The notes under the pieces: model-generated | Databases searched by the model: none | The model's input: only the letters and a program-made list of their open reading frames with translations | Told to the model about the DNA's origin: nothing | NCBI RefSeq assembly: GCF_965197445.1 | Contig: NZ_CBDANE010000005.1 | Span: 139,877 to 203,876, forward strand | Source of the DNA: Candidatus Palauibacter sp. | GTDB lineage: Bacteria; Gemmatimonadota; Gemmatimonadetes; Palauibacterales; Palauibacteraceae | Length of the DNA: 64,000 nt | Reading direction: 5' to 3' | Program-made: the position numbers and the translations under genes | Shown here: one piece after another, positions 1-64,000 of the stretch | Numbering within the stretch: the first letter of the stretch is position 1 | Layout: every line of letters begins with the position of its first letter

Positions 1-5
1 TCAAC

Positions 6-509
6 GTGGTGTCGCAGCCCAATGACTGGCTCGACCCCCTACCGCCCAAGCTTTCTGAGATCCAAAGGCTGCGCCTGGAGTTCTGGCACGCGTTCTGCGA
101 TCATGTCGCCGAGGAAGGGGCGAGGTTCAGTACTCGCAAGCCACACTCCGAGTCCTGGATGGAGATGGCGGTCGGCGCCGCCGGATTCCGGATCCGAGCC
201 ATCACTTCGACGTGGGATTCCCGGGATGGCAACTACGATTCCGGGGAGTTGCGCGCCGAGTTTGTCGTGAAGCGCCACGACGCCAACGACTTGTACGCTC
301 CGCTGCATGCCCATGCCGATGAGATCCGGGAAGAATTGGGCGAGGACCTAACCTGGGACAACCCACAGGACACGAAGACGTGGAGAGCCTATCTCCGCAA
401 GACCGCTGACATACAAGATCGTTCCAGTTGGCCGGACCAACACGAGTGGCTGCGGAGTCGCCTGGATCGTCTCTCCGAGGTCTTCGGGCCCATGGTGAAA
501 GGACTCTAG
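6..509 (+). CDS. Hypothetical protein, possibly DUF4268-like. It may be truncated by the window edge.
   Basis: Single 167-aa ORF with a GTG start at position 6. There are no catalytic motifs. The assignment is recalled from the general fold/consensus only. Confidence 0.4.
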   Translation: MVSQPNDWLDPLPPKLSEIQRLRLEFWHAFCDHVAEEGARFSTRKPHSESWMEMAVGAAGFRIRAITSTWDSRDGNYDSGELRAEFVVKRHDANDLYAPLHAHADEIREELGEDLTWDNPQDTKTWRAYLRKTADIQDRSSWPDQHEWLRSRLDRLSEVFGPMVKGL

Positions 510-860
510 CGGCAACGGGCCCCTCGAAATCGGTGGACGACTTCGTCGGTATCGGCAAGCTGCAGGGCGGCCTGATAGTTAAGCTGTTCAGTTGTCCAAA
601 AAACTGGGACCACCTCAGTCTGCATCTCCTCCACCGACTCGTACCAAGTCGTCCTTCCCTTCACCCTGAGGTGTTCGTCCAGGAGCGTGCAGTGGAAACG
701 CTCGATGAACCCGTTCGACTGCGGACGGCCCACCTGGGTCTTTCCAATGCTCGATCTCCTCGAGCCTGCAGGAACAGCTCGTAGGGGTGATGGTCCTCCC
801 GACCGCAGAACTCGCGCACGTTGTCGCTGAGGATCGCCCGTGCCCCCGGCCGCATTCGCC
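506..860 (-). pseudogene. DDE transposase fragment (rve/integrase core C-terminal part), frameshifted
   Basis: Frame A translates to ILSDNVREFCGRED...FLQARG. Frame B translates to GRPQSNGFIERFHCTLLDEHL...TTWYESVEEMQ. Both are typical of the C-terminal half of an IS3/IS481-type integrase catalytic domain. The fragment is split over two frames and lacks an N-terminus. Confidence 0.6.
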
Positions 861-879
861 CGGTATCACCGGACGACTC

Positions 880-940
880 CCCACGGAACCAGTGGACGGC
901 TTCGCTCGGAATGGGTGGTCGACTTCGTCGGAATACGCAC
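880..940. repeat. IS-end-like repeat. It is homologous to 515-560 and to 13595-13650.
   Basis: cggaaccagtggacggcttcgctcggaatgggtggtcgacttcgtcggaatacgca is about 85% identical to the segment at 13595-13650. Its core, GGACGACTTCGTCGG, also occurs at 530-545. Confidence 0.6.
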
Positions 941-1019
941 GGTCTCTGTTACGCCTTCGAGAATAAAGTGCCGATTCCGCCCATCGTTTCCGTTCGCCAT
1001 TGTGGGGACCGTGCGCCGA

Positions 1020-2009
1020 CTACGCGTTTGGCTCCGCCAGCCTGTTGCTGACCGCCTTGAGCTCGTCGATCACGACCCGAATCTCCTCCTCCCGGATCCG
1101 CGCCCGCTGCCCGACCAGTGCGTCTTTGAGAACATCGTTTGCTACTCGCGCCACATCGGCGAAGCTCAGTCCCATAGCGCAGTCGGCGAGATCGCTCCAC
1201 GCGATGTCCCGCGAGGCGGCCGGACCAAGCCGCGTTTGCAGTAGCTCGGCGATTTGGGGGACGTCCGGCATCTCGAAGTGAAGAATGTCGTCAAAGCGAC
1301 GGAAGAGTGCCCGGTCGAGCACCTTTGGATGATTCGTCGCTGCCATCACGATGCTGTGGGAGTCGTCCTGCTCGATCATCTGGAGGAAGCTGTTCAGCAC
1401 ACGCCGGATTTCGCCCACGTCGTTGGAGATCCCGCGTTCCGAACCGATTGCGTCGAACTCGTCGAAGAAGTAGACGCCCCTTGTCTGGCCGGTGGCGTCG
1501 AAGATCTGGCGCAGCTTGGCTGCGGTCTCTCCCATGAACCTGGTGATCAGGCCGTCGAGCCGAACCTGAAGCAGGGGGAGACGAAGTTCCCCGGCCAGGA
1601 CGGAGGCGGACAGCGTCTTCCCGGTGCCTGGAGGGCCCACAAGCAGGAGCTTGCGCCTCGGCGAGAGGCCGTGGTCGAGGATCTCGCCGGCGTGGCGCTG
1701 TTCGCGAACGACCCGGCAAATGCGACTTGCCAAGGCCTTTCCGAGGATCATGTCCCCGAGCCGCGCCTTGGGGTAGGAAACTTGGAGCAGGTTGGCCAGC
1801 TCCCCGCGCGGCCGACCAATCGGGACCGGGGATCCTGCCTCACCGCGGCTCTTGGCCTTATCGATAATGTCGCGCAGATCGGTGGCCAGTTTCCCGTGCC
1901 CGACCTTCGCTTCGTGGGCGGCGACCTGCATGGCGACCGAGATGAATCGGTCGTTGTCGCCCTCCAGATGCGACCTCAGCAACGCCTTGAGCTGCTCGGC
2001 ACTGGCCAT
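1020..2009 (-). CDS. AAA+ family ATPase (CbbX/SpoVK-like) with an ~100 aa N-terminal domain
   Basis: Walker A motif LLLVGPPGTGKT. Walker B motif VYFFDEFDAIG. Sensor/arginine-finger region ATNHPKVLDRALFRRF. The ORF is intact at 329 aa. Confidence 0.85.
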   Translation of the reverse strand: MASAEQLKALLRSHLEGDNDRFISVAMQVAAHEAKVGHGKLATDLRDIIDKAKSRGEAGSPVPIGRPRGELANLLQVSYPKARLGDMILGKALASRICRVVREQRHAGEILDHGLSPRRKLLLVGPPGTGKTLSASVLAGELRLPLLQVRLDGLITRFMGETAAKLRQIFDATGQTRGVYFFDEFDAIGSERGISNDVGEIRRVLNSFLQMIEQDDSHSIVMAATNHPKVLDRALFRRFDDILHFEMPDVPQIAELLQTRLGPAASRDIAWSDLADCAMGLSFADVARVANDVLKDALVGQRARIREEEIRVVIDELKAVSNRLAEPNA

Positions 2010-2072
2010 GGAAGCCTCCGGTTGGGATAGTGCGAATCGGATCGGTGGGAACGTAGCGATTCATCCGGTATC

Positions 2073-2838
2073 GTGCCCGTTTCCGCGCTCATGCGCACGC
2101 TGTGTCACGTTCCACCGCCGGAACAGCCGGAACAGGCTGAGGTTGCACCTTCGGACACACCGGCCGACACCGTGGCCGACGCCGCCGCCGAGCAGGAGCC
2201 TCTCCCGGCCGACTCGGCCATCATCCGGCTCGACGCGAGCGACCCCGACCTCGGAGTGTGGCGCGACCGCGACATCTCCGGGGATCCTCCTCGCGAACCC
2301 GGACCCATCCAGGTCGGATCCGTCCTCACGTTCTTCGGGCTGCCGATCGCGCGCACCGCCGAGGACCTCGTCGCGGGCGAGGTCGAAGTCGCCTTTCTGG
2401 GGGCCGGTCGACATGGGGGTGGGGTTCCGCGGGGCGGGCGAGGGGCCGACCGCGCTCCGCGCCATGCGGCGCAGCGTGGGCAGCATGGAGACGATGGTGC
2501 AGTGGCGAAGCGAACTCACGGCGGTCGACTTCGGCAACGCGCCCATCGACAACCTGAGCGTGGAGCGCAGCATGCCGCCGATCCGCCGCATGGTGCGCGA
2601 GATCGCGGAGACCGGCGCCATCCCCGTGATCATCGGGGGAGACCACTCGATCGAGTTCGCCAACGTGGTGGGCTTCGACCTCGTCGAACTCAACCCGCTG
2701 GTCGACCCGGGCTACACGACCGTGCTCAACGCCAAGCAGGTCGTGGACGAGTGCATGACGGGGATCGCGCTCAGGAAGCTGGGACTCGGAAACCGGGACT
2801 ACCTGAGCCCGCTGACGCACGGGGACGGTCGGCGGTAG
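2073..2838 (+). pseudogene. Remnant of an arginase/agmatinase/formiminoglutamase (ureohydrolase) family gene
   Basis: The C-terminal frame has IPVIIGGDHSI (the GGDHS metal-binding motif) followed directly by VGFDLVELNP (the C-terminal Asp motif). The roughly 100 aa that normally lie between them, including the DAHxD motif, are missing. The N-terminal part sits in another frame. Confidence 0.5.
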
Positions 2839-2950
2839 TCTCCCATCGCGCGCCAGCCTCGGGAGCACCCCGGTTTTCTCTCGAGAGAGGCATTTCACCG
2901 GTACGCTGAAAACGCCATATGGGTGAAATTCACTTGATGTTTTTCACCGT

Positions 2951-4072
2951 ATGTGCTATTTTCAGCGTATGATGAAAACCCATGATTCAGTAAACGACCC
3001 AGGAATCGCCGCCTTGCACGCGGCCCGCGACCTGCTCGGACACGTGCCGCACCTGGAGGCCGGTGCGGTCCGCCAGGAGCACCGGCTCGGCCACGCTCGC
3101 ATCGACGGATGCATCGAGTTCGAGCACGGCGATGAGGCCTATGCCCTCCTCATCGAGGTCAAGCGGAGCGGTGCTCCTCGTTTCGTCCGTTCCGCAGTCT
3201 ATCAGCTCAAGGGATACCTGGCGCATGCTCGCGAGTCCGCCCCCGGGGACCCCGGCCAACGATGGATCCCCATGCTCGTGAGCCCATACTTGTCGCCCGA
3301 GTCTCGGTCGATCTGCATGGATCACGACGTCGCTTACCTGGACCTGGTCGGGAACGCACATCTCGCTTTCGATAACGTCTATATCGATCGGACCGTCGCT
3401 GACAGGCCCAAGTCTGCAACCCGCGCTCTAAGATCGATGTTCACGCCGAAGGCGGCCGCGATTCTCCGGGTGCTCCTTCGCGATACTGCCCGGGCATGGC
3501 GCGTAACGGAACTGGCGGAAGCGGCCGACGCGAGCCTCGGCCACGTGAGTAACGTTCGCAAAGCCCTGCTGGCGCGGGAATGGATCGAGACGCAGAAGGA
3601 CGGTGTCATCCTCGTCCAGCCGGACGCGCTACTGAAGACGTGGCGCGAGGAATACCGCAGGCCGACTGGCCGCCGCATCAGCGGGTACACGCTCTTCCAT
3701 GGCAAGCAACTCCACGAGCGGCTGTCGGGAAAGCTCAATTCGGAACCACAGCGTCCGCGCGCAATCTACTCGTCGAATTCAGCCGCCCAATGGCTGGCGC
3801 CCTTCCTCCGTGGTGGCACGCACAACTTCTACGCCGACGAACCGGGCGCTCGGGTGTTGAAGGAGGTGTTGAAGCTGACCCGTGCCGAGAAAGGAGCAAA
3901 TGTTACCGTGTGGGTCCTCAAGGATGAGAGTCTGCTCAAGGACGCTGTTGAGCCGGCGCCAAGCGTCTTCTGCACATGCCCGATCGTCACGTACCTCGAT
4001 CTCTGGAACGGCAACGATCGGGATCGTGAGGCGGCCGACCACTTGGCTTCGAGGTGCTTTCCGTGGCTGTGA
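2951..4072 (+). CDS. Predicted regulator with an N-terminal PD-(D/E)xK-like motif and a central winged helix. It is an AbiEi-like partner of the downstream nucleotidyltransferase.
   Basis: Candidate nuclease signature IDGCIEFEHGDEAYALLIEVKRSG (D...ExK). wHTH-like segment RVTELAEAADASLGHVSNVRKALLAREWIE. The 3' end overlaps the next ORF by 19 bp. The likely true start is ATG ATG AAA at about 2969. Confidence 0.5.
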   Translation: MCYFQRMMKTHDSVNDPGIAALHAARDLLGHVPHLEAGAVRQEHRLGHARIDGCIEFEHGDEAYALLIEVKRSGAPRFVRSAVYQLKGYLAHARESAPGDPGQRWIPMLVSPYLSPESRSICMDHDVAYLDLVGNAHLAFDNVYIDRTVADRPKSATRALRSMFTPKAAAILRVLLRDTARAWRVTELAEAADASLGHVSNVRKALLAREWIETQKDGVILVQPDALLKTWREEYRRPTGRRISGYTLFHGKQLHERLSGKLNSEPQRPRAIYSSNSAAQWLAPFLRGGTHNFYADEPGARVLKEVLKLTRAEKGANVTVWVLKDESLLKDAVEPAPSVFCTCPIVTYLDLWNGNDRDREAADHLASRCFPWL

Positions 4073-4926
4073 CGGAGCCTCAATCCGCCGGCGACTACGA
4101 TGATCGGACGACGGCGGCGGTCAAGTCCGTGTTGGTCGAGATCGGCCAGGTCCTCGGCAGCTTCAGGGGCAAGTTTGCAGTTATCGGCGGGGCTGTTCCC
4201 TGGCTGTTGCTGAGCGAAGCCGACATGCCCCATATCGGAACCCTCGATGTGGACCTCGGTCTCGACGCCTCCGCCCTGGGCGACGGCGAATACGTTCGAC
4301 TTGTCGAAGCCCTGCAGACACACGGCTACCAGCAACGGGAGAGTCTGCGGCGTTTCCAGCTCGTCCGCACCGTACCCACCAGGGATGGGGGACCCGACAT
4401 CGACGTAGTCGTCGACTTCCTGATGCCGCGCGACGCCGAGATTGTAAGGAACAGGCCGCCGCTCATCAGCCAGTTTGCCGTCCAGCGAGCCGACGGGGCC
4501 GACCTGGCGCTCAGATTCTATCAGATGGCCGCCATCGAAGGAGATATGCCCGATGGGGGCAGGAATCTCGTTCGTATCGCCGTTGCGTCGATTCCAGCCC
4601 TCCTGGCCATGAAAGGCTACGCCATCGCCAATCGGTTCAAACGCAAGGACGCCTATGACATCTACTATTCGATCCGGAATTTTCCGGATGGGATGGACGC
4701 ACTTGTAGAAGCAACCAGACCTCTTCTTGACGTACCATCGGCACGGCGAGGCTACTGTTTGATCGCCGACAAGTTCCGTGACGTCGAAGACTTTGGACCG
4801 ACGAGCGTCAGGCGGTTCGTGGAGGAAGCCGACCTGCTCGGCGACCGCACCGCGGATCAATGGCAGCAAGACGCCTTCGGACAGGTTGACGCATGGCTCA
4901 GAGAACTGGGCCTGAGGGTTACATGA
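4054..4926 (+). CDS. Nucleotidyltransferase, AbiEii/AbiGii-like (pol-beta superfamily)
   Basis: IGGAVPWLLLSEADMPHIGTLDVDLGLD matches the pol-beta pattern of GG/GS, a ~14-residue spacer, then DxD. The gene is translationally coupled to the upstream wHTH protein. Confidence 0.65.
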   Translation: MLSVAVTEPQSAGDYDDRTTAAVKSVLVEIGQVLGSFRGKFAVIGGAVPWLLLSEADMPHIGTLDVDLGLDASALGDGEYVRLVEALQTHGYQQRESLRRFQLVRTVPTRDGGPDIDVVVDFLMPRDAEIVRNRPPLISQFAVQRADGADLALRFYQMAAIEGDMPDGGRNLVRIAVASIPALLAMKGYAIANRFKRKDAYDIYYSIRNFPDGMDALVEATRPLLDVPSARRGYCLIADKFRDVEDFGPTSVRRFVEEADLLGDRTADQWQQDAFGQVDAWLRELGLRVT

Positions 4927-5097
4927 ACGCGGCGGTCAGGCGCGTATGCCGGACATGTACCGAAGGATACAAACTCCCTGCACGGCCATCAACTCGAATC
5001 CCTCGACGTGGTCGAGCGGCAGATCGCCGGTCCGGCCATCCATTGAGTCCCTGCTGATCGAGGCCGGGCGCGACTCCGGCAGCCCGGGAATGGACTG

Positions 5098-5529
5098 CTA
5101 CGCGCGCAACTTTCTCGATCCGAACCAGACGCCCACGGCCCCGATCAGCGGGTTGAGCCAGTTGAACCATGCCGGGTGGAGGGCGCCCGCGGTCGCCTCC
5201 ATCATCGACACGTCATCGGGGCGCGGTCCCGCCGGCATCTCCACCGGCATCAGGGCCCTCACCACCCCGAGTACGATCACCATGGCGATCAGAATCGTGG
5301 CGGCCCTGGCATCGTGCGCCACCCTGGCACAGACTCGTCCGCCGATGTACGCCGCCACGAGCCCGAGCACGCCCGAGCCGAGTGCCCAGCCGCCGGGTAC
5401 CTCCCACGAACCCGGCTGGAAGGCCCGCGAGGGCCCCACCGTCAGCCACAGAAGCGAGAAGAGTGCGAAAAGCACGGCGGCCATGGCAATGTAGCCGACG
5501 ATGGCGGCGAGGATGTTCCTGAGCATCAT
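5098..5529 (-). CDS. Small integral membrane protein, hypothetical
   Basis: Three to four hydrophobic helices (ILAAIVGYIAMAAVLFALFSLLWL, GSGVLGLVAAYIGG, ILIAMVIVLGVV). Start assumed at MMLRNI. Confidence 0.45.
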   Translation of the reverse strand: MMLRNILAAIVGYIAMAAVLFALFSLLWLTVGPSRAFQPGSWEVPGGWALGSGVLGLVAAYIGGRVCARVAHDARAATILIAMVIVLGVVRALMPVEMPAGPRPDDVSMMEATAGALHPAWFNWLNPLIGAVGVWFGSRKLRA

Positions 5530-5927
5530 GTGCCTCCCTGAAGGTTCTCCTCTGAAATCTGGATCAGGTTGCCGCACGAATCGTCGAAAACTGCGACAGT
5601 AACACTCCCGAGGTCTGGTGGCGGCTGCACGAATCGCACGCCTTTTGCCGTGAGACGCTCGTGCTCGGCTTCGATGTCATCGACTGCGAAGGAGGCACTG
5701 GGGATCCCGTCCTCCATAAGCGCAGTCTTGAACGGACGGACTGCGGGGTGGCCATCGGGCTCGAGCAGCAACTCCGTCCCCTCGGGAGCTTCCGGGGATA
5801 CCACGGTGATCCAGGCGTGATCTCCCATGGGGATGTTGTGCTTTACCCGAAAGCCGAGCGTCTCCGTGTAGAAACGAAGCGCCTTCTGTTGGTCGTCCAC
5901 GAAGACGCTGGTCAGGTGGATTCTCAT
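5526..5927 (-). CDS. VOC family protein (glyoxalase/bleomycin-resistance/dioxygenase fold)
   Basis: Typical VOC N-terminus VFVDDQQKALRFYTETLGFRV and a C-terminal half ASFAVDDIEAEHERLTAKGVRFVQPP...GNLIQI. Confidence 0.85.
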   Translation of the reverse strand: MRIHLTSVFVDDQQKALRFYTETLGFRVKHNIPMGDHAWITVVSPEAPEGTELLLEPDGHPAVRPFKTALMEDGIPSASFAVDDIEAEHERLTAKGVRFVQPPPDLGSVTVAVFDDSCGNLIQISEENLQGGT

Positions 5928-6235
5928 TTCCTTACGCCCTCATCCGTTGAGTGTGAAGTGTCCTCGTCTGTCGAGGTGGGCCACCGTTCCCCGATTGCCT
6001 TCAGCGGGGCGCCCTCGAACCAGTGGAGCTTCGACCTCCCCTCGCGCCTCGTGCGGATGAGCCCGGCGGCTTCCAGGACGTCCAGGTGTTGCGAGATCGC
6101 TTGCCGCGAGGAGTTGATCCCGTGTTTCATGGTCAGGCGCGCACAGAGTTCGAAGAGCGATTGGCCCGACCGATCGACGAGTTCATCCAGGATGGCCCGC
6201 CTGGTTCGGTCAGAGATCGCGCGATAAACGTCCAC
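5924..6235 (-). CDS. ArsR/SmtB family transcriptional regulator
   Basis: VYRAISDRTRRAILDELVDRSGQSLFELCARL...SRQAISQHLDVLEAAGLIRTRREGRSKLHWF is a canonical ArsR HTH. Start set at the in-frame GTG (VDVYRAI). The longer track ORF runs into the upstream repeat. Confidence 0.8.
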   Translation of the reverse strand: MDVYRAISDRTRRAILDELVDRSGQSLFELCARLTMKHGINSSRQAISQHLDVLEAAGLIRTRREGRSKLHWFEGAPLKAIGERWPTSTDEDTSHSTDEGVRK

Positions 6236-6237
6236 AT

Positions 6238-6300
6238 GCCAGCCTAAGGCAAGTGTCCACTTGCATGCCACGGCTTGATGATTATACAAGCGTGGACTTG
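6238..6300. promoter_or_regulatory. Putative ArsR operator/promoter with two direct repeats
   Basis: GTCCACTTGCATGCCA ... GTGGACTTGCATGCCA, about 30 bp apart. They flank TTGATGATTATACAAG, immediately upstream of the arsR-like gene. Confidence 0.4.
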
Positions 6301-6374
6301 CATGCCAACTCCTTCGGGTCGGTGATCGCCGCGAAGCTCCACCTGCTGGACATGCTGCTCGCCGCGGGCCAGCG

Positions 6375-6490
6375 CCGCTCACGATCGCGTCAGCCTCCGG
6401 AACCTGAACAATGCGAGCCACTGGTCGAAGGTGAGGGCGCGGGGCGGCCCGGAAGGATCGAACCTGAGATCTCGACGCAGCCGGCGAGCA
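6375..6490. repeat. 115-bp copy of the 3' end of the erm-like methyltransferase gene (third copy)
   Basis: About 90% identical to 12235-12350 and 17352-17465 (ACGATCGCGTCAGCCTCCGGAACCTGAACAATGCGAGCCACTGGTCGAAGGTGAG...GGAAGGATCGAACCTGAGATCTCGACTCAGCCGG). Similarity ends at 6490. Confidence 0.8.
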
Positions 6491-6494
6491 ACCT

Positions 6495-6532
6495 GTAGTT
6501 GACATTATGGAGACGATTCACGCAGTTTGTCA
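6495..6532. promoter_or_regulatory. Inverted repeat plus -35-like box upstream of the XRE-ImmA gene
   Basis: GTTGACA...(23 nt)...TGTCAAC, containing TTGACA. Confidence 0.35.
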
Positions 6533-6562
6533 ACCATCGTTTACGCGAAGAGAGGGGACGGC

Positions 6563-7642
6563 ATGTTTGGAAAACGACTACGGCTCGCCCGTAAACGCGC
6601 CGGCCTTTCCATGCGGGCGCTGGCCGAGCGGATGGATCCGAAAATCACCGCTCAGGCCATCAGCAAATACGAGGCGGGGAAGATGATGCCGTCTTCGGCC
6701 GTCCTGGTCGGTCTCGGGCAGGCTCTCGATGTGTCGCTGGACTTCCTCATGAGCTCCCAGGTCGAGGTCCTCGACGGCCTTGAGTTCCGGAAGCACTCCA
6801 GCACCTCCGCCCGGGATCGCGCCAAGGCCGAAGCCGTGCTGATCGACAACCTCGAGCGATATCTGACCATCGAGGAAGTCCTCGGTATTCCACCTGCGAG
6901 CGACCGTTTTGAAGGCCATCGGTACGACGGCGTTGCCGATGTCGAAGAGATCGATGACAGGGCCGATGAACTCCGCAACGCGTGGGACCTCGGCCTGGAT
7001 CCCGTGCCCAGCCTGTGCGCCCTCCTCGAGGAGAAGGGGATAAAGGTGATCGAAGACGATCTCCCCGAGCGCATCAACGGGCTGGCCTGCCGAGTCCTGC
7101 GAGAGGGCAAGCCGGTCGCCGACGCCGTCCTCGTATCGAGTCGGACCAACGTGGAGCGGAAACGATCCACCCTGGCCCACGAACTCGCGCACAGGATCAT
7201 CCGTTCCACCGGCAACCCGGCCATCAAGCTGGAAGCGGCCATGAACCGTTTCGCAGGCGCCTTCCTTGTCCCGGGCCAACATCTCATTCAAGAAGCCGGG
7301 GAAGGCCGCCGCCGCATCACCTATCATGAAATCGTCCGCCTCAAGCACATGTACGGCGTGTCAGCGGCGGCCATGCTGGTACGCCTTGGTCAAGTCGGCG
7401 TGCTGCCTCGTGCCGCGGTCCAGCGCGCGTTTCGAACCTTCGCCCGCTCCTGGCGCAAGTCGGAACCGGAACCCATTCACGGCAACCAAGGGTTCGCGGC
7501 GTTCGAGAAGCCTCGGCGCTTCAAGGGCCTCGTCTTGCGCGCCGTCGGCGAAGAGCTGATCTCGCCGGTTCGGGCGGCCACTCTCCTTAATGAATCCCTC
7601 GACGCGGTCGAGCAGCAGATCACCGGTCCGATCCACCAGTGA
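6563..7642 (+). CDS. Fused XRE-family HTH and ImmA/IrrE-family (DUF955) zinc metallopeptidase regulator
   Basis: N-terminal HTH_XRE (RLRLARKRAGLSMRALAERMDPKITAQAISKYEAGKMMP). The peptidase domain carries the HEXXH motif HELAHRI and the downstream ImmA-type segment AGAFLVP. Confidence 0.8.
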   Translation: MFGKRLRLARKRAGLSMRALAERMDPKITAQAISKYEAGKMMPSSAVLVGLGQALDVSLDFLMSSQVEVLDGLEFRKHSSTSARDRAKAEAVLIDNLERYLTIEEVLGIPPASDRFEGHRYDGVADVEEIDDRADELRNAWDLGLDPVPSLCALLEEKGIKVIEDDLPERINGLACRVLREGKPVADAVLVSSRTNVERKRSTLAHELAHRIIRSTGNPAIKLEAAMNRFAGAFLVPGQHLIQEAGEGRRRITYHEIVRLKHMYGVSAAAMLVRLGQVGVLPRAAVQRAFRTFARSWRKSEPEPIHGNQGFAAFEKPRRFKGLVLRAVGEELISPVRAATLLNESLDAVEQQITGPIHQ

Positions 7643-7861
7643 CGCGTGTCACTGTCAACGACGCTTCCTGCCTGATCGACCTCCGCAAGTTGGCTCGCCG
7701 TTCTACGAGCTGCCTGAACCCGCTCGCTCCGGAACACAAGGTCATCCGGGCAACCCTCCGAGCCTATTTCACACTCTACTTCACAAACGAGACACCCTGC
7801 GGTATGATTCCCTGGCGAGCCACCGCATAGCCACGCCGTTCATCGACAAACGAGCCATCAC

Positions 7862-8671
7862 GTGAATGCTGCCGACACGCCTCTGACCGGGCCGCCCCCG
7901 CCCGAGGTACCGCTGACTGACCCGCCGCTCGTGCGGGTCATCGCCCAGGTGCGCTTTCCGCTCATCGCGTCGTTGGAGAAGCGGGAGTTCATCGCGTCAT
8001 TTCAGGAGGCCATTCGGGAGTTCTACCCGGTGCTGCGTCCAGAGGAGGGACGCAGCGTCGTCCTGGGCTCACAGGGAGCGGTGGACACACGTTCGAACAC
8101 CTTATGGCGCTTCAACGAAGCGAGAGGGGCATGGCGTGTCACACTGGCACCCGACTTCCTCGCGCTGGAGACCACGAAATACACGAGCCGTGAAGACTTC
8201 ATGGAGCGCTTGAGGCTGGTCTTGGAAGCACTCAAGGAGCACGTCGATCCGCAGGTATTGGATCGCCTCGGCGTGCGTTACATCGATCGCGTGTCCGGGG
8301 AGAACCTGAGCGCTCTTCCCCAGCTCGTTCGCCCGGAAGTGGCGGGCATTCTGGGATCCCCACTCGCCGCACGTGCTCACCGCGCCGTCTCGGAAAACGT
8401 GTTCATTCTGCCCGGGAACGCGGGTCAGATTACCGCCCGCTGGGGGCTGCTGGCGCCGCGAAGCACGATTGACCCCGGGGCGCTGGACGCTATCGACGAG
8501 CCCAGCTGGATCCTTGATACCGACGCCTTCCAGTCATTTCAGACAGGCAGCCGGCGGCTCGATGTCGACTCGGCGGTCGAGCAGGCGCGAGGCTTCGCCG
8601 AACGCATCTACAGCATCTTCCGCTGGGCGGTAACGAATGAGTTTCTGCGACGGTACGGAGGTGACCCATGA
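7862..8671 (+). CDS. Conserved hypothetical protein, TIGR04255-like
   Basis: VRVIAQVRFPLIASLE...LWRFNEARGAWRVTLAPDFLALETTKY matches my recollection of TIGR04255. There is no catalytic motif, and the name is not verified. Confidence 0.5.
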   Translation: MNAADTPLTGPPPPEVPLTDPPLVRVIAQVRFPLIASLEKREFIASFQEAIREFYPVLRPEEGRSVVLGSQGAVDTRSNTLWRFNEARGAWRVTLAPDFLALETTKYTSREDFMERLRLVLEALKEHVDPQVLDRLGVRYIDRVSGENLSALPQLVRPEVAGILGSPLAARAHRAVSENVFILPGNAGQITARWGLLAPRSTIDPGALDAIDEPSWILDTDAFQSFQTGSRRLDVDSAVEQARGFAERIYSIFRWAVTNEFLRRYGGDP

Positions 8672-9381
8672 CCCTTGAATCCCTGCTACGCGAGTCGGCC
8701 GTCGGTGACGGAACGACATCCTTTTCCGGTCGCGCTGGCATCCGGGATCGTGCCTCGCTGTCGGTGATCATGGTAAGCGGTGCGTTGTCGATCGCCGGCA
8801 CGTCGTCCGCAGAGCCTACGACAATCTGGGGGGCACCGTACGTACACGAATCCGATACGACCGCTGGCGGACCAAGCCGCGACGCGGTGGCGACACAGAT
8901 GGAGAGCGAGACCGAGGCCACCCGTAAGGCCGTCTCTGAACTGCGTCGAATCTCTGGCCTGACTTGGGAACAGCTCGCCGGGCTGTTCGGGGTATCGCGT
9001 CGCAGCGTCCACTTCTGGGCCAGCGGGAAACCGCTGAACGCCGGCAACCACCAGCGGCTCATGCGTGTGCTGGATGTTGTCCGGGATGCCGACCGTGGCA
9101 CGGCACGCAGCACGCGTGCGGCTCTGCTCGATGCCCGTGCGGGTACGACTCCGTTCGAAATGTTGGCGGACCAGCAGTTTCGGGAGGCATATTTGGCTCT
9201 TGGTCGAGGGCGCACGCGCCTCGTGCCGGCGCTAACCCCGCTCAGTGCAGCGGCGCAGACGGCGCGTAAGCCCCTCCCGCCCGACGAGCTCTACGACGCG
9301 AAGAGCGACCGTGTACACCAGGAACCGGGGCGTGCACGCGCCGCTCGAACCGCAAGGGGCCAGCGGCGTGGGCGCGGTTGA
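8668..9381 (+). CDS. HTH (XRE-like) domain protein. Start overlaps the upstream stop (ATGA).
   Basis: LRRISGLTWEQLAGLFGVSRRSVHFWASGKPLNAGNHQRLMRVLDVV is an HTH_XRE-like segment. The N-terminal ~85 aa and the C-terminal Arg-rich tail are unassigned. Confidence 0.55.
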   Translation: MTLESLLRESAVGDGTTSFSGRAGIRDRASLSVIMVSGALSIAGTSSAEPTTIWGAPYVHESDTTAGGPSRDAVATQMESETEATRKAVSELRRISGLTWEQLAGLFGVSRRSVHFWASGKPLNAGNHQRLMRVLDVVRDADRGTARSTRAALLDARAGTTPFEMLADQQFREAYLALGRGRTRLVPALTPLSAAAQTARKPLPPDELYDAKSDRVHQEPGRARAARTARGQRRGRG

Positions 9382-10213
9382 AAGTGCCGGCGGTGAGCAG
9401 GTCGACGAGAGAATCGCGACTTGGCGTCAGGGCGACTGCGTCGTCGAGGACGACTGGTTTCTGTATCGGACAAGCGCGGAAAACCCGCTGACCGACGCCG
9501 GCAAAGCGGCGGTCGTTGAAGGAGCCGAGAACGCCGAGTCGTCCGTGCGCGGCTTCGCGGTCCTCACGCAGACCTGCGACCTGGTCCGAAGCTGCATTGA
9601 TCGCCCGTTCGCCGAGGTCAGCCCGCTGGTCGACGTGGATGATCGGGTGCTCCGCGAGATCGAGCGCGGGCGAAGGCCAAACTACGGCTTCATCCCGGGA
9701 GTGGCCGACCGCCGCCTCGTGGCAGAACTCGACCGAGTGATGACGGTCGAGAAGGCGGTCGTGGCAGGTTGGGAGCGGATCGAGGGATGCCGGACGGACG
9801 AGGAGATGCGTCGCTTCTCCCTCGCACTGGCCCGGAAGCGATCGAGGACGGCGTTCCCCGACGACTTTGTCGTGTTCGCCAGGCCGTTGATGGACCGGAT
9901 GTCGGAGAGACACGACAGGCAGAGCGATGAGGGGCGGGCCCTCCGCTCGCTCCGCGAAATCCGAGTTAGAGCGGCCCCATCGTGGGACGCCGATGCCGTG
10001 GAATTGATGTTCTGGTTCATCCGGAATGACGACGAGCCAGCATTCGAGACCGAAGACTGGGAGCACTGCCTGACAGCTCTGCCTCAGCCGCATTCGACAT
10101 CGGGGCGCTTCGTCCGTGTGGATGGCGTGGTCCTAACTCTGGATGACCTGACCGCCCGCGACTACGTCGAGAGCGACCCGCTCGATCTGGACCACCTGTC
10201 GACGCGGGGGTAG
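9368..10213 (+). CDS. Hypothetical protein with no recognisable domain. Its GTG start overlaps the stop of the upstream HTH gene.
   Basis: Intact ~280-aa ORF in a single frame, translationally coupled to the upstream gene. Acidic segments and a conserved-looking LTQTCDLVRSC motif are present. Confidence 0.45.
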   Translation: MGAVESAGGEQVDERIATWRQGDCVVEDDWFLYRTSAENPLTDAGKAAVVEGAENAESSVRGFAVLTQTCDLVRSCIDRPFAEVSPLVDVDDRVLREIERGRRPNYGFIPGVADRRLVAELDRVMTVEKAVVAGWERIEGCRTDEEMRRFSLALARKRSRTAFPDDFVVFARPLMDRMSERHDRQSDEGRALRSLREIRVRAAPSWDADAVELMFWFIRNDDEPAFETEDWEHCLTALPQPHSTSGRFVRVDGVVLTLDDLTARDYVESDPLDLDHLSTRG

Positions 10214-10371
10214 TAGGCACAGATCCCACTCCCCAACACCGCATCGGAACTCGCCGGCAGGTCAGATGAGGATGGACACGCCCCCCCGCTTGCCCCCCGA
10301 CTTGGCCCCAATAGGCTTCCCCTCGAGACCACACCTGCCCATCGCCACCTGAGCCGGACGTGATCGAAGCC

Positions 10372-10506
10372 ATGACGTCCCGCCCGTCTTCCGCCGCCCT
10401 CCTCCTGTGCAGCCTGCTGCTGACGGCCTGCGAGGTTCTACCGCCGGAACAGGCCGAGAACTTGGACGATGTCTTGCCGGATTCACGCCATCTCAAGCAC
10501 ACCTGA
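10372..10506 (+). CDS. Small putative lipoprotein (44 aa)
   Basis: MTSRPSSAALLLCSLLLTACEV is a signal peptide with a lipobox (LLTAC). It is below the ORF-track size cutoff. Confidence 0.3.
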   Translation: MTSRPSSAALLLCSLLLTACEVLPPEQAENLDDVLPDSRHLKHT

Positions 10507-10619
10507 TAGGCGTGAGGTCGGTGCTTCACCAACTCCACCCGGGCCCTCTCTCCCGCCGGCTCCGATCTCCGCCAACCGCATCGCCGCTCGAATGCTGGCA
10601 GGATTTGTCCGCGGGCTCC

Positions 10620-11697
10620 CTAGAAGCGCAGCAGTGCCGCCGCCCAATGGAACCCGGCGCCAAATGCGGTAAGCAGGACCAGGTCACCGGGCTTGATCCG
10701 CCCCTGATCCCGGGCCTCCCACAAGGCCAGGGGCACGGACGCCGAGCCTGTGTTGCCATACTTGTGGACGTTGACGAAGACCCGTTCATCGGGGAGGTTC
10801 AGCCGTTTCCTGACCGCATCCAGGATCCGCAGGTTGGCCTGATGCGGCACGACGAGCGCTACGTCGTCGATGGAGACACCGGCCTTCTCCAGCACCTGGT
10901 GGGACGCCGCACTCATGCGGCTGACGGCCTCGCGGAATACCTCCCGTCCCCGCATGACGACATGTTTGTGGAGCCCTTGCTCCACCCGCTCGACGGTGGT
11001 GGGCACGCGCGTGCCGCCCGCCTCCACCCCGAGAATGTGACTCTTGCTGCCGTCCGTTCCCGCCGTAGCGGCCACGATTTCGACCGCGCCCGGGTCCGGT
11101 CCGACGACCGCCGCGCCTGCCGCGTCGCCGAAGAGTACACAGGTGTTGCGATCCTCCCAGTCCATGAGCCGGGTGAGGAGCTCCACGCCGATCACGAGCA
11201 CCCGGCGGCCGTCCGCGAGGGCCCGAGAGCGGGCGATGTCCAGTGCCAGCACGAACCCCGCGCAGCCGCTGCCGCCCAGGTCGTAGCACGGGATGTGGCC
11301 GACGCCGAGACGAGTCTGGACGTACGCCGCCGTATCGGGGATGAAGACCTCGGGCGTGTCGGTCGCAAGGACGATCTCGTCGATATCCGCAGGCTCGAAG
11401 GCGCCGTCGGCCAGAGCTGCCCGGGCTGCGGCCAGCGCCAGATCGGCCGTACTCTCTTCATCCCCTGCAATTCGGCGCGTGTGTATGCCTGTGCGCGTCA
11501 CGATCCATTCGTCCGAGGTGTCGACGTACTCCGTCCATTCGTCGTTCGTCATGACGCGCTCGGGCAGGTAGACGCCGAGGCCCAACAGGCCGATGGGGTG
11601 CGGGCTTCTGGTGCCTGGCTGGTCCACTTCGTCCTCGCCCTGGTGAGTGACCGCGCGGGTGTGGGGGATGCCTTTCCGGTTCGGATTGTAAGGCATT
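10620..11697 (-). CDS. fabH: 3-oxoacyl-ACP synthase III (KAS III / FabH family)
   Basis: IGLLGLGVYLPERVMTNDEW is the FabH N-terminus. Active-site region CYDLGGSGCAGFVLAL. C-terminal VVPHQANLRILDAVRKRLNLP...NVHKYGNTGSASVPLAL carries His and Asn of the Cys-His-Asn triad. The true start is uncertain because of a 40-aa N-terminal extension. Confidence 0.85.
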
Positions 11698-11921
11698 TGG
11701 TGGCCGCTTACGCGGAACCTCGTCGGAGTCCGATGGCCTCGCATGCCTGATACCTGACGGGATGAACCGCACGAGGGGCACATGTTCGAACAGGCACATA
11801 GACTTGGAGGGTTTCGCCGCCAGCCGGATTCCTGACACCTTGAGATGGCGCATCGACTCACTTCCGTGATGCGCGGCAGGAGGCCCGGACTGGAGCGTGG
11901 AGACGGCACTGGTCGCCTTCT

Positions 11922-12101
11922 CTACACCACCGCATGCCGCGGCGTGACTTGCTCGGCGATCTCGCGACCCGCCTCGATCGCCGTCCGGCGAAGCTCCCAG
12001 GTCTTCTGAAGGTTCAACCACAGTTGCGGCGTCGTCCCGAAGTACCTGGCCAACCGCAACGCCGTATCAGCGCTCACGCCGCGCTGGCCGTTGAGGATCA
12101 T
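11922..12101 (-). pseudogene. higA-type antitoxin fragment (C-terminal half only)
   Basis: The reverse strand translates to MILNGQRGVSADTALRLARYFGTTPQLWLNLQKTWELRRTAIEAG. This matches the second half of the HigA HTH, as in the intact higA at 16550-16840. No N-terminal half and no higB are present. Confidence 0.6.
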
Positions 12102-12237
12102 GGTTACCCGGGTGCACCGGCCTCATGCCGTTCCTCGCGTTCATGTCACACGCCTCTCAATGATAATCCACGACCTCGACCTCGCATGGCCCGTCGTCAC
12201 TCCAACGGAAGCTAGTGCTCCGATGCGCCATCGGCGC

Positions 12238-13500
12238 TTACGATCGCAGCAGCCTCCGGAACCTGAACAATGCGAGCCACTGGCCGAAAGTGAGGCCGCT
12301 GGGTGGTCCGGAAGGATCGAACCTGAGATCTCGGCTCAGCGGGTAGACTTGTGTTCGCGTGAATTCGGATCGCAGACACCGCCTGATCGAGCGGCCGTCG
12401 CGGCCGAAGGAACTCTTGATGAAGCGCCGGTAGTCACGGCCTGTAATCGGTCCACAAGCGGTCTGGTTCGACGGGCGAGCCAGAGCGCGACGGCGACCGG
12501 TCGCACCCACGCCACCGCCAGGCGTCAAAGGCCAGCCCGATCGACCTCGCCGCGGGCTATCCCCAGCTGCTGTCAGACGCGTCGATGCCACCTGTGTCGC
12601 CTGTGCTTGGCGGCCTCGGCTCAATCCGGCACCGTGCCTCTGAGCCGTCAGAGCGCGCCAAGTCCACGAGATCTGACTCGCCCGTTCTGTCGGAACCGAC
12701 CGCATCTGGTCAGGCGGAAGGAGGTCCAGGAGTGATCGCGGCCACGCTCTCGATCGTCGTCTGGTTCGTTGCCGCATGGCTCGCCAGCAGGCGGAGGAGC
12801 CTCTCGGAGTTCGGGATCGAGCACGGCGGGGTCCCCCGCGCAGATGGGTGCTGATCCCAACCGCCCGGTGGATCCTCGACCCAGGGGGGACACTTGGTGG
12901 ACCGCGTTCGGCCGACTTGAACGAGTTCTTAGACGGGAGTTAGCCGCCTTGGAATCGGTCCACAAGCAGTCTGGTCGACGCCGGGAGGGGGATCGAAGTC
13001 GGTACGGCAAAAGCGCCGCACGATCTCGATCTGCCACCACGGCTTGAGCAGCAGCGAGGACAGGGTCTCCCGGGAACAGGGACTGCCGGCAAACCGTTCG
13101 GCCGCTTCACGCTGGATCACGAGCCAGGCGTCCTGCGGCGGAGAACCTGCCTGGACAAGCCGCCGGACGATGGCGGCAGTCCGATTGAACGGAATGTTCC
13201 CCAGGACCTTGTAGGGGACATCGGGCAGCCGAAAACGCAGGAAGTCGGACCTGACGATCGTGACACGGTCGTCACTCGGGAAGCGCGTGCGAAGCGCCTC
13301 GGACAGCGCGCCGTCGAACTCTACCGCGACGACCTCACGGCATCGACGTGCCAGTTCTCGAGTGAGAATGCCACGGCCCGGCCCGATCTCGACGACCAGA
13401 TCGCTTCGTTTGACGGGAGCCTGAGCGATCAGGCCAGCCGCAAGCGAACCCTCGGCTGGATGAAACCATGTGAAGTCTTCGCCAGGACTAAGGAGGTGAA
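12238..13500 (-). pseudogene. Erm-like 23S rRNA (adenine-N6)-methyltransferase, copy 1. It is disrupted by a ~475-bp insertion and by replacement of its N-terminus.
   Basis: The C-terminal ~85 aa (12238-12500) and the central SAM/catalytic region (12976-13470: VVEIGPGRGILTRELARR, LGNIPFNRTAAIVRRL) are near-identical to the intact copy at 17353-18144. They are separated by inserted DNA at 12500-12975 and lie in different frames. Upstream of codon ~35 the sequence diverges from the intact copy and runs into IS-end repeats. Confidence 0.75.
12500..12975. mobile_element. ~475-bp insertion inside erm copy 1, flanked by a 22-bp direct repeat (AATCGGTCCACAAGCRGTCTGGT)
   Basis: Alignment of copy 1 against copy 2 (17540-17600) shows contiguous sequence in copy 2 where copy 1 carries 475 extra bp. 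The repeat occurs at 12459-12480 and 12949-12970. The insert contains a GGAAGGAGG RBS and a 44-codon TM-peptide ORF. Confidence 0.55.
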
Positions 13501-13559
13501 GACCGCAGCCTGACGCGCTGACCTCGGCGAGGCCGGGTGTCAGGTGATTACCGTTCTTG

Positions 13560-13660
13560 TACGCCCCGGCTTCGCCCGGAACCGGTGGACGACTCCGCCC
13601 GGAACCGGTGGACGCCTTGGCTCGGAATCGATGGACGACTTCGTCGGAATAGGCATATAC
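13560..13660. repeat. IS-end-like repeat cluster: an internal 23-bp tandem duplication plus a copy of the 880-940 element
   Basis: cggaaccggtggacgactccgcc|cggaaccggtggacgccttggctcggaatcgatggacgacttcgtcggaataggca. The minus-strand reading DEVVHRFR matches the C-terminal residues of the transposase fragment at 506-560. Confidence 0.55.
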
Positions 13661-13929
13661 GCCTTTAATTCCATGTCCCATCTACATGCAATAAGACCCC
13701 TGGCAACACCATGTGCTGACTCTTCACGGAGTTGCATCGAGAACATCATCTATCCCCCTCCAACGAATTCACAGGTGGCGTTGTCCAATATCCCAGGTTC
13801 TGCTGAACATCCAGACCGTCTACGTACACACTTGCTGTATTGCAGATCGGTGCCTCATGGCCATTCGGGTAAACACGGACAGAATCCCCGTTGGTCCACG
13901 CCTTGATCTCCGATGGCGCATGCTCACCC

Positions 13930-15145
13930 AACTTCACGTCCAGCACAGCGATTGCGGATGACTCGAAGTCCTCGCGAGGTGGACCTGCTGGGGCGTGAGC
14001 AGGCCGATGCCGCCGTGCCGGTGTTCGGTGTTGTAACTGGAAGAACTCCCGGCAGAAGTCCTTCGCCTCCTCGATGCAACCGAACCGGCCGCCGGGTGGT
14101 ACTTGACGGTCTTGAAGTGGCCTCCGAGTAGGGGTTGTCGTTCGACTGCGTGTCGGCCAGGAGCTGCGCCGTGCACTTGGCCGTCATCCCCTGTCCGAGT
14201 GCAGCGTGAGCACCCGGGGATTGAGACACGTCTCGCCAACCAGGTGTCCGGAGGCCGGCGGTCTCGCGCTCCGCCACCAGCCATCCGGTGGCGTAGCGGC
14301 TGAAGATGTCCGAATGACGTAGAGATAGAAGTACCGCCACTTCTCCGGCCCGAGGAGCCGCGTGTCCCAGGGACCACACTCGTCGATCTCGGGCTTCGGG
14401 TGGTTCGGGTGGCTGCGCTGGGCCCGGCGCTCCCGGACCGCCCGGTTCTCGGCCAGGACGCGGTACATCGTCCGCTCCGAACACAGATGGACGCCCTCGT
14501 CCAGCAGCGTCGCGTACACTTCCGGGAGCGCGGTCCGCGAAGCGCGGCGAGCACAGCACGCCGAAGACCTCCGTGCGCTCCGCTTCGCCCAGGGCCCGGG
14601 CGGGAGACGGTAGAACGTGGCGCGCGCGACCCCGAGGGTCGCACGCCGCGCGTACGTGCCCGGCCAGATCCCCGGCCGCGCAAGAGCGCTTCCCGTCCCC
14701 GGGGCTCACGCCCAGCAGCCCCGCAACTTTTCCCTGGACATCGATGATGATGCGCGCCTTGCGGAGTCGCGCATCTCCTGCCTCGGGCCGCGCTTCTTCG
14801 CCAGCCCCCTGAGCGACCCCTCCCGCGCCGCCTTCCGCCACGACGACAGGTGCGAACTGTACAGCCCCTCGCGCCGAAGCAACTCTCCGATCTCGCCCGG
14901 CGTCGGCAGGCGTCCGCCTGCTCCACGATCGAAAGCTTGTATGCCGCCGTGAAACGCCGCCGCGTCGCCTTCGCCGACACCTCCGGATCCGGCCCCGCTG
15001 CCGCGCTTCGCTTGCCCTCCCCCGAAGGGAGGGGCGTTCCGTTCAACTTCATTCCTTTTCCTCGTTCCATCCTTCATCTCCCTGCCTCGCCCTACTCTAA
15101 TCTCTTTCTCCCTTCGTGTCTCGCGCGTTGGCAGAGAGGGCATCG
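13930..15145 (-). mobile_element. Degenerate IS3-family insertion sequence, with orfA and orfB carrying multiple frameshifts
   Basis: orfA-like frame: RRRFTAAYKLSIVEQADA...GEIGELLRREGLYSSHLSSWRKAAREGSL. orfB-like frames: MYATLLDEGVHLCSERTMYRVLAENRAVRERR, YFYLYVI...IFSRYATGWLVAERETA, LTLHSDRG, YNTEHRHGGIGLLTPQQVHLA. The pieces are spread over at least three frames. Confidence 0.75.
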
Positions 15146-15838
15146 ATGTGAATCGTCACTCCGGGCAGTCAGATTGGAGCCGATGAGCTTCTGGTTCGGC
15201 GGCGTCAGTACCTCGCCAACGTAGACTGTCGAGTCCATCTCGACATCCGTCACCCAGAGCCCAATCCATCGCGAACGCTCCGGCGAGACACTCGGTCCCG
15301 TAGCAATCCTGAATCGGTATTCCTTCCCTACCTCCCACTCGTAACTGTGCTGAATCTGACCGCAAGAATGACACCCGAAATACGAGTGTCTCGTATCCCT
15401 GTTGATCCTGCCGTTTCTCGTTCGCCAGTCCTGTGCATGCTGAATCACTAGATGGATCCCCCGTCCCAGACCCCGATGACCTCCAATCGTCCCATCAGTC
15501 TGAAACCCGGCAAATCCAGGCAACCTCCGAGGTCCCACAGCGAACTGCATCGAGTAGTCGTGGCGCTGACGCTTCTCATGCAGACTCGCTGGCGGAGCTA
15601 CCACAGGTCGAAACGTCCACTCCAGGTTCTCGTGATACCCGCCGCGAAAGGCATAAGTCGTGTACACGTTCGACGGACCTCCCGTCGTCGCAGGTGGTCC
15701 TAGAGGCGGTGGTGGAGGCGGAGGCGGAATAATCGGAGGTAGTGGTGGTGGCGGAGGTGGCAACGGCCCCTCCGAAACCACCATCTCATCTCCACATGCT
15801 CCCATGAAAGCCAGCAGTGGTATTAGCAGCTTCCTCAT
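15092..15838 (-). CDS. Putative lipoprotein with a proline-rich linker; hypothetical
   Basis: MRKLLIPLLAFMGAC (signal peptide plus lipobox), then PPPPPPLPPIIPPPPPPPP, then a ~180-aa domain. The C-terminus abuts or overlaps the IS3 element and may be truncated by it. Confidence 0.5.
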   Translation of the reverse strand: MRKLLIPLLAFMGACGDEMVVSEGPLPPPPPPLPPIIPPPPPPPPLGPPATTGGPSNVYTTYAFRGGYHENLEWTFRPVVAPPASLHEKRQRHDYSMQFAVGPRRLPGFAGFQTDGTIGGHRGLGRGIHLVIQHAQDWRTRNGRINRDTRHSYFGCHSCGQIQHSYEWEVGKEYRFRIATGPSVSPERSRWIGLWVTDVEMDSTVYVGEVLTPPNQKLIGSNLTARSDDSHRCPLCQRARHEGRKRLE

Positions 15839-16297
15839 ATCTCCATACCGCCTAACTAACTGTCCGTATCGTGATCTCCGAGACTTGGACGCCCGGCCTC
15901 CGGGCTCTTGCCCAAGAACTGCTCCAGATCCCGGATTCGGAGTTCGGACCTCGCTCACCCTCCTCTGCTCGGCGAGAATCTACGGGGTCCGCTCCACGAA
16001 ACGCCGCGCCAGAGCCCCATCGAGTTCGGGTGTACCCCGTCACCTTGATCATGTGCCCGGGCGTCTCTCACGCGAGAGGACAGATTCAGGTCTCGAGTCT
16101 GCTGAGTGCGGCGAGTTCGGGTGGCAGGCTTCCGCACAATTCATTCCCCGCCAGCAAGAGGCGTCACTCCCAACGGGGCCCACCTACTATGGGAATAGTA
16201 AATGCGAGTACGCAAGACTCATTGACGCGCTCGCCAAGGGAGTTCAGAGTCTGCTTAGAACGATGCCCTCGTGGTGATACGTTACACTTCCCACGCA

Positions 16298-16549
16298 ATG
16301 ATTCTTGGCTTTCGCCACCGAGGCCTCGAGCGTTTGTTCGAGAAGGGAGACCGGAGCCGGATTCCCCCGGACTTGATCGCCAAGGTCGAGGACATGAACC
16401 TGCCGGGTCTTCGGCTCCACCCGCTGAAAGGCGACCGCGCAGGATATTGGGCCGTGAAGGTCTCCGCCAACTGGCGCGTGGTCTTCCGCTTCGACGGGCG
16501 CGATGTCAGGGACGTGGACTTGACCGACTACCATTGGGAAACCCGCGAC
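16298..16549 (+). CDS. higB: HigB toxin (RelE/ParE superfamily). There is no stop codon before higA.
   Basis: [79 protein letters not shown] is a canonical HigB. Translation continues in frame through W (TGG at 16535) into higA. Confidence 0.75.
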
Positions 16550-16840
16550 ATGCCGATGAAGAACCCGCCGCATCCGGGCCTGTCCGTGCGCCATGATTGT
16601 CTGGAGCCCTTGGGGCTCACCGTGACGGAGGCGGCGCGGAGGCTGGGTGTCAGCCGAAAGCAGCTTTCCGAACTCGTCAACGGCCGTTCGGGCATCTCTC
16701 CCGAAATGGCGATCCGCCTGGACAAGGCGTTTGGAGGCGGGGCTGCAACCTGGTATCGCCTTCAGTCGGCCTACGACCTTGCGCAGGCCATGAAGAATGC
16801 CGGCCGGATCGACGTGGAGCGAATACCGACTCCCGTTTGA
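16550..16840 (+). CDS. higA: HigA antitoxin (XRE-type HTH)
   Basis: [77 protein letters not shown]. Confidence 0.8.
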
Positions 16841-16979
16841 TGCTCGATTCGGACGTTACGGCAACAGGACCAAAGCACCAGACGACACAAGCGGGCCGTC
16901 CTCCGTCTGGCGGAGACGGCTTCTCTCCGCGAAACTCCCGATGCAGCAGATCGTGCAGTCCATCATCGAGAGGACGTAG

Positions 16980-17342
16980 CGTGCAAAACGTTCAGGGATT
17001 CGGCGGGTTCTTCTTTCGGGCAAAGGACCCGAAAGGACTTGCGAAATGGTATCAGGATCACCTTGGCATCAATCCTGCTCCGACGAACATGGAGATGGCG
17101 CCTGGGTGACCGAGTCCGGGGTCACGGTTTTCTCACCCTTCGCTGCTGACACGGACTATTTCGCAGCGGACAAGACTTTCATGCTGAACTTCCGCGTGGC
17201 CGACCTGGACGCGATGATCACACAACTGAAGTCCGCGGATATCGAGGTCAGCCACGAAAGCGAGATGGAGGGTATCGGTCGCTTCGCCCGCATCCACGAC
17301 CCCGAAGGAAACGCGATCGAGCTTTGGGAACCCGCGTCGTGA
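16980..17342 (+). pseudogene. VOC/glyoxalase family gene with a frameshift near 17105
   Basis: Frame 1 gives VQNVQGFGGFFFRAKDPKGLAKWYQDHLGI and then a stop. Frame 2 continues with FMLNFRVADLDAMITQLKSADIEV...GIGRFARIHDPEGNAIELWEP, a typical VOC C-terminal half. This could be a real frameshift or a sequencing error. Confidence 0.55.
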
Positions 17343-17352
17343 GATTCGGAGC

Positions 17353-18144
17353 TTACGATCGCGTCAGCCTCCGGAACCTGAACAATCCGAGCCACTGGTC
17401 GAAGGTGAGGCCGCGGAGTGGTCCGGAAGGATCGAACCTGAGATCTCGACTCAGCCGGTAGATTTGCGTTCGCGTGAATTCGGATCGCAGACACCACCTG
17501 ATCGAGCGGCCGTCGCGACCGAAGCAACTCTGGATGAAGCGCCGGTAGTCCACGGCCTGGAATCGGTCCACAAGCGGTCTGGTTCGACGGGCGAGCCAGA
17601 GCGCGACGGCGTCGACGCTGGGAGGGGGATCGAAGTCGGTACGGCGAAAGCGCCGCACGATCTCGATCTGCCACCACGGCTTGAGCAGCAGCGAGGACAG
17701 GGTCTCCCGGGAACAGGGACCGCCGGCAAACCGTTCGGCCGCTTCACGCTGGATCACAAGCCAGGCGTCCTGCGGCGGAGAATCGGCCTCGACAAGCCGC
17801 CGGACGATGGCGGCGGTCCGGTTGAACGGAATGTTCCCCAGGACCTTGTAGGGGACATCGGGCAGCCGAAAACGCAGGAAGTCGGACCTGACGATCGTGA
17901 CACGGTTGTCACTCAGGAAGCGCGTGCGGAGCGCCTCGGACAGCGCTCCGTCGAACTCTACCGCGACGACCTCACGGCATCGACGTGCCAGTTCTCGAGT
18001 GAGAATGCCACGGCCCGGCCCGATCTCGACGACCAGATCGCTTCGTTTGACGGGAGCCTGAGCGATCAGGCTAGCCGCAAGCGACCTGCTCCGGAGGAAG
18101 TGCTGCGAGAGGTCCGCACGCCTGGGTGTCCGATGCCTGGACAC
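17353..18144 (-). CDS. Erm-like 23S rRNA (adenine-N6)-dimethyltransferase, RsmA/Erm family (intact copy)
   Basis: N-terminal LSQHFL (the Erm/KsgA QNFL-type motif). SAM-binding motif VVEIGPGRGILTRELARR. Catalytic motif LGNIPFNRTAAIV (NxPY/F). Erm-like C-terminal domain. 263 aa with a GTG start. Confidence 0.8.
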   Translation of the reverse strand: MSRHRTPRRADLSQHFLRSRSLAASLIAQAPVKRSDLVVEIGPGRGILTRELARRCREVVAVEFDGALSEALRTRFLSDNRVTIVRSDFLRFRLPDVPYKVLGNIPFNRTAAIVRRLVEADSPPQDAWLVIQREAAERFAGGPCSRETLSSLLLKPWWQIEIVRRFRRTDFDPPPSVDAVALWLARRTRPLVDRFQAVDYRRFIQSCFGRDGRSIRWCLRSEFTRTQIYRLSRDLRFDPSGPLRGLTFDQWLGLFRFRRLTRS

Positions 18145-18751
18145 GACGAACCATCACGAACGTAGACATGGAGTCTCCTGCGCTGGACGAGCGAGATCGA
18201 AAGCCTTCGCATTACTACGTAGGCATCAGGCGTCTCACCCGCAACCGACTCCGGCGCGACTGATCAGCGTCCTCGCAGCCGAGTGGCGCGGCGAAGGTTC
18301 CCCGCTTACTGATTGGACCGAAACTCATGGGATTTATGCGGAGGGAGGGACATGCATCCTGACGCCCTCGATTCCCGGCTCGGGGCTGTTTGCGTGAACT
18401 TACAGCCCGTCGTTCGCCTCGTGCCCGGCGAGCCCCTTTGCGACGTCCTTGAGCGCATCGAGCGCCAAGACCCGGGCGCCGCGGCTGCGTGGCGCCGCAA
18501 GTACGGGAAGCCGGTCTCCTGGCTCCCCGAACGCGACGCCGGCGCCGTGAGTATCGAAATCGCCAGGGCCGTGAACGCCCGCGCCGACGCGCTCGCCCCT
18601 AGGCGGTAGCCGATCTGCGGGCACGAGAGTTGGAAAGCCGTCGTGAAACCACTCCAAGAAGTCTTCCGTTTGTAGTCTGACTCGCCCACCCTGTCGGAAC
18701 CGACTGCGCAGGTGAGGTGGTCAGGACACTCGCGGAAGGAGGTCAAGGAGT

Positions 18752-19359
18752 GAACCGCTACGACGCATATGACCCCTTTGCGCGTATCTACGATGGGCAC
18801 TGGGGGTTCTTCGCGACGAACGTGTGCCCGATCCTCGACCATCGCGAGGAAGAACGCTCCGGACGTGGAATTCGTCGTCCAGGACGCTCGGAGCATCGCC
18901 TTGCCTCGCAGCTTTTGGGCGGTTTTCTCGACCTTTGACAGCCTGAACCACGTGATGAGCCTGGGCGAACTGGAGCAGGTGTTTCAAGGTGTATTCGCCG
19001 TCCTGGAAGACGGCGGCTACTTCGTGTTCGACCTCAACATGGAAGAAGGTTACCGGTCCAGGTGGCGTGGTTCCTTCGCATATGTGGAGGGGGATCACGT
19101 CTGCGCGGGTCGATCTTCACATGATGCGAACGAGAGAATCGGAAGAGTCGATGTCACTCTGTTCGAACCGAAGGGTTCAGGATGGGAACGGACCGATTTC
19201 TCTCTGACTCAGCGCTGGTACGAAGAAAGTGAAATCAGGGAACGACTGCGAAGAGCCGGATTCGAAGAGTTGCAGTCTGTCGATGGGAACGAACCCATCG
19301 TAGAGGGCGGCGCGTCGCACGAAGGCAGGATGTTTTTCGTCGCGAGGAAGCCTTGGTGA
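18752..19359 (+). pseudogene. Class I SAM-dependent methyltransferase with an internal deletion removing motif I, plus a frameshift
   Basis: N-terminal NRYDAYDPFARIYDGHWGFFATNVCPILD is followed, after only ~8 residues and a frame change, by APDVEFVVQDARSIALP...FSTFDSLNHVMSLGELEQVFQGVFAVLEDGGYFVFDLN (post-motif-I regions). The GxGxG segment is absent. A strong RBS GGAAGGAGGTCAAGGAGTG lies upstream. Confidence 0.6.
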
Positions 19360-20048
19360 GGTATCCGGGTGCCGAGGCCGCGGCCGGACCAAGGGAGGCG
19401 AACCGGCGCGCTGGGACACAACCGCGGCGATTGCTTGGCAGAGTCGTGCGGTGGGGTGTGACCGCTGTCCTGCTTGCGGTGTTTCCCTTCATCCTCCTCG
19501 TCCGCGGAGGCGTCTTCGCCTACCAGCAATGGGGGCTCGGGGCATGGCCCTCGCTGGCCGTCTCGGCGGCCGCCACCGTGCTACTCCTGGCGTTCTACGC
19601 GTGGGCGGCAAGCCGGCGCCTGGGGGCAGGCAAGCGGCTCCGGAAGTTCACGATTCGGGTCGCGGCTCTTGCCGCCGCCGCGTTCGTGCTCTACTCGCTG
19701 CTGGTCATCGCGGGCGGCAACGTGAAATCGGAAGAGGTGCGAGCCGAGTACCTGGGTCTTCATCCGCTGTTGCGGATGGCCGTATCGGTCTTCGTCCTGG
19801 CCGACGCCGACGCCGTGATCACCGATGCGGCTCGCACACCCGAATTCTACGCTCGCGCGGGGCTCCCATCCAACGAGTCTTCACTACACCTCCGCCAGGA
19901 CGACGGATTCGTCCATGCGCTGGATCTTCGCACCATCAACCGGCCCGAATGGCGGAACCTCTTGGCCGAACTGGCGTTCCGGGCGATGGGCTTCCACACG
20001 CTCCGCCACGTGGGCACGGCCGACCATCTGCATGTGTCCCTGAGGTAG
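19353..20048 (+). CDS. Integral membrane protein, hypothetical
   Basis: Four predicted TM helices (VTAVLLAVFPFILLV, AATVLLLAFYAWAA, VAALAAAAFVLYSLLVIAGG, LLRMAVSVFVLA). Confidence 0.5.
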   Translation: MVRYPGAEAAAGPREANRRAGTQPRRLLGRVVRWGVTAVLLAVFPFILLVRGGVFAYQQWGLGAWPSLAVSAAATVLLLAFYAWAASRRLGAGKRLRKFTIRVAALAAAAFVLYSLLVIAGGNVKSEEVRAEYLGLHPLLRMAVSVFVLADADAVITDAARTPEFYARAGLPSNESSLHLRQDDGFVHALDLRTINRPEWRNLLAELAFRAMGFHTLRHVGTADHLHVSLR

Positions 20049-20214
20049 GCACGCCAGAATACCCGCTCAGTCGTACGGGTACCCCTCGTAGTGCCGTGCC
20101 AACTCGAGATCCGGCATCGAGGGGGTACTGGTCTGGTCACGCCGGGGCACATGATGGCATTTCAGCAATCGCTGAAAACGCCCTAAAGAGTGAAATAGAT
20201 CAAGTGAGGAGGAC

Positions 20215-20931
20215 ATGACCATCGAAAGCGGACCGGCCGAACTGAGGCTTCGCACGTTGCGTGTCGGGTATCGCCGGGGGCAGTGGGTGCTGGGTGGACT
20301 CTCCCTCGACATCGTGCCCGGCGAGGTGCTCGCGGTGGTGGGACCCAACGGCTCGGGCAAGACGACCCTCTTCCGCACGCTTCTGGGGGTGCTGGCTCCG
20401 ATTGACGGCGAGGCCACAGTGTCCGGCGCCGGCCCGGCGGACTACCGGCGCCGGCACGGTATCGGCTATCTGGCGGAAGACACGGTGCTCCCGCCGCGCT
20501 GGACATGCGACGAGCTGCTGGCGCTGGCGGCCGCCGCGGCCGGTCCCGAGGCCCATATCGAGCGCGCGTGTCGTCTGGCCGGGCTGGACTTCGACACCCG
20601 CGGTCTCGCCGACTCGCTATCCAAAGGGATGCGGCGCCGACTGGCGCTCGCCATGGCTCTGATGCGACCGACCGGGTTGCTCTTCCTGGACGAGCCCGAA
20701 TCGGGACTGGATCCCGGGCAACGCATCCGCCTCCGCAGGCGGATCGAGGAGATTCGCGGCCGGACTACGATCCTGGTCGCCAGCCACGACCTCGGCGAAC
20801 TGGCGATGATGAGCGACCGCGTGCTCCTGATCGACCAGGGGCGCGGGCGCGTCGTGCAGCAACCGGAAGGCGGGTTTACGCGCGAGTTCCTGGAGACGGA
20901 GTTCGTCGGGCTGGAAGGGGCGGTGTCATGA
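20215..20931 (+). CDS. ABC transporter ATP-binding protein
   Basis: Walker A GPNGSGKTT. Signature LSKGMRRRLALA. Walker B LLFLDEPESGLD. H-loop ASHD. Confidence 0.9.
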   Translation: MTIESGPAELRLRTLRVGYRRGQWVLGGLSLDIVPGEVLAVVGPNGSGKTTLFRTLLGVLAPIDGEATVSGAGPADYRRRHGIGYLAEDTVLPPRWTCDELLALAAAAAGPEAHIERACRLAGLDFDTRGLADSLSKGMRRRLALAMALMRPTGLLFLDEPESGLDPGQRIRLRRRIEEIRGRTTILVASHDLGELAMMSDRVLLIDQGRGRVVQQPEGGFTREFLETEFVGLEGAVS

Positions 20932-21770
20932 ACATCATCAAGGTTTCCCTCCGGAACGCGGTGCGCCGCAAGTGGAAGTTTGCGCTGGTGGTGTTCCTGT
21001 TCGGCGCCGGGGTCGTCGTCCTCACGCACGCCTACGACGTGGCGGAAACCTTCGAACGTATACAGGCCGTGAGCCAGCAGATCGAAAGCGAAGGCGCCGA
21101 GCCGTCCGGCGAGCAGGTTGAAGCCATGGCGCGCGGCGCGGCAGCGTTCGCCCTCTTCAGCCTGTTGAACCTCGCCTTCGGCTTCGGCACGATTCTCTTC
21201 GCCTTCCTCATGCCGGGCGGGATCGTCGCGCACGACCGACGCAGCGGTGCGATCATGCTGTGGGCGCAACATCCGATGCCGCTGCGCTCCTTCTATCTGC
21301 AGCGATACGTCGGCATACAGGTCGCGACGTTCGCCGCGTTCGCAATCTTCGGTCTGACGGGCGCTGTCGCTGCCCTGCCGCCCGGGGCGGCGCCGACCAC
21401 GGAACTGGGAGGGGTGGTGAACGTCTGCCTCACCGGTGTGCTCGCGTGCGCGATCAGCTTCGCCATCACCGCACTCGGCATCCGCCGTGCCGCGCTCATC
21501 GGGCTGCTGTACTATCTGCTCTCGGGGGCTGTGGCGGCGCTGCTCGGAAACCCCCTTTTAGAGACTTCGACAGCGGCGGAATCGGCCCGGGCTGTCCTGC
21601 CGTTCGTCATCTTTCCCGCTGGAGTAATAGACGATCTCGTCGCGGGTTTCGGGTCCGGCGCGGCCTGGGACTGGGGAGCGACGGGATTGGCCGTCTATCA
21701 CTTCGTCCTGTGGACCGGTATCGCGTGGCTCGGACTCCGCAGGATCGAGAGGCGGCCGCTGAAGCTGTGA
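20928..21770 (+). CDS. ABC-2 type transporter permease, coupled to the upstream ATPase (ATGA overlap)
   Basis: Six predicted TM segments with no soluble domains. The start overlaps the ATPase stop. Confidence 0.7.
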   Translation: MNIIKVSLRNAVRRKWKFALVVFLFGAGVVVLTHAYDVAETFERIQAVSQQIESEGAEPSGEQVEAMARGAAAFALFSLLNLAFGFGTILFAFLMPGGIVAHDRRSGAIMLWAQHPMPLRSFYLQRYVGIQVATFAAFAIFGLTGAVAALPPGAAPTTELGGVVNVCLTGVLACAISFAITALGIRRAALIGLLYYLLSGAVAALLGNPLLETSTAAESARAVLPFVIFPAGVIDDLVAGFGSGAAWDWGATGLAVYHFVLWTGIAWLGLRRIERRPLKL

Positions 21771-21967
21771 CGCAGGGAGATCAGTGCCGCCAAGTCACGG
21801 TTGATCCAGGCTATGGTTTCGAGGATCTCCCGGTGGCTTCGGTTGAGCTTCCGGTCCCAAACGGCCTCATGGTGAGAGACGCGGTTACGCAGGTCACGGA
21901 GCGGATCCAAGGCGTGGAAAATCTGGCTGCGTGTGCGCTTGGGGCCCGCCGGTGCGCCCCTGCTCAT
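21698..21967 (-). pseudogene. C-terminal fragment of an Abi_2 (AbiD/AbiF-like) abortive-infection family protein
   Basis: LRDLRNRVSHHEAVWDRKLNRSHREILETIAWINRDLAALI matches the conserved C-terminal RNxxAHHE block of Abi_2. Only ~90 aa remain, and they overlap the 3' end of the ABC permease gene on the opposite strand. Confidence 0.5.
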
Positions 21968-22313
21968 ATGGCGTCCTGCACAGGTTCATCCAGAAACTTC
22001 GCCGTCCCGAGCACAACGACCAGCGTCGGAATGACGATTCTCCCGGTGGCGACGATCGCGCGATTCCAGTCGGTGTTTCCCTGCGGCTGGACACACACCG
22101 CGTAAAGCAGGATGCCCGCGAATCCCTTGTCGTAGTGCCAGTACAGCGTGAAGTCGGCCGAGGAGGCTGACACGAACACGCGGTCCAGGACAAGAACGTT
22201 GTGGATCCCCGGTACCTGGTTGGTGGCCAGGGCTGCGGTGAGGATCACCGCGACGCCCCACGCCAGGGTACGGGAGGGCGTACATGAAGTCGATCGCAAT
22301 GTTTGACCCTTGG

Positions 22314-22988
22314 TCAAGCCTCGCTTCGGCGCCGGTAGTGTGCCGCCTGCATCCGGCTGACTGCTCCGACGATGGCCAGGAGAACGAGAGCCAGTGGAAT
22401 TTCCAAAACCCAATCGACCAGCTCTGTGGCCACCTCCACGGTCTCCGTGCCCGCCTCGTCCAGATTGCGATTCGCCACCCAACCCACGATCTCCAAAGCT
22501 CCCCCGAACCGCACAATCCACAGACCCCACCACCAGCGCAGCAGGGTTGATACCGGTACCGCGCGCCAGTCGGAAGGGCTCACGGAGGCACGCCAGATCT
22601 CTCTCATCGCCTGGTACGGTTTCCAGAACCACGCGATCGGTACGAAATACCACCCGACCGCCCAACCCGGCGTGAAGTGCATGTCGGCCGCGCCCAACTG
22701 CCTGGCATTGTGATTAGCGCGATAGATCCAGGTGAGCACGAGGATCGCGGTGGTGAGCCCGATCGCGATTTCTGCGAAGCGCCAGACGATCGCGCCTGGC
22801 GTCAGGCCTTCCTGCGATCCCTCACCTCCGCCCATCTGCAGGCCGCCGGCAACCTCCCATGCCGACACGAGCGCCAGCGCGATGCCTGCGTAGAGAAAGA
22901 CCCGTGTCCACTTCGTGAGCGTGGTCGGGTCGCGGAAGCCGGAGTGCGAGCTTGTCTCTTCGCCGGTCGCCGGCTTGGCGTCTTCCAT
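22314..22988 (-). CDS. Membrane protein, DUF4328-like
   Basis: Four TM helices. The segment WFWKPYQAMREIW resembles the conserved DUF4328 block. Confidence 0.5.
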   Translation of the reverse strand: MEDAKPATGEETSSHSGFRDPTTLTKWTRVFLYAGIALALVSAWEVAGGLQMGGGEGSQEGLTPGAIVWRFAEIAIGLTTAILVLTWIYRANHNARQLGAADMHFTPGWAVGWYFVPIAWFWKPYQAMREIWRASVSPSDWRAVPVSTLLRWWWGLWIVRFGGALEIVGWVANRNLDEAGTETVEVATELVDWVLEIPLALVLLAIVGAVSRMQAAHYRRRSEA

Positions 22989-23047
22989 GTTCTTTCTCCC
23001 GGAAGAAGGTTACGCGCGGTCGAATACCGGCGATCGGGCGATCGAGG

Positions 23048-23836
23048 TCAGCCTGAAGGCGGCGTGTACCTCCCGTCGATGGCGGTCCAGCCGCCGTCCG
23101 CGAACAGGACCGTCCCGGTCACGTAGCTGGCCGCGTCCGAGGCGAGGAACACCGTGGGGCCGGCCATCTCCCTGGCGCTTCCCCAACGGTTGAGGATGTT
23201 CCGCGCGGCGTAGGCACCGTACCAGTCCGGGTCGTCCTTGATCGGGATCGTGAGCGGCGTGTCGATCACGCCCGGCGCGACCGCGTTCACCCGCACCCCG
23301 TGGGGCCCCAGTTCGGCCGCGGCCACGCGCACCATCTGCACGATCCCCGCCTTGGTGGCCGCGTACATGCTCTGGCCCGGCTCGACCACGACTGACCGGA
23401 TCGAACTGAAGAGGATGACGGACCCCGATCCCTGCGCGCTCATGATCCGTCCCGCCGCCTGGAGGACGTGCGCGCCGCCCTTGAGGTTCAGGCCCAGAAC
23501 GCGGTCGATCTCCTCGTCCGTGTAGTCGAGGAGAGGCTTGCGCACGTTGACTCCGGGCGTGCAGACCACGATGTCGAGGGATCCGCGAGCGGTGGTGATG
23601 TCCTCGAACGCGCCGGTGACGGCCGCGCCGTCCAGGATGTCCAGGCGGGCGGAGTCGGCCTCGCCCCCCACCGCGCGGATGGTCGCCGCGGTGCGGGTCG
23701 CGGCGTCCGCATCGATGTCGAGGCAGGACACGTGCGCGCCCGCCTCCGCACACCCGATCGCGACAGCTTCGCCGATGCCGGAGCCGCCTCCGACGACCGC
23801 GGCGGTGCGTCCCTCCAGGCTGAACATCGTGGTCAT
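23048..23836 (-). CDS. SDR family short-chain dehydrogenase/reductase
   Basis: TAAVVGGGSGIGEAV (TGxxxGxG). Catalytic YAATK (YxxxK). Rossmann-type layout. 262 aa. Confidence 0.9.
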   Translation of the reverse strand: MTTMFSLEGRTAAVVGGGSGIGEAVAIGCAEAGAHVSCLDIDADAATRTAATIRAVGGEADSARLDILDGAAVTGAFEDITTARGSLDIVVCTPGVNVRKPLLDYTDEEIDRVLGLNLKGGAHVLQAAGRIMSAQGSGSVILFSSIRSVVVEPGQSMYAATKAGIVQMVRVAAAELGPHGVRVNAVAPGVIDTPLTIPIKDDPDWYGAYAARNILNRWGSAREMAGPTVFLASDAASYVTGTVLFADGGWTAIDGRYTPPSG

Positions 23837-23891
23837 GGGGAGTCTTTGGCAGGGTTTCGTGTGGTGTAGGGGCGGGGCACAATGTAACGGC

Positions 23892-25184
23892 ATGCACCAC
23901 GTAAACCCATCTGCCAGCATCCGCCGGGAGGACCGCGTCCTCGCCGAAGTGGAGGCGGCAAGCGACGAGATCGTGGCCTTCACGGCGGAGATGATCCGGA
24001 TCCCCACGGTGAATCCCCCGGGAGAGTGCTACCGGGACTGCGCCGAGCTGATCGGTCGGCGGTTGGGAATGTCGGGCCTGGCAGTGGAGTACGTGGCGGC
24101 CGAGGGGCGCCCCGAGCACACTGCCGAATACCCCCGCGTGAATGTGGTGGGGCGGGGCCTGGCCGTTCCGGGACGCCCGCGGCTCCACCTGAACGGCCAC
24201 TTCGACGTGGTCCCCCCGGGTGACGGGTGGACGGTCGACCCGTTTGCGGGCGTGGTGCGCGAAGGGCGCATCTACGGGAGGGGGGCGTCGGACATGAAAT
24301 CCGGGATCGCCGCCGCAGTCTTCGCGCTCGAGGCGTTGCGACGGGCCGGAGTCGAACTCGATGGAGCCGTGGACATCAGTGCCACCGTCGACGAGGAGAG
24401 CGGCGGCTTCGCAGGGGTGGCGCACCTGTGCGAGGCCGGGATCATCTCGAGCGATGACACCAGTTACGCCATCATCCCCGAGCCGTTCGGACCCGCTCGC
24501 GTGTGCCTGGGGCACCGGGGCGTCTACTGGTTCGACGTCATCGCGCACGGCCACACGGCCCACGGCAGCATGAGCCACCTCGGCCGCAGCGCCATCGATG
24601 ACATGGGCGCCCTGCTGGAAGCCTTCCGAACCAGACTCGCCCCCGAGCTTGCAACGCGTTTTTCCGCGCTGCCCGTCGTGCCGGAGCCCTCCCGGCGCCC
24701 CTCTCTGAACGTCAACGCGGTCACCGGCGGCCAGTCCGGCGCGGCAGGCCAGTCGCCCTGCGTGGCCGACCGCTGCGTGGCGACGTTCGACCGCCGCTTC
24801 ATCCCCGAGGAGCCCTTCGACGAGGTCCGCGCCGAAATCGCGCGCCTGGTCGCGTCGGTGGAGGGCGACGACCCGGAACGTCGCTTCACGATCCAGGAGC
24901 GCATGGTGGTGCACCCGACGTCCGCGCCGTCCGGCTCGCCGCTCGTGGCCGCCCTGTCCCGTGCGGTGGAGACGGTACGCGGCCGTCCCCCGGAACTCGT
25001 GGCGAGTCCCGGCACCTACGACCAGAAGCACTTCGCCCGGATCGCCGGCATCGAGCACTGCGTGGCCTACGGCCCCGGCCCCCTCGAGGAGGCCCACCAG
25101 CCGGACGAGTCCTGCGCGGTCGACGACCTTGTGGCGAGCACGCAGGTGCTCGCGCTGGCGGCGCTCGAACTGATGTCGGGCTAG
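23892..25184 (+). CDS. M20 family metallopeptidase (ArgE/DapE/Acy1-like deacylase)
   Basis: HLNGHFDVVPPG, GRGASDMKSGIAA, SATVDEESGG and GHTAHGS are the characteristic M20 metal-binding and catalytic motifs. Confidence 0.85.
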   Translation: MHHVNPSASIRREDRVLAEVEAASDEIVAFTAEMIRIPTVNPPGECYRDCAELIGRRLGMSGLAVEYVAAEGRPEHTAEYPRVNVVGRGLAVPGRPRLHLNGHFDVVPPGDGWTVDPFAGVVREGRIYGRGASDMKSGIAAAVFALEALRRAGVELDGAVDISATVDEESGGFAGVAHLCEAGIISSDDTSYAIIPEPFGPARVCLGHRGVYWFDVIAHGHTAHGSMSHLGRSAIDDMGALLEAFRTRLAPELATRFSALPVVPEPSRRPSLNVNAVTGGQSGAAGQSPCVADRCVATFDRRFIPEEPFDEVRAEIARLVASVEGDDPERRFTIQERMVVHPTSAPSGSPLVAALSRAVETVRGRPPELVASPGTYDQKHFARIAGIEHCVAYGPGPLEEAHQPDESCAVDDLVASTQVLALAALELMSG

Positions 25185-26149
25185 CCGGTCACGAACACGG
25201 AGATCACGAACGCGGGAATCAGCACCAGCGAGTAGAGCATGTACGCGCCGACGGACTTGGCCACCGTCAATATCCAGCCGTTCTCGTAGTAGCGCCTGAG
25301 GGCAATCACGAAATAGGGGTACGGGATCAGCAGGCAACCCACCCGGAGCCATTCCGCCGGCCCCGAATCGGGGAGCAGAAGCGCGACCGCATAGATGCAG
25401 AAGGTGAAGGTCTGGATGTGGATGGCGAAGACCAGATGCTCCACGTAGAAGCGCTTCTTCCGAAAATGGAGAGCCGCGAGCACCAGCCCGAGGAACGGAA
25501 GCAGGCAGAACATCGCGATCGGCATGTTCGCGATCAAACGCCGGGGGATGACCGAGGGATCGTGAAACATGTCGATCATCCCCAACAGTCCGAATCTCTC
25601 AATCCAGCTTCGCTCCTCGAAGTCCCCTGCCGAGGCTGCGAAGAGGACGGCCTGCCTCCCGAGATCGTCCTCCGAACGACCGAGAATGTCGTCGACCTTC
25701 CTCCGCTGCTCCGGGGGTAGTGCCGCCCTGAAAGCCGCGAGGCGCTCCTCCGTCGGGAGCGGGGTTGCCGCGTTTCCCCGGTCCTCCTCGGTCATGCCCA
25801 TCACGACCGCTTCGCCGAGGTCCCCCACCAGCGACAGCAGGAGGAAGAACACGAAGCTGGCGAAGATGTAGAGCCTGACCGGTGACACGAAGCTCACCCG
25901 GCGATTGCGCGAGAACTCCCTGCTGAGGCTTCCGGGCCTGAAAAGGAGAAGCTTCAGCGTGCGAAAGAGCCTGGAATCCAGCTCGAACATCTCGCGCAGA
26001 AACTCGACAACCACGGAGCCGAGCGAACGCGCGTAGTACCGGTCGCTCTGCCCGCATTGAGAACAGAAGCTCTCCGGCCGCTCGCGTCCGCAGTTCGGGC
26101 ATTCGCTCGTGGCGGCGGGCAATTTACTGTCGTGGCTGGACTCCGACAT
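25181..26149 (-). CDS. DUF3667-like protein: N-terminal zinc ribbon plus multi-pass membrane domain
   Basis: CPNCG...CSQCG zinc ribbon followed by five to six TM helices. Confidence 0.55.
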   Translation of the reverse strand: MSESSHDSKLPAATSECPNCGRERPESFCSQCGQSDRYYARSLGSVVVEFLREMFELDSRLFRTLKLLLFRPGSLSREFSRNRRVSFVSPVRLYIFASFVFFLLLSLVGDLGEAVVMGMTEEDRGNAATPLPTEERLAAFRAALPPEQRRKVDDILGRSEDDLGRQAVLFAASAGDFEERSWIERFGLLGMIDMFHDPSVIPRRLIANMPIAMFCLLPFLGLVLAALHFRKKRFYVEHLVFAIHIQTFTFCIYAVALLLPDSGPAEWLRVGCLLIPYPYFVIALRRYYENGWILTVAKSVGAYMLYSLVLIPAFVISVFVTG

Positions 26150-26160
26150 CGTTTTCTCTC

Positions 26161-26583
26161 CTACGCGTTCCGTTCGATCCAATCGGTGGGAGTGAAAGCC
26201 CCGGCCCGATCGATCAGCTCCCCATCCCACGACACGACCTCGGCACCCAGCCAATCGGCGAGGGCGGCGTAGAGAGCGTCCCCGGAGCGCAGTAAGTCTC
26301 GGGTGCCGACCTCGAGGGCCTGTCGGAGCATCGCCCGGTTCAATGAGTGCACGGTGACCAGCGGAGAGCCCAGCATTTGATCGGCCAGGCTCCGGCCGCG
26401 CTCGGCGTCGCGCAGCCTCCGGGCGAGCGCGCAGGCAATCTCCAGCTTCGCCAGCTCCGGGAGAGAAATCGGGAGCTCTCGTTCCGCTACCAGGGAGAGA
26501 AAGGCTCGGCTTGACTCGGACAATCCATCGGTTGCGTCTGCCGCCGAGACCCACACGCTGGCGTCAATGACCAGCGCCGTCAC
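26161..26583 (-). CDS. vapC: PIN-domain toxin, VapC family
   Basis: N-terminal VIDASVWVSAA with the conserved Asp. Acidic residues at LDAL/WDGELIDRA. The GTG start overlaps the vapB stop. Confidence 0.75.
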   Translation of the reverse strand: MTALVIDASVWVSAADATDGLSESSRAFLSLVAERELPISLPELAKLEIACALARRLRDAERGRSLADQMLGSPLVTVHSLNRAMLRQALEVGTRDLLRSGDALYAALADWLGAEVVSWDGELIDRAGAFTPTDWIERNA

Positions 26584-26855
26584 TCGGCTCCCAACCGGTT
26601 CCGGTCGGCGGCCAGCTCTTCCCTCGCCGAACGGCCCCCGGGCGCACGCTTGAGCGCTTCGTCGGCCGCATCCAGCCAGGAGCGCAGCCATGCTTTGGGG
26701 GCCTCACGGGTATCCGCACCTTCGTCCTCGCTCAGCCAGCGCCGATAGAGTTGCGTCGTGACTTCGCGAATCGTAAGGCCCCGCAGGGCTGCCTCCGACT
26801 TGATCTGCCGGTACAGGTCATCCGGGATATCGATGGTCGCCTTCATGGCGCCCAT
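26580..26855 (-). CDS. vapB: Type II antitoxin, VapB-like
   Basis: MKATIDIPDDLYRQIKSEAALRGLTIREV is a typical VapB/CopG-like antitoxin N-terminus. Gene is 91 aa and coupled to the PIN gene. Confidence 0.7.
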   Translation of the reverse strand: MGAMKATIDIPDDLYRQIKSEAALRGLTIREVTTQLYRRWLSEDEGADTREAPKAWLRSWLDAADEALKRAPGGRSAREELAADRNRLGAE

Positions 26856-26879
26856 GATAGCTGTATTACCGTATACCCG

Positions 26880-29735
26880 TCAACGTGCGCCGCGCGGCTT
26901 CCCCGCCACCCGCTTCTTCTCCTCCTCCAGCGCGTCCAGCGCCACCCCGTCCGTGATCCACGCCGGCGCCGGCTCGCCCTTCAGGTAGTGCCCGAACCAC
27001 TCCAGGATGCGCCGGTGGTAGTCCTTCTGGTTCGCCTCCTCGCGGAAACCGTGGTCCTCCCCTTCGTAGACGAGCAGCACCATCTGCTTCCCGGCGCGGC
27101 GGGCGAAGTTGAAGAACTCGGTCCCCTGATCCCAGTCCACCACGCCATCCTCGTCGCCGAAGGCCATCAGCAGCGGCGTCTCCATGTTGTGCACTTCGTG
27201 GACCGGCGAATTACGGCGATGCGCCTCCGGATCCTCCCAGAACGGCACCTCCATGCGAGCCTGGCCGGTCTCCCAGTGGCTCAGCTCGGCGATGCCCGGG
27301 TTCCAGTGCAGCGCGCCCATGAAGCTCACGAAGTCGGTGAGCGGCGCGCCCGCCACGGAAGCCGCGAAGATGTCGGTCCGCGTGGGCAGGAAGGTCGCCT
27401 GATAGCCGCCCCACGAGTGCCCGATCAGGCCGACCGCGTCCGGGTCCGTCACTCCCATCTCGACGGCCTTCGCCACCGCCGCCCGCACGGACTCCAGCGC
27501 GCTCACCCCCGGATCCCGCACCCGGTATACGATGTCGGGCAGCAGCACCGCGTATTCGTGCTGGGTCCAAGCCGTGTAGTTGTAGTAGTCCCGCTCGCTG
27601 GGGACCTCGAAGAGGTGCATCTGCGGGGAGAGGATCTCGTAGGTGTACACGATCGTGGGGACCGCGCTGCCTTCCTCGTAGTTCGGGGGAAGAAGGAGGA
27701 CGAACTGAAGGTCGCGGCCCGATCCGCTCACGAAGTCGACCAGCTCCGCTCGGCCCCACGCCACCTCGTCGATGAAGGGGTTGATGCCGGTCACCTGGTC
27801 GGAGTCGGCGAGGTCGGGCCCCGCCACGAAGTAGTCCGGCGGGTCGTCGAAGCGCTCGGCGCGGTAGAAGAGCACGTCGGCGCTGTCGGCGCGTTCGAGG
27901 CCGCGCACGTAGGCATCTTCCAGGATCAGGGTCTCGGCCAGGTCCCGGTCCGGCGCCCCGGCCCAGCCGGTCGTGAAGCGGGCGTAGCCGCGCTCCTCCG
28001 TCTTCTCGTTGTAGAGGGACAGGTAGGGGCGCGAGTCGGGGTCGAGACCGGGTTCATCGTCGTCGTCCGTGACGCGGGTCATGCGGTGCGTGAGTCCCGT
28101 CTCCGCGCCGTGCGTCAGCCGCTCGCCGCCCGAGCCGTCCGGTGCGACGCGCCAGACGTCGTGCTCGTCGTAGAGCAGAACCGCGTTGTCGCCTTCCAGC
28201 CACCCGCCGGGACCGAAACCGTGCGGGGGCGTCACGTCGGTGGGCGTGTCGTAGTCCGTGTCGGCGAACTCGGCGGCCAACCCCGACGTCAGGTCATGCT
28301 TCGCGCCCGTGGCGATATGGAGGCTGTGGTAGGCGGAGCCGTCCCATGAGAGCAGCCAGTCGCCGCTCGCGCTTGGCCATTCGTAGCGCACGCGGGTCAG
28401 GAGCTGGCGGCGCTCGCCGGTGCCCGCGTCGACGGCCCGGACATCGTGGTACGGACGGCCGAACATCGCGCCCCACGGATAGGGCTCGCTGATGTCCTCC
28501 AGCGCGTACTCCCAGCCGTGCAGGAGTTGAGCGGCGCTCATCAGGTCGGACCCGAGGACGACCACCCGGTCGTCGTCCAGGTGCCAGACGGCCAGCAGCG
28601 ATCGCGTGCTGTCGCGGTCCTCGGAGACCTGCTGCTCCGGGAAGAGGCGGACGTCCCCGGTGTGCCAGATCTGCAGGGCGGGGAGGTCGGGTTCGGAGTC
28701 GGAGGCCGGGGCGTCCGGGGCGCCCTGATCCGGTTCCGTCTCTACCTCCGGCTCGTCTTCCGTGCCGTCGCCGGGATCGTCGCCCTCTTCCTTCTCGATC
28801 GGCCGGAGCCCCAGAGAGATCATGCGGCCATCGTCCGACCAGGCGGGGGCGCGGTGATGGACCGCCTCGAGCGTGTCGGGGATACCGGCGGTGTTCGCAC
28901 CGAGGACCGTCGTCTCGACGCGGCGGTCCAGGTCGCGCCATGCCAGAACGTCGTAGGCGCTGCCGTCGGCGGAAGCGGCATCCCTGGAGCGGAGGGCGGC
29001 CAGATCTGCGGAGTCATCGCGCCAGCGGAGGCTCCGGTAGGCGGAACCGGAAGCGTCGGCGGAACGCAGGATACCGGCAGCGGCATCGTACACCTGCACC
29101 CCGTTGCCCACATCGGTGCCCGTCGCGATGGCGAGCGCAAGCAGGGATCCGGCCGGGCTCCAGGCCATCTCGCTCACGTTGCCGAAGCTGGTTTGCGTCC
29201 CCGTTGCCAGCGTGACAATGCGGAGGTCGGCGCCCTTGCCCGAGGGCTCGTCCGGCGGGTAGCCGCGTAGCGCCATGAAACTGCCGGAGGCGTCGAAGCG
29301 CTGCTCGGAGACCGCGTCGAACTCATGGGTCTCTCCGGTCTGCAGATCCATCGCCGAAGCCTTCTCACGGATCGGCTCGTCGCTCTTCTCAAGCCGCTCC
29401 CGTTCCTCCGGCGGCAGACCGATGGTCCAGGCCAGCCAGCGGCCGTCGGGGGAGAACCGCGGCGCTGAGCCCCATGGGAAGATCCGGACGGAGTCCTCTT
29501 CGAGCTTGCGCACGCGGAGTTCCGACTTCTCGTCCACCCGGGTGACCACGTAACCGACCCACTCACCGAAGGGCGAGAACTCGACGACGCCGAGTCCTTC
29601 CCAGCGGCCGTAGTCGTCGGGGGTGACGAGGGGGCGGTCCTGGGGGGAGGCGGGGGAGGGGAGGACGAGCGCGAGACCGCCAAGGGCGGCCAGTGTGGCG
29701 AGCGTCGGGAAGCGGGAGGGGAGGGTTGAAGTCAT
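26880..29735 (-). CDS. Secreted S9 family serine peptidase (prolyl oligopeptidase/dipeptidyl-peptidase type) with a large N-terminal beta-propeller
   Basis: Signal peptide MTSTLPSRFPTLATLAALGGLALVLP. Catalytic nucleophile motif GHSWGGY. C-terminal DEDGVVDWDQG and EDHGF (Asp and His of the triad). Confidence 0.85.
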   Translation of the reverse strand: MTSTLPSRFPTLATLAALGGLALVLPSPASPQDRPLVTPDDYGRWEGLGVVEFSPFGEWVGYVVTRVDEKSELRVRKLEEDSVRIFPWGSAPRFSPDGRWLAWTIGLPPEERERLEKSDEPIREKASAMDLQTGETHEFDAVSEQRFDASGSFMALRGYPPDEPSGKGADLRIVTLATGTQTSFGNVSEMAWSPAGSLLALAIATGTDVGNGVQVYDAAAGILRSADASGSAYRSLRWRDDSADLAALRSRDAASADGSAYDVLAWRDLDRRVETTVLGANTAGIPDTLEAVHHRAPAWSDDGRMISLGLRPIEKEEGDDPGDGTEDEPEVETEPDQGAPDAPASDSEPDLPALQIWHTGDVRLFPEQQVSEDRDSTRSLLAVWHLDDDRVVVLGSDLMSAAQLLHGWEYALEDISEPYPWGAMFGRPYHDVRAVDAGTGERRQLLTRVRYEWPSASGDWLLSWDGSAYHSLHIATGAKHDLTSGLAAEFADTDYDTPTDVTPPHGFGPGGWLEGDNAVLLYDEHDVWRVAPDGSGGERLTHGAETGLTHRMTRVTDDDDEPGLDPDSRPYLSLYNEKTEERGYARFTTGWAGAPDRDLAETLILEDAYVRGLERADSADVLFYRAERFDDPPDYFVAGPDLADSDQVTGINPFIDEVAWGRAELVDFVSGSGRDLQFVLLLPPNYEEGSAVPTIVYTYEILSPQMHLFEVPSERDYYNYTAWTQHEYAVLLPDIVYRVRDPGVSALESVRAAVAKAVEMGVTDPDAVGLIGHSWGGYQATFLPTRTDIFAASVAGAPLTDFVSFMGALHWNPGIAELSHWETGQARMEVPFWEDPEAHRRNSPVHEVHNMETPLLMAFGDEDGVVDWDQGTEFFNFARRAGKQMVLLVYEGEDHGFREEANQKDYHRRILEWFGHYLKGEPAPAWITDGVALDALEEEKKRVAGKPRGAR

Positions 29736-30586
29736 AGGGCACTCTCCTGGGAATCGCTGGAATCAGGGAATGAAGCCGACCCCTTCCACGGGTCGCCCGG
29801 CACGAGGGCGACGAACCGGTCCCGAACGACGTTCATGGCTGTGCGGATGTCCCACAAGAGTCCAGGTCGGAGCAGGGGGTCCATGTCTTCGCGGAAGTCG
29901 TGCAGTGTCTGTTTACCGTGGAGATTCTCCTCGAACTGTGCCCGCGTGACGGAGTGGCCATTCTCCGTCATGTAACGAAGGAAGCACGTCAGCACGGTAC
30001 GCGGGTCGACCGAACCCATCTCCGAGGCATACCAGAGATCGAAGAGATCGCGCCCCTTCTTGCGCTGGTAGAGCGCCCTGAGCTTGGTTCCGAGCAGTTC
30101 CTCGAGTGCGTAAGTGGTCACTTCTGCAGATCCGCCAAACCATGGACTGTCGACGAAAAACGCTACACTCCTGAGCCCGAGTTCGGAAAAGTGCTCTCGG
30201 GTGTTGATCTCAACCTTCAAGCGTAGTTTCAGCGGCGGCACATCTTCCGAAGCGAAACGGTACATCAGCTTGACCGCACCCTCCTTGAGAGTCCGTCGAG
30301 GTTCTCCCAACCACGGATCGAGCCGCGACCGCATCTGGTCAAGCGTATCCCCAATCGGCTCAGGGCGGACCTGAACGAGGTCGATGTCTTCCGAGTATCT
30401 TGGCGACGGCGTCAGGTGGAGCTTGTACAGTGCCGTGCCGCCGCGGAAGGCGAGCCTGTTTGCCAGATCGGGCACTCGAAACAGCTCGACCAGTGCTCGA
30501 CTTATCACAAGATCCTGCTCAACCTGCGCGTCGATCACCCACGGCGCCTGGGCGCGCCAGCGTGTAATGTAGTCCCGAGGGATCAT
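29732..30586 (-). CDS. AbiEii/AbiGii family nucleotidyltransferase toxin (type IV TA / abortive infection)
   Basis: AFRGGTALYKLHL...RYSEDIDLV is the hallmark DUF1814 nucleotidyltransferase motif. Confidence 0.85.
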   Translation of the reverse strand: MIPRDYITRWRAQAPWVIDAQVEQDLVISRALVELFRVPDLANRLAFRGGTALYKLHLTPSPRYSEDIDLVQVRPEPIGDTLDQMRSRLDPWLGEPRRTLKEGAVKLMYRFASEDVPPLKLRLKVEINTREHFSELGLRSVAFFVDSPWFGGSAEVTTYALEELLGTKLRALYQRKKGRDLFDLWYASEMGSVDPRTVLTCFLRYMTENGHSVTRAQFEENLHGKQTLHDFREDMDPLLRPGLLWDIRTAMNVVRDRFVALVPGDPWKGSASFPDSSDSQESAL

Positions 30587-31365
30587 TCGTCCGGCTCGAT
30601 GTCGATGTTCACGATGAGCTTCCAGGTTCCATTGCGGTCGGCCCCGGTGCGGCTGACGGCGCGGCGAAGGGGCGTAAAGCTTTGAGCGTGCGCGCTGACA
30701 AACGGACGCAGCGTTCGGGCAAGATCAATTTCCTCGATGCGTTCAAGGAGATATCCGAGGCGCTGCGACCAGCTCACCGGTGAGAGGTGTGCGGCCTCCA
30801 CTAGACTCTCGGCCTCCATCTCGTCGACAAGATCGTGCAGGACCGCAAGAACGTTGCTTAACCCCCCCGCATGGTTCGGGTAGCCGACGAGTTCCAGCGC
30901 CGTCAGTTCCGGGGTGGAGTAGCGAGCCGTCCCGCGCGGTGTGTTGAACTCGCGCACAGGCATTCGGCGGAGATCACGACGTGCGACGAACTCGACGCGA
31001 ACCTGCCCGCACTCGATGGAGGGGCGGTTCTTTCGCATCATGACCTTGTCGACTTGCGGACGCTGGTGGGCCGCGCCGTGTCTCTGAGCCGCGCTGAGCA
31101 GCGCAAAGTAGTAGGGCTCTCCGATCAGCCCCATCAGTTGCGGAATGAACTGCTCCGCCGGGAGACAGCCTCGGCTCCTGTATTCCGGCGGGATGATGAT
31201 GTGAAAGCTCTGCACGGGTTCGGCGATCGCGCCTCGGGCCTTTAGTCGCCGCAACTGCGCTCGAACGGCGCCCGGACTACGTCCGGTAGCCTTGGCGACC
31301 TCATCGGTGGTGAAATGATAGTCTCCACGCGCCGCCAGGTTGGCGACATATTCCCGAGCAAACAT
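30583..31365 (-). CDS. AbiEi family antitoxin/transcriptional regulator
   Basis: N-terminal wHTH (FTTDEVAKATGRSPGAVRAQLRRLKARGAI). 260 aa. The stop overlaps the AbiEii start. Confidence 0.8.
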   Translation of the reverse strand: MFAREYVANLAARGDYHFTTDEVAKATGRSPGAVRAQLRRLKARGAIAEPVQSFHIIIPPEYRSRGCLPAEQFIPQLMGLIGEPYYFALLSAAQRHGAAHQRPQVDKVMMRKNRPSIECGQVRVEFVARRDLRRMPVREFNTPRGTARYSTPELTALELVGYPNHAGGLSNVLAVLHDLVDEMEAESLVEAAHLSPVSWSQRLGYLLERIEEIDLARTLRPFVSAHAQSFTPLRRAVSRTGADRNGTWKLIVNIDIEPDE

Positions 31366-31524
31366 GTTCCGACATCCTGCGGTGGTGATACGATTCTGCG
31401 GAAAAGTAATATATTATGTTACTTTTACCAAGAATCGTCATGGGACCGGGGTGCCGGCCCGCGTTTTGATCGGTCCGGGAAGGGAGGCAGGACTGAGCCG
31501 GACTCGGAGGGGTCGGTCCTGAGG

Positions 31525-32868
31525 CTACTTCTGCAGGCGCAGGACGAAGAGGCCTTCGTTCCAGCTCGTGGCGACGAAGAGTCCGCTCTCGAAGTAGGGG
31601 TAGTTCGACCAGGAGCCCGAGAAAGTCACGTTGTTGTGGCTGGGCACGGTGTCAAAATATCCAGCTTCGACGGGGTGTTCGGGGTCCGAGATGTCGACGA
31701 TCCGCACTCCGAACGCGTAATTGGAGTGGTAGATCAGGTCGCCGTGAACGTACAGGTTGTGGTCGACCGCGCCGCTGGGCCCCATGTGCTCGGCCGCCAG
31801 GATCGGATCGTCGAGATCTGCGAGATCCCACACCAGCATTCGCGTGTGCGTAGCCTGACCGTAAATCTCGTCCAGTTCATCGTTCTGATAGAAGTACCGG
31901 TGATCTTCGCTGAGCCACCCCTGATGGACGTAACCATGGTCCGCGTACCTAGCGATCGACAGAGTCTCCGGATTCTCCTTCTCCGTTACGTCCGACACGA
32001 CGACGGCGTCCGCGTTCGATCCGATGCAGATCTCGCGCCCCGAGTGTTCCGCGTCGGGACCCCGATACACGACGCACTGAACATCGTGCGTGTAGCCTTG
32101 CTTGGGGCCATGCCCGGTGCCTTCCACAGCGTGACAACCCGCGAAGCTCGGATTCATGGGGTCCGAGAGGTCGATCATGTGCAGCCCGCGCCCGCAGGTG
32201 TCGCCACCCGAGTTGCTGCCTACGGCGTAGGCAAAGCCGGTTTCTTCGTTGATCGCAAGATTGTGGACCGCGCTCAACCGTCCGTAGTGCGCGTCGGCCT
32301 GCAACTCGGTGAACTCCGTCAGGCCGCGGAGCCGCGTGAGGTCGAGGATCTGCATCCCGTGGCCGTTGATGCCGTCGGCGACGACGTACACCTGGTCCGC
32401 GTACACCTTTATGTCGCGCCACACAGCCGTCCCGGTATGCGAGGAGAGGTACGCGATCGGCTGCGGTTCGACTGGGTTCGAAAGATCTACGATGGAGAGT
32501 CCGTCATGGCGACCGACCAGCGCGTACTCCACCCCCGTCTGCGGGTCGGTCCACCCCCAAATGTCGTTCGTTGCCCAGAAGTTACTCGGCCCGGCGGGCG
32601 TTAGCCCCGGGCTCAAGTCACGCACAGACACCTGCGCCACGAGATCGACGCGATCGCAGGGGAAACCGTCGGCCGAACCGCCCTCGCATGGGACGATCTG
32701 CGCTGCAACGGGTGGGGGCGGAGGCGGCGGGGGCGCAGGGGCAGGTGGGGCGACCGGATCCGGGGTGACCGGGCCGGTGGCGTCTTCCTCGCATGCGCCG
32801 AGGGCCACACTCACCAGGAGCACCGGAATGGCGCGCCGGAGGGGCACGGAGGCACAACTGCGGATCAT
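31525..32868 (-). CDS. Choice-of-anchor B family lipoprotein (LVIVD-repeat beta-propeller)
   Basis: Lipobox LLVSVALGAC. Repeated D-I/V-x-V-x-D motifs (LSIVDLSNP, MQILDLTRL, LHMIDLSDP, VVVSDVTEK, VRIVDISDP). Shares ~60% identity with the C-terminal half of 56900-59248. Confidence 0.7.
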   Translation of the reverse strand: MIRSCASVPLRRAIPVLLVSVALGACEEDATGPVTPDPVAPPAPAPPPPPPPPVAAQIVPCEGGSADGFPCDRVDLVAQVSVRDLSPGLTPAGPSNFWATNDIWGWTDPQTGVEYALVGRHDGLSIVDLSNPVEPQPIAYLSSHTGTAVWRDIKVYADQVYVVADGINGHGMQILDLTRLRGLTEFTELQADAHYGRLSAVHNLAINEETGFAYAVGSNSGGDTCGRGLHMIDLSDPMNPSFAGCHAVEGTGHGPKQGYTHDVQCVVYRGPDAEHSGREICIGSNADAVVVSDVTEKENPETLSIARYADHGYVHQGWLSEDHRYFYQNDELDEIYGQATHTRMLVWDLADLDDPILAAEHMGPSGAVDHNLYVHGDLIYHSNYAFGVRIVDISDPEHPVEAGYFDTVPSHNNVTFSGSWSNYPYFESGLFVATSWNEGLFVLRLQK

Positions 32869-32887
32869 CTGACGGTACTCCTGCGCT

Positions 32888-34036
32888 TCAGTTGGCGAGC
32901 AGCAACCGCCGGCCCAGGAGTCTCTCCGGGTCGGCGCCCGGCTGCGGCGTGAACTTGTTGATCCAGCCACCGCTGTACGAGGCAATGTACAGGTTGCCGT
33001 CCTCGTCCATGTCGAGCTGGTGCGGCAGAGACAGGCCGCCGGGCCAGGTCCCGCGGCCGATGGCGCCGGCCTGCCCGTAGGCGCCCCAATAGTCCTGCAG
33101 GACGCCATCCCGGTCGTACTTGAGCGCGCGATTCAGGGTCGCGTCCAGGACCCACACCGCCCCCTTCGCATCCAGCCAGATATTGACGGGATCAAAGATG
33201 TTCGGCCATTCCTCGATGAATTCGCCCTCGTGCGTGAACAGCTGCAGGCGCTCGTTCTGGCGGTCCGCGACGTAGACGCGGTCCTCATCCACCGCGAGAC
33301 CGTGCAGGAGATCGAATTCGCCCGGGCCGGTACCGAGCGCGCCCCACTGCATGATGAACTCGCCGTCCTCCGAGTACTTGATGATCCTTGAGTTCCAGTA
33401 CCCGTCGGCCAGGAGGAAGCTCCCATCCGGCAGGAACGCCAGCTTCGACGGCCAGCCGTACGTGTAGGGCCCCCAATCGGATCTTGCGCGCGCCGCCTCG
33501 CGGGTCTTGGGATGGTCCCGCTCGCCGAGCCGCATGACGATCTCGCTGCCGTCGTTCGTGAACTTGACGACCTGCATGTGCCCTTCCCCGCCGCCGCTGT
33601 CGATCACCCACACGTGCCGGTCGGGATCGTAGGGGTTGATGTACACCTGGTGCGGGAGCGTGAAGATCGAGTCCCACTGGGCCCACTGTTCGACGATTTC
33701 GCCGTCTCCGTTCGCGACGACGATGAAGTTCGTGCGGCGCAGTTGCCCGTTGCGGGGAACCGAACGGTCGGCGGGCCAGTCGCCGCGCGTGACGACGATG
33801 ATCCGGTCTGCGTGGTCCACCGCGACGCCGGCCACCTGTCCCCAGCCCCACTCGTCGGCGTGGTCGGGCGCCGGCTTCCACCAGCCCTCTACGGGGTCGT
33901 AGGCGCCGGTGCGGTCGTCGCCGCCCTTCACGACTGCCCCGTTCGCCGGGTTGGCGGCCCGGCCCTCGCCGCCGCACGCCCACGCGACGGCCGTAGCTGC
34001 GATCGCGACCCGGAGGGTCCCCGGACGAGTCTTCAT
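32888..34036 (-). CDS. NHL repeat-containing secreted protein (six-bladed beta-propeller)
   Basis: Signal peptide MKTRPGTLRVAIAATAVAWACG. Recurrent NHL-type blades (GVAVDHADRIIVVTRG, VWVIDSGG, SFLLADGYWNSRIIKY, GLAVDEDRVYVADRQNERLQLF, AVWVLDATLNRALKY, GNLYIASYSGGWINKF). Confidence 0.8.
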   Translation of the reverse strand: MKTRPGTLRVAIAATAVAWACGGEGRAANPANGAVVKGGDDRTGAYDPVEGWWKPAPDHADEWGWGQVAGVAVDHADRIIVVTRGDWPADRSVPRNGQLRRTNFIVVANGDGEIVEQWAQWDSIFTLPHQVYINPYDPDRHVWVIDSGGGEGHMQVVKFTNDGSEIVMRLGERDHPKTREAARARSDWGPYTYGWPSKLAFLPDGSFLLADGYWNSRIIKYSEDGEFIMQWGALGTGPGEFDLLHGLAVDEDRVYVADRQNERLQLFTHEGEFIEEWPNIFDPVNIWLDAKGAVWVLDATLNRALKYDRDGVLQDYWGAYGQAGAIGRGTWPGGLSLPHQLDMDEDGNLYIASYSGGWINKFTPQPGADPERLLGRRLLLAN

Positions 34037-35991
34037 CGGTTCCCCCCGGTTCCGGTCTTGCTGTCTTCGCTCGTCGCGCGAGGCGCCCAGGGATCATCGA
34101 CGCCGGCACCGGGACATGAGTCTCCCGTGTCGAGGAAGTGGGTGTGCAGACACTCGAGCGTGGACCCGAGGCTCGTCAGAAGTTCGACCGTTTCGGGATA
34201 CGGGACGCGGGTGAAGAACCCCGCCCGGCCGCCGCGCGCCATGTCCGCCGTGGACTGTCCGAGGCGAGTGATGGCCGTGACATCCCCACCCCGAGATACC
34301 AGGTACTCGACGAGTTCGTTGTCGCCCCGCGACGCCGCGTAGTGCATCGGTGTGTAGAGCCACGAATCGCGCTGGTTCACGTCGGCGCCCAGCTCCTCGA
34401 TCAGGTACTTCACCGCGGGGATGAACTGGTTGGGACGGTTCCGGACGCTGAACGCGCCCAGACCCAGATACCCTCCGCCCGCCGCAGCGTGCACGGGCGA
34501 GGCGTTGGGTGCGCCCTCGGGGATCCAGGGCAGCGCGGAATCTTCCTGCTGCCGCCCGTCCTGCTGCCGCCGCTCACGCATCCCGACCTCGGGCCAGCGC
34601 GTGGGTATGTGGGGGTCCGCCCCGTGCGCGACGAGCAGCTTCATGGCATCGAGGTCCTGCGCGAAGGCGGCCCGCCAGAACGGCGTCGCCCCGGTGAGGT
34701 CGATCCCCATCTTGGTGAGACCGTACTCCCAGTACCACAGGTGCGTGTTCAGCCTGGGGTTGGGATCGGCGCCCGCCTCGAGCAGCGCGCGCAGCACGTC
34801 CATGTGCCCGGCCTGCTGGAGGTCCTGGGCGCGCGGCTGCGGGTAGTTGGACTTGGGTGCCCATTGGGTCTGCAGCACGGCGAACAGAGGCGTGGCGCCG
34901 TCGGTCGAAGCGGCAGGATCGGGGTCGGCACCGCGCTCGATCAGAACGAGAGCGAGATCGAACTGGCCGTTGAGCGTGGCCATGAGGAGCGGGCTCGTCG
35001 CGTCCGCGCTCGCCTGGTCTATGTCCGCGCCGCCGTCGAGCAGCGCCGTGGCCGCTTCGATGTGTCCCTCGCGGGCGGCGTGGAGGAGCGCGGTCAGGCC
35101 CCCGGTCTTGCCGACGAGAACCTCGCGGTACGGAGGACGTACGACTTCGGGGCCGCCCGGGTAGTCGGGCCCGACACGCGCAAGCGAGTGCGCGCTGACG
35201 GCGCCGACGTCGAAGCCGGAACGGAGGAACTCGCGCTGCGCGCGTATGGCCGCCTGGACGCGGGCCGGGCCGGGCTCGCCCGGCCACTCGGCTTCGGGGT
35301 CCACCTCGGGCCCGTACGGTCCGATCGTCTCGGCGGGCGCGCCGATCCAGTCGCGGAAGCGGCGGTTGGCTTCCCGGTCCAGCGCCAGACTGGGCAGGAC
35401 GTCCACCACCGCGGTCGCCAGGCCGGAGTCGGCACCACCCTCGAGCAGTGCGGCCGCGGACGCCGCCCGGTTCGCTGCGGCCGCGAACATCAGGGGCGTC
35501 TGACCCGCCGACGCCTCGCGGACGTCCGGGTCCGCGCCGTGGTCCAGAAGCGCTGTCACGGCGCCCGTGCCTTCCACGGCGGCGGCGGCGAGGTGCAGCG
35601 CGGTCACGCCGCTGTTCGTCGTCGCGGCGTTCGGATCGGCTCCGGCTCCGAGCAGGAGCGCGACGACCTCGCCATGTCCGCCTCGCCCGGCCAGGTGCAG
35701 CGGCGTATAGCGGCCGATGCGCGTTCCGGCTTCCACCGCCGCGCCCGCGTCGATCAGCACCCGGACCACGCCCGCGTGTCCCCGTTCGGCGGCCAGGTGC
35801 AGCGCGGTGATGCCGTCCCCCCGTGCCGCACTCACGTCCGCACCTTCGCGCGCGAGCGCACGCACGACCTCTGCCTCCCCACCCTGGGCGGCATCGAGCA
35901 GCCGATGGCCCGCGACGGGCGACCCTTCCTGCGCGACAACCCCCGCGGGGAGGGCCGTCGTGAGCAGGAGCGCCAGTGCGGCGGGCCTCAT
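34033..35991 (-). CDS. Ankyrin repeat protein, secreted
   Basis: Signal peptide MRPAALALLLTTALPAGVVAQ. At least eight ankyrin repeats (GITALHLAAERGHAGVVRVLIDAGA, TPLHLAGRGGHGEVVALLLGAGADPN, and others). Confidence 0.85.
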   Translation of the reverse strand: MRPAALALLLTTALPAGVVAQEGSPVAGHRLLDAAQGGEAEVVRALAREGADVSAARGDGITALHLAAERGHAGVVRVLIDAGAAVEAGTRIGRYTPLHLAGRGGHGEVVALLLGAGADPNAATTNSGVTALHLAAAAVEGTGAVTALLDHGADPDVREASAGQTPLMFAAAANRAASAAALLEGGADSGLATAVVDVLPSLALDREANRRFRDWIGAPAETIGPYGPEVDPEAEWPGEPGPARVQAAIRAQREFLRSGFDVGAVSAHSLARVGPDYPGGPEVVRPPYREVLVGKTGGLTALLHAAREGHIEAATALLDGGADIDQASADATSPLLMATLNGQFDLALVLIERGADPDPAASTDGATPLFAVLQTQWAPKSNYPQPRAQDLQQAGHMDVLRALLEAGADPNPRLNTHLWYWEYGLTKMGIDLTGATPFWRAAFAQDLDAMKLLVAHGADPHIPTRWPEVGMRERRQQDGRQQEDSALPWIPEGAPNASPVHAAAGGGYLGLGAFSVRNRPNQFIPAVKYLIEELGADVNQRDSWLYTPMHYAASRGDNELVEYLVSRGGDVTAITRLGQSTADMARGGRAGFFTRVPYPETVELLTSLGSTLECLHTHFLDTGDSCPGAGVDDPWAPRATSEDSKTGTGGNR

Positions 35992-37415
35992 GACGCGCCG
36001 CTCCGGCCCGACGCCGCCTCGCCCGTGAAGTCCAGTGAGAAAGCACCGTCGCTGTCCCCGAAGGAGGCCATTCCCGGGTGCCCGATCTTCCGCATGAGGC
36101 TGACGAAGGCGTTCGCCATCGGGGTCCCGTCGGGAGCCCGCAGATGGAGTCCGCCCTCCAGCGCGCCGTTCGCCCCTCCCAGGAGCAGCAGAGGCGCACG
36201 CCGGTGGTTGTGGAGGTTGCCGTCGGCCATGGGAGAGCCCCATACGATCGCCGTCTTGTCGAGCAGCGAGGCGTCGCCTTCCACGGTGTCGCGCATCTTC
36301 CGGAGGAAGTAGGCGAGCTGGCCCAGCCGATAGGTGTTGATCCGGTTGAAGTCCATGATGTCGTCGGGGACGTTGCCGTGGTGCGAGGCCCCGTGGACGG
36401 ACTTCGTCGTTCCGCTCCCCGGGAACGCCCGGTTGGACTGGTCGAATCCGGTCTTGAAGGTGATCACGCGCGTCAGGTCGGTCTGCAGCGCGAGCAGCTG
36501 CAGGTCGAACATGAGCTGCGTGTGTTCCTCGAAGGAATCCGGGACTCCGGACGGGGCCTCGGGCATCTCCCGCTCTTCTCCGCTCGTGTTCCGCGCTTCG
36601 ACGAGCTGGATGCGGCGTTCGATCTCCCGGATATGCTCGACGTACTCGTCCAGCGCGACGCGGTCCGCCGCGCCCAGCGTCCTCCTGAGCCGAGCGACCT
36701 CGGTCGCGATCCAGTCGATCATGCTGCGGTCCGTGCGACGCCGCGCCGCTCGATCTTCCGCAGTGTCCCCGGCCCCGAACAGCCTCTCGAACACGACGCG
36801 GGGCTCCCGGATCGCCGGCAGCGGCTGGTTCGGGGAAGCCCAGGCGAGCGAAGTCGTGTACGCACAATGGTAGTTGTACGCGCAGCCCCCGCCCCGATCG
36901 ATGCCCTCGATACAGAGTTCAAGCGACGGGAGCACCGTTTCCTGCCCGAATCGCTGTGCGTGGAGCTGGTCGAGCGAGGTCCCGAGGAAGAGGTCGGACC
37001 CCTGCGTCTGCTTCGGGTGCGCCTGCGTCAGGAACACCGCCGTCGACCGGTCGTGATCCCCCCCGATCTCTTCCGCGCGCCAGGCCTCGGCCGACCGGCA
37101 GTCCGTGTTGCTGATGATCGTCATGTACTCGCGGAACGCCTCCAGCGGTTTCAGCTGGCTGTCCGCGACCAGCTCGAAGTCGCGCCCGGTGCTCGCCGGC
37201 GCGAAGAGGTGACGGGCATCGCCCCAATCGCTGGAACCCGCCGCTCCCATCGACTCCTCGACGCAGACGAACCGCGTGAAGCCGGTCGCCTTCATTGGGT
37301 CGGCCCACAGCCGCCCGGCCGGAATCATCGCGTCGAGGAGGGGCAGGGCGACGCTCGCGCCGGCCCCCCGCAGGAAGGTGCGGCGCGAGAGGTGTGTGCC
37401 GCTGATGAAGTTCAT
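35988..37415 (-). CDS. DUF1552 domain protein (Tat signal)
   Basis: Twin-arginine signal SRRTFLRGAGASVALPLL. The DUF1552 architecture is typically paired with a DUF1592-family partner, which is the next gene. Confidence 0.7.
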   Translation of the reverse strand: MNFISGTHLSRRTFLRGAGASVALPLLDAMIPAGRLWADPMKATGFTRFVCVEESMGAAGSSDWGDARHLFAPASTGRDFELVADSQLKPLEAFREYMTIISNTDCRSAEAWRAEEIGGDHDRSTAVFLTQAHPKQTQGSDLFLGTSLDQLHAQRFGQETVLPSLELCIEGIDRGGGCAYNYHCAYTTSLAWASPNQPLPAIREPRVVFERLFGAGDTAEDRAARRRTDRSMIDWIATEVARLRRTLGAADRVALDEYVEHIREIERRIQLVEARNTSGEEREMPEAPSGVPDSFEEHTQLMFDLQLLALQTDLTRVITFKTGFDQSNRAFPGSGTTKSVHGASHHGNVPDDIMDFNRINTYRLGQLAYFLRKMRDTVEGDASLLDKTAIVWGSPMADGNLHNHRRAPLLLLGGANGALEGGLHLRAPDGTPMANAFVSLMRKIGHPGMASFGDSDGAFSLDFTGEAASGRSGAS

Positions 37416-39904
37416 GATCCGGCTCCTCCCGTCCTTCCACTCTCACCCTCGTGGCGTGCACCCGCCTGCTCGTCCACGACGGGCGCGGGGCGCGCCATCC
37501 GGAAGGCGTCGCTGTTCACGACCCCGAGGATGAAGGAGGACATCCGGTAGTCGTTCGCTTCCGCTTCATGTGTAATGGTCCGGATTCCGGGCTGGTCGAA
37601 GTACTCCGCGCGCCGCCCGATCGCATACGCGAGGAGGTGCGCCGTGAAGTTCCGGACCAGCGGGATCGGCCGCTTCATGAGCACGTCGACGAGTTCCGCG
37701 GGCGTGCTCACATCGGTCCCGTCGTAGAAGGTACCGCGGGTGTCGAGCGGGACGCCGTTCTCCCGGATCCGCACTCGTCCCGTCACATCGTAGTTGTCGA
37801 GCGCGAGTCCGATCGGGTCCATGAACCTGTGACAGGAGCGACACGTCGGATTGGCGCGGTGGATTTCCAGTCGTTCTCGGGTCGTGAGCAGCCGCCCCCC
37901 CTGTGCCGATTCCGTCTCATCGAACGCGGGGATATTGGGCGGCGGCGGGGGCGGCGGGGTGCCCATGAGCACCTCCATCACCCACTTGCCGCGCAGGACC
38001 GGCGAGGTCCGCGCCGACATGGACGTCAGGAGCAGCACGCTCCCGTGACCCAGGACGCCGCGCCGGCTGTCGTCCGGATAGGGAACGCGCCGGAACTCGG
38101 GCCCCGAAACGCCCGGGATCCCGTAGTGAACCGCGAGCCGTTCGTTGAGGAAGGTGTAGTCCGCCGTGAACAGTTCCAGCAGGCTTCGGTCCTCGCGCAC
38201 GAGCCGGTCGAAGAGGAGTTGTGTCTCCCGCACCAGGTCCTCGCGCAGCTGGCCCGTGAAATCCGGGTACAGGTAAGGCTCGGGCTGGTTGTCTTCCGCA
38301 TCCTGCAGCCGCAGCCACTGCGAGGCGAAGCGGACGGAGAGCGCCTCCGCGCGCGAGTCCGACAGCATCCGCCTCACCTGAGATTCCAGAACCGCCGGGT
38401 CCGAGAGCCGCCCTTCCGCGGCGATGCCCCGCAACTCGTCATCCGGGACCGTCGCCCAGAGGAAGAAGGAGAGGCGCGAGGCAAGATCGAGATCGTCGAT
38501 CGCGTAGCTCTCGCCGGCGACCGTCTCTTCCGGCGCCCGCTCGAGACGGAAGATGAAGGACGGGCCGGCGAGGATCGCCTGGAGCGCGGTGCGGACCCCG
38601 GCCTCGAACCCGTCTTCCGCCACCGCCTGATCGTAGAACGACATCGGACCCGCCAGGTCCTGTTCCGTGACCGGACGCCGGTACGCTTCGCGCGCGAGCC
38701 GCGAGACGATTCCCCTCGCGCAGGCGCGCGCTTCCGAGGGGATCTCCGCCGCTGGCCGCGCGGGATGGCATTGGAAGAGCTTGCGGCGGCTCGCCGTCTC
38801 GGAGACGCCCGCCCCGCGACGCGGCCCGGTGATCATCAGATCGCTCAGATGGGGCAGCGCCGTGATCCCGTAGTTCGCCCACGCCTGCGAATCCTCGCCC
38901 CCGACGAACGACCAGCCCGGGGTCTTGAGGCGGTCTTCGTACGGTCCCTCGATGGTCCGCACGAACGCCGCGGCGATCTGCCTCTGGCCCGCTCGCACGA
39001 AGATCGGCTCCGTCCGGATCGGGAAGGTCGAGCGGGCGCCGTGCTCGAGGCCGAGGAGCGCGACGCCCTCGCCGTCGATCGAGATGTCGACATCCTGGAA
39101 TCCCGTCCCCTGGCCGAAGAGCGTCTCGATCGTGAACACGTACTCCCCGTCCACCGGAAAATCGTGAGTCACCACCATCCCGCCGCGCGTCCCGTATGGA
39201 GTGCCCTCGAGGTGATCCCAGGCATGCTGAGAGACGTCGATCGGATTCGTGTACTTGGCGGAACGGGACCGGGCGTCCGGGTTCCCGACGGCGAGCCGGC
39301 TCACCTCGGTGGCTGCCCGCAGGTAGGCTTCGAGCAGGGTGGTCGAAAGCCCCTGGGCGTCGGACATGTTGTCGAAGGCGCCCAGGTAGGTGTCCGCCGG
39401 GAGCCAGCGGCTCGCGTCGATCTCGAGGTCGAGGAGGTCGCGGATCACGCGCTCGTACTCGGCCCGGTTCAGCCGCTGGAAGCGCCGCGAGCCGGGGTTC
39501 CGGTCCAACGCGGCGTCGCGGTCGACCACCATCTCCAGTGTCTCGACGAGGGCGAGCAGCGTGTCCGGCGACGGCCGGCGCTGGCCGGGCGGCGGCATCA
39601 TCCCGGCCCGCAGCTTCCGGATCATCTTCTCCGCAGTCGGCGCCCGTTCGTGCGCCGCATCGACGTCGAACGTCTCCAGGATGAGGTTCCCGCGCAGCAG
39701 CCGGTCATTGTGGCAGCGGGCGCAGTAGCGCTGGACCACAGCGGTCAGATCCGCCGTGTCGGCGAGGGCAGCCACGTCGTGCTCCGGGAGGGGTGCCGCG
39801 GGTCCCGGACCGGGCGCACGGTCCCCCGCGGGCTGCCCCATGAGGGCGAACCACAACCACAGAACCGCACTCGCACCCAATGTCTTCACACGCCCGTCCT
39901 TCAA
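37412..39904 (-). CDS. DUF1592/DUF1595/DUF1587/DUF1588/DUF1585 multi-domain protein with a cytochrome-c-like CxxCH motif
   Basis: CARCHND near the N-terminus (PSCyt-like). Long all-alpha body with a C-terminal CRSCH. Coupled to the DUF1552 gene with a 4-bp overlap. Confidence 0.7.
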   Translation of the reverse strand: MKDGRVKTLGASAVLWLWFALMGQPAGDRAPGPGPAAPLPEHDVAALADTADLTAVVQRYCARCHNDRLLRGNLILETFDVDAAHERAPTAEKMIRKLRAGMMPPPGQRRPSPDTLLALVETLEMVVDRDAALDRNPGSRRFQRLNRAEYERVIRDLLDLEIDASRWLPADTYLGAFDNMSDAQGLSTTLLEAYLRAATEVSRLAVGNPDARSRSAKYTNPIDVSQHAWDHLEGTPYGTRGGMVVTHDFPVDGEYVFTIETLFGQGTGFQDVDISIDGEGVALLGLEHGARSTFPIRTEPIFVRAGQRQIAAAFVRTIEGPYEDRLKTPGWSFVGGEDSQAWANYGITALPHLSDLMITGPRRGAGVSETASRRKLFQCHPARPAAEIPSEARACARGIVSRLAREAYRRPVTEQDLAGPMSFYDQAVAEDGFEAGVRTALQAILAGPSFIFRLERAPEETVAGESYAIDDLDLASRLSFFLWATVPDDELRGIAAEGRLSDPAVLESQVRRMLSDSRAEALSVRFASQWLRLQDAEDNQPEPYLYPDFTGQLREDLVRETQLLFDRLVREDRSLLELFTADYTFLNERLAVHYGIPGVSGPEFRRVPYPDDSRRGVLGHGSVLLLTSMSARTSPVLRGKWVMEVLMGTPPPPPPPNIPAFDETESAQGGRLLTTRERLEIHRANPTCRSCHRFMDPIGLALDNYDVTGRVRIRENGVPLDTRGTFYDGTDVSTPAELVDVLMKRPIPLVRNFTAHLLAYAIGRRAEYFDQPGIRTITHEAEANDYRMSSFILGVVNSDAFRMARPAPVVDEQAGARHEGESGRTGGAGS

Positions 39905-40018
39905 CGCCGACGGATCACAGTGCCTCGCAACCGTTGAACCTAGGAAACGCGATCTCCACGGGCCACGGCGGTACCGACACCGTAGCGCGTCGTGGAGTTC
40001 GCTACGGGCGAGATCCGC

Positions 40019-42910
40019 CTAGCGCCTCCACTGTTCCGCCGCCGGGAGACCTCGGGAGATAAGGACCTCGAGGTCGGCAACGTCGGGGAGAATGGACGCG
40101 ATGGAGGCCGGATCCGCTGCGGCTCCGGCAAGCGCTGCGAGGCCACCATTGAGGCTCGTGAGGTCGCGCAGGATCCCGCGTACACGACGGGTCTGTGGAT
40201 CGCGGAGGAGAGCTGCCGGGGGACCACTCGCATCGCTCAGCGTCGCCGTCCCTCCGGGCCCGACCAGTACGATCGCTGCCAGTCGGTCCGCCCACATCGG
40301 CGACGCGGGAAGCGCGAGCGCGAATCCCGACTCCCCATCGCCGTCCGCCATTTCCTGCATATCGAAGTGGAGCGAGAACAACTCCTCTTCCTCGGCGGTC
40401 GTTCCGAGAATCACGTAGGGACCCGTGGATCGAGGAAGCGTCGGGGGAGCGTCGACCACGAACGCGGGCTCAAGGAACGGTACACCGTCGGAGTCGGCGC
40501 CGCCCCATAGCAGGATAGTCGGCGCGGCGTTGGTCGACGCGGCCTCCGTTCCGTCTTCCGCATGAAGGCGGTGACCGAACGCTTTGCTGAAGCTGAAATC
40601 GCCGATCCAGCGTGGCCGGCAGTAGGACATCAAGTCCGGCGTGTCGGGAGCGACGAGTGAACTGTCGGAGCTGTCGAAACCCCACGCGGCAGTCGTGCCA
40701 TCGCTCGTCGGGAAGGCGGGATCAGGACTGGGGGCGAAACCGCAGGGGGCATGCCGGAGGCTCATGTTGTGTCCGAGTTCATGCGCGACGGTGGTGGAGT
40801 CGAGCGCCGCGATGGAGCTCCAGCCGGAGAGAAGCGCCCGACCCCCTATGTCAAGCCTTTGCACCAGATCGCCGGGCAGCCCGCCCATGTAGTAGCCCGC
40901 CCCGCCCTCCAGCACGCGAATCGCCTCGATCTCCCGGAGTAACTGAACACTCGTCTCCGCCCGGCTGAATACGAAGTCCTTTATGACCAGCGTGAAGTCG
41001 GCAACGGGCAACCACTCCCGGGCAGATCGGAACAGCCGATCGTCTTGCGTCAGATTCCGTACACGACGTATGAACTCGGCGTCCGTTCCGAAGACCGGCA
41101 AGTATGTGAGTTGCAGCGGGGGCACAACTCTTACATCGAGTACCTGCCGACCGGTTTCCGGGATCCGCCTCGTAATCCGGTTGCCGAGGCCGAGCGTTTC
41201 GTCCGGGTCGACCTGCACAACGAGTTCCAGGCCGGGTTGAAGGACTTCGGCCGGGATCGCGACGTCTGCTGACGCTTCGAGTCTACCTTCCTCGACCCGG
41301 GACGGAACCGTCCCCGGGGCTCCCGGAATGTCGACTCTGTGCACCTCCGCGGCCCCCAGATAGAACCGCGCGCGCACCGGCGGAAACGGCACCGATTCCC
41401 CATCCGGAGCGGTAAGGAACACCCGAAGGAGGGCCGATCGATCCGCCACCAGGGGGACCGGAAACTCGAGCGATTGCACTGCCTGGGTGAGGTAGACGGG
41501 CGACGCGTCGCGCTCGCAGCGAGCGACGCGCTGATCCTGCAGAGTCCAGAGCCAGACCCGGAAGTCGGGATCCGGGGGGGCACACAGGGACGTGCCGCCG
41601 GCATGCAGCGTCGTGAGGTGTCCGAGATCCTTGAGACCTGTTGGAAGAAAACCCGACAGGCGAGTGTTCGCGTTCACGTACAGTTCCCTCAGCGCGACGA
41701 GACTGGACAGTTCCGCCGGGACCGGGCCGGACAGGTAGTTCTGCGCGAGAGAGAGGTGTTCGAGGAGCGTCAGGTTGCCCAGACTGGCCGGGATGGGGCC
41801 CGTGAGATCGTTGTCCTCCAGCCACAATTCAGTGAGCGCTCCGAGGTTTCCGAGTTCGGAGGGGATCGAGCCCGCCAGGTCGTTGGACCACAGCCCCAGG
41901 ATCTGGAGTTCCGAGAGCTTGCCGATCTCCGGAGGGATCGATCCAGTCAGATCGTTACGGTTGGCATAAAACTCCGTGAGCCTGGAGAGGTTGCCGATCT
42001 CGGGTGGGATGGGGCCCGTCAGGTCGTTGTGCCCCAGGTACAGGATCCGGAGCTCGGAGAGTTCGCCGAGTTCCGGCGGGATCGGGCCCGACAGGTTGTT
42101 ACTCCACAGCGACAGCGTGTCGAGTCCGGACAGCCGGCCCAGTCCCGGAGGGATTGAGTCTCTCAGAACGTTGTGCTCGAGCCTCAGCCGCTTGAGCGCC
42201 GCGAGGTTTCCGAGTTCGGAGGGGATCGAGCCCGAGAGGTGGTTGGACCACAGCCCCAGGGCGCGGAGTTCCGACAGCCTGCCGATCTCCGGCCGAATCG
42301 GACCCAACAGCATGTTGTCGTTTAGGTACAACTCGGTGAGCCTGGTCAGGCTGCCGATTCCGGCCGGGATCTGGCCCTGGAGACCATTCTCGGCGAGCAC
42401 GAGCTTGCTTACGCGGCCATCGGCGTCGACGTCGACCCCATACCAGTCGGCGAGCGGTGCGTCGCTGAGCCAGTTGCTCCCGTTCTTCCAACCTGTACCG
42501 TTCGTCGCCTCGTACAGGCCGACCAGTACCTCTCGGTCAGCTAGTCGGTCGTTTACGGTCACGGCCGCCATCGCTGTAAGGGCGTCGACTGTCGCCGTGA
42601 TCGTGGCTCTTCCCCACTGGACGGCCGTGACGAGCCCCGTCTCGTCGACCGTCGCCGTAGAGGGATCACTCGACCGCCAGGTGGCCGTGGTGCCGACCAT
42701 GGCTTGGTCGTACTGGTCGCGCGCCGTCGCGGTGAATTGGAGGGTATCGCCTTGTCTCAACACGGCGATGGGCGGGGAGACCGTGATCGATGTCGGTACG
42801 GGGGGCGGCGGTAGTTGAGGAGGTGGAGGCTGCGTGGGGTCGGCGTCGCCGCACCCCAGGAGAGGCAGGACGAAGAGAGCGCGGGCGCGAAACCTGCCGA
42901 CGTGTCTCAT
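40019..42910 (-). CDS. Multi-domain lipoprotein: Big_2 Ig-like domain, about ten plant-type leucine-rich repeats, and a C-terminal zincin metalloprotease domain
   Basis: Lipobox LPLLGC. Big_2-like segment TSITVSPPIAVLRQGDTLQFTATARD...ATVDETGLVTAV. LRR units LxxLxLxxNxLxGxIPxELGNL repeated about ten times. HELGHNMSLRH is a HExxHxxxxxH motif. Confidence 0.8.
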   Translation of the reverse strand: MRHVGRFRARALFVLPLLGCGDADPTQPPPPQLPPPPVPTSITVSPPIAVLRQGDTLQFTATARDQYDQAMVGTTATWRSSDPSTATVDETGLVTAVQWGRATITATVDALTAMAAVTVNDRLADREVLVGLYEATNGTGWKNGSNWLSDAPLADWYGVDVDADGRVSKLVLAENGLQGQIPAGIGSLTRLTELYLNDNMLLGPIRPEIGRLSELRALGLWSNHLSGSIPSELGNLAALKRLRLEHNVLRDSIPPGLGRLSGLDTLSLWSNNLSGPIPPELGELSELRILYLGHNDLTGPIPPEIGNLSRLTEFYANRNDLTGSIPPEIGKLSELQILGLWSNDLAGSIPSELGNLGALTELWLEDNDLTGPIPASLGNLTLLEHLSLAQNYLSGPVPAELSSLVALRELYVNANTRLSGFLPTGLKDLGHLTTLHAGGTSLCAPPDPDFRVWLWTLQDQRVARCERDASPVYLTQAVQSLEFPVPLVADRSALLRVFLTAPDGESVPFPPVRARFYLGAAEVHRVDIPGAPGTVPSRVEEGRLEASADVAIPAEVLQPGLELVVQVDPDETLGLGNRITRRIPETGRQVLDVRVVPPLQLTYLPVFGTDAEFIRRVRNLTQDDRLFRSAREWLPVADFTLVIKDFVFSRAETSVQLLREIEAIRVLEGGAGYYMGGLPGDLVQRLDIGGRALLSGWSSIAALDSTTVAHELGHNMSLRHAPCGFAPSPDPAFPTSDGTTAAWGFDSSDSSLVAPDTPDLMSYCRPRWIGDFSFSKAFGHRLHAEDGTEAASTNAAPTILLWGGADSDGVPFLEPAFVVDAPPTLPRSTGPYVILGTTAEEEELFSLHFDMQEMADGDGESGFALALPASPMWADRLAAIVLVGPGGTATLSDASGPPAALLRDPQTRRVRGILRDLTSLNGGLAALAGAAADPASIASILPDVADLEVLISRGLPAAEQWRR

Positions 42911-42913
42911 CCG

Positions 42914-44164
42914 CTACCGTCGGCCGACGGGCACCAGTCTCACGATGCCGGTCGGCGGGCCGTCCACATCCCGCGTCTCTCCATCGATGGCCAGGTAAAT
43001 GAACCCGTCCGGACCCTGCCGTACGTCGCGGATGCGGCCGATACCCTGTAGCAGCGTCTCCTCGTGCGTTACTTCGCGTCCTTCCATCCGCAGCCGCGCG
43101 AGACGCCGCCCGCTCAGCCCGCCGACGATCATGTCCCCGCGCCACTCGGGGAAGGCCTCGCCGGTGTAGAAGAGCATCCCGGAGACGCCGATCGACGGGA
43201 CCCAGATGTAGTCCGGCGGTTCCATGCCCTCCATGAGGGTTCCGGAGTGGATGCGCGCGCCGGTCCGGTAGTTCACGCCGTAGCCCACGACGGGCCAGCC
43301 GTAGTTGAGGCCGGGCTCGATCAGGTTCAGTTCGTCCCCGCCCTGCGGGCCGTGTTCATTCTGCCACAGCTCGCCCGTCTCCGGATGGACCGCCATCCCC
43401 TGCGCGTTCCGGTGGCCCCACGTCCAGATCTCGGGGTGGATCCCGTCGCGGCCCACGAACGGGTTGTCCTCCGGGATCCGACCATCGTCGTGGATGCGGA
43501 TCGTGCTTCCGTTGTGATTGGAGAGATCCTGCGCCGGGTGCGCCTCCAGGTCGCCGGCCGAAGGCCATTGCCGGTCGCCCAGCGTCATGAACAGGTAGTC
43601 GCCATGGTCGAAGACGAGCCGCCCGCCCCACATCGAGCTTCGATCCGTCCCGTTTCCGAACGCGTCCGCGTGGAACAGTTCCTCGACATCGGTCAGACGG
43701 TCGTTCTCGAACCGGCCCCGGGCGATGGCGATCGTGCCCAGCGAATCCGGACCCGGTCTCACGTAGCTCAGGTAGAGCAGCCGGTTCGTCGCAAAGTCCG
43801 GGTGAAGGATCGCGTCGCGCAGCCCGGCCTGCTCGAAGCCGCTCATGGAGCGCGCGCCGCGGCCCAGCGCCCGGATCGGAGGCAGGCCCTCCACGGAATC
43901 GGGCAGGAGGAAGCCATCGCGGATGATGCGGAGCCGGCCCGGCCGCTCGGTGACGAGCAGGTCGCCCTCCGGCGTGAAGACCATCGAGAACGGGCGCACG
44001 AGGCCGTCCGCCACCTCCTCGACCCGGAAATCGTGGAGCGCCGTCTGGATGTCGCCGCCGGCTGCCCCTCCCGCGTCGCCCGCGGCACACCCCGCGAATG
44101 GCAGAAGCAGTAGCAGGAAAGAGGTGCGTTCGAAGCTTTGCAGGGTGCGGGGGATATGGGTCAT
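42914..44164 (-). CDS. PQQ-dependent sugar dehydrogenase (soluble glucose/sorbosone dehydrogenase family)
   Basis: Signal/lipobox LLLLPFAGC. Motifs HNGSTIRIHDDG, WTWGHRNAQGMAVHPETGELWQNEHGPQGGDELNLIEPGLNYGWP and GFIYLAIDG. Confidence 0.85.
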   Translation of the reverse strand: MTHIPRTLQSFERTSFLLLLLPFAGCAAGDAGGAAGGDIQTALHDFRVEEVADGLVRPFSMVFTPEGDLLVTERPGRLRIIRDGFLLPDSVEGLPPIRALGRGARSMSGFEQAGLRDAILHPDFATNRLLYLSYVRPGPDSLGTIAIARGRFENDRLTDVEELFHADAFGNGTDRSSMWGGRLVFDHGDYLFMTLGDRQWPSAGDLEAHPAQDLSNHNGSTIRIHDDGRIPEDNPFVGRDGIHPEIWTWGHRNAQGMAVHPETGELWQNEHGPQGGDELNLIEPGLNYGWPVVGYGVNYRTGARIHSGTLMEGMEPPDYIWVPSIGVSGMLFYTGEAFPEWRGDMIVGGLSGRRLARLRMEGREVTHEETLLQGIGRIRDVRQGPDGFIYLAIDGETRDVDGPPTGIVRLVPVGRR

Positions 44165-44249
44165 CGCAGGCTCGGTCTCGTCCGTGTACACGCAAGTAAT
44201 CGGGCTCCTATACTAATGGCGTCCCAGCAGAGCCTGACAGGAGGTTGAA

Positions 44250-45560
44250 ATGCGTCGAACCACGAGATCCCCATCGGTCACCCTCGCCCGCCTTGCGCTC
44301 TTCCTTCCGGCCGCCGGGCTGCTGGCGGGCTGCGCGTCGGACAGCGGCGGAGATGGCGGCGGCGCGGTCGTGTACGAGGGTGCCCGCGTGATCGCGGGCG
44401 ACGGCTCGGTCATCGAATCCGCCGTGTTCGTCGTCGAAGACGGGCAGTTCGCGGCCGTCGGAGCAAGCGGCGAAGTCGAGGTGCCGGACGAGGCCGAGCG
44501 GGTGGATCTCGCCGGGAAGACCGTCATGCCGGCGATCGTGAACGCGCATATCCACCTCGCCTCCGAGCGTGATGAACGAACCGCGCAGCTCCGGCACATG
44601 GCCTACTACGGGGCCGGGGCCGTCGTGAGCCTCGGCACGGAGAGCGGGAACGCCGGGCTGGAGATGCGTGACGAACTCGTGCCGGACGCCGCCCGTTCGA
44701 AGACGGCCGGCCGCGGCATCACGATGCCGGAGCCCGGCCGCTCCGATGTCCCCTACTGGATCGAGACGGAGGAAGAGGCGCGCACCGCGGTTCGGGAGTT
44801 GGCCGAGCGGCAGGTCGACATCGTCAAGATCTGGGTGGACGACCGCGGGGGGCAGTACGAGAGACTCTCCCCGGAACTCTACGGCGCGATCATCGACGAG
44901 GCGCACCAGCACGGGCTCATGGTGACGGCCCACGTCTTCTACCTGGAAGACGCCAAGGGGCTGCTCGAGGCGGGGATCGATGTCTTCGCCCACGGTGTGC
45001 GCGACCTCGACGCCGACGACGAACTGATGGCACTCTGGGCCGAGCGTCCGGAGGTAGTCCTCGTCCCCAACCTCCCGGGTCCCGGAGTCGCGCTCGACCT
45101 GAGCTGGCTGAACGGCACCGTACCCGCCGAGCAGCTCGCCGAGATGCAGGCGGCGTCCGCCGACAATCCCGCCGCGCAGGAGTCGTTCGGCATTCAGGCA
45201 CGCAACCTGGCCCGCTTCGCCGCGGCCGGCGTGAACATCGCCTTCGGCACGGACGGCAACGCGGCCTGGGCGCCTCACCAGGAGATGGAGGACATGGTCC
45301 GATCCGGCATGACGGCCGGAGACGTGATCGTGGCCGCGACGAAGACCTCCGCCGACCTGATGAACTGGAACGAACTCGGCCAAATCGCGGCGGGCAAGAG
45401 CGCCGACTTCATCGTTCTCGGGGCGAACCCGCTGGAGGACATCACGAACACGCGGCAGATCGACGCCGTCTACCTGCGGGGGACAATGGTCGATCGGGAG
45501 GGGATCAGCGCCCGCATGCTCGGCGCGGAACCGAGTGCGGGCCCGGAAACCGGTCGATGA
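44250..45560 (+). CDS. Amidohydrolase family lipoprotein (metal-dependent hydrolase)
   Basis: Lipobox LLAGCAS. PAIVNAHIHLA (HxH metal ligands). FGTDGNA (the Asp ligand) in the C-terminal region. Internal His ligands. Confidence 0.8.
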   Translation: MRRTTRSPSVTLARLALFLPAAGLLAGCASDSGGDGGGAVVYEGARVIAGDGSVIESAVFVVEDGQFAAVGASGEVEVPDEAERVDLAGKTVMPAIVNAHIHLASERDERTAQLRHMAYYGAGAVVSLGTESGNAGLEMRDELVPDAARSKTAGRGITMPEPGRSDVPYWIETEEEARTAVRELAERQVDIVKIWVDDRGGQYERLSPELYGAIIDEAHQHGLMVTAHVFYLEDAKGLLEAGIDVFAHGVRDLDADDELMALWAERPEVVLVPNLPGPGVALDLSWLNGTVPAEQLAEMQAASADNPAAQESFGIQARNLARFAAAGVNIAFGTDGNAAWAPHQEMEDMVRSGMTAGDVIVAATKTSADLMNWNELGQIAAGKSADFIVLGANPLEDITNTRQIDAVYLRGTMVDREGISARMLGAEPSAGPETGR

Positions 45561-46156
45561 TCGAACTTCAACCCGTGACGCTCGAGGGCCGCGGTGTCCG
45601 CCTGGAGCCGCTGGGTCCCGAGCACGCCGACGCCCTCGCCGAGGCGGCGAAGGACGGTGAGTTGTGGAACCTCTTCTTCACCTTCGTCCCCGCGCCGGAC
45701 GAGGTGACGGACTACATCGAGACCGCCCTCGAGGGCCAGGCCGCAGGCCACATGCTGCCGTGGGCGGTCCGGCTCCTGGAGACGAGCGCCGTGATCGGAT
45801 CCACGCGCTACCACGACATCCTGCCGCACGTGGACCGGGTCGAGATCGGCTACACCTGGTACGGCGCGAGCCACCAGCGGACGCACGTCAACACCGCCTG
45901 CAAGCTCCTCCTCATGACCCACGCGTTCGAGACGGTGGGTTGCGGAGTGGTGGGACTCCGCACGGACGGCATGAACCTGCGCTCCCAGCGGGCCATCGAA
46001 GCGCTGGGCGCGCAGAAGGACGGCGTCCTCCGCAACCACTCGCTACGCCGCGACGGGAGCGTGCGCGACGACGTGATGTACTCCGTGCTCCTCCACGAAT
46101 GGCCCGCCATCAGGCAGCACCTCGAAACCCGCCTCTGGCGCCACCACGGCGGCTGA
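45557..46156 (+). CDS. GNAT family N-acetyltransferase (RimJ/RimL-like)
   Basis: VEIGYTWYGASHQRTHVNTACKLLLMTHAFETVGCGVVGLRTDGMNLRSQRAIEALG is the acetyl-CoA binding core. Confidence 0.8.
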   Translation: MIELQPVTLEGRGVRLEPLGPEHADALAEAAKDGELWNLFFTFVPAPDEVTDYIETALEGQAAGHMLPWAVRLLETSAVIGSTRYHDILPHVDRVEIGYTWYGASHQRTHVNTACKLLLMTHAFETVGCGVVGLRTDGMNLRSQRAIEALGAQKDGVLRNHSLRRDGSVRDDVMYSVLLHEWPAIRQHLETRLWRHHGG

Positions 46157-46177
46157 CGGTGGCGCCGGGCGTTCGGC

Positions 46178-46786
46178 TTACATGCCGAGCGGGATGTCGA
46201 CCTGGGTGTTTTCCCACGAGAGACGGAGCGCGCCGTCCACATGCTCGAACGTCATCATCTCGACCATCTCCGCGGTGGCCGAGGGCATCGCACTGAAGCT
46301 GCCGATCTCGGCGCTTCGGACGTCGGCGTCGATCGGGATCCCCCAGCGCTCGAAGTTCGAGTTCAGGTGAAACTCCCAACCGGCCTCGCCGGGCGTCGCA
46401 TATAGCGAGTAGCTGCCGGCCGCGAGCGCGACCCCGCCGACCGTGGCGTCCGCCGACAGGTGGAGCGTCGTCGGCTCGTTCGCCCCGACTCGCCAGACCT
46501 CGCCGAACGGGACGAGGCCGCCCATGATCTCGCGCTCGCGAGCCGATGGCGCCCCGTAGCACAGCAGGGCCTCTCCACCGCCGGCCGAGAACCGAAGCTC
46601 CTGGAGCGGGCTCTGCCGTCCCTCGACATCCCCCATCACGACACAACTCAGTTCGGCAGACGCCATTTCGGCCGCGGCCATTTCGGCCCCGGCTTCGCCC
46701 GTCTCCGCCATCTCGCCCTCACCGGATCCTCCGCCGCACCCCGCGACGAAGAAGACGGCCAGGTACCACGCATTGCTTCTCTTCAT
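46178..46786 (-). CDS. DUF2911-like lipoprotein
   Basis: Signal/lipobox AVFFVAGCGG. Recalled DUF2911 blocks (SPLQELRFSAGGGEALLCYG, RVGANEPTTLHLSADATVGGVALAAGSYSLYATP). Confidence 0.5.
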   Translation of the reverse strand: MKRSNAWYLAVFFVAGCGGGSGEGEMAETGEAGAEMAAAEMASAELSCVVMGDVEGRQSPLQELRFSAGGGEALLCYGAPSAREREIMGGLVPFGEVWRVGANEPTTLHLSADATVGGVALAAGSYSLYATPGEAGWEFHLNSNFERWGIPIDADVRSAEIGSFSAMPSATAEMVEMMTFEHVDGALRLSWENTQVDIPLGM

Positions 46787-46817
46787 CTCTTCTCCTCCCA
46801 GGTCTCTCTGCCGAGAC

Positions 46818-47867
46818 CTATTTTGTCCACACAACGATGATCCCACACCGTGATGCGGGGAACTCCGCCGGACCCGACGCCAGTCCCTTGTATACCTCGA
46901 TGCCTGCGATCTCAACCGGTTTCACGAATTCGTCCAGCGCAGCCCCCCTCGCCGGCATGCCGTCCACATAGAAACTCAGCGGACAGGCGTCGGGCGTGAA
47001 CCCAGACGACAGCCTCGTGTTTACCAGGCGGCACGTGGTACGCCGGAGGCCGCACTCGAGTCGGATGCCCGACTCGTCGGCGATCATGTGCGAGATCAGC
47101 ACCGGTCGCCGACGATCGACGTCATCCGCCGTGTAGAAGGTGCCCGTGCCGGCGAGTTCACCCCAGTACCTGCGCTCGTAGAATCCCTTGACCTCCAGCC
47201 GGCGCGACCTCATGGCCGTCGCCACGAGCGGTTCCATCTTCACCGGGTCCGGGACCAGACCGATCTCCACCTCCGTGGTAAGGCCACGTGAGATCCCGAC
47301 CATATGAGAAAGCGGAGCGTAACCGAGGTGCCGCACGGCCAGCTCCTGCATTCCGACCGGAACACCGCTGAGGACGAACCGCCCCCGGCGGTTGGTCTCG
47401 GCCACCTCCATACGACCGGGGACGGACACCGCCGCCGCGACCACCGGATCATCCGTCAGGGCGTCCCGCACCTCGCCGATCAGCCGCCCGGTCCTTACCG
47501 GCCCCGAGCGCAGCGTGAGTTCTACTTCGTGGGAGGCCCCGGCGACCAGGACGACCACCGCCTCCTCGCTGGACGTGTCCCCGAACTCGGCCCACAGCGT
47601 TGCCTGTCTCGCGTCCCGCGGAGCACAGAGAACCAGACGCCCACCGGTTCCGACATCCTCGCGCACCGGCCTTCTTACCCGCTCGGTGTCGGTCCACCGC
47701 ACGATCACGGTCGCGTTCGGAACCGGAACCGCCCCGGACTCGTCGAGGACCACCGCCCCCAGGACCGCACGGTCGTCACAGTCCGGGTCCTGGGCCGCGA
47801 GATCCCCGGCGCCAGCTCCAAATCCGAGCAGCGCAGCGAGGACGGCGCGAGGCCCTCGCCCGGTCAT
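46818..47867 (-). CDS. Carboxypeptidase-regulatory-like (CarbopepD_reg) domain protein, secreted
   Basis: Signal peptide MTGRGPRAVLAALLGFGAGAG. VRDALTDDPVVAAAVSVPGRMEVAETNRRGRFVLSGVPVG matches the CarbopepD_reg_2 consensus (G-x-V-x-D...PL-x-GA-x-V...T-x-GRF). Confidence 0.55.
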   Translation of the reverse strand: MTGRGPRAVLAALLGFGAGAGDLAAQDPDCDDRAVLGAVVLDESGAVPVPNATVIVRWTDTERVRRPVREDVGTGGRLVLCAPRDARQATLWAEFGDTSSEEAVVVLVAGASHEVELTLRSGPVRTGRLIGEVRDALTDDPVVAAAVSVPGRMEVAETNRRGRFVLSGVPVGMQELAVRHLGYAPLSHMVGISRGLTTEVEIGLVPDPVKMEPLVATAMRSRRLEVKGFYERRYWGELAGTGTFYTADDVDRRRPVLISHMIADESGIRLECGLRRTTCRLVNTRLSSGFTPDACPLSFYVDGMPARGAALDEFVKPVEIAGIEVYKGLASGPAEFPASRCGIIVVWTK

Positions 47868-47935
47868 GTTGGCAGGTTCGACATCCAGAGCGCCTCCTTT
47901 CTCCCCTCCCAAGATCAAGGAGCCGCGACGAGGGA

Positions 47936-49249
47936 TCAAGCGAGAAGGAGGAAACCTCCGGCGGCCAGCGCCGCCGCGAAGAGGGCATAGGGGAGTTGCG
48001 TGAGCGCGTGCTCGACGACACCGCAGCCGGCGCCCCTCGCGGCCAGGACGGTCGAGTCGCCGTAGAAGCAGGCGTGGCTCCCGAACGCGCTTGCGGAGAT
48101 GAGCGCCCCGATCACGAGCGGCATCTCCGCCCCCACCGAGTCCGCGAGCGGCAGCACGATGGGGATCGCCACCGCGAAGATTCCCCAGAAGGAGGCCGTC
48201 GCGAAGGCGACGAACGACATGGTGAGGAAGGTGATCGCCGGGAGCAGCCGCGGTGTCATCAGCGGTTCCACCGTCTCGATGAGATAGGCGGTGAGGCCGA
48301 GCCCGTCGTTCACCTCCTTGAGGAGGAAACCACCGAACACCGTGGCCAGCGGCACGATCATCGTGAGGACCCCTGCCATGGCCGTGTCGAGTGCCGCGCG
48401 CACGCGCAGGAGCCGCGTCCCCACCACCATGGCGAGCGTGAGGCCGAGAGCCACGACGACACCCTTCAGGATGTCGAGGTCGAGCAGCCAGGTGGCGGCC
48501 ACGAGCGTCACGATCGGGACGATGAAATGCCACAGGCGCGCGCGTTCGGCGGCGGCCGGGTCGGTATCCTCCTCGAGCGCCGCCTCCTCGAGGCCCGGGG
48601 GGACGACCTGGCCCGTCTCCCGGGCGCGGCGCTCGGCTTTCCGCATCGGTCCGATCGCCGGGACGAGGCCGATCCCGACCAGCACCGCCAGGGCGACGGC
48701 GATCCACGCGTACAGCATGTACGGGATCGCATCGGCGTATAGGGCGAGACCGCGGCCGGGCTCCGCCCATCCGGTGTCCTCGAGCAGGCCGGCGAAGAAA
48801 GCGGCCCACGTCGAGATGGGGACGAGGATGCACACCGGTGCCGCGGTCGAGTCCACGACGTAGGCGAGCATCTCACGCGAGACGCGGTAGCGGTCGGTGA
48901 AGCGTTTCACGGAGGAACTGACGGCGAGCACGTTCAGGTAGTCGTCGATGAACACGACGAGTCCCAGTAGCCACGTCACGGCGAGCGACCCGCTGCGAGT
49001 CCGAATGCGCGCGGAAGCGGCATCGCCGAACCTGGCTGCCGCGCCCACGCGGACGAGAAGCGTGATGAGGCTGCCGAACAGCGCGCAGACGAGGATGATC
49101 CAGCCCACCGTCTCGTTCTGCATGACGGCGACCATGCCGTCCGTGAACGCCGTGAGCGGGTCGCGGGGCGCCAGGATCACGAACCCGACGAGCGCGCCCG
49201 CGATGAGCGATTCGACCGGTCGGCGCGTCGCTATGGCGGCGGCCAGCAC
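47936..49249 (-). CDS. Na+/H+ antiporter NhaC family transporter
   Basis: About eleven TM helices with the NhaC-like conserved segment LAVSSSVKRFTDRYRVSREMLAYVVDSTAAP. The N-terminus may extend upstream in frame. Confidence 0.7.
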   Translation of the reverse strand: MLAAAIATRRPVESLIAGALVGFVILAPRDPLTAFTDGMVAVMQNETVGWIILVCALFGSLITLLVRVGAAARFGDAASARIRTRSGSLAVTWLLGLVVFIDDYLNVLAVSSSVKRFTDRYRVSREMLAYVVDSTAAPVCILVPISTWAAFFAGLLEDTGWAEPGRGLALYADAIPYMLYAWIAVALAVLVGIGLVPAIGPMRKAERRARETGQVVPPGLEEAALEEDTDPAAAERARLWHFIVPIVTLVAATWLLDLDILKGVVVALGLTLAMVVGTRLLRVRAALDTAMAGVLTMIVPLATVFGGFLLKEVNDGLGLTAYLIETVEPLMTPRLLPAITFLTMSFVAFATASFWGIFAVAIPIVLPLADSVGAEMPLVIGALISASAFGSHACFYGDSTVLAARGAGCGVVEHALTQLPYALFAAALAAGGFLLLA

Positions 49250-49339
49250 GACCGCGGTCGGGATCAGGCTTACGGCGCCGAAATGCTCCAGCAGGGACTC
49301 CCTTCTCCGGAGGCGAGATCTCGCGCCCCCAGCGGCGGT

Positions 49340-50170
49340 TCAGCCGAGACGCACTTCGTCGCCGACCCTGGCCGTGCCCGCCCCGGCCACCTCGCACTTG
49401 ACGCCGACGTTCCCGTCGTTGTGGTCGAAGGCGGCGCGCAGGACCCGCGGATCCTTCGGCAGTTCCCCCTGCGGGAGCGTGACCATGACGCAGCGCAGGC
49501 AGGGCCTGGTCACCCGCATGCGGGCGTCGCCGATGCGCAGCGTCTGGCCCACCCAGCCGTTCTCGACGAACCCCCGCGCGCCGGCCGTCGGCTCGATGAC
49601 GATGTTGGGACGGAACCGGTCCGGGTGGAAATCGCTCCCGGGCACGAGGCCGCGCAGGTGATCCAGGCTCGCGGTCGTCAGGAGGTGCAGGCTCGAGCTG
49701 TCGAAGAACTCCCCGGACGGCAGTTCCCACGACGTGACCTCGTCGCGGTACGTCCGTCCGTCCTGGACCAGCCCGTCCATGTCGGGCCAGTGGTACTCGC
49801 ACGTCGCCCCCTCTGGCGACTCCGTCGCGAACACGACTTCACGGCCCAGCAGCGCGCTCAGGCGAGCGTCCAGACGGCTGCGGTCCGCGCTCGATACGCT
49901 TTCGCCGTCTTCGAAGCGGACGGAAATCGGCCCCTCCCCGTTCTCCCCCGCGAAGCTCGCCGAGAGACCGAACACGCTGCCCCACGTCCGCGGTCGCTTC
50001 GCGCTGACGACACGCCCGGTTTCGCGGTCGATCAGCGCCCCGGTCCTGTCTCCCTCCACGCCTCGGGGCGTAATCCGGACCGCCTCGAGGGACTCTCCCC
50101 CCATCGACTTCACGGGATAGCGGTGAAGACTCACGACGCGACCGACCACCTCTCCGTGCGCCGCGTTCAC
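49340..50170 (-). CDS. MOSC domain-containing protein (N-terminal beta-barrel plus MOSC)
   Basis: VSLHRYPVKSMGGESL (MOSC_N). RPNIVIE. TRPCLRCVMVTLPQG with the conserved Cys. Confidence 0.8.
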   Translation of the reverse strand: MNAAHGEVVGRVVSLHRYPVKSMGGESLEAVRITPRGVEGDRTGALIDRETGRVVSAKRPRTWGSVFGLSASFAGENGEGPISVRFEDGESVSSADRSRLDARLSALLGREVVFATESPEGATCEYHWPDMDGLVQDGRTYRDEVTSWELPSGEFFDSSSLHLLTTASLDHLRGLVPGSDFHPDRFRPNIVIEPTAGARGFVENGWVGQTLRIGDARMRVTRPCLRCVMVTLPQGELPKDPRVLRAAFDHNDGNVGVKCEVAGAGTARVGDEVRLG

Positions 50171-51544
50171 AGGAGCAGCGACGCGAGGTAGGCGACGCCG
50201 GTCCCGCCGAGCAGCACGAGCCCCACCCAGGTCAGGACCACCATGCCGCGCCCCGGCCGATGCTCCGTCGGCACGGCCGAAGAGGTCACCGCGCGCAGGT
50301 TGAAGTACCCGAGGACGGGTGCGGTGAGGAAGGCCACGATCGTCGCGAAGTCCACCATCGCGGTCAGACTGCCGGAGAAGCCGAGGATGATGAAGAAGGC
50401 GATGACAGGCAGCGCGACCATGCTCCACCAGTAGACGGGGCCCACCCGGGTGACGGTCTCCGCCGCGACGCGCCCGCGCAGGTTCGCGAACGTGCGCTCG
50501 ATGGCCCGGGGAAAACCGTCCGTCACGGCGAGGAGGCTCGAGAAAATCGTCGCCATCGCCGCCACCAGAACGATCGGACGAGACCACGAGCCGAGCGTCG
50601 TGCTGTACATGTCGACGAGTTGCGTCGAGAAGACGGCGCCGGCGCCGCTCAGCGTCACATCCGCCTGGTAGAGGACCGTGGCCCCGACCGACACGAAGAT
50701 CGAGGGCGAGGATACCGGTCCCGACAAACCCGATCAGGAAGTCACGTTTCGCGTCCGCGACCGAGGTTCGCGCACCCGTCGACTTGTCCTTGGCCAGCGT
50801 CCACAGGCTGCTCCACACCGCCACATCCACGGGCGACGGCATCCACCCGATGAGGGCGAGGAGGAAGGCGAAGGGCACAACCGTTCCCACGACGCCACCG
50901 GGCCAGAGGGCGAGCGTCGAAAGGTCGGCTCGCGGGGCCGCGACGAGCGCGGTCGCCACGGTCGAGAGGACCAGCATCGCGAGCAGGATCTTGATCGTGA
51001 TGTCGAGGCCCCGGAAGCGCCCCACGGCGAGCACCGCCGCGCAGGCGCCCATCAGCACCGCCGCGGTCGCGGCCAGCGGCCACTCCACGCCGAAGGCGTA
51101 GCGCGTGAGGTAGGCCATGAACATCGCCAGCGCGGCGAGCGAGATGATCGCGGTGACGAGAGTGATGGCCAGAAACAGCCATAGCGCCCAGCGGCCGATG
51201 TCGCGGTATCCCTCGACCAGACTCCGTCGGGTGGCGGCCGCGTACCGCGCCCCGTACTCGAAGAAGGGATACTTGAGGATGAGCGCGAAGACGATCACGC
51301 CGACGAAGGCGAACCCCGCCTCCGCCCCCGCGCGCGTGGACTGCACGAGATGGGAAACGCCGACGGAGGTCGCGGCCCAGATGAGGCCGGGGCCGAAGCT
51401 CTTCCAGAAGCTGGAGCGGGTGCGCGCGGTGGGTTCGCTCAATGGGTCTTCTCCGGCCGGACCGTGAGTCGCGGGGCGAGGGTCAGTGGAATCTGAGGAT
51501 GAACCCTCGCCGCCCCATGGTGCAACGCCGTGCGGATCGTGCAA
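50167..51544 (-). pseudogene. Nramp family divalent metal cation transporter with a frameshift near 50700-50730
   Basis: The N-terminal two-thirds (FGPGLIWAATSVGVSHLVQSTRAGAEAGFAF...) is in one frame. The C-terminal third (MSGPVSSPSIFVSVGATVLYQADVTLSGAGAVFSTQLVDMYS...) is in another. This may be a genuine frameshift or a sequencing error. Confidence 0.6.
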
Positions 51545-54201
51545 TAGTGAGTCGCCGCCCGTTCGTTTCTCGAACCCCGGAGATACGCCCCGTGCTATCC
51601 ACGCTCGCGCTCGCCGCGATCATTCAGCTACCCGTCCAGGCCCAGGAACTGGCGCCGGGCGCACGTTACGATCCCGACATCCCGACTCTCCGCGAGGTGG
51701 TGGGACACGGCTTCCGGGAGGCCGTAACCCCGCCGGACGATGTGATCCGGTACATGGAAGCGCTGGCCGACGCGGCCCCCGAGCGGACGCGCCTCATTCA
51801 CTACGCGGAGAGCTGGGAGGGGCGTCCCCTCATCGTCCTCGTGATCGGATCTCCGGACCGCATGGCGCGGCTCGACGAGGTGAAGGCGGGACTCGCGCGG
51901 CTCGCGAACCCCCGCGGGCTCTCCGAGGCTGAAGCCGAGGCGCTTCTGGACGAGTTGCCCGTCGTGACGGCGCTCATGCACGGCGTGCACGGGAACGAGA
52001 TCAGTTCCAGCGGCGCCGCCATGGCCGAGGCCTACCACCTGCTCGCGGCCCGGGGAGATGCGGATGTCGAACTGATCCTCTCCGAATCCCTCGTCCTCAT
52101 CGACCCCATGGAGAATCCCGACGGGCGCAACCGCTTCGTGTACCAGAACGGGATCGCCCAGGCCCGGTGGCCCGACGAAGCCGGGGTCTCCGCCGAACAC
52201 GACGAGCCGTGGCCGGGCGGCCGGGGGAACCACTACCTGTTCGACCTGAACCGGGACCTCTTCATCCAGAGTCAGCCCGAGACGCGCGGCAAGGTCGACA
52301 TCTTCCTCGAATTCCGGCCCCAGATCGTGGTGGATCTCCACGAGATGGGCGGGGACGCGACCTACTTCTTCCCGCCCACGGCGCCGCCCTCCAACCCGTG
52401 GTACGGGGAGCGGCAGATCGCGCTGATGGACGTGTTCGGGGAGGCGATCGCGGGGAGGTTCGACGAACGCGGCTTCGCGTACTTCAACCGGGATGTGTAC
52501 GACCTTTTCTATCCGGGTTACGTGGACATGTGGCCGATGGGCCACGGCGCTCTCGGAATGACGTACGAACAGGCGAGCGCCCGCGCGCTCAAGCTTCGGC
52601 GGTCGGACGGGGATCTGCTGACGTACGGCGACGGCGTGCTGCACCACTTCACCGCGGCGACCGAGACCGCGCTCACGTCCGCCCGGAATCGCGAACGGAT
52701 CCTGCGCGACTACCTGGCCTTCGCGCGGGAAGGGATCGCGCTCGGCGGGCGGGGTCCTGCGGAGATCGTGCTCCATTCGACGCACGACCCGGGGATGGCG
52801 GAACGGCTCGCCATGATGCTGGTCGAGAACGGGATCGACGTGTTCCGCGCCGCCGGGCCCGTGACGGTCGAAGATCGGACGCTGGCCCCCGGCTCGAGCT
52901 TCATCGTGCCGCTCGACCAGCCGACGCACCGCTTCATCCACAACCTCCTCGACACGCATGTGCCCATGGAGGAGGACTTCGTGCGGCGGCAGATCGAGCG
53001 CCGCGCGCAACGGCAGCCGGACGAAATCTACGACCTCACGGCGTGGAGCCAGCCGCTGTTGTGGGACGTGGAGGCGATCGAGACGCCGGCGACCGGGGCG
53101 CGTGGTGAAGCCGTAACGGTCGGCGGCATGGCCGCGGCGGATGTGGCCCCGCTGCCCGAAGCGCTCGTCGGGTACCTGATCCCGTGGGGCACGAACGGGG
53201 CCGCGGCGGTTGCGGAGGCGCTGCGTGAAGGCATCCGCGTCCGGGCGGCCGGCGCGGCGTTCACCCTGGACGGCCGCGGCTACGGCGTCGGCACCGCGAT
53301 CGTCCGCGCGGGCGAGAACGGACCCGATCTGCGCCGGCGCCTGGCCGACATTGCCGCGGGCCACCGCGCCGAAGTCGTCCCCATCGACGACGCCTATGTG
53401 CGCGAAGGCATGTCGCTCGGAAGCCGCCGGGTCCGGGCGTTGCGCGAACCCGGCGTGCTGCTCGTCTACGATGCCCCCGGTCGGAGCCTCTCCGTGGGCT
53501 GGGCCCGCTATGTCCTCGAGCGGCGCTACGGCCAGCGCACGAGCGCCGTGCGGGCGTCGGGCCTGGGCCGCGCGCGGCTCAACGACTACGACGTGATCGT
53601 CTTTCCGAGCGGCAACTACGGCAGTGCCGTGGGCGAGGGCCTCCTGGATCGCATCCGGGCGTGGATGCGCGACGGAGGCACGCTTATCACCATGGCCGAG
53701 TCCTCGCGCTGGGCCTCGGAGGTCGGGCTCATCGCCACCGAAACGGAACGCCGGGGCGGACGGGCCGAGGGCGACGACCCGCCGGAGCCCGGCACGCCGG
53801 AGCAACCCATCGAATACCTCGACGCGATCTCGCCGGGGGATGAGTCACCCGAAGGCGTGCCGGGCGCGATCCTTCGCACGCTGCTCGACACGGAACACTG
53901 GCTCGCGGCCGGGACCGATGGCGAGATCGGCGTCCTCGTCGAGGGCTCGCGCGTATTCCGCCCGATCACCCTCGATCAGGGCACGAACGTCGGCCGCTAC
54001 GCCGAACTCGAAGATCTCGTCCTGAGTGGCATCGTGTGGGAGGAGTCGCAGCCGCAGCTGGCCAGCAAGGCCTTCCTCATCCACCATCCGGTCGGACGCG
54101 GGCAGCTCGTGGCCTTCGCCGAGGACCCGAACTACCGCGCCTACAGCGAGGCGACCCAGCTACTGTTCATGAACGCCGTCCTTCTCGGACCGGGTCGATA
54201 A
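51517..54201 (+). CDS. M14 family zinc carboxypeptidase, secreted multi-domain
   Basis: HGVHGNEISS (the HxxE zinc motif). Signal-like N-terminus. About 890 aa. Confidence 0.7.
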   Translation: MVQRRADRAIVSRRPFVSRTPEIRPVLSTLALAAIIQLPVQAQELAPGARYDPDIPTLREVVGHGFREAVTPPDDVIRYMEALADAAPERTRLIHYAESWEGRPLIVLVIGSPDRMARLDEVKAGLARLANPRGLSEAEAEALLDELPVVTALMHGVHGNEISSSGAAMAEAYHLLAARGDADVELILSESLVLIDPMENPDGRNRFVYQNGIAQARWPDEAGVSAEHDEPWPGGRGNHYLFDLNRDLFIQSQPETRGKVDIFLEFRPQIVVDLHEMGGDATYFFPPTAPPSNPWYGERQIALMDVFGEAIAGRFDERGFAYFNRDVYDLFYPGYVDMWPMGHGALGMTYEQASARALKLRRSDGDLLTYGDGVLHHFTAATETALTSARNRERILRDYLAFAREGIALGGRGPAEIVLHSTHDPGMAERLAMMLVENGIDVFRAAGPVTVEDRTLAPGSSFIVPLDQPTHRFIHNLLDTHVPMEEDFVRRQIERRAQRQPDEIYDLTAWSQPLLWDVEAIETPATGARGEAVTVGGMAAADVAPLPEALVGYLIPWGTNGAAAVAEALREGIRVRAAGAAFTLDGRGYGVGTAIVRAGENGPDLRRRLADIAAGHRAEVVPIDDAYVREGMSLGSRRVRALREPGVLLVYDAPGRSLSVGWARYVLERRYGQRTSAVRASGLGRARLNDYDVIVFPSGNYGSAVGEGLLDRIRAWMRDGGTLITMAESSRWASEVGLIATETERRGGRAEGDDPPEPGTPEQPIEYLDAISPGDESPEGVPGAILRTLLDTEHWLAAGTDGEIGVLVEGSRVFRPITLDQGTNVGRYAELEDLVLSGIVWEESQPQLASKAFLIHHPVGRGQLVAFAEDPNYRAYSEATQLLFMNAVLLGPGR

Positions 54202-54237
54202 CAACCCGGGGAGACTCTCAGGGAAAGGAGCCGAACC

Positions 54238-54597
54238 ATGAGCGCACGCACCAGAGGACAAGCCGGCGCGTTCGTCGCCATCCTCATCCTCTACTACATC
54301 CTTCACCGCTTCGTGTACGAACCGGTCTCCGGGGTGGCCGTTCCGGGATGGGTCGCCCTCATCGTCGGCGGGGCCATCTCCGTGTGTTTCCTGGACTGGG
54401 TCAACCAGACGGTCCGTAGCTCGATCAGATCAGCCGTCATCATCGCGATCTCCCAGGCCATCGTCGTCCACGTCTACGGCTGGCTGAGGGGAGAAACCGA
54501 GTTGGTGACCGGCGTGGTGGGCTCCGTTCTCCTCATTGTCGGCTGGGCCGCGGTCGGCTTCGTCTACGGCAAGCTCGGAGGCGACGTCCACTCCTGA
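54238..54597 (+). CDS. Small membrane protein, hypothetical
   Basis: Good RBS GGAAAGGAG seven nt upstream of the ATG. Three TM helices. Confidence 0.5.
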   Translation: MSARTRGQAGAFVAILILYYILHRFVYEPVSGVAVPGWVALIVGGAISVCFLDWVNQTVRSSIRSAVIIAISQAIVVHVYGWLRGETELVTGVVGSVLLIVGWAAVGFVYGKLGGDVHS

Positions 54598-54602
54598 AGC
54601 GC

Positions 54603-54642
54603 GACGCCCCGTTCGAACCGAACGTCGAACGGGGCGTCGCCA
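54603..54642. terminator. Bidirectional intrinsic-terminator-like hairpin
   Basis: GCGACGCCCCGTTCGA-accgaacg-TCGAACGGGGCGTCGC is a perfect 16-bp stem. It lies between convergent genes. Confidence 0.5.
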
Positions 54643-54645
54643 GGC

Positions 54646-56709
54646 CTACGAGCCGGCGTCCTCGGAGACGGCCGGCCGATCACGGTGGGTGCCGAAGCGC
54701 TCGAACCAGCTGCGCAGGAAGAGCTGTGTGCGCAGGAAGTTCGAGGGCGTGCTGCTCGTCCCGTGCCACTCGTTGCGGAAGCGGATCATGGCCGTCGGCA
54801 CGCGCTCCATCTTCAGCGCCTGGTAGTACTCCTCGGTCTGCGGCATCGGCGTCCGCAGGTCCATCTCCCCCGTCATCAGCATGGTGGGCGTCGTCACGTT
54901 GCCCACGTACATAAGCGGCGAGCGGCGCAGGTGTTCCGAGGGGTCGTCCCACGGGAAGTTCTCGAAGTTGCGATACCAGCCGGGGCCGTCCGTCGTCCCC
55001 ACGAAGGAGAGCCAGTTCGTGACCGGACAGTTCGCCGAGGCGGCGCGGAAGCGGTCCGTGTGGCCGACCACCCATGAGGTGAGCACGCCGCCTCCGGAGC
55101 AGCCGTACACGAACATGTTGTCTTCGTCGACGTAGCCGCGGTCCAGGACCTCATCGACGCCCGCCATCAGGTCGTCGAAGTCCTTCGAGGGGTACGCGTT
55201 CTTGATCGCGTTCCCGAAGTCCGTGCCGTACCCGGAGCTGCCGCGGGGGTTGGTGTAGAGGACGACGTACCCGTTCGCGGCGTGTTCCTGCCACCCGAAG
55301 TTGAAGCCCGTGTTGTACATGCCGTGCGGGCCGCCATGGATCGAGAGGATCAGCGGATACCGCTCCGACGGATCGAAGTCCGGCGGCTTCACGATCCAGC
55401 CCTGGATGTCCCAGTCATCCACCGATTTGTACCAGACTTCCTCGACATCGCCGAGGGTGACGCCCGCCAGCACGTCGTCGTTCACGTGCGTGAGCTGCCG
55501 CAGGTCGCCTCCGTCGTCTAGATCGAAGGACACGACATCGCCCGGACCGTGGGCGTCGCTCAGGGTGCCGACCGCCATCCCGTTCTGGTTGAAGGAACTC
55601 AGGCCGAGGAGGTGGTTGCCGTTCGTGACCTGGGTCACGCCCCCGTCCAGAGACGCGAAGTGCAGGTTGCGCGTGCCCTCCCGGTTCACGTTGAAGTAGA
55701 CCCCGCTCCCGTCCGGTGCCCACATGAGCTGCGGGCTCCCGCGCATGCCGCGGTCGAAGTCTCCCGAGATCTGCCGCATGCCCGTGCCATCCGGGTTCAT
55801 CACGTAGATGTGGGAGTTCCGGTACGTGTCGTCGTTCCACGGCTGACCCGAGTAGGCGATGAGGCTGCCGTCGGGCGAGGGATAGGCGCCGCCGTCCGGC
55901 CCGTATCGCGACGTGAGCTGCCGGATCGAACCCGCGCCCACGTTCACCGCATAGATCTCCGATTCCCGCCAGTTGTACTCGGAGTCCTGCTCGCGCAGCG
56001 ACGAGAAGTAGACTTCGCCCCCGTCCGGACTCCACTGCGGGTTGCTATGGTTCCATATGCCGTCGGTGAGCTGCCGCGGCGTTCCGCCGTCGGCCGGAAC
56101 CACGAAGATGTGGGAATGACCCTGGTCGACGTACCCGCGCCGGTCCTGACGATAGTCCATGCGGGTGACGATCTTGGGGCCTTCCGTCCACTTGGCTCCG
56201 TCCGGGCGGCTCGGCATGTCGAGCGGCCAGCTCTCCTCGTCCTCCACCAGCATGGTGAACGCGATCTGCGTGCCGTCCGGGGACCAGCGGAGGCTGCCGG
56301 GAGACTGTTCAACCCGCGTGATCTGGGTGGTCGCGCCCTCCGCATCCATCCAGCGCACGAAGATCTGCGAGCCCTCCGGCTCGCCCTCCGCGGTGAAGGC
56401 GATGCGGGTGCCGTCCGGTGACCAGATCGCCCCCGAGCCGTCGATCAGCTCGCGCTTTCGGGTGCCATCTGCGTTCATGATGTACAGGGTGGATTCCCAG
56501 CGGTCGTTGATCTGATCGATCAAGCCCTTCGTGTAGACGACGTGGCGACCATCCGGGGAGATCTGGGGGTTGGAGACGCGCTCCCAGTCCATGTACATGT
56601 CGAGGGACAGGGTTTTGGGCCCGTCCCCGTTCTGGGCCGAGAGCGGCGCGACCCCGACGAAGAGGACCAGAAGCAGACTCGCGGAAGTGAAGCGGGCGGC
56701 GCGATACAT
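54646..56709 (-). CDS. S9 family serine peptidase with an N-terminal TolB-like beta-propeller, secreted
   Basis: Signal peptide MYRAARFTSASLLLVLFVGVAPLSAQ. SPDG-repeat propeller. Catalytic nucleophile motif GCSGGG. C-terminal Asp and His of the triad (GEMDLRTP, NEWHG). Confidence 0.85.
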   Translation of the reverse strand: MYRAARFTSASLLLVLFVGVAPLSAQNGDGPKTLSLDMYMDWERVSNPQISPDGRHVVYTKGLIDQINDRWESTLYIMNADGTRKRELIDGSGAIWSPDGTRIAFTAEGEPEGSQIFVRWMDAEGATTQITRVEQSPGSLRWSPDGTQIAFTMLVEDEESWPLDMPSRPDGAKWTEGPKIVTRMDYRQDRRGYVDQGHSHIFVVPADGGTPRQLTDGIWNHSNPQWSPDGGEVYFSSLREQDSEYNWRESEIYAVNVGAGSIRQLTSRYGPDGGAYPSPDGSLIAYSGQPWNDDTYRNSHIYVMNPDGTGMRQISGDFDRGMRGSPQLMWAPDGSGVYFNVNREGTRNLHFASLDGGVTQVTNGNHLLGLSSFNQNGMAVGTLSDAHGPGDVVSFDLDDGGDLRQLTHVNDDVLAGVTLGDVEEVWYKSVDDWDIQGWIVKPPDFDPSERYPLILSIHGGPHGMYNTGFNFGWQEHAANGYVVLYTNPRGSSGYGTDFGNAIKNAYPSKDFDDLMAGVDEVLDRGYVDEDNMFVYGCSGGGVLTSWVVGHTDRFRAASANCPVTNWLSFVGTTDGPGWYRNFENFPWDDPSEHLRRSPLMYVGNVTTPTMLMTGEMDLRTPMPQTEEYYQALKMERVPTAMIRFRNEWHGTSSTPSNFLRTQLFLRSWFERFGTHRDRPAVSEDAGS

Positions 56710-56899
56710 GACTACCTCCTGCCGAAAGCGGGACACCGTGCAGATCTTCAACGTACGCCGGAGAACGCGGGCCGCGAAACCGCACGCCCCCGCCGGACGC
56801 CGCGAGCCACAAGGGGAAGCGTCGGCGCTGGCGTGCCGGCCGGGTGGCGATGCAGCTTGCGTCGAGCTTGAGCAGAGGGAATTCCGGAAGAGGTGCATC

Positions 56900-59248
56900 A
56901 TGGATCGACGAGTGCTCTCGGTGGCGGCGGCGCTGGTCCTCGCGGTGCCGGCGGGCGTCGGCGCGCAGCAGTTCGGCGGTGCGCTGGCGGTGAGCGGCGA
57001 TCAGGTGCTGGTCGGCGAGGCCGGCAACGGGACGATGTCGGGGATCGTTTGGGTCTTCGGCCGAACCGCCGCGGGCTGGGCCGAGACAGGCCAGGTCACG
57101 GTGTCCGACGAGATACGGGTGCCGGACGGCTTCGGGCGCGCGATCGCCGCACGCGGGGAGTGGTTGTGGGCGGGCGCGCCGCTCGAAGGGGACGGCGCCG
57201 GCGCGGTCTACGTGTTCCGGGCGGACGGGTCGGGCGGCTGGGAGCAGGTCGCCCGGCTTGAAGCGCCGGGGGACGCGAGCGCGTTCGGGAGCGCGATCGC
57301 CCTCACCGGCGACGTAGCGATCGTGGCCGCACCCGGGGCGGAGAATGGCCGCGGGACTGTGTTCTCCTACGCCGTCGGCCCGGACGGGGGGTTGACCACC
57401 GGCCGGGCCGTGCGACCGCCGGACGGTGTGGCCGTCTCCGGTTTCGGCGCGGCGCTGGCGCTCGACGGCGGCACGCTGCTCGTAGGCACGCGCGAGGACG
57501 ATGGCGCGCCCCCCGCCGTGTTCGCGTTTGAGCCCAGCGGCGACGGCGCGTGGACGGCCGCCGGCCAACTCGAAGCGCCGTCGCTCTCGGAGCGGAGCAA
57601 CTTTGGCGCCACGCTCGCGCTGCGCGACGGTTTCGCGCTCGTGGGCGCCGCGACGATGAGGGAGAGCGGCGGAGCGGTGTTCGCGTTCGCACGCGGTCCG
57701 GAGGACTGGGCCCTGGAAGCCCGGCTCGGCCCGCTGCTGCCCGAACCCAACGCGCAGTTCGGGTCCTCCATCGGCTTTGATGGCGACGCGATCCTCATCG
57801 GGGCGGCGGGCAGTTCGTTCGGCGCCGGAACGCTGTACGCCTACCGGCGCGACGCGGACGGCCGCTGGAGCGAGGCGTCCGTACTGATGCGCTCGCCGCT
57901 CGGGGAGCGTTCCGGCTTCGGCAGCGCGACCGCCCGGTCAGGTGACCATCTCGTCATTGGGGCGACCGGCATGGATTCGCGCGCCGGCGCCGCTGTCGTC
58001 TACGAGCGGTCCGGCGGCGGCGCCTGGGAAGCGGCCGGAACTCTCGTGAACGACCACCGGGGCTTCCCCGCCATCGCGGGCGAGGAGATCGAGTGCACCG
58101 AAGGCCACGCCACGGTGTTCGAATGCCGGGACGTGAACATCACCGCGTTCATGCCGATCAAGGACCTTGGCGGCACCCGGGCCACGCGCGTCAACGACAT
58201 CTGGGGCTGGACGGACCCGGAAACGGGCCGCGAGATCGCGATCGTCGGCCGCACGGACGGCACCTCTTTCGTCGACGTCAGCGACCCCTACCGCCCGCGC
58301 TTTCTCGGCGACCTGCCGGCCACCGAGGGCTCGCGGCACATGATCTGGCGCGACATCAAGGTGTATCGCGATCACGCCTACATCGTCGCCGACGCCGCCC
58401 TCGAGCACGGGGTGCAGGTCTTCGATCTCCGGCAACTGCGAGACGTGGGGGACGAACCGGTGACGTTCGGGGAGACCTACCTCTACGACGGGATTCACTC
58501 GGCCCACAACATCGTCATCAACGAGGAGACCGGCTTCGCCTATACCGTCGGGAACAGCGGAGGAGGCGAGACCTGCGGCGGCGGCCTCCACATGCTGAAC
58601 CTCGAGGAACCCGGCCGGCCGGTCTTCGCCGGCTGTTTCGCGCAGGAGGGGACGGGGCGTCGCGGCACCGGCTACGTGCACGACGCGCAGTGCGTCACCT
58701 ACCGCGGGCCCGATACTGAACACGCCGGCAAGGAGATCTGCCTCGGGTCGAACGAGACGGCGTTCAACATCGCCGACGTGACGGACAAGGATGCGCCGGT
58801 TGCCCTGGCCACGATCGACTATCCGAACGTGGCCTATGCGCACCAGGGGTGGCTGACCGACGACCACCGCTACTTCTACATGAACGACGAGGGAGACGAG
58901 CCCCAGGGTCTCGTGCCCGGGACGCGCACGCTGGTGTGGGACGTGACGGATCTCGACGACCCCATCCTCGTCACCGAATACATCGCCGAGACGACGGCCA
59001 CGGACCACAACCTCTACATCGTCGGCGATCTCATGTACCAGTCGAACTACTCGGCCGGATTCCGGGTCCTCGACATCTCGGACCCCGAGAACCCGGTCGA
59101 GATCGGCTTCTTCGACACTTCGCCCTACGAGGGCGGCGCATCGTGGAGTAACTACCCGTACTTCGAGAGCGGGACGATTGCGGTGACGGGAACGGGCGAC
59201 GGGCTCTTCCTGCTCAAGAACATGGCGAGACCGCGCCTCGTGCCGTGA
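56900..59248 (+). CDS. Secreted beta-propeller protein: N-terminal FG-GAP-like repeats fused to a choice-of-anchor B (LVIVD) domain
   Basis: Signal peptide MDRRVLSVAAALVLAVPAGVGAQ. Repeated FG...G blades. The C-terminal 400 aa is paralogous to 31525-32868 (NDIWGWTDPETG, HMIWRDIKVY, GLHMLNLEEP, FRVLDISDPENP). Confidence 0.7.
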   Translation: MDRRVLSVAAALVLAVPAGVGAQQFGGALAVSGDQVLVGEAGNGTMSGIVWVFGRTAAGWAETGQVTVSDEIRVPDGFGRAIAARGEWLWAGAPLEGDGAGAVYVFRADGSGGWEQVARLEAPGDASAFGSAIALTGDVAIVAAPGAENGRGTVFSYAVGPDGGLTTGRAVRPPDGVAVSGFGAALALDGGTLLVGTREDDGAPPAVFAFEPSGDGAWTAAGQLEAPSLSERSNFGATLALRDGFALVGAATMRESGGAVFAFARGPEDWALEARLGPLLPEPNAQFGSSIGFDGDAILIGAAGSSFGAGTLYAYRRDADGRWSEASVLMRSPLGERSGFGSATARSGDHLVIGATGMDSRAGAAVVYERSGGGAWEAAGTLVNDHRGFPAIAGEEIECTEGHATVFECRDVNITAFMPIKDLGGTRATRVNDIWGWTDPETGREIAIVGRTDGTSFVDVSDPYRPRFLGDLPATEGSRHMIWRDIKVYRDHAYIVADAALEHGVQVFDLRQLRDVGDEPVTFGETYLYDGIHSAHNIVINEETGFAYTVGNSGGGETCGGGLHMLNLEEPGRPVFAGCFAQEGTGRRGTGYVHDAQCVTYRGPDTEHAGKEICLGSNETAFNIADVTDKDAPVALATIDYPNVAYAHQGWLTDDHRYFYMNDEGDEPQGLVPGTRTLVWDVTDLDDPILVTEYIAETTATDHNLYIVGDLMYQSNYSAGFRVLDISDPENPVEIGFFDTSPYEGGASWSNYPYFESGTIAVTGTGDGLFLLKNMARPRLVP

Positions 59249-59682
59249 GCTTCGAGGAAGGTCCGATCGTTCTCTTTGACGGCGTCTGCAACCTGTGTGC
59301 GGGCGCCGTCCGCTTCATCATCCCCCGCGACCGGCGCGGCCGGTTCCGCTTCGCCGCGCTCCAGTCGGAGGCCGGTCGCCGGATTCTCGCCGGTATCGGT
59401 GTGGAGGCGCCGGAGCCCGGCGAGACTCCCCGGTCGCTTGTCCTGGTTGCGAACGGGCGGGCCTATCTGAGGAGCGCCGCCGCCCTGCGCATCGCTGCGC
59501 GCCTGGACCGGGGCTGGCGGCTGGCCTCGGTTTTCCTCGTCGTCCCGGGCCCGCTGCGCGACCTCGTCTACCGCTTCGTGGCCCGGAACCGATACCGCTG
59601 GTTCGGCCGTGAGACGGCCTGCGATCTCCCACGAGCCGAGGAAGGCTGGCGGTTCCTCGACGCTGCTCGCGAGGTCCGCTGA
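59245..59682 (+). CDS. Thiol-disulfide oxidoreductase DCC family protein (DUF393)
   Basis: VLFDGVCNLCAGAVRF is the DCC motif. Confidence 0.8.
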   Translation: MSFEEGPIVLFDGVCNLCAGAVRFIIPRDRRGRFRFAALQSEAGRRILAGIGVEAPEPGETPRSLVLVANGRAYLRSAAALRIAARLDRGWRLASVFLVVPGPLRDLVYRFVARNRYRWFGRETACDLPRAEEGWRFLDAAREVR

Positions 59683-59710
59683 ACCTCGTGACGGGCCCGT
59701 TGCGCGGTCG

Positions 59711-60118
59711 CTAGAGCGAACCCCGCGGGGCGACCCACTCGGCTTTCTGTCCTGTGACGGCCGCGATCGTGTCGAAGTCCGCAGCGTAGTGGAGAATGGT
59801 CATGCGCGCGGCCTCCGCGGCGGCCGCAATGATGAGGTCCGGGATCGGCACCCGGTGCTGTGCGCGACGCGCCAGGAGTCCCTGCACCGCAATGGCCCGC
59901 TGGAAGATTACTTCGGTGAGTGGCACCTGACGGTAAGCCAGTGCACGCCGGGCGCGTGCCCGTGCGTGCTCTTCGTGATTCCCGGTGGAGTAGAGAACTT
60001 CCAGTTCCATGATGGCGCAGGTCGCTGCCTGGCCTGATTCGATGATCGGTGCGAGCCTCGCCTGGACACTCGGATGTGCGATGCGGGACAGCGCACTCTT
60101 GTCGATGAGGTAAGGCAC
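59711..60118 (-). CDS. vapC: PIN-domain toxin, VapC family
   Basis: MPYLIDKSALSRI...MELEVLYS...IPDLIIAAAAEAARMTILHYAADFD carries the conserved acidic residues of the PIN fold. Confidence 0.7.
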   Translation of the reverse strand: MPYLIDKSALSRIAHPSVQARLAPIIESGQAATCAIMELEVLYSTGNHEEHARARARRALAYRQVPLTEVIFQRAIAVQGLLARRAQHRVPIPDLIIAAAAEAARMTILHYAADFDTIAAVTGQKAEWVAPRGSL

Positions 60119-60138
60119 GTCCGTTCGATGAGACAGGT

Positions 60139-60348
60139 TCAGGAACGCCAGGCGCCGGCCATGACCTTCTCGTCGGCCAGTTCGAGTCCATCCATCTTCA
60201 CCAGGGCCTCGATTTCCTGGCGTCTAGCCTCCCGGCGCAAGACTTCGCGCAGAGCCGAGTCGATCGTCTCCTTGATGGAGGATGTCCCAAGCAGGATCCG
60301 TACCTGTTCGATCAGCCTGTCGTCAATTTCTACGCTGGTCTTTCTCAT
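60139..60348 (-). CDS. vapB: VapB-type antitoxin
   Basis: MRKTSVEIDDRLIEQVRILLGTSSIKETIDSALREVL. Confidence 0.65.
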   Translation of the reverse strand: MRKTSVEIDDRLIEQVRILLGTSSIKETIDSALREVLRREARRQEIEALVKMDGLELADEKVMAGAWRS

Positions 60349-60371
60349 TCGACACATCCCAGCCACCATGG

Positions 60372-60410
60372 AGGATATATAGATCGTTCCTATCTATATA
60401 TCTCCGTCGT
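60372..60410. promoter_or_regulatory. AT-rich imperfect palindrome upstream of vapB; likely operator/promoter
   Basis: GGAGGATATATAGATCG-ttc-CTATCTATATATCTCC. It is a local AT-rich island in a ~68% GC background and contains TATATA -10-like elements. Confidence 0.45.
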
Positions 60411-60493
60411 GCAAGTCAAGAGATCCCCGCAACACGGAACTCGCCGTCTTGATAGCTGGATGCGGCCAAGCCGGACACTGCGCCTGGCCCCTC

Positions 60494-60688
60494 GGAGGCG
60501 AGGGTTCGGCGGGGGCGGTACTGGTGTACCCGGTGTGGACTCGACACCCGACCGGCGGGGTTCAATTCCCCGCGCCTCCACCTCTCCCTCAACGAGGGTT
60601 CGGCGGGGGCGGTACTGGTGTACCCGGTAAGGGCTTGACACTCGACCGGCGGGGTTCGATTCCCCGCGCCTCCACCTTCCCCTCGACG
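60494..60688 (+). repeat. Tandem repeat (~94-bp period, two full units plus a partial) of tRNA-like modules with canonical T-arm and acceptor sequences
   Basis: Each unit contains CGGGGTTC(A/G)ATTCCCCG (a perfect T stem-loop), then CGCCTCC-A-CC, plus a conserved GGTAC-TGGT-GTACC hairpin. Only unit 1 has a complementary 5' GGAGGCG acceptor strand and a 5-bp/7-nt anticodon-like hairpin (GGTGT-GGACTCG-ACACC). Unit 2 lacks both. Confidence 0.5.
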
Positions 60689-60747
60689 TTTGAACCTATT
60701 CCGGGCTCGCAGCCGCGTAAAGCGACGACCCGGAGGGCGGCGTCCCG

Positions 60748-62589
60748 CTACGGAGTGCCGCGCTCGTAGACGACCCGGCCGCCGACGATCGTGTACAGGG
60801 CCTCGGCATCGAGCAGCCGCGCGGGGTCATCCCGCCCGGCTTCGACCAGATCGACGTCGAACACCGCGATGTCCGCCAGCTTGCCGGGCGTCAGGGTGCC
60901 CTTGATGTCCTCCTCGAAGGAGGCCCAGGCCGGGTTCCGCGTGTAGGCCTCGATCGCCTCCTCGATCGTCAACCGCTGCCCCGGGAACCAGCCCTCCGCC
61001 GGCTCGCCGCCCAGCGTCTGCCGGCTCACGGCCGCGTACAGCCCGTATTTCGGATGAAGGAAATAACGCGCCGCGTTCGTCCCCGGGCTGTCGCTCCCGA
61101 ACACAAGCACCGTGCCCGCGTCCTTCAGGGCGCGGAACGCGTACGCGCCCAGCGATCGCTCGGAGCCGATCCTCTCCTCCATCCAGCGCATGTCGTCCGA
61201 TATGTGGTACGGGTTCACCTCCGCCACGAGGTCGAGCTCGCCGAAGCGGTGGAAGTCCGCCTCCTCCACGACCTGTGCGTGGATCATCCTCCACCGGTGA
61301 TCCGCATCGATCATATCGTTCTCGCTCAACACGGCCTCAAACAGGTCGAGCAGGATCTTCACCGCCTTGTCGCCGATCGCGTGGATGTGGGGCGGGAGGC
61401 CCGTCGGCACGGCCTCCTGCATGAGCCGCTGGAGGTTCCCCTGCGGGAACTCGGTGTAGTTCTGCTCGCGCGTGAGCGAGAGCGCGAGGCCGTCGATCCC
61501 CTCGGGAAGCATGATCTGGCGCACGATGCCGAAGTTGCCGGGCGCGTGGTCGTATTCCTCGTAGAACATGGCGCTCGAGCCGCCCATGATGCCGTCCACC
61601 CATGCCTTGTAGCCGATGAAGCGGAGCCAGTCGTCGCCGAAGCCGCGGGTGATGCCGAGTCCGCCGGTGTGGGTCACGTTGTCGAGCGAGGGCCGGATGT
61701 TGATGCGGGCGGTCAGCTCGCCGCGCGCCCGCAGCTCCTGGTAGGCGCGCAGCTGCTCGGAGGAGGTGATGTCCTGGATCGTGGTCACGCCGCCCTCGCG
61801 CGCCTCGTTCAGCACCGCGCGGACCTCGGTGAGGCGCTGCTCGAACGACTTGGGCGTGATGGCCGCCCGGACGAGATCGACGGCGGAGCCCGTGAGGATG
61901 CCCGTGACCCGGCCGTCCGGGCCCCTGTCGATCGTGCCCCCCGGCGGGGGCGCGGTGGATTCGGTGATACCCGCCATCTCGAGCGCGAGGCTGTTGGCGA
62001 GGGACATCGAACGGTCGAAGCGATTGACCAGGACGGGGTGGTCCGGGGTCACGTCGTCGATGAGGTCGCGGTGCGGTGTGAACGGCCCGTCCGCCCCCGC
62101 GCCGCCGTCCCCTCCGCGGCCCGTCGAGCCGGCCTCCCACTGCTCGTAGGCCCCCCAGTCGCCGCGCGTGATCCAGCTCCCGGGCGCAAGACGTTCCGCC
62201 GCGCGCGCGATCTCCTCCGTAAACGCCCGCGGCTCGTGGACCTCGAGCAGGTTCACGCCGACGATGAGCGCCCCGGTGCTCTCCACATGCACATGGCCGT
62301 CGTTGAAGCCGGGCGAGACGAAGGCGCCGCCCAGGTCGATGACGCGCGTGTTCCCGCCCACGAGCGCCTGAGCCTCGGCATTGGAGCCGACTACGGCGAT
62401 GTGTTCACCGCGGATCGCGATCGCTTCGGCGGCGGGACGTCCCTCGTCGAGCGTGTACACGTCCCCGTTGATGAGGACGAGATCCGCAGGGTCTTCCGGT
62501 CCCCCGGCCGCGCAGGCGACAGTCACGGTCACGGTGGCCAGGATCACGGCGGCCAGCGCCGCCGACTTTGTTGCCCCAGGTCTCCTCAT
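60748..62589 (-). CDS. Amidohydrolase 3 family lipoprotein (metal-dependent hydrolase)
   Basis: Lipobox VTVTVACAAG. Metal motifs PGFNDGHVHV, HIHAIGD and VFGSDSPG. Confidence 0.75.
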   Translation of the reverse strand: MRRPGATKSAALAAVILATVTVTVACAAGGPEDPADLVLINGDVYTLDEGRPAAEAIAIRGEHIAVVGSNAEAQALVGGNTRVIDLGGAFVSPGFNDGHVHVESTGALIVGVNLLEVHEPRAFTEEIARAAERLAPGSWITRGDWGAYEQWEAGSTGRGGDGGAGADGPFTPHRDLIDDVTPDHPVLVNRFDRSMSLANSLALEMAGITESTAPPPGGTIDRGPDGRVTGILTGSAVDLVRAAITPKSFEQRLTEVRAVLNEAREGGVTTIQDITSSEQLRAYQELRARGELTARINIRPSLDNVTHTGGLGITRGFGDDWLRFIGYKAWVDGIMGGSSAMFYEEYDHAPGNFGIVRQIMLPEGIDGLALSLTREQNYTEFPQGNLQRLMQEAVPTGLPPHIHAIGDKAVKILLDLFEAVLSENDMIDADHRWRMIHAQVVEEADFHRFGELDLVAEVNPYHISDDMRWMEERIGSERSLGAYAFRALKDAGTVLVFGSDSPGTNAARYFLHPKYGLYAAVSRQTLGGEPAEGWFPGQRLTIEEAIEAYTRNPAWASFEEDIKGTLTPGKLADIAVFDVDLVEAGRDDPARLLDAEALYTIVGGRVVYERGTP

Positions 62590-62657
62590 GATTCGTCCTT
62601 GCAGAGAATCGGGCGCGGGGAGTCCTTCCTGCCCGCGCGTGACGGGATCTGTGAGGA

Positions 62658-63161
62658 TCACCGCGCCGGGATGCGCTCCCAGTGAAGCGTGTTCACGCCG
62701 CTTGCTACCATTTGCGGGTCCGGAGCGGTGCTCAGGATCAGCCGGTCCCGTCCCTCGAACCGGAACGAACGCGGCCGGTCCGAGTCGAGCCACTCCAGGT
62801 GGAGCGCGCCCTCCACATGATGGGTGACGACGCCCGCCTCGGGATCCACGGTGTATTCCCCGTAATAGGAGAAGTAGCCGCCGAGGATGAAAGTCCGCAT
62901 CTCTTCGGCGGTCGCGGTGGCCGTGTCCGGGAACACGCGGCCGGGCCGCATGAGTTGGGCGGACATGCGGCCGTTCGCCGTGTACACGACCTGGCCGGCG
63001 GGCGTCTCCCCATACGGCAGCGTCACCTCCCCGTCCGGCGTCCGCCGTTCCCACGAAACGAGACTCCACACGCCGACGAGGGGATGGTCCGGCTCGCGGG
63101 GCTCCGCCCCCGATTCGGGCGCACAACCAGCGATCAAGGCCAACGCAAGTGCGGCAAGCAT
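62658..63161 (-). CDS. Lipocalin-like domain lipoprotein
   Basis: Lipobox LALALIAGCAP. Conserved core LVGVWSLVSWERRTPDGEVTLPYGETPAGQVVYTANGRMSAQ shared with the next gene. Confidence 0.55.
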   Translation of the reverse strand: MLAALALALIAGCAPESGAEPREPDHPLVGVWSLVSWERRTPDGEVTLPYGETPAGQVVYTANGRMSAQLMRPGRVFPDTATATAEEMRTFILGGYFSYYGEYTVDPEAGVVTHHVEGALHLEWLDSDRPRSFRFEGRDRLILSTAPDPQMVASGVNTLHWERIPAR

Positions 63162-63351
63162 GCCGCTGCCTACGCGCGCGCACACGAATGAGTAACTGAT
63201 CAGAGGACCTCCGTGGGGGCGGCGCTGCCAATGGCTACCGCCCGTGGACGGTTTGCCGAGGGTCGGACCATGCCGACGGGGACCGACATCCTGTGGCCGA
63301 TGCGCGCGCCAGGGCAAGTTTTCTTGGGAATCCGACCCGCGTCGGCCCCGG

Positions 63352-63870
63352 TCAGCGACCGGAGACGCGCTCCCAAACGAGGGTGCCCACGGCGCCTCCG
63401 CCCCGCGCGGGGTCCGGTTCCGTACTCAGGATCAGTCGGTCCGGTCCATCGAAGGTGAACGAGCGCGGCCGATCGGAGCCGACCCAGCTCGGGAGCAGCG
63501 CCCCCTCCACGTGGTGCGTGACGACCGCCGCCTCCGAGTCGACGCTGTAGTCGCCGTAGTAGGAGAAGAAGCCGCCCAGGATCGCCTCCCGCATCTCCTC
63601 GCCGCTCGCCTCCGCAGCGTCGGGCAACTCCCGCCCCACCCGCATCAACTGGGCGGACATGCGGCCGGTCGCCGTATACGAGATCTGGCCGGCGGGATGC
63701 CCGTCGTAGGGGAGGGTCACCTGCCCGTCCGCCGACCGGCTCTCCCACGACGCGAGCGTCCACGCTCCGACGAAGGGATTGTCCGACGACGGCTCGGGGG
63801 CGCAAGCCGCGGTCAGGGCAAGGAGAATCACGGAATAAACGCCGCGCACTGGGGGAAGACTCGCCGACAT
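63352..63870 (-). CDS. Lipocalin-like domain lipoprotein (tandem paralog, ~60% identity)
   Basis: Lipobox LLALTAACAP. FVGAWTLASWESRSADGQVTLPYDGHPAGQISYTATGRMSAQ. Confidence 0.55.
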   Translation of the reverse strand: MSASLPPVRGVYSVILLALTAACAPEPSSDNPFVGAWTLASWESRSADGQVTLPYDGHPAGQISYTATGRMSAQLMRVGRELPDAAEASGEEMREAILGGFFSYYGDYSVDSEAAVVTHHVEGALLPSWVGSDRPRSFTFDGPDRLILSTEPDPARGGGAVGTLVWERVSGR

Positions 63871-64000
63871 GGGTTCCTCCGTTGGGCCGGGGCAGCCGAG
63901 GGTCTTCCGGAACGATATGCCTCCACCCGGCGTCCTACCACCATCGGGGTCTCGGCAGACGGGCGCATCTTCCATACCTTCCCACCTCGTTTCGAGTTGT

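Follow-up and report, generated by a model that had tools for sequence, protein, structure and literature searches.

Tandem compact tRNA-like genes with alanine identity elements in Candidatus Palauibacter and a family of related bacterial and phage genes

Two Compact Cloverleaf Units in Tandem

A pair of tandem genes was identified on the forward strand of the window (the whole 64,000-nt stretch of Candidatus Palauibacter DNA that was analysed), at 60511-60582 (unit 1) and 60605-60676 (unit 2), each encoding a compact tRNA-like RNA of 72 nt with the same architecture. Our preferred explanation is that both are intact tRNA-like genes of alanine identity, probably transcribed as one precursor, whose products would act as attenuated decoders or as tRNA mimics, and to this explanation as a whole we assign a probability of roughly 0.55. 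The units are very probably genuine, selected genes of the tRNA superfamily carrying alanine identity elements; the attenuated-decoder role specifically is proposed tentatively.

The genes lie within a 94-nt direct repeat, present in two copies with 90% identity (60499-60592 and 60593-60686). An earlier note on this DNA had described two units of about 94 bp preceded by a partial upstream unit; the two units were recovered, but a third was absent both from a pattern search allowing up to 3 mismatches and from a covariance model search, each of which returned exactly two units, and the similarity upstream of unit 1 was restricted to the leader hairpin CCCTC...GAGGG. A motif search of the window located perfect T stem-loops followed by the acceptor-like strand CGCCTCC, a discriminator A and CC at 60557-60582 and 60651-60676, in agreement with the same note, and none of 100 shuffled sequences matched. 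The shared hairpin GGTAC-TGGT-GTACC, which had also been pointed out, was found within GGGGGCGGTACTGGTGTACC, a 20-mer occurring once per repeat unit. Neither motif had a further copy in the window or in the shuffled controls.

As the Rfam tmRNA model aligned both units at permissive thresholds, the partner of the 3' strand CGCCUCC could be identified as GGGGGCG, which is located within the repeat at 60511-60517 (unit 1) and 60605-60611 (unit 2), so that an acceptor strand is present in both units. It had been proposed that unit 1 alone has a complementary 5' acceptor strand and that unit 2 lacks both acceptor pairing and an anticodon hairpin; instead, each unit forms its own cloverleaf with the same four arms. 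The acceptor GGGGGCG/CGCCUCC consists of 7 bp with a G3:U70 wobble (60511-60517 paired with 60573-60579 in unit 1) and is followed in both units by A73 and an encoded CC (60580 and 60581-60582 in unit 1); the next base is U, and the terminal A is thus not encoded. The D-hairpin GUAC-UGGU-GUAC (60518-60529 in unit 1) is 12 nt long, with 4 bp and a 4-nt loop, and abuts the acceptor without U8 and N9; it keeps the GG that in tRNA docks on the T-loop. The central arm (60530-60555 in unit 1) is made up of CCGGU/ACCGG, an internal loop, GG(R)/(Y)CC and a terminal loop, CUCGACA in unit 1 (60540-60546) and CUUGACA in unit 2 (60634-60640). This 7-nt loop is read as C32-U33, a triplet (CGA in unit 1, UGA in unit 2), C37 and A38; its closing pair in unit 1 is A-C, and the loop may comprise 9 nt there. 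A variable loop is absent from both units, the central arm abutting the T-stem of a canonical T-arm, CGGGG-UUCRAUU-CCCCG, with a 5-bp stem (60556-60572 in unit 1).

The 73-nt units folded alone gave minimum free energies of -38.4 (unit 1) and -37.3 kcal/mol (unit 2), with z-scores of -2.2 and -2.6 respectively. A different reading would take unit 1 as one long tRNA, either the 89-nt tRNA-Thr(GGT) called by ARAGORN at 60494-60582 or the Sec-like tRNA of 87 nt suggested earlier, and unit 2 as its partial duplicate, an att-site scar or pseudogene produced by integration. Both forms of the long tRNA depend on the upstream strand GGAGGCG (60494-60500), whose pairing with CGCCTCC is perfect (inverted repeats I2 and I3), and mobile-type genes, a VapBC pair, occur nearby. 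However, GGAGGCG lies outside the repeat and is not conserved, its counterparts in the orthologous loci of related genomes reading GGAGGGA, GGAGAGA and CGAGCCG; the 90-nt version built on it is unstable, with a centroid that retains the acceptor and T arm only (z = -0.9); both units are complete and under selection, and the pair is kept at the same locus in four genomes; finally, the window contains neither an integrase nor a transposase. None of the distinguishing features of tRNA-Sec (8/5 branch, 6-bp D-stem, long variable arm, UCA anticodon) is found in the units. This reading is regarded as extremely improbable.

The earlier note had named a standard high-scoring tRNA call as the result that would refute it, and none was made at the locus: Rfam returned no match, tRNA included, over the whole window at gathering score, and neither unit reached the RF00005 gathering score of 29 bits. 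The mascRNA model scored 34.1 bits on unit 2, below its gathering score of 42.5, and a permuted-tmRNA match of Rfam across the unit junction was discarded as an artefact of the two tandem units, whose arrangement mimics the order present in a genuine permuted tmRNA of a Caulobacter phage. ARAGORN also proposed a tRNA-Phe at 57223-57304, which was considered spurious, being located inside an 892-aa FG-GAP open reading frame and supported neither by Rfam nor by the covariance model R1 described below.

Conservation and Layout of the Locus

Three further Ca. Palauibacter (Gemmatimonadota) genomes have the tandem pair in synteny, each time preceding the same convergent amidohydrolase gene. Across the four loci, invariant positions amount to 90% in unit 1 and 89% in unit 2, compared with 36% in the leader, 51% in the trailer, 70% in the inter-unit spacer and 79% in the adjacent coding 3' end. 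In either unit, all positions of the D-hairpin are invariant (100%), and so are those of the acceptor strands, except for a single G5-to-A change in unit 2 of loci L404 and L374 that results in an A5-C68 mismatch; variation within the units is confined to the central arm and the T-loop. The three other genomes carry UGA in both copies, and the C34/U34 pairing seen in the window is therefore not fixed. As a separate observation, gene conversion could account for part of the near-identity between the two units.

A conserved box, CTTGATAGCTGGATGC (60448-60463, forward strand), is located about 48 nt upstream of unit 1 and may represent a promoter element: its TTGAT..GG.TG core is invariant in the four-genome alignment, within a leader that has otherwise diverged. 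A simple scan of the region found no sigma-70 consensus promoter, and the TTGACA of the loop, considered as a -35 box, was rejected since no -10 element occurs at 15-18 bp. On the same strand, the 5' leader (60489-60510) contains GGAGGCG and is formed by the hairpin CCCTC-GGAGGC-GAGGG followed by TTCGGC; its GAGGG..CGGC portion, immediately 5' of the GGGG start, is kept in all four genomes, whereas GGAGGCG itself is not. The 22-nt inter-unit spacer (60583-60604, forward strand) comprises the hairpin CCCTC-AAC-GAGGG (60586-60598), kept in four of four genomes and possibly involved in processing, and the unit 2 leader TTCGGC. Downstream, the four-genome alignment revealed a conserved trailer block, AACCTATTCCGGGCTCGCAGCCGCGTAAAGCG (60693-60724, forward strand), between unit 2 and the convergent amidohydrolase gene; a terminator scan detected no intrinsic terminator there.

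The VapBC pair, with VapC at 59711-60118, is encoded divergently, 125 nt upstream of the RNA genes, and had previously been connected with them. Since just two of the four syntenic loci (the window and L404) have it, it is an insertion beside the RNA genes and not a partner, and the link is incidental.

A Family of Related Genes

Related genes were searched for with sequence patterns. Loose DNA patterns were swamped by tRNA-Tyr, phage tRNA-Ala and ordinary tRNA-Ala (in the CTTTGCA register), a 3'-half pattern took tmRNA 3' ends, and a few look-alikes with the loop C-U-Y-N-N-C/U-A were also obtained. A refined pattern, validated on loci already fetched, was used for a single genome scan and returned at least 119 loci. 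Once tmRNA 3' ends adjoining smpB had been removed, 105 distinct sequences of 64-76 nt were left among the matches listed; the identical 66-nt Acidimicrobiales matches, L450 and L484 were rejected as members on this ground, being genuine tmRNA 3' ends. The pattern imposed GGGG...CUCCACC, Y34, H36 and Y37, so that the universality of both alanine identity and C37 is partly built in; independent support for both comes only from a few members that the pattern had not selected and from the preference for C over U at position 37 (87 against 7 of the 94 matches listed, where the pattern allowed either base).

The family comprises more than 100 genes, distributed among CPR/Patescibacteria, Dehalococcoidia, Acidimicrobiia, Alphaproteobacteria and phage contigs. 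Its hosts include Acidimicrobiia sponge symbionts, many Peribacteria, Peregrinibacteria, Saccharibacteria and other Patescibacteria, together with Caulobacter, Mesorhizobium, Hoeflea, Nitrobacter, Parvibaculum, Bryobacteraceae and a cyanobacterium. BLAST searches gave no match against plasmids and a single one against phages, the permuted tmRNA of Caulobacter jumbo phages. The earlier suggestion of a family of tRNA-derived structured repeats was correct in that a large tRNA-like family exists, but its members are stand-alone genes and not dispersed repeats.

The paired structure is supported by covariation. A perfect 7-bp acceptor was observed in 95 of the 105 matches listed, although the pattern left positions 5-7 and 66-68 unconstrained. 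In an alignment of 76 sequences, pre-filtered for a perfect acceptor and a length of 68-73 nt, double compensatory changes numbered 41-44 at each free acceptor pair and 28, 32 and 7 at the free T-stem pairs; the resulting covariation score of 0.461 was reached by none of 500 shuffled alignments (0.128), and sliding the register gave 0.132 at most. A column alignment of this kind under-counts the D-hairpin and the outer central helix, both of which vary in length. The D-loop, left free by the pattern, carries a GG that is invariant or nearly so. Constrained folding produced the two-hairpin middle of a cloverleaf in 69 of 94 members and placed the heptamer in a terminal loop in about 73 of 94. 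In 78 of 81 compact members, the central arm has a 3' strand of 9-11 nt, where 6-17 nt were allowed; this corresponds to the canonical 10 nt of positions 39-48. Nucleotides that in other tRNAs make up the variable loop are thus part of an extended helix, and the distance from elbow to loop is preserved.

A covariance model, R1, was then built from the family alignment. It defines members as RNAs of about 66-75 nt with a G3:U70 acceptor, a compact D-hairpin with GG, a central arm whose 3' strand measures 9-11 nt, the loop C-U-N-N-N-Y-A and a canonical T-arm, all of which are found in both units, which scored 74 bits (unit 1, E = 4e-12) and 77 bits (unit 2, E = 1e-12). Most members scored 55-77 bits, a few full-size or divergent ones 40-53 and genuine tRNAs from the same loci 34-42. 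R1 also recovered copies that the pattern could not have selected, namely the second copy at L374, the first copy at L406 and L452 2218-2288. In CPR, the full-size members show D-arms and variable loops of the normal kind, and three of them (L440, L471 and L413) were accepted by RF00005 with 44-61 bits; the family is thus continuous with true tRNAs. The Rfam tRNA model missed all the compact forms tested, and ARAGORN called 23 of 106 family genes, mislabelling them, so these genes are probably missing from many genome annotations.

The Anticodon-Type Loop

The register of the loop was established on the full-size member L440, which the Rfam tRNA model aligned with 61 bits, placing CUUGACA on C-U-u-a-u-A-A; the loop is accordingly numbered C32-U33-U34-G35-A36-C37-A38. 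Decoding tRNAs carry a purine at position 37. An 8-nt loop with a quadruplet anticodon, which would restore A37, was rejected for the full-size members since RF00005 aligns a 7-nt loop; some compact members may have an 8-nt loop, as the predicted minimum-free-energy loop measured 8 nt in 21 of 94.

Members have in common G3:U70, C32-U33, C37 and a triplet that is non-alanine or of the stop type. Among the matches listed, the triplets were mostly one substitution away from the alanine triplets UGC and CGC, with UGA (24), UGU (11), CGA (10), UCC (8), UAC (8), CGU (7) and UUC (4); the ochre- and amber-type UUA (7) and CUA (2) were also present. Paralogues often differ solely at position 34, U versus C, as in the window (CGA/UGA) and at L394 (UGU/CGU). 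At L452, a pattern-independent neighbour with the triplet UGG, located 8 nt from a UUA member, keeps both G3:U70 and C37, and at L467 a long-arm ochre tRNA lies 2 nt downstream of a member. Both arrangements indicate that the family occurs in polycistrons of irregular tRNAs.

Genomic Neighbours

Among the nearest neighbours in 150 sampled flanks, mostly unrelated housekeeping genes were found, scattered as is the case for tRNA genes, and no dedicated partner protein was detected. The only recurrent families were IS1-like and IS1595 transposases. At about 13 loci, the RNA is followed on the same strand, after 29-355 nt, by a divergent IS1-like transposase gene, often accompanied by a conserved divergent upstream ORF with a weak winged-helix match only; an IS1595 transposase, in a layout that does not vary, is present at about 10 loci.

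These associations raise the possibility that the RNA is a component or target of a mobile element, i.e. a cargo, guide or landmark of IS1-like or IS1595 elements, the Palauibacter pair being a relic. Besides the linked transposases, collinear homology sets in 4-37 nt ahead of the RNA and continues across the transposase gene, and a Hoeflea genome shares one member, without any difference, with an IMG/VR viral contig. Nevertheless, no such transposase occurs in the window, most family loci have housekeeping neighbours, the best inverted-repeat pair at L407 brackets the transposase only, and the Palauibacter pair is stably syntenic, which makes this interpretation very unlikely.

Comparison with Known RNAs

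With canonical tRNAs the units share the 7-bp acceptor, the 5-bp T-stem with a T-psi-C-type loop and the discriminator followed by CC(A). They differ in the D-arm (U8, a 3-4-bp stem and a 7-11-nt loop with G18 G19 in canonical tRNAs), in the variable loop (4 nt or more) and in the anticodon loop, whose 7-nt U33 form they keep but with C37 in place of a purine. The resemblance to tRNA-Ala extends to the GGGG start, G3:U70, A73 and the T-arm, whereas the NGC anticodon for GCN is replaced by CGA or UGA, A37 by C37, the variable loop is absent and the central arm has an internal loop. Compact phage tRNA-Ala(UGC) have the same 4-bp/4-nt D-hairpin (GUAA-UGGG-UUAC at L185) and R1 scores of 55-62 bits, with normal A37 loops; since one of them, at L134, resides inside a phage array of about 20 tRNAs, compaction alone appears compatible with tRNA function.

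As the best Rfam match of the units was tmRNA, we considered whether they might be minimal tmRNAs, i.e. a tRNA-like domain acting alone with SmpB in tag-less ribosome rescue, or decayed tmRNAs. The tmRNA model gave 34.5 bits for unit 1 and 34.7 for unit 2 at permissive thresholds (E ~2e-11), with the 5' end, the T-arm and the 3' end all aligned. The G3:U70 acceptor, the T-arm, the ACC end and the CUGG after the acceptor are shared with the tRNA-like domain of tmRNA (RF00023), the acceptor GGGGGCG/CGCCUCC is identical to that of the two-piece (permuted) tmRNA of Caulobacter phages, and RNAs of 64-68 nt resembling the tmRNA tRNA-like domain alone exist in viral contigs. However, the scores are below the gathering score of 47, the end-to-end alignment deletes 328 internal model positions, in whose place the units have 25 nt, and ARAGORN made no tmRNA call at the units. 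The units have no mRNA-like reading frame or pseudoknots (RF00023/RF04321) and possess a D-hairpin and an anticodon-type arm with a U33-containing 7-nt loop, which tmRNA domains lack. Moreover, there is a gradual passage from the family to full-size cloverleaf tRNAs that RF00005 accepts, and the tmRNA-domain-only RNAs scored 38-50 bits with R1 against 55-77 for most members. A minimal or decayed tmRNA is thus highly improbable. As to SmpB, no smpB gene was seen in the vicinity of the locus.

The mascRNA/MEN-beta tRNA-like RNAs (RF01684) also show a compact cloverleaf with a short D-arm and a T-arm. They are eukaryotic RNAs derived from the 3' processing of long non-coding RNAs and are not known to be aminoacylated.

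Allo-tRNAs and other irregular tRNAs are likewise non-canonical bacterial tRNAs, some of them with G3:U70 and with non-cognate or stop anticodons (PMC5389517). Allo-tRNAs differ from the units in the 8/4 or 9/3 acceptor/T branch and the long variable arm, the units having a 7/5 branch and no variable region, as well as a 12-nt D-hairpin, an extended central helix and C37. The units do not form an 8/4 branch, as G8 cannot pair with G65 and the T-stem has 5 bp. A few distant relatives (L089 and L436) could be drawn as 8/4. The taxa are also different, i.e. Gemmatimonadota, CPR, Chloroflexota and Alphaproteobacteria here, Acidobacteria, Clostridia and Proteobacteria for allo-tRNAs. As described in PMC5389517, where it is cited, the tRNA-Other of Bacillus cereus is a chromosomal, irregular and aminoacylated RNA not thought to be a normal elongator; judging from that description it is comparable to the units, with a Lys-system identity and a different structure.

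No description of this family or of its architecture was found in the literature searched. On the best reading, it belongs among the natural non-canonical tRNAs.

Proposed Function

The two units have all the known determinants of charging with alanine, and their overall dimensions are canonical. On the basis of established tRNA biology, the two RNAs, probably transcribed together, would be released from their precursor by RNase P and 3' nucleases, the CCA-adding enzyme would supply the terminal A, and AlaRS would charge the RNA with alanine through G3:U70 and A73. AlaRS reads these two elements and ignores the anticodon. The 12-bp acceptor/T branch would allow EF-Tu binding, and the resulting alanine donor might meet serine UCG and UCA codons, one copy carrying C34 and the other U34. 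The conserved U33, the 7-nt loop, the length of the arm and the U34/C34 paralogue pairs suggest that the loop is presented like an anticodon. Conversely, C37, the internal loop and the missing variable loop indicate that decoding should be weak or absent. The pyrimidine at position 37 may deliberately weaken decoding and lead to low-level Ser-to-Ala miscoding, and elsewhere in the family Thr, Val, Gly, Glu or stop codons might be miscoded or read through as Ala. Alternatively, C37, the central-arm internal loop and the lack of a variable loop may prevent decoding on the ribosome altogether, in which case the RNA would be a charged tRNA mimic unused for elongation.

Conceptually, the closest precedent for both outcomes is the work on allo-tRNAs and irregular tRNAs (PMC5389517). 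Some of these insert Ala or Ser in E. coli, including RNAs with G3:U70 and non-Ala anticodons that insert Ala, and others are charged yet unused in translation (PMC5389517). Irregular tRNAs form part of polycistrons and are encoded close to toxin-antitoxin systems and transposable elements (Mukai et al. 2017; PMC5389517).

A further interpretation is that of a tRNA mimic, charged or not, working entirely outside elongation. It would be a decoy, a sponge or a regulator of proteins that recognise tRNA shape and anticodon loops, for example tRNA-cleaving PIN/VapC toxins, modification enzymes or proteins of mobile elements. This interpretation would account for a position 37 unlike that of decoding tRNAs, and it draws on the divergent VapBC pair upstream, on the many relatives adjoining IS1-like or IS1595 transposases and on the irregular tRNAs near toxin-antitoxin systems and transposons that are charged but take no part in translation (PMC5389517). 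On the other hand, two of the four syntenic loci have no VapBC, transposases but no toxin-antitoxin family were enriched among the 150 nearest neighbours, and the strict retention of G3:U70, A73 and CC would be hard to explain for a decoy. We consider this interpretation, the main rival, somewhat unlikely, and lean towards an alanine-charged RNA acting as an attenuated near-cognate decoder, from Ser UCR to Ala in the window.

In its broadest form, the proposal would extend to a widespread and undescribed class of alanine-identity tRNAs, full-size in CPR and compact elsewhere, with a pyrimidine at position 37 and triplets either a single step from alanine (Ser, Thr, Pro, Val, Gly, Glu) or of the stop type, often arranged as tandem U34/C34 pairs and sometimes linked to IS1-like or IS1595 elements, that would provide natural, tunable alanine misincorporation or readthrough. 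This generalization is rather unlikely as it stands. For orthogonal tRNAs, the 72-nt scaffold lacking a variable loop and the loop with C37 are design features that can be put to the test. If the RNAs are alanine-charged, as predicted from their identity elements, many bacteria, CPR and sponge symbionts included, would carry dedicated RNAs that could insert alanine where serine, threonine, valine, glycine or stop codons stand, or that could imitate tRNAs towards toxins and mobile elements. This would take the allo-tRNA theme far outside Acidobacteria, and it bears on the extent to which natural mistranslation and codon ambiguity form part of genomes.

Non-coding elements around the RNA pair

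The two compact tRNA-like genes of the window were found to be flanked by two non-coding blocks that are conserved among the Palauibacter genomes, namely the window and three other Ca. Palauibacter loci with a syntenic pair. The upstream block, CTTGATAGCnGGATGC (60448-60463), is similar to the loop heptamer CUUGAYA; the downstream block, AACCTATTSCGGGCTCGC..CGTAAAGC, spans positions 60693-60724. The two blocks, neither of which was picked up by simple consensus scans, may serve as a promoter and as a terminator or processing signal. Directly upstream of vapB (60139-60369, minus strand) lies an AT-rich island formed by a perfect inverted repeat of 11 nt, GATATATAGAT / ATCTATATATC (60374-60402), which is probably the VapBC operator/promoter.

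ARAGORN also called an 82-nt tRNA-Phe(GAA) at 57223-57304 (+). Since this call lies within an 892-aa FG-GAP-repeat ORF (56570-59248) and was supported neither by Rfam nor by R1, the covariance model of the family, it was put down to GC-rich coding sequence and rejected as a false positive.

Relatives linked to transposase genes

In a set of related loci (L445, L382, L452, L423, L407, L469, L479, L443, L398, L483, L468 and L455) the tRNA-like gene is followed on the same strand by a gene for a divergent IS1-like DDE transposase, starting 29-355 nt past it; these proteins scored 51-91 bits with the NCBIfam IS1 model, below its cutoff of 100. The loops of the associated RNAs are often of the ochre or amber type (CUUUACA, CUCUACA), and homology among the loci is collinear from 4-37 nt 5' of the RNA onward. 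A conserved ORF of 230-320 aa lies upstream in divergent orientation and returned no family match, only a weak Csa3-type winged-helix match.

In the IS1595-linked loci, the transposase gene and the tRNA-like gene are separated by a small ORF (L463, 2099-2635 (-); L465, 3966-4478 (+); L434, 2003-2575 (-); L392, 662-1297 (+)). No match to this ORF was found in Pfam, PHROG or PADLOC. Its C-termini read DSEIPF, DTEIPF, DDDTPF or DDDIPF, an acidic tail similar to the C-terminal tip of bacterial SSB.

Phage tRNAs, tmRNAs and a putative suppressor pair

Two compact phage tRNA-Ala(UGC) genes with a 4-bp/4-nt D-hairpin, L134 (8921-8991 (+)), one of about 20 tRNAs in a phage array, and L185 (517-588 (+)), were both missed by the Rfam tRNA model at gathering score, and such phage tRNAs are therefore probably under-annotated. 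A two-piece (permuted) tmRNA gene was recognised in Caulobacter phage RB23 (L491 1483-1792, MZ574433.1 144840-145149; RF04321, 73.9 bits), where the GenBank record has no feature; six related jumbo phages gave BLAST matches to its acceptor part, likewise unannotated. Its acceptor, GGGGGCG/CGCCUCC, is identical in both window units.

A separate class of 63-80-nt RNAs has the appearance of the tmRNA tRNA-like domain alone, with the layout GGGG..GA..UGG.UUCGAC, one hairpin, GGAC, T-arm and CACCUCCACC, and lacks a tag reading frame. These RNAs are common on phage-like contigs and occurred in IMG/VR (L121, L129, L135, L141, L149, L159, L161, L171, L191, L193, L198, L203) and in metagenome loci (L016, L044, L063, L108, L113).

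Finally, L467 encodes a tRNA that has a long variable arm and an ochre anticodon (1087-1169 (-); loop CUUUAAA, A37; RF00005, 60.8 bits). Only 2 nt separate it from a compact member of the family on its upstream side, and the two represent a putative natural nonsense-suppressor pair.
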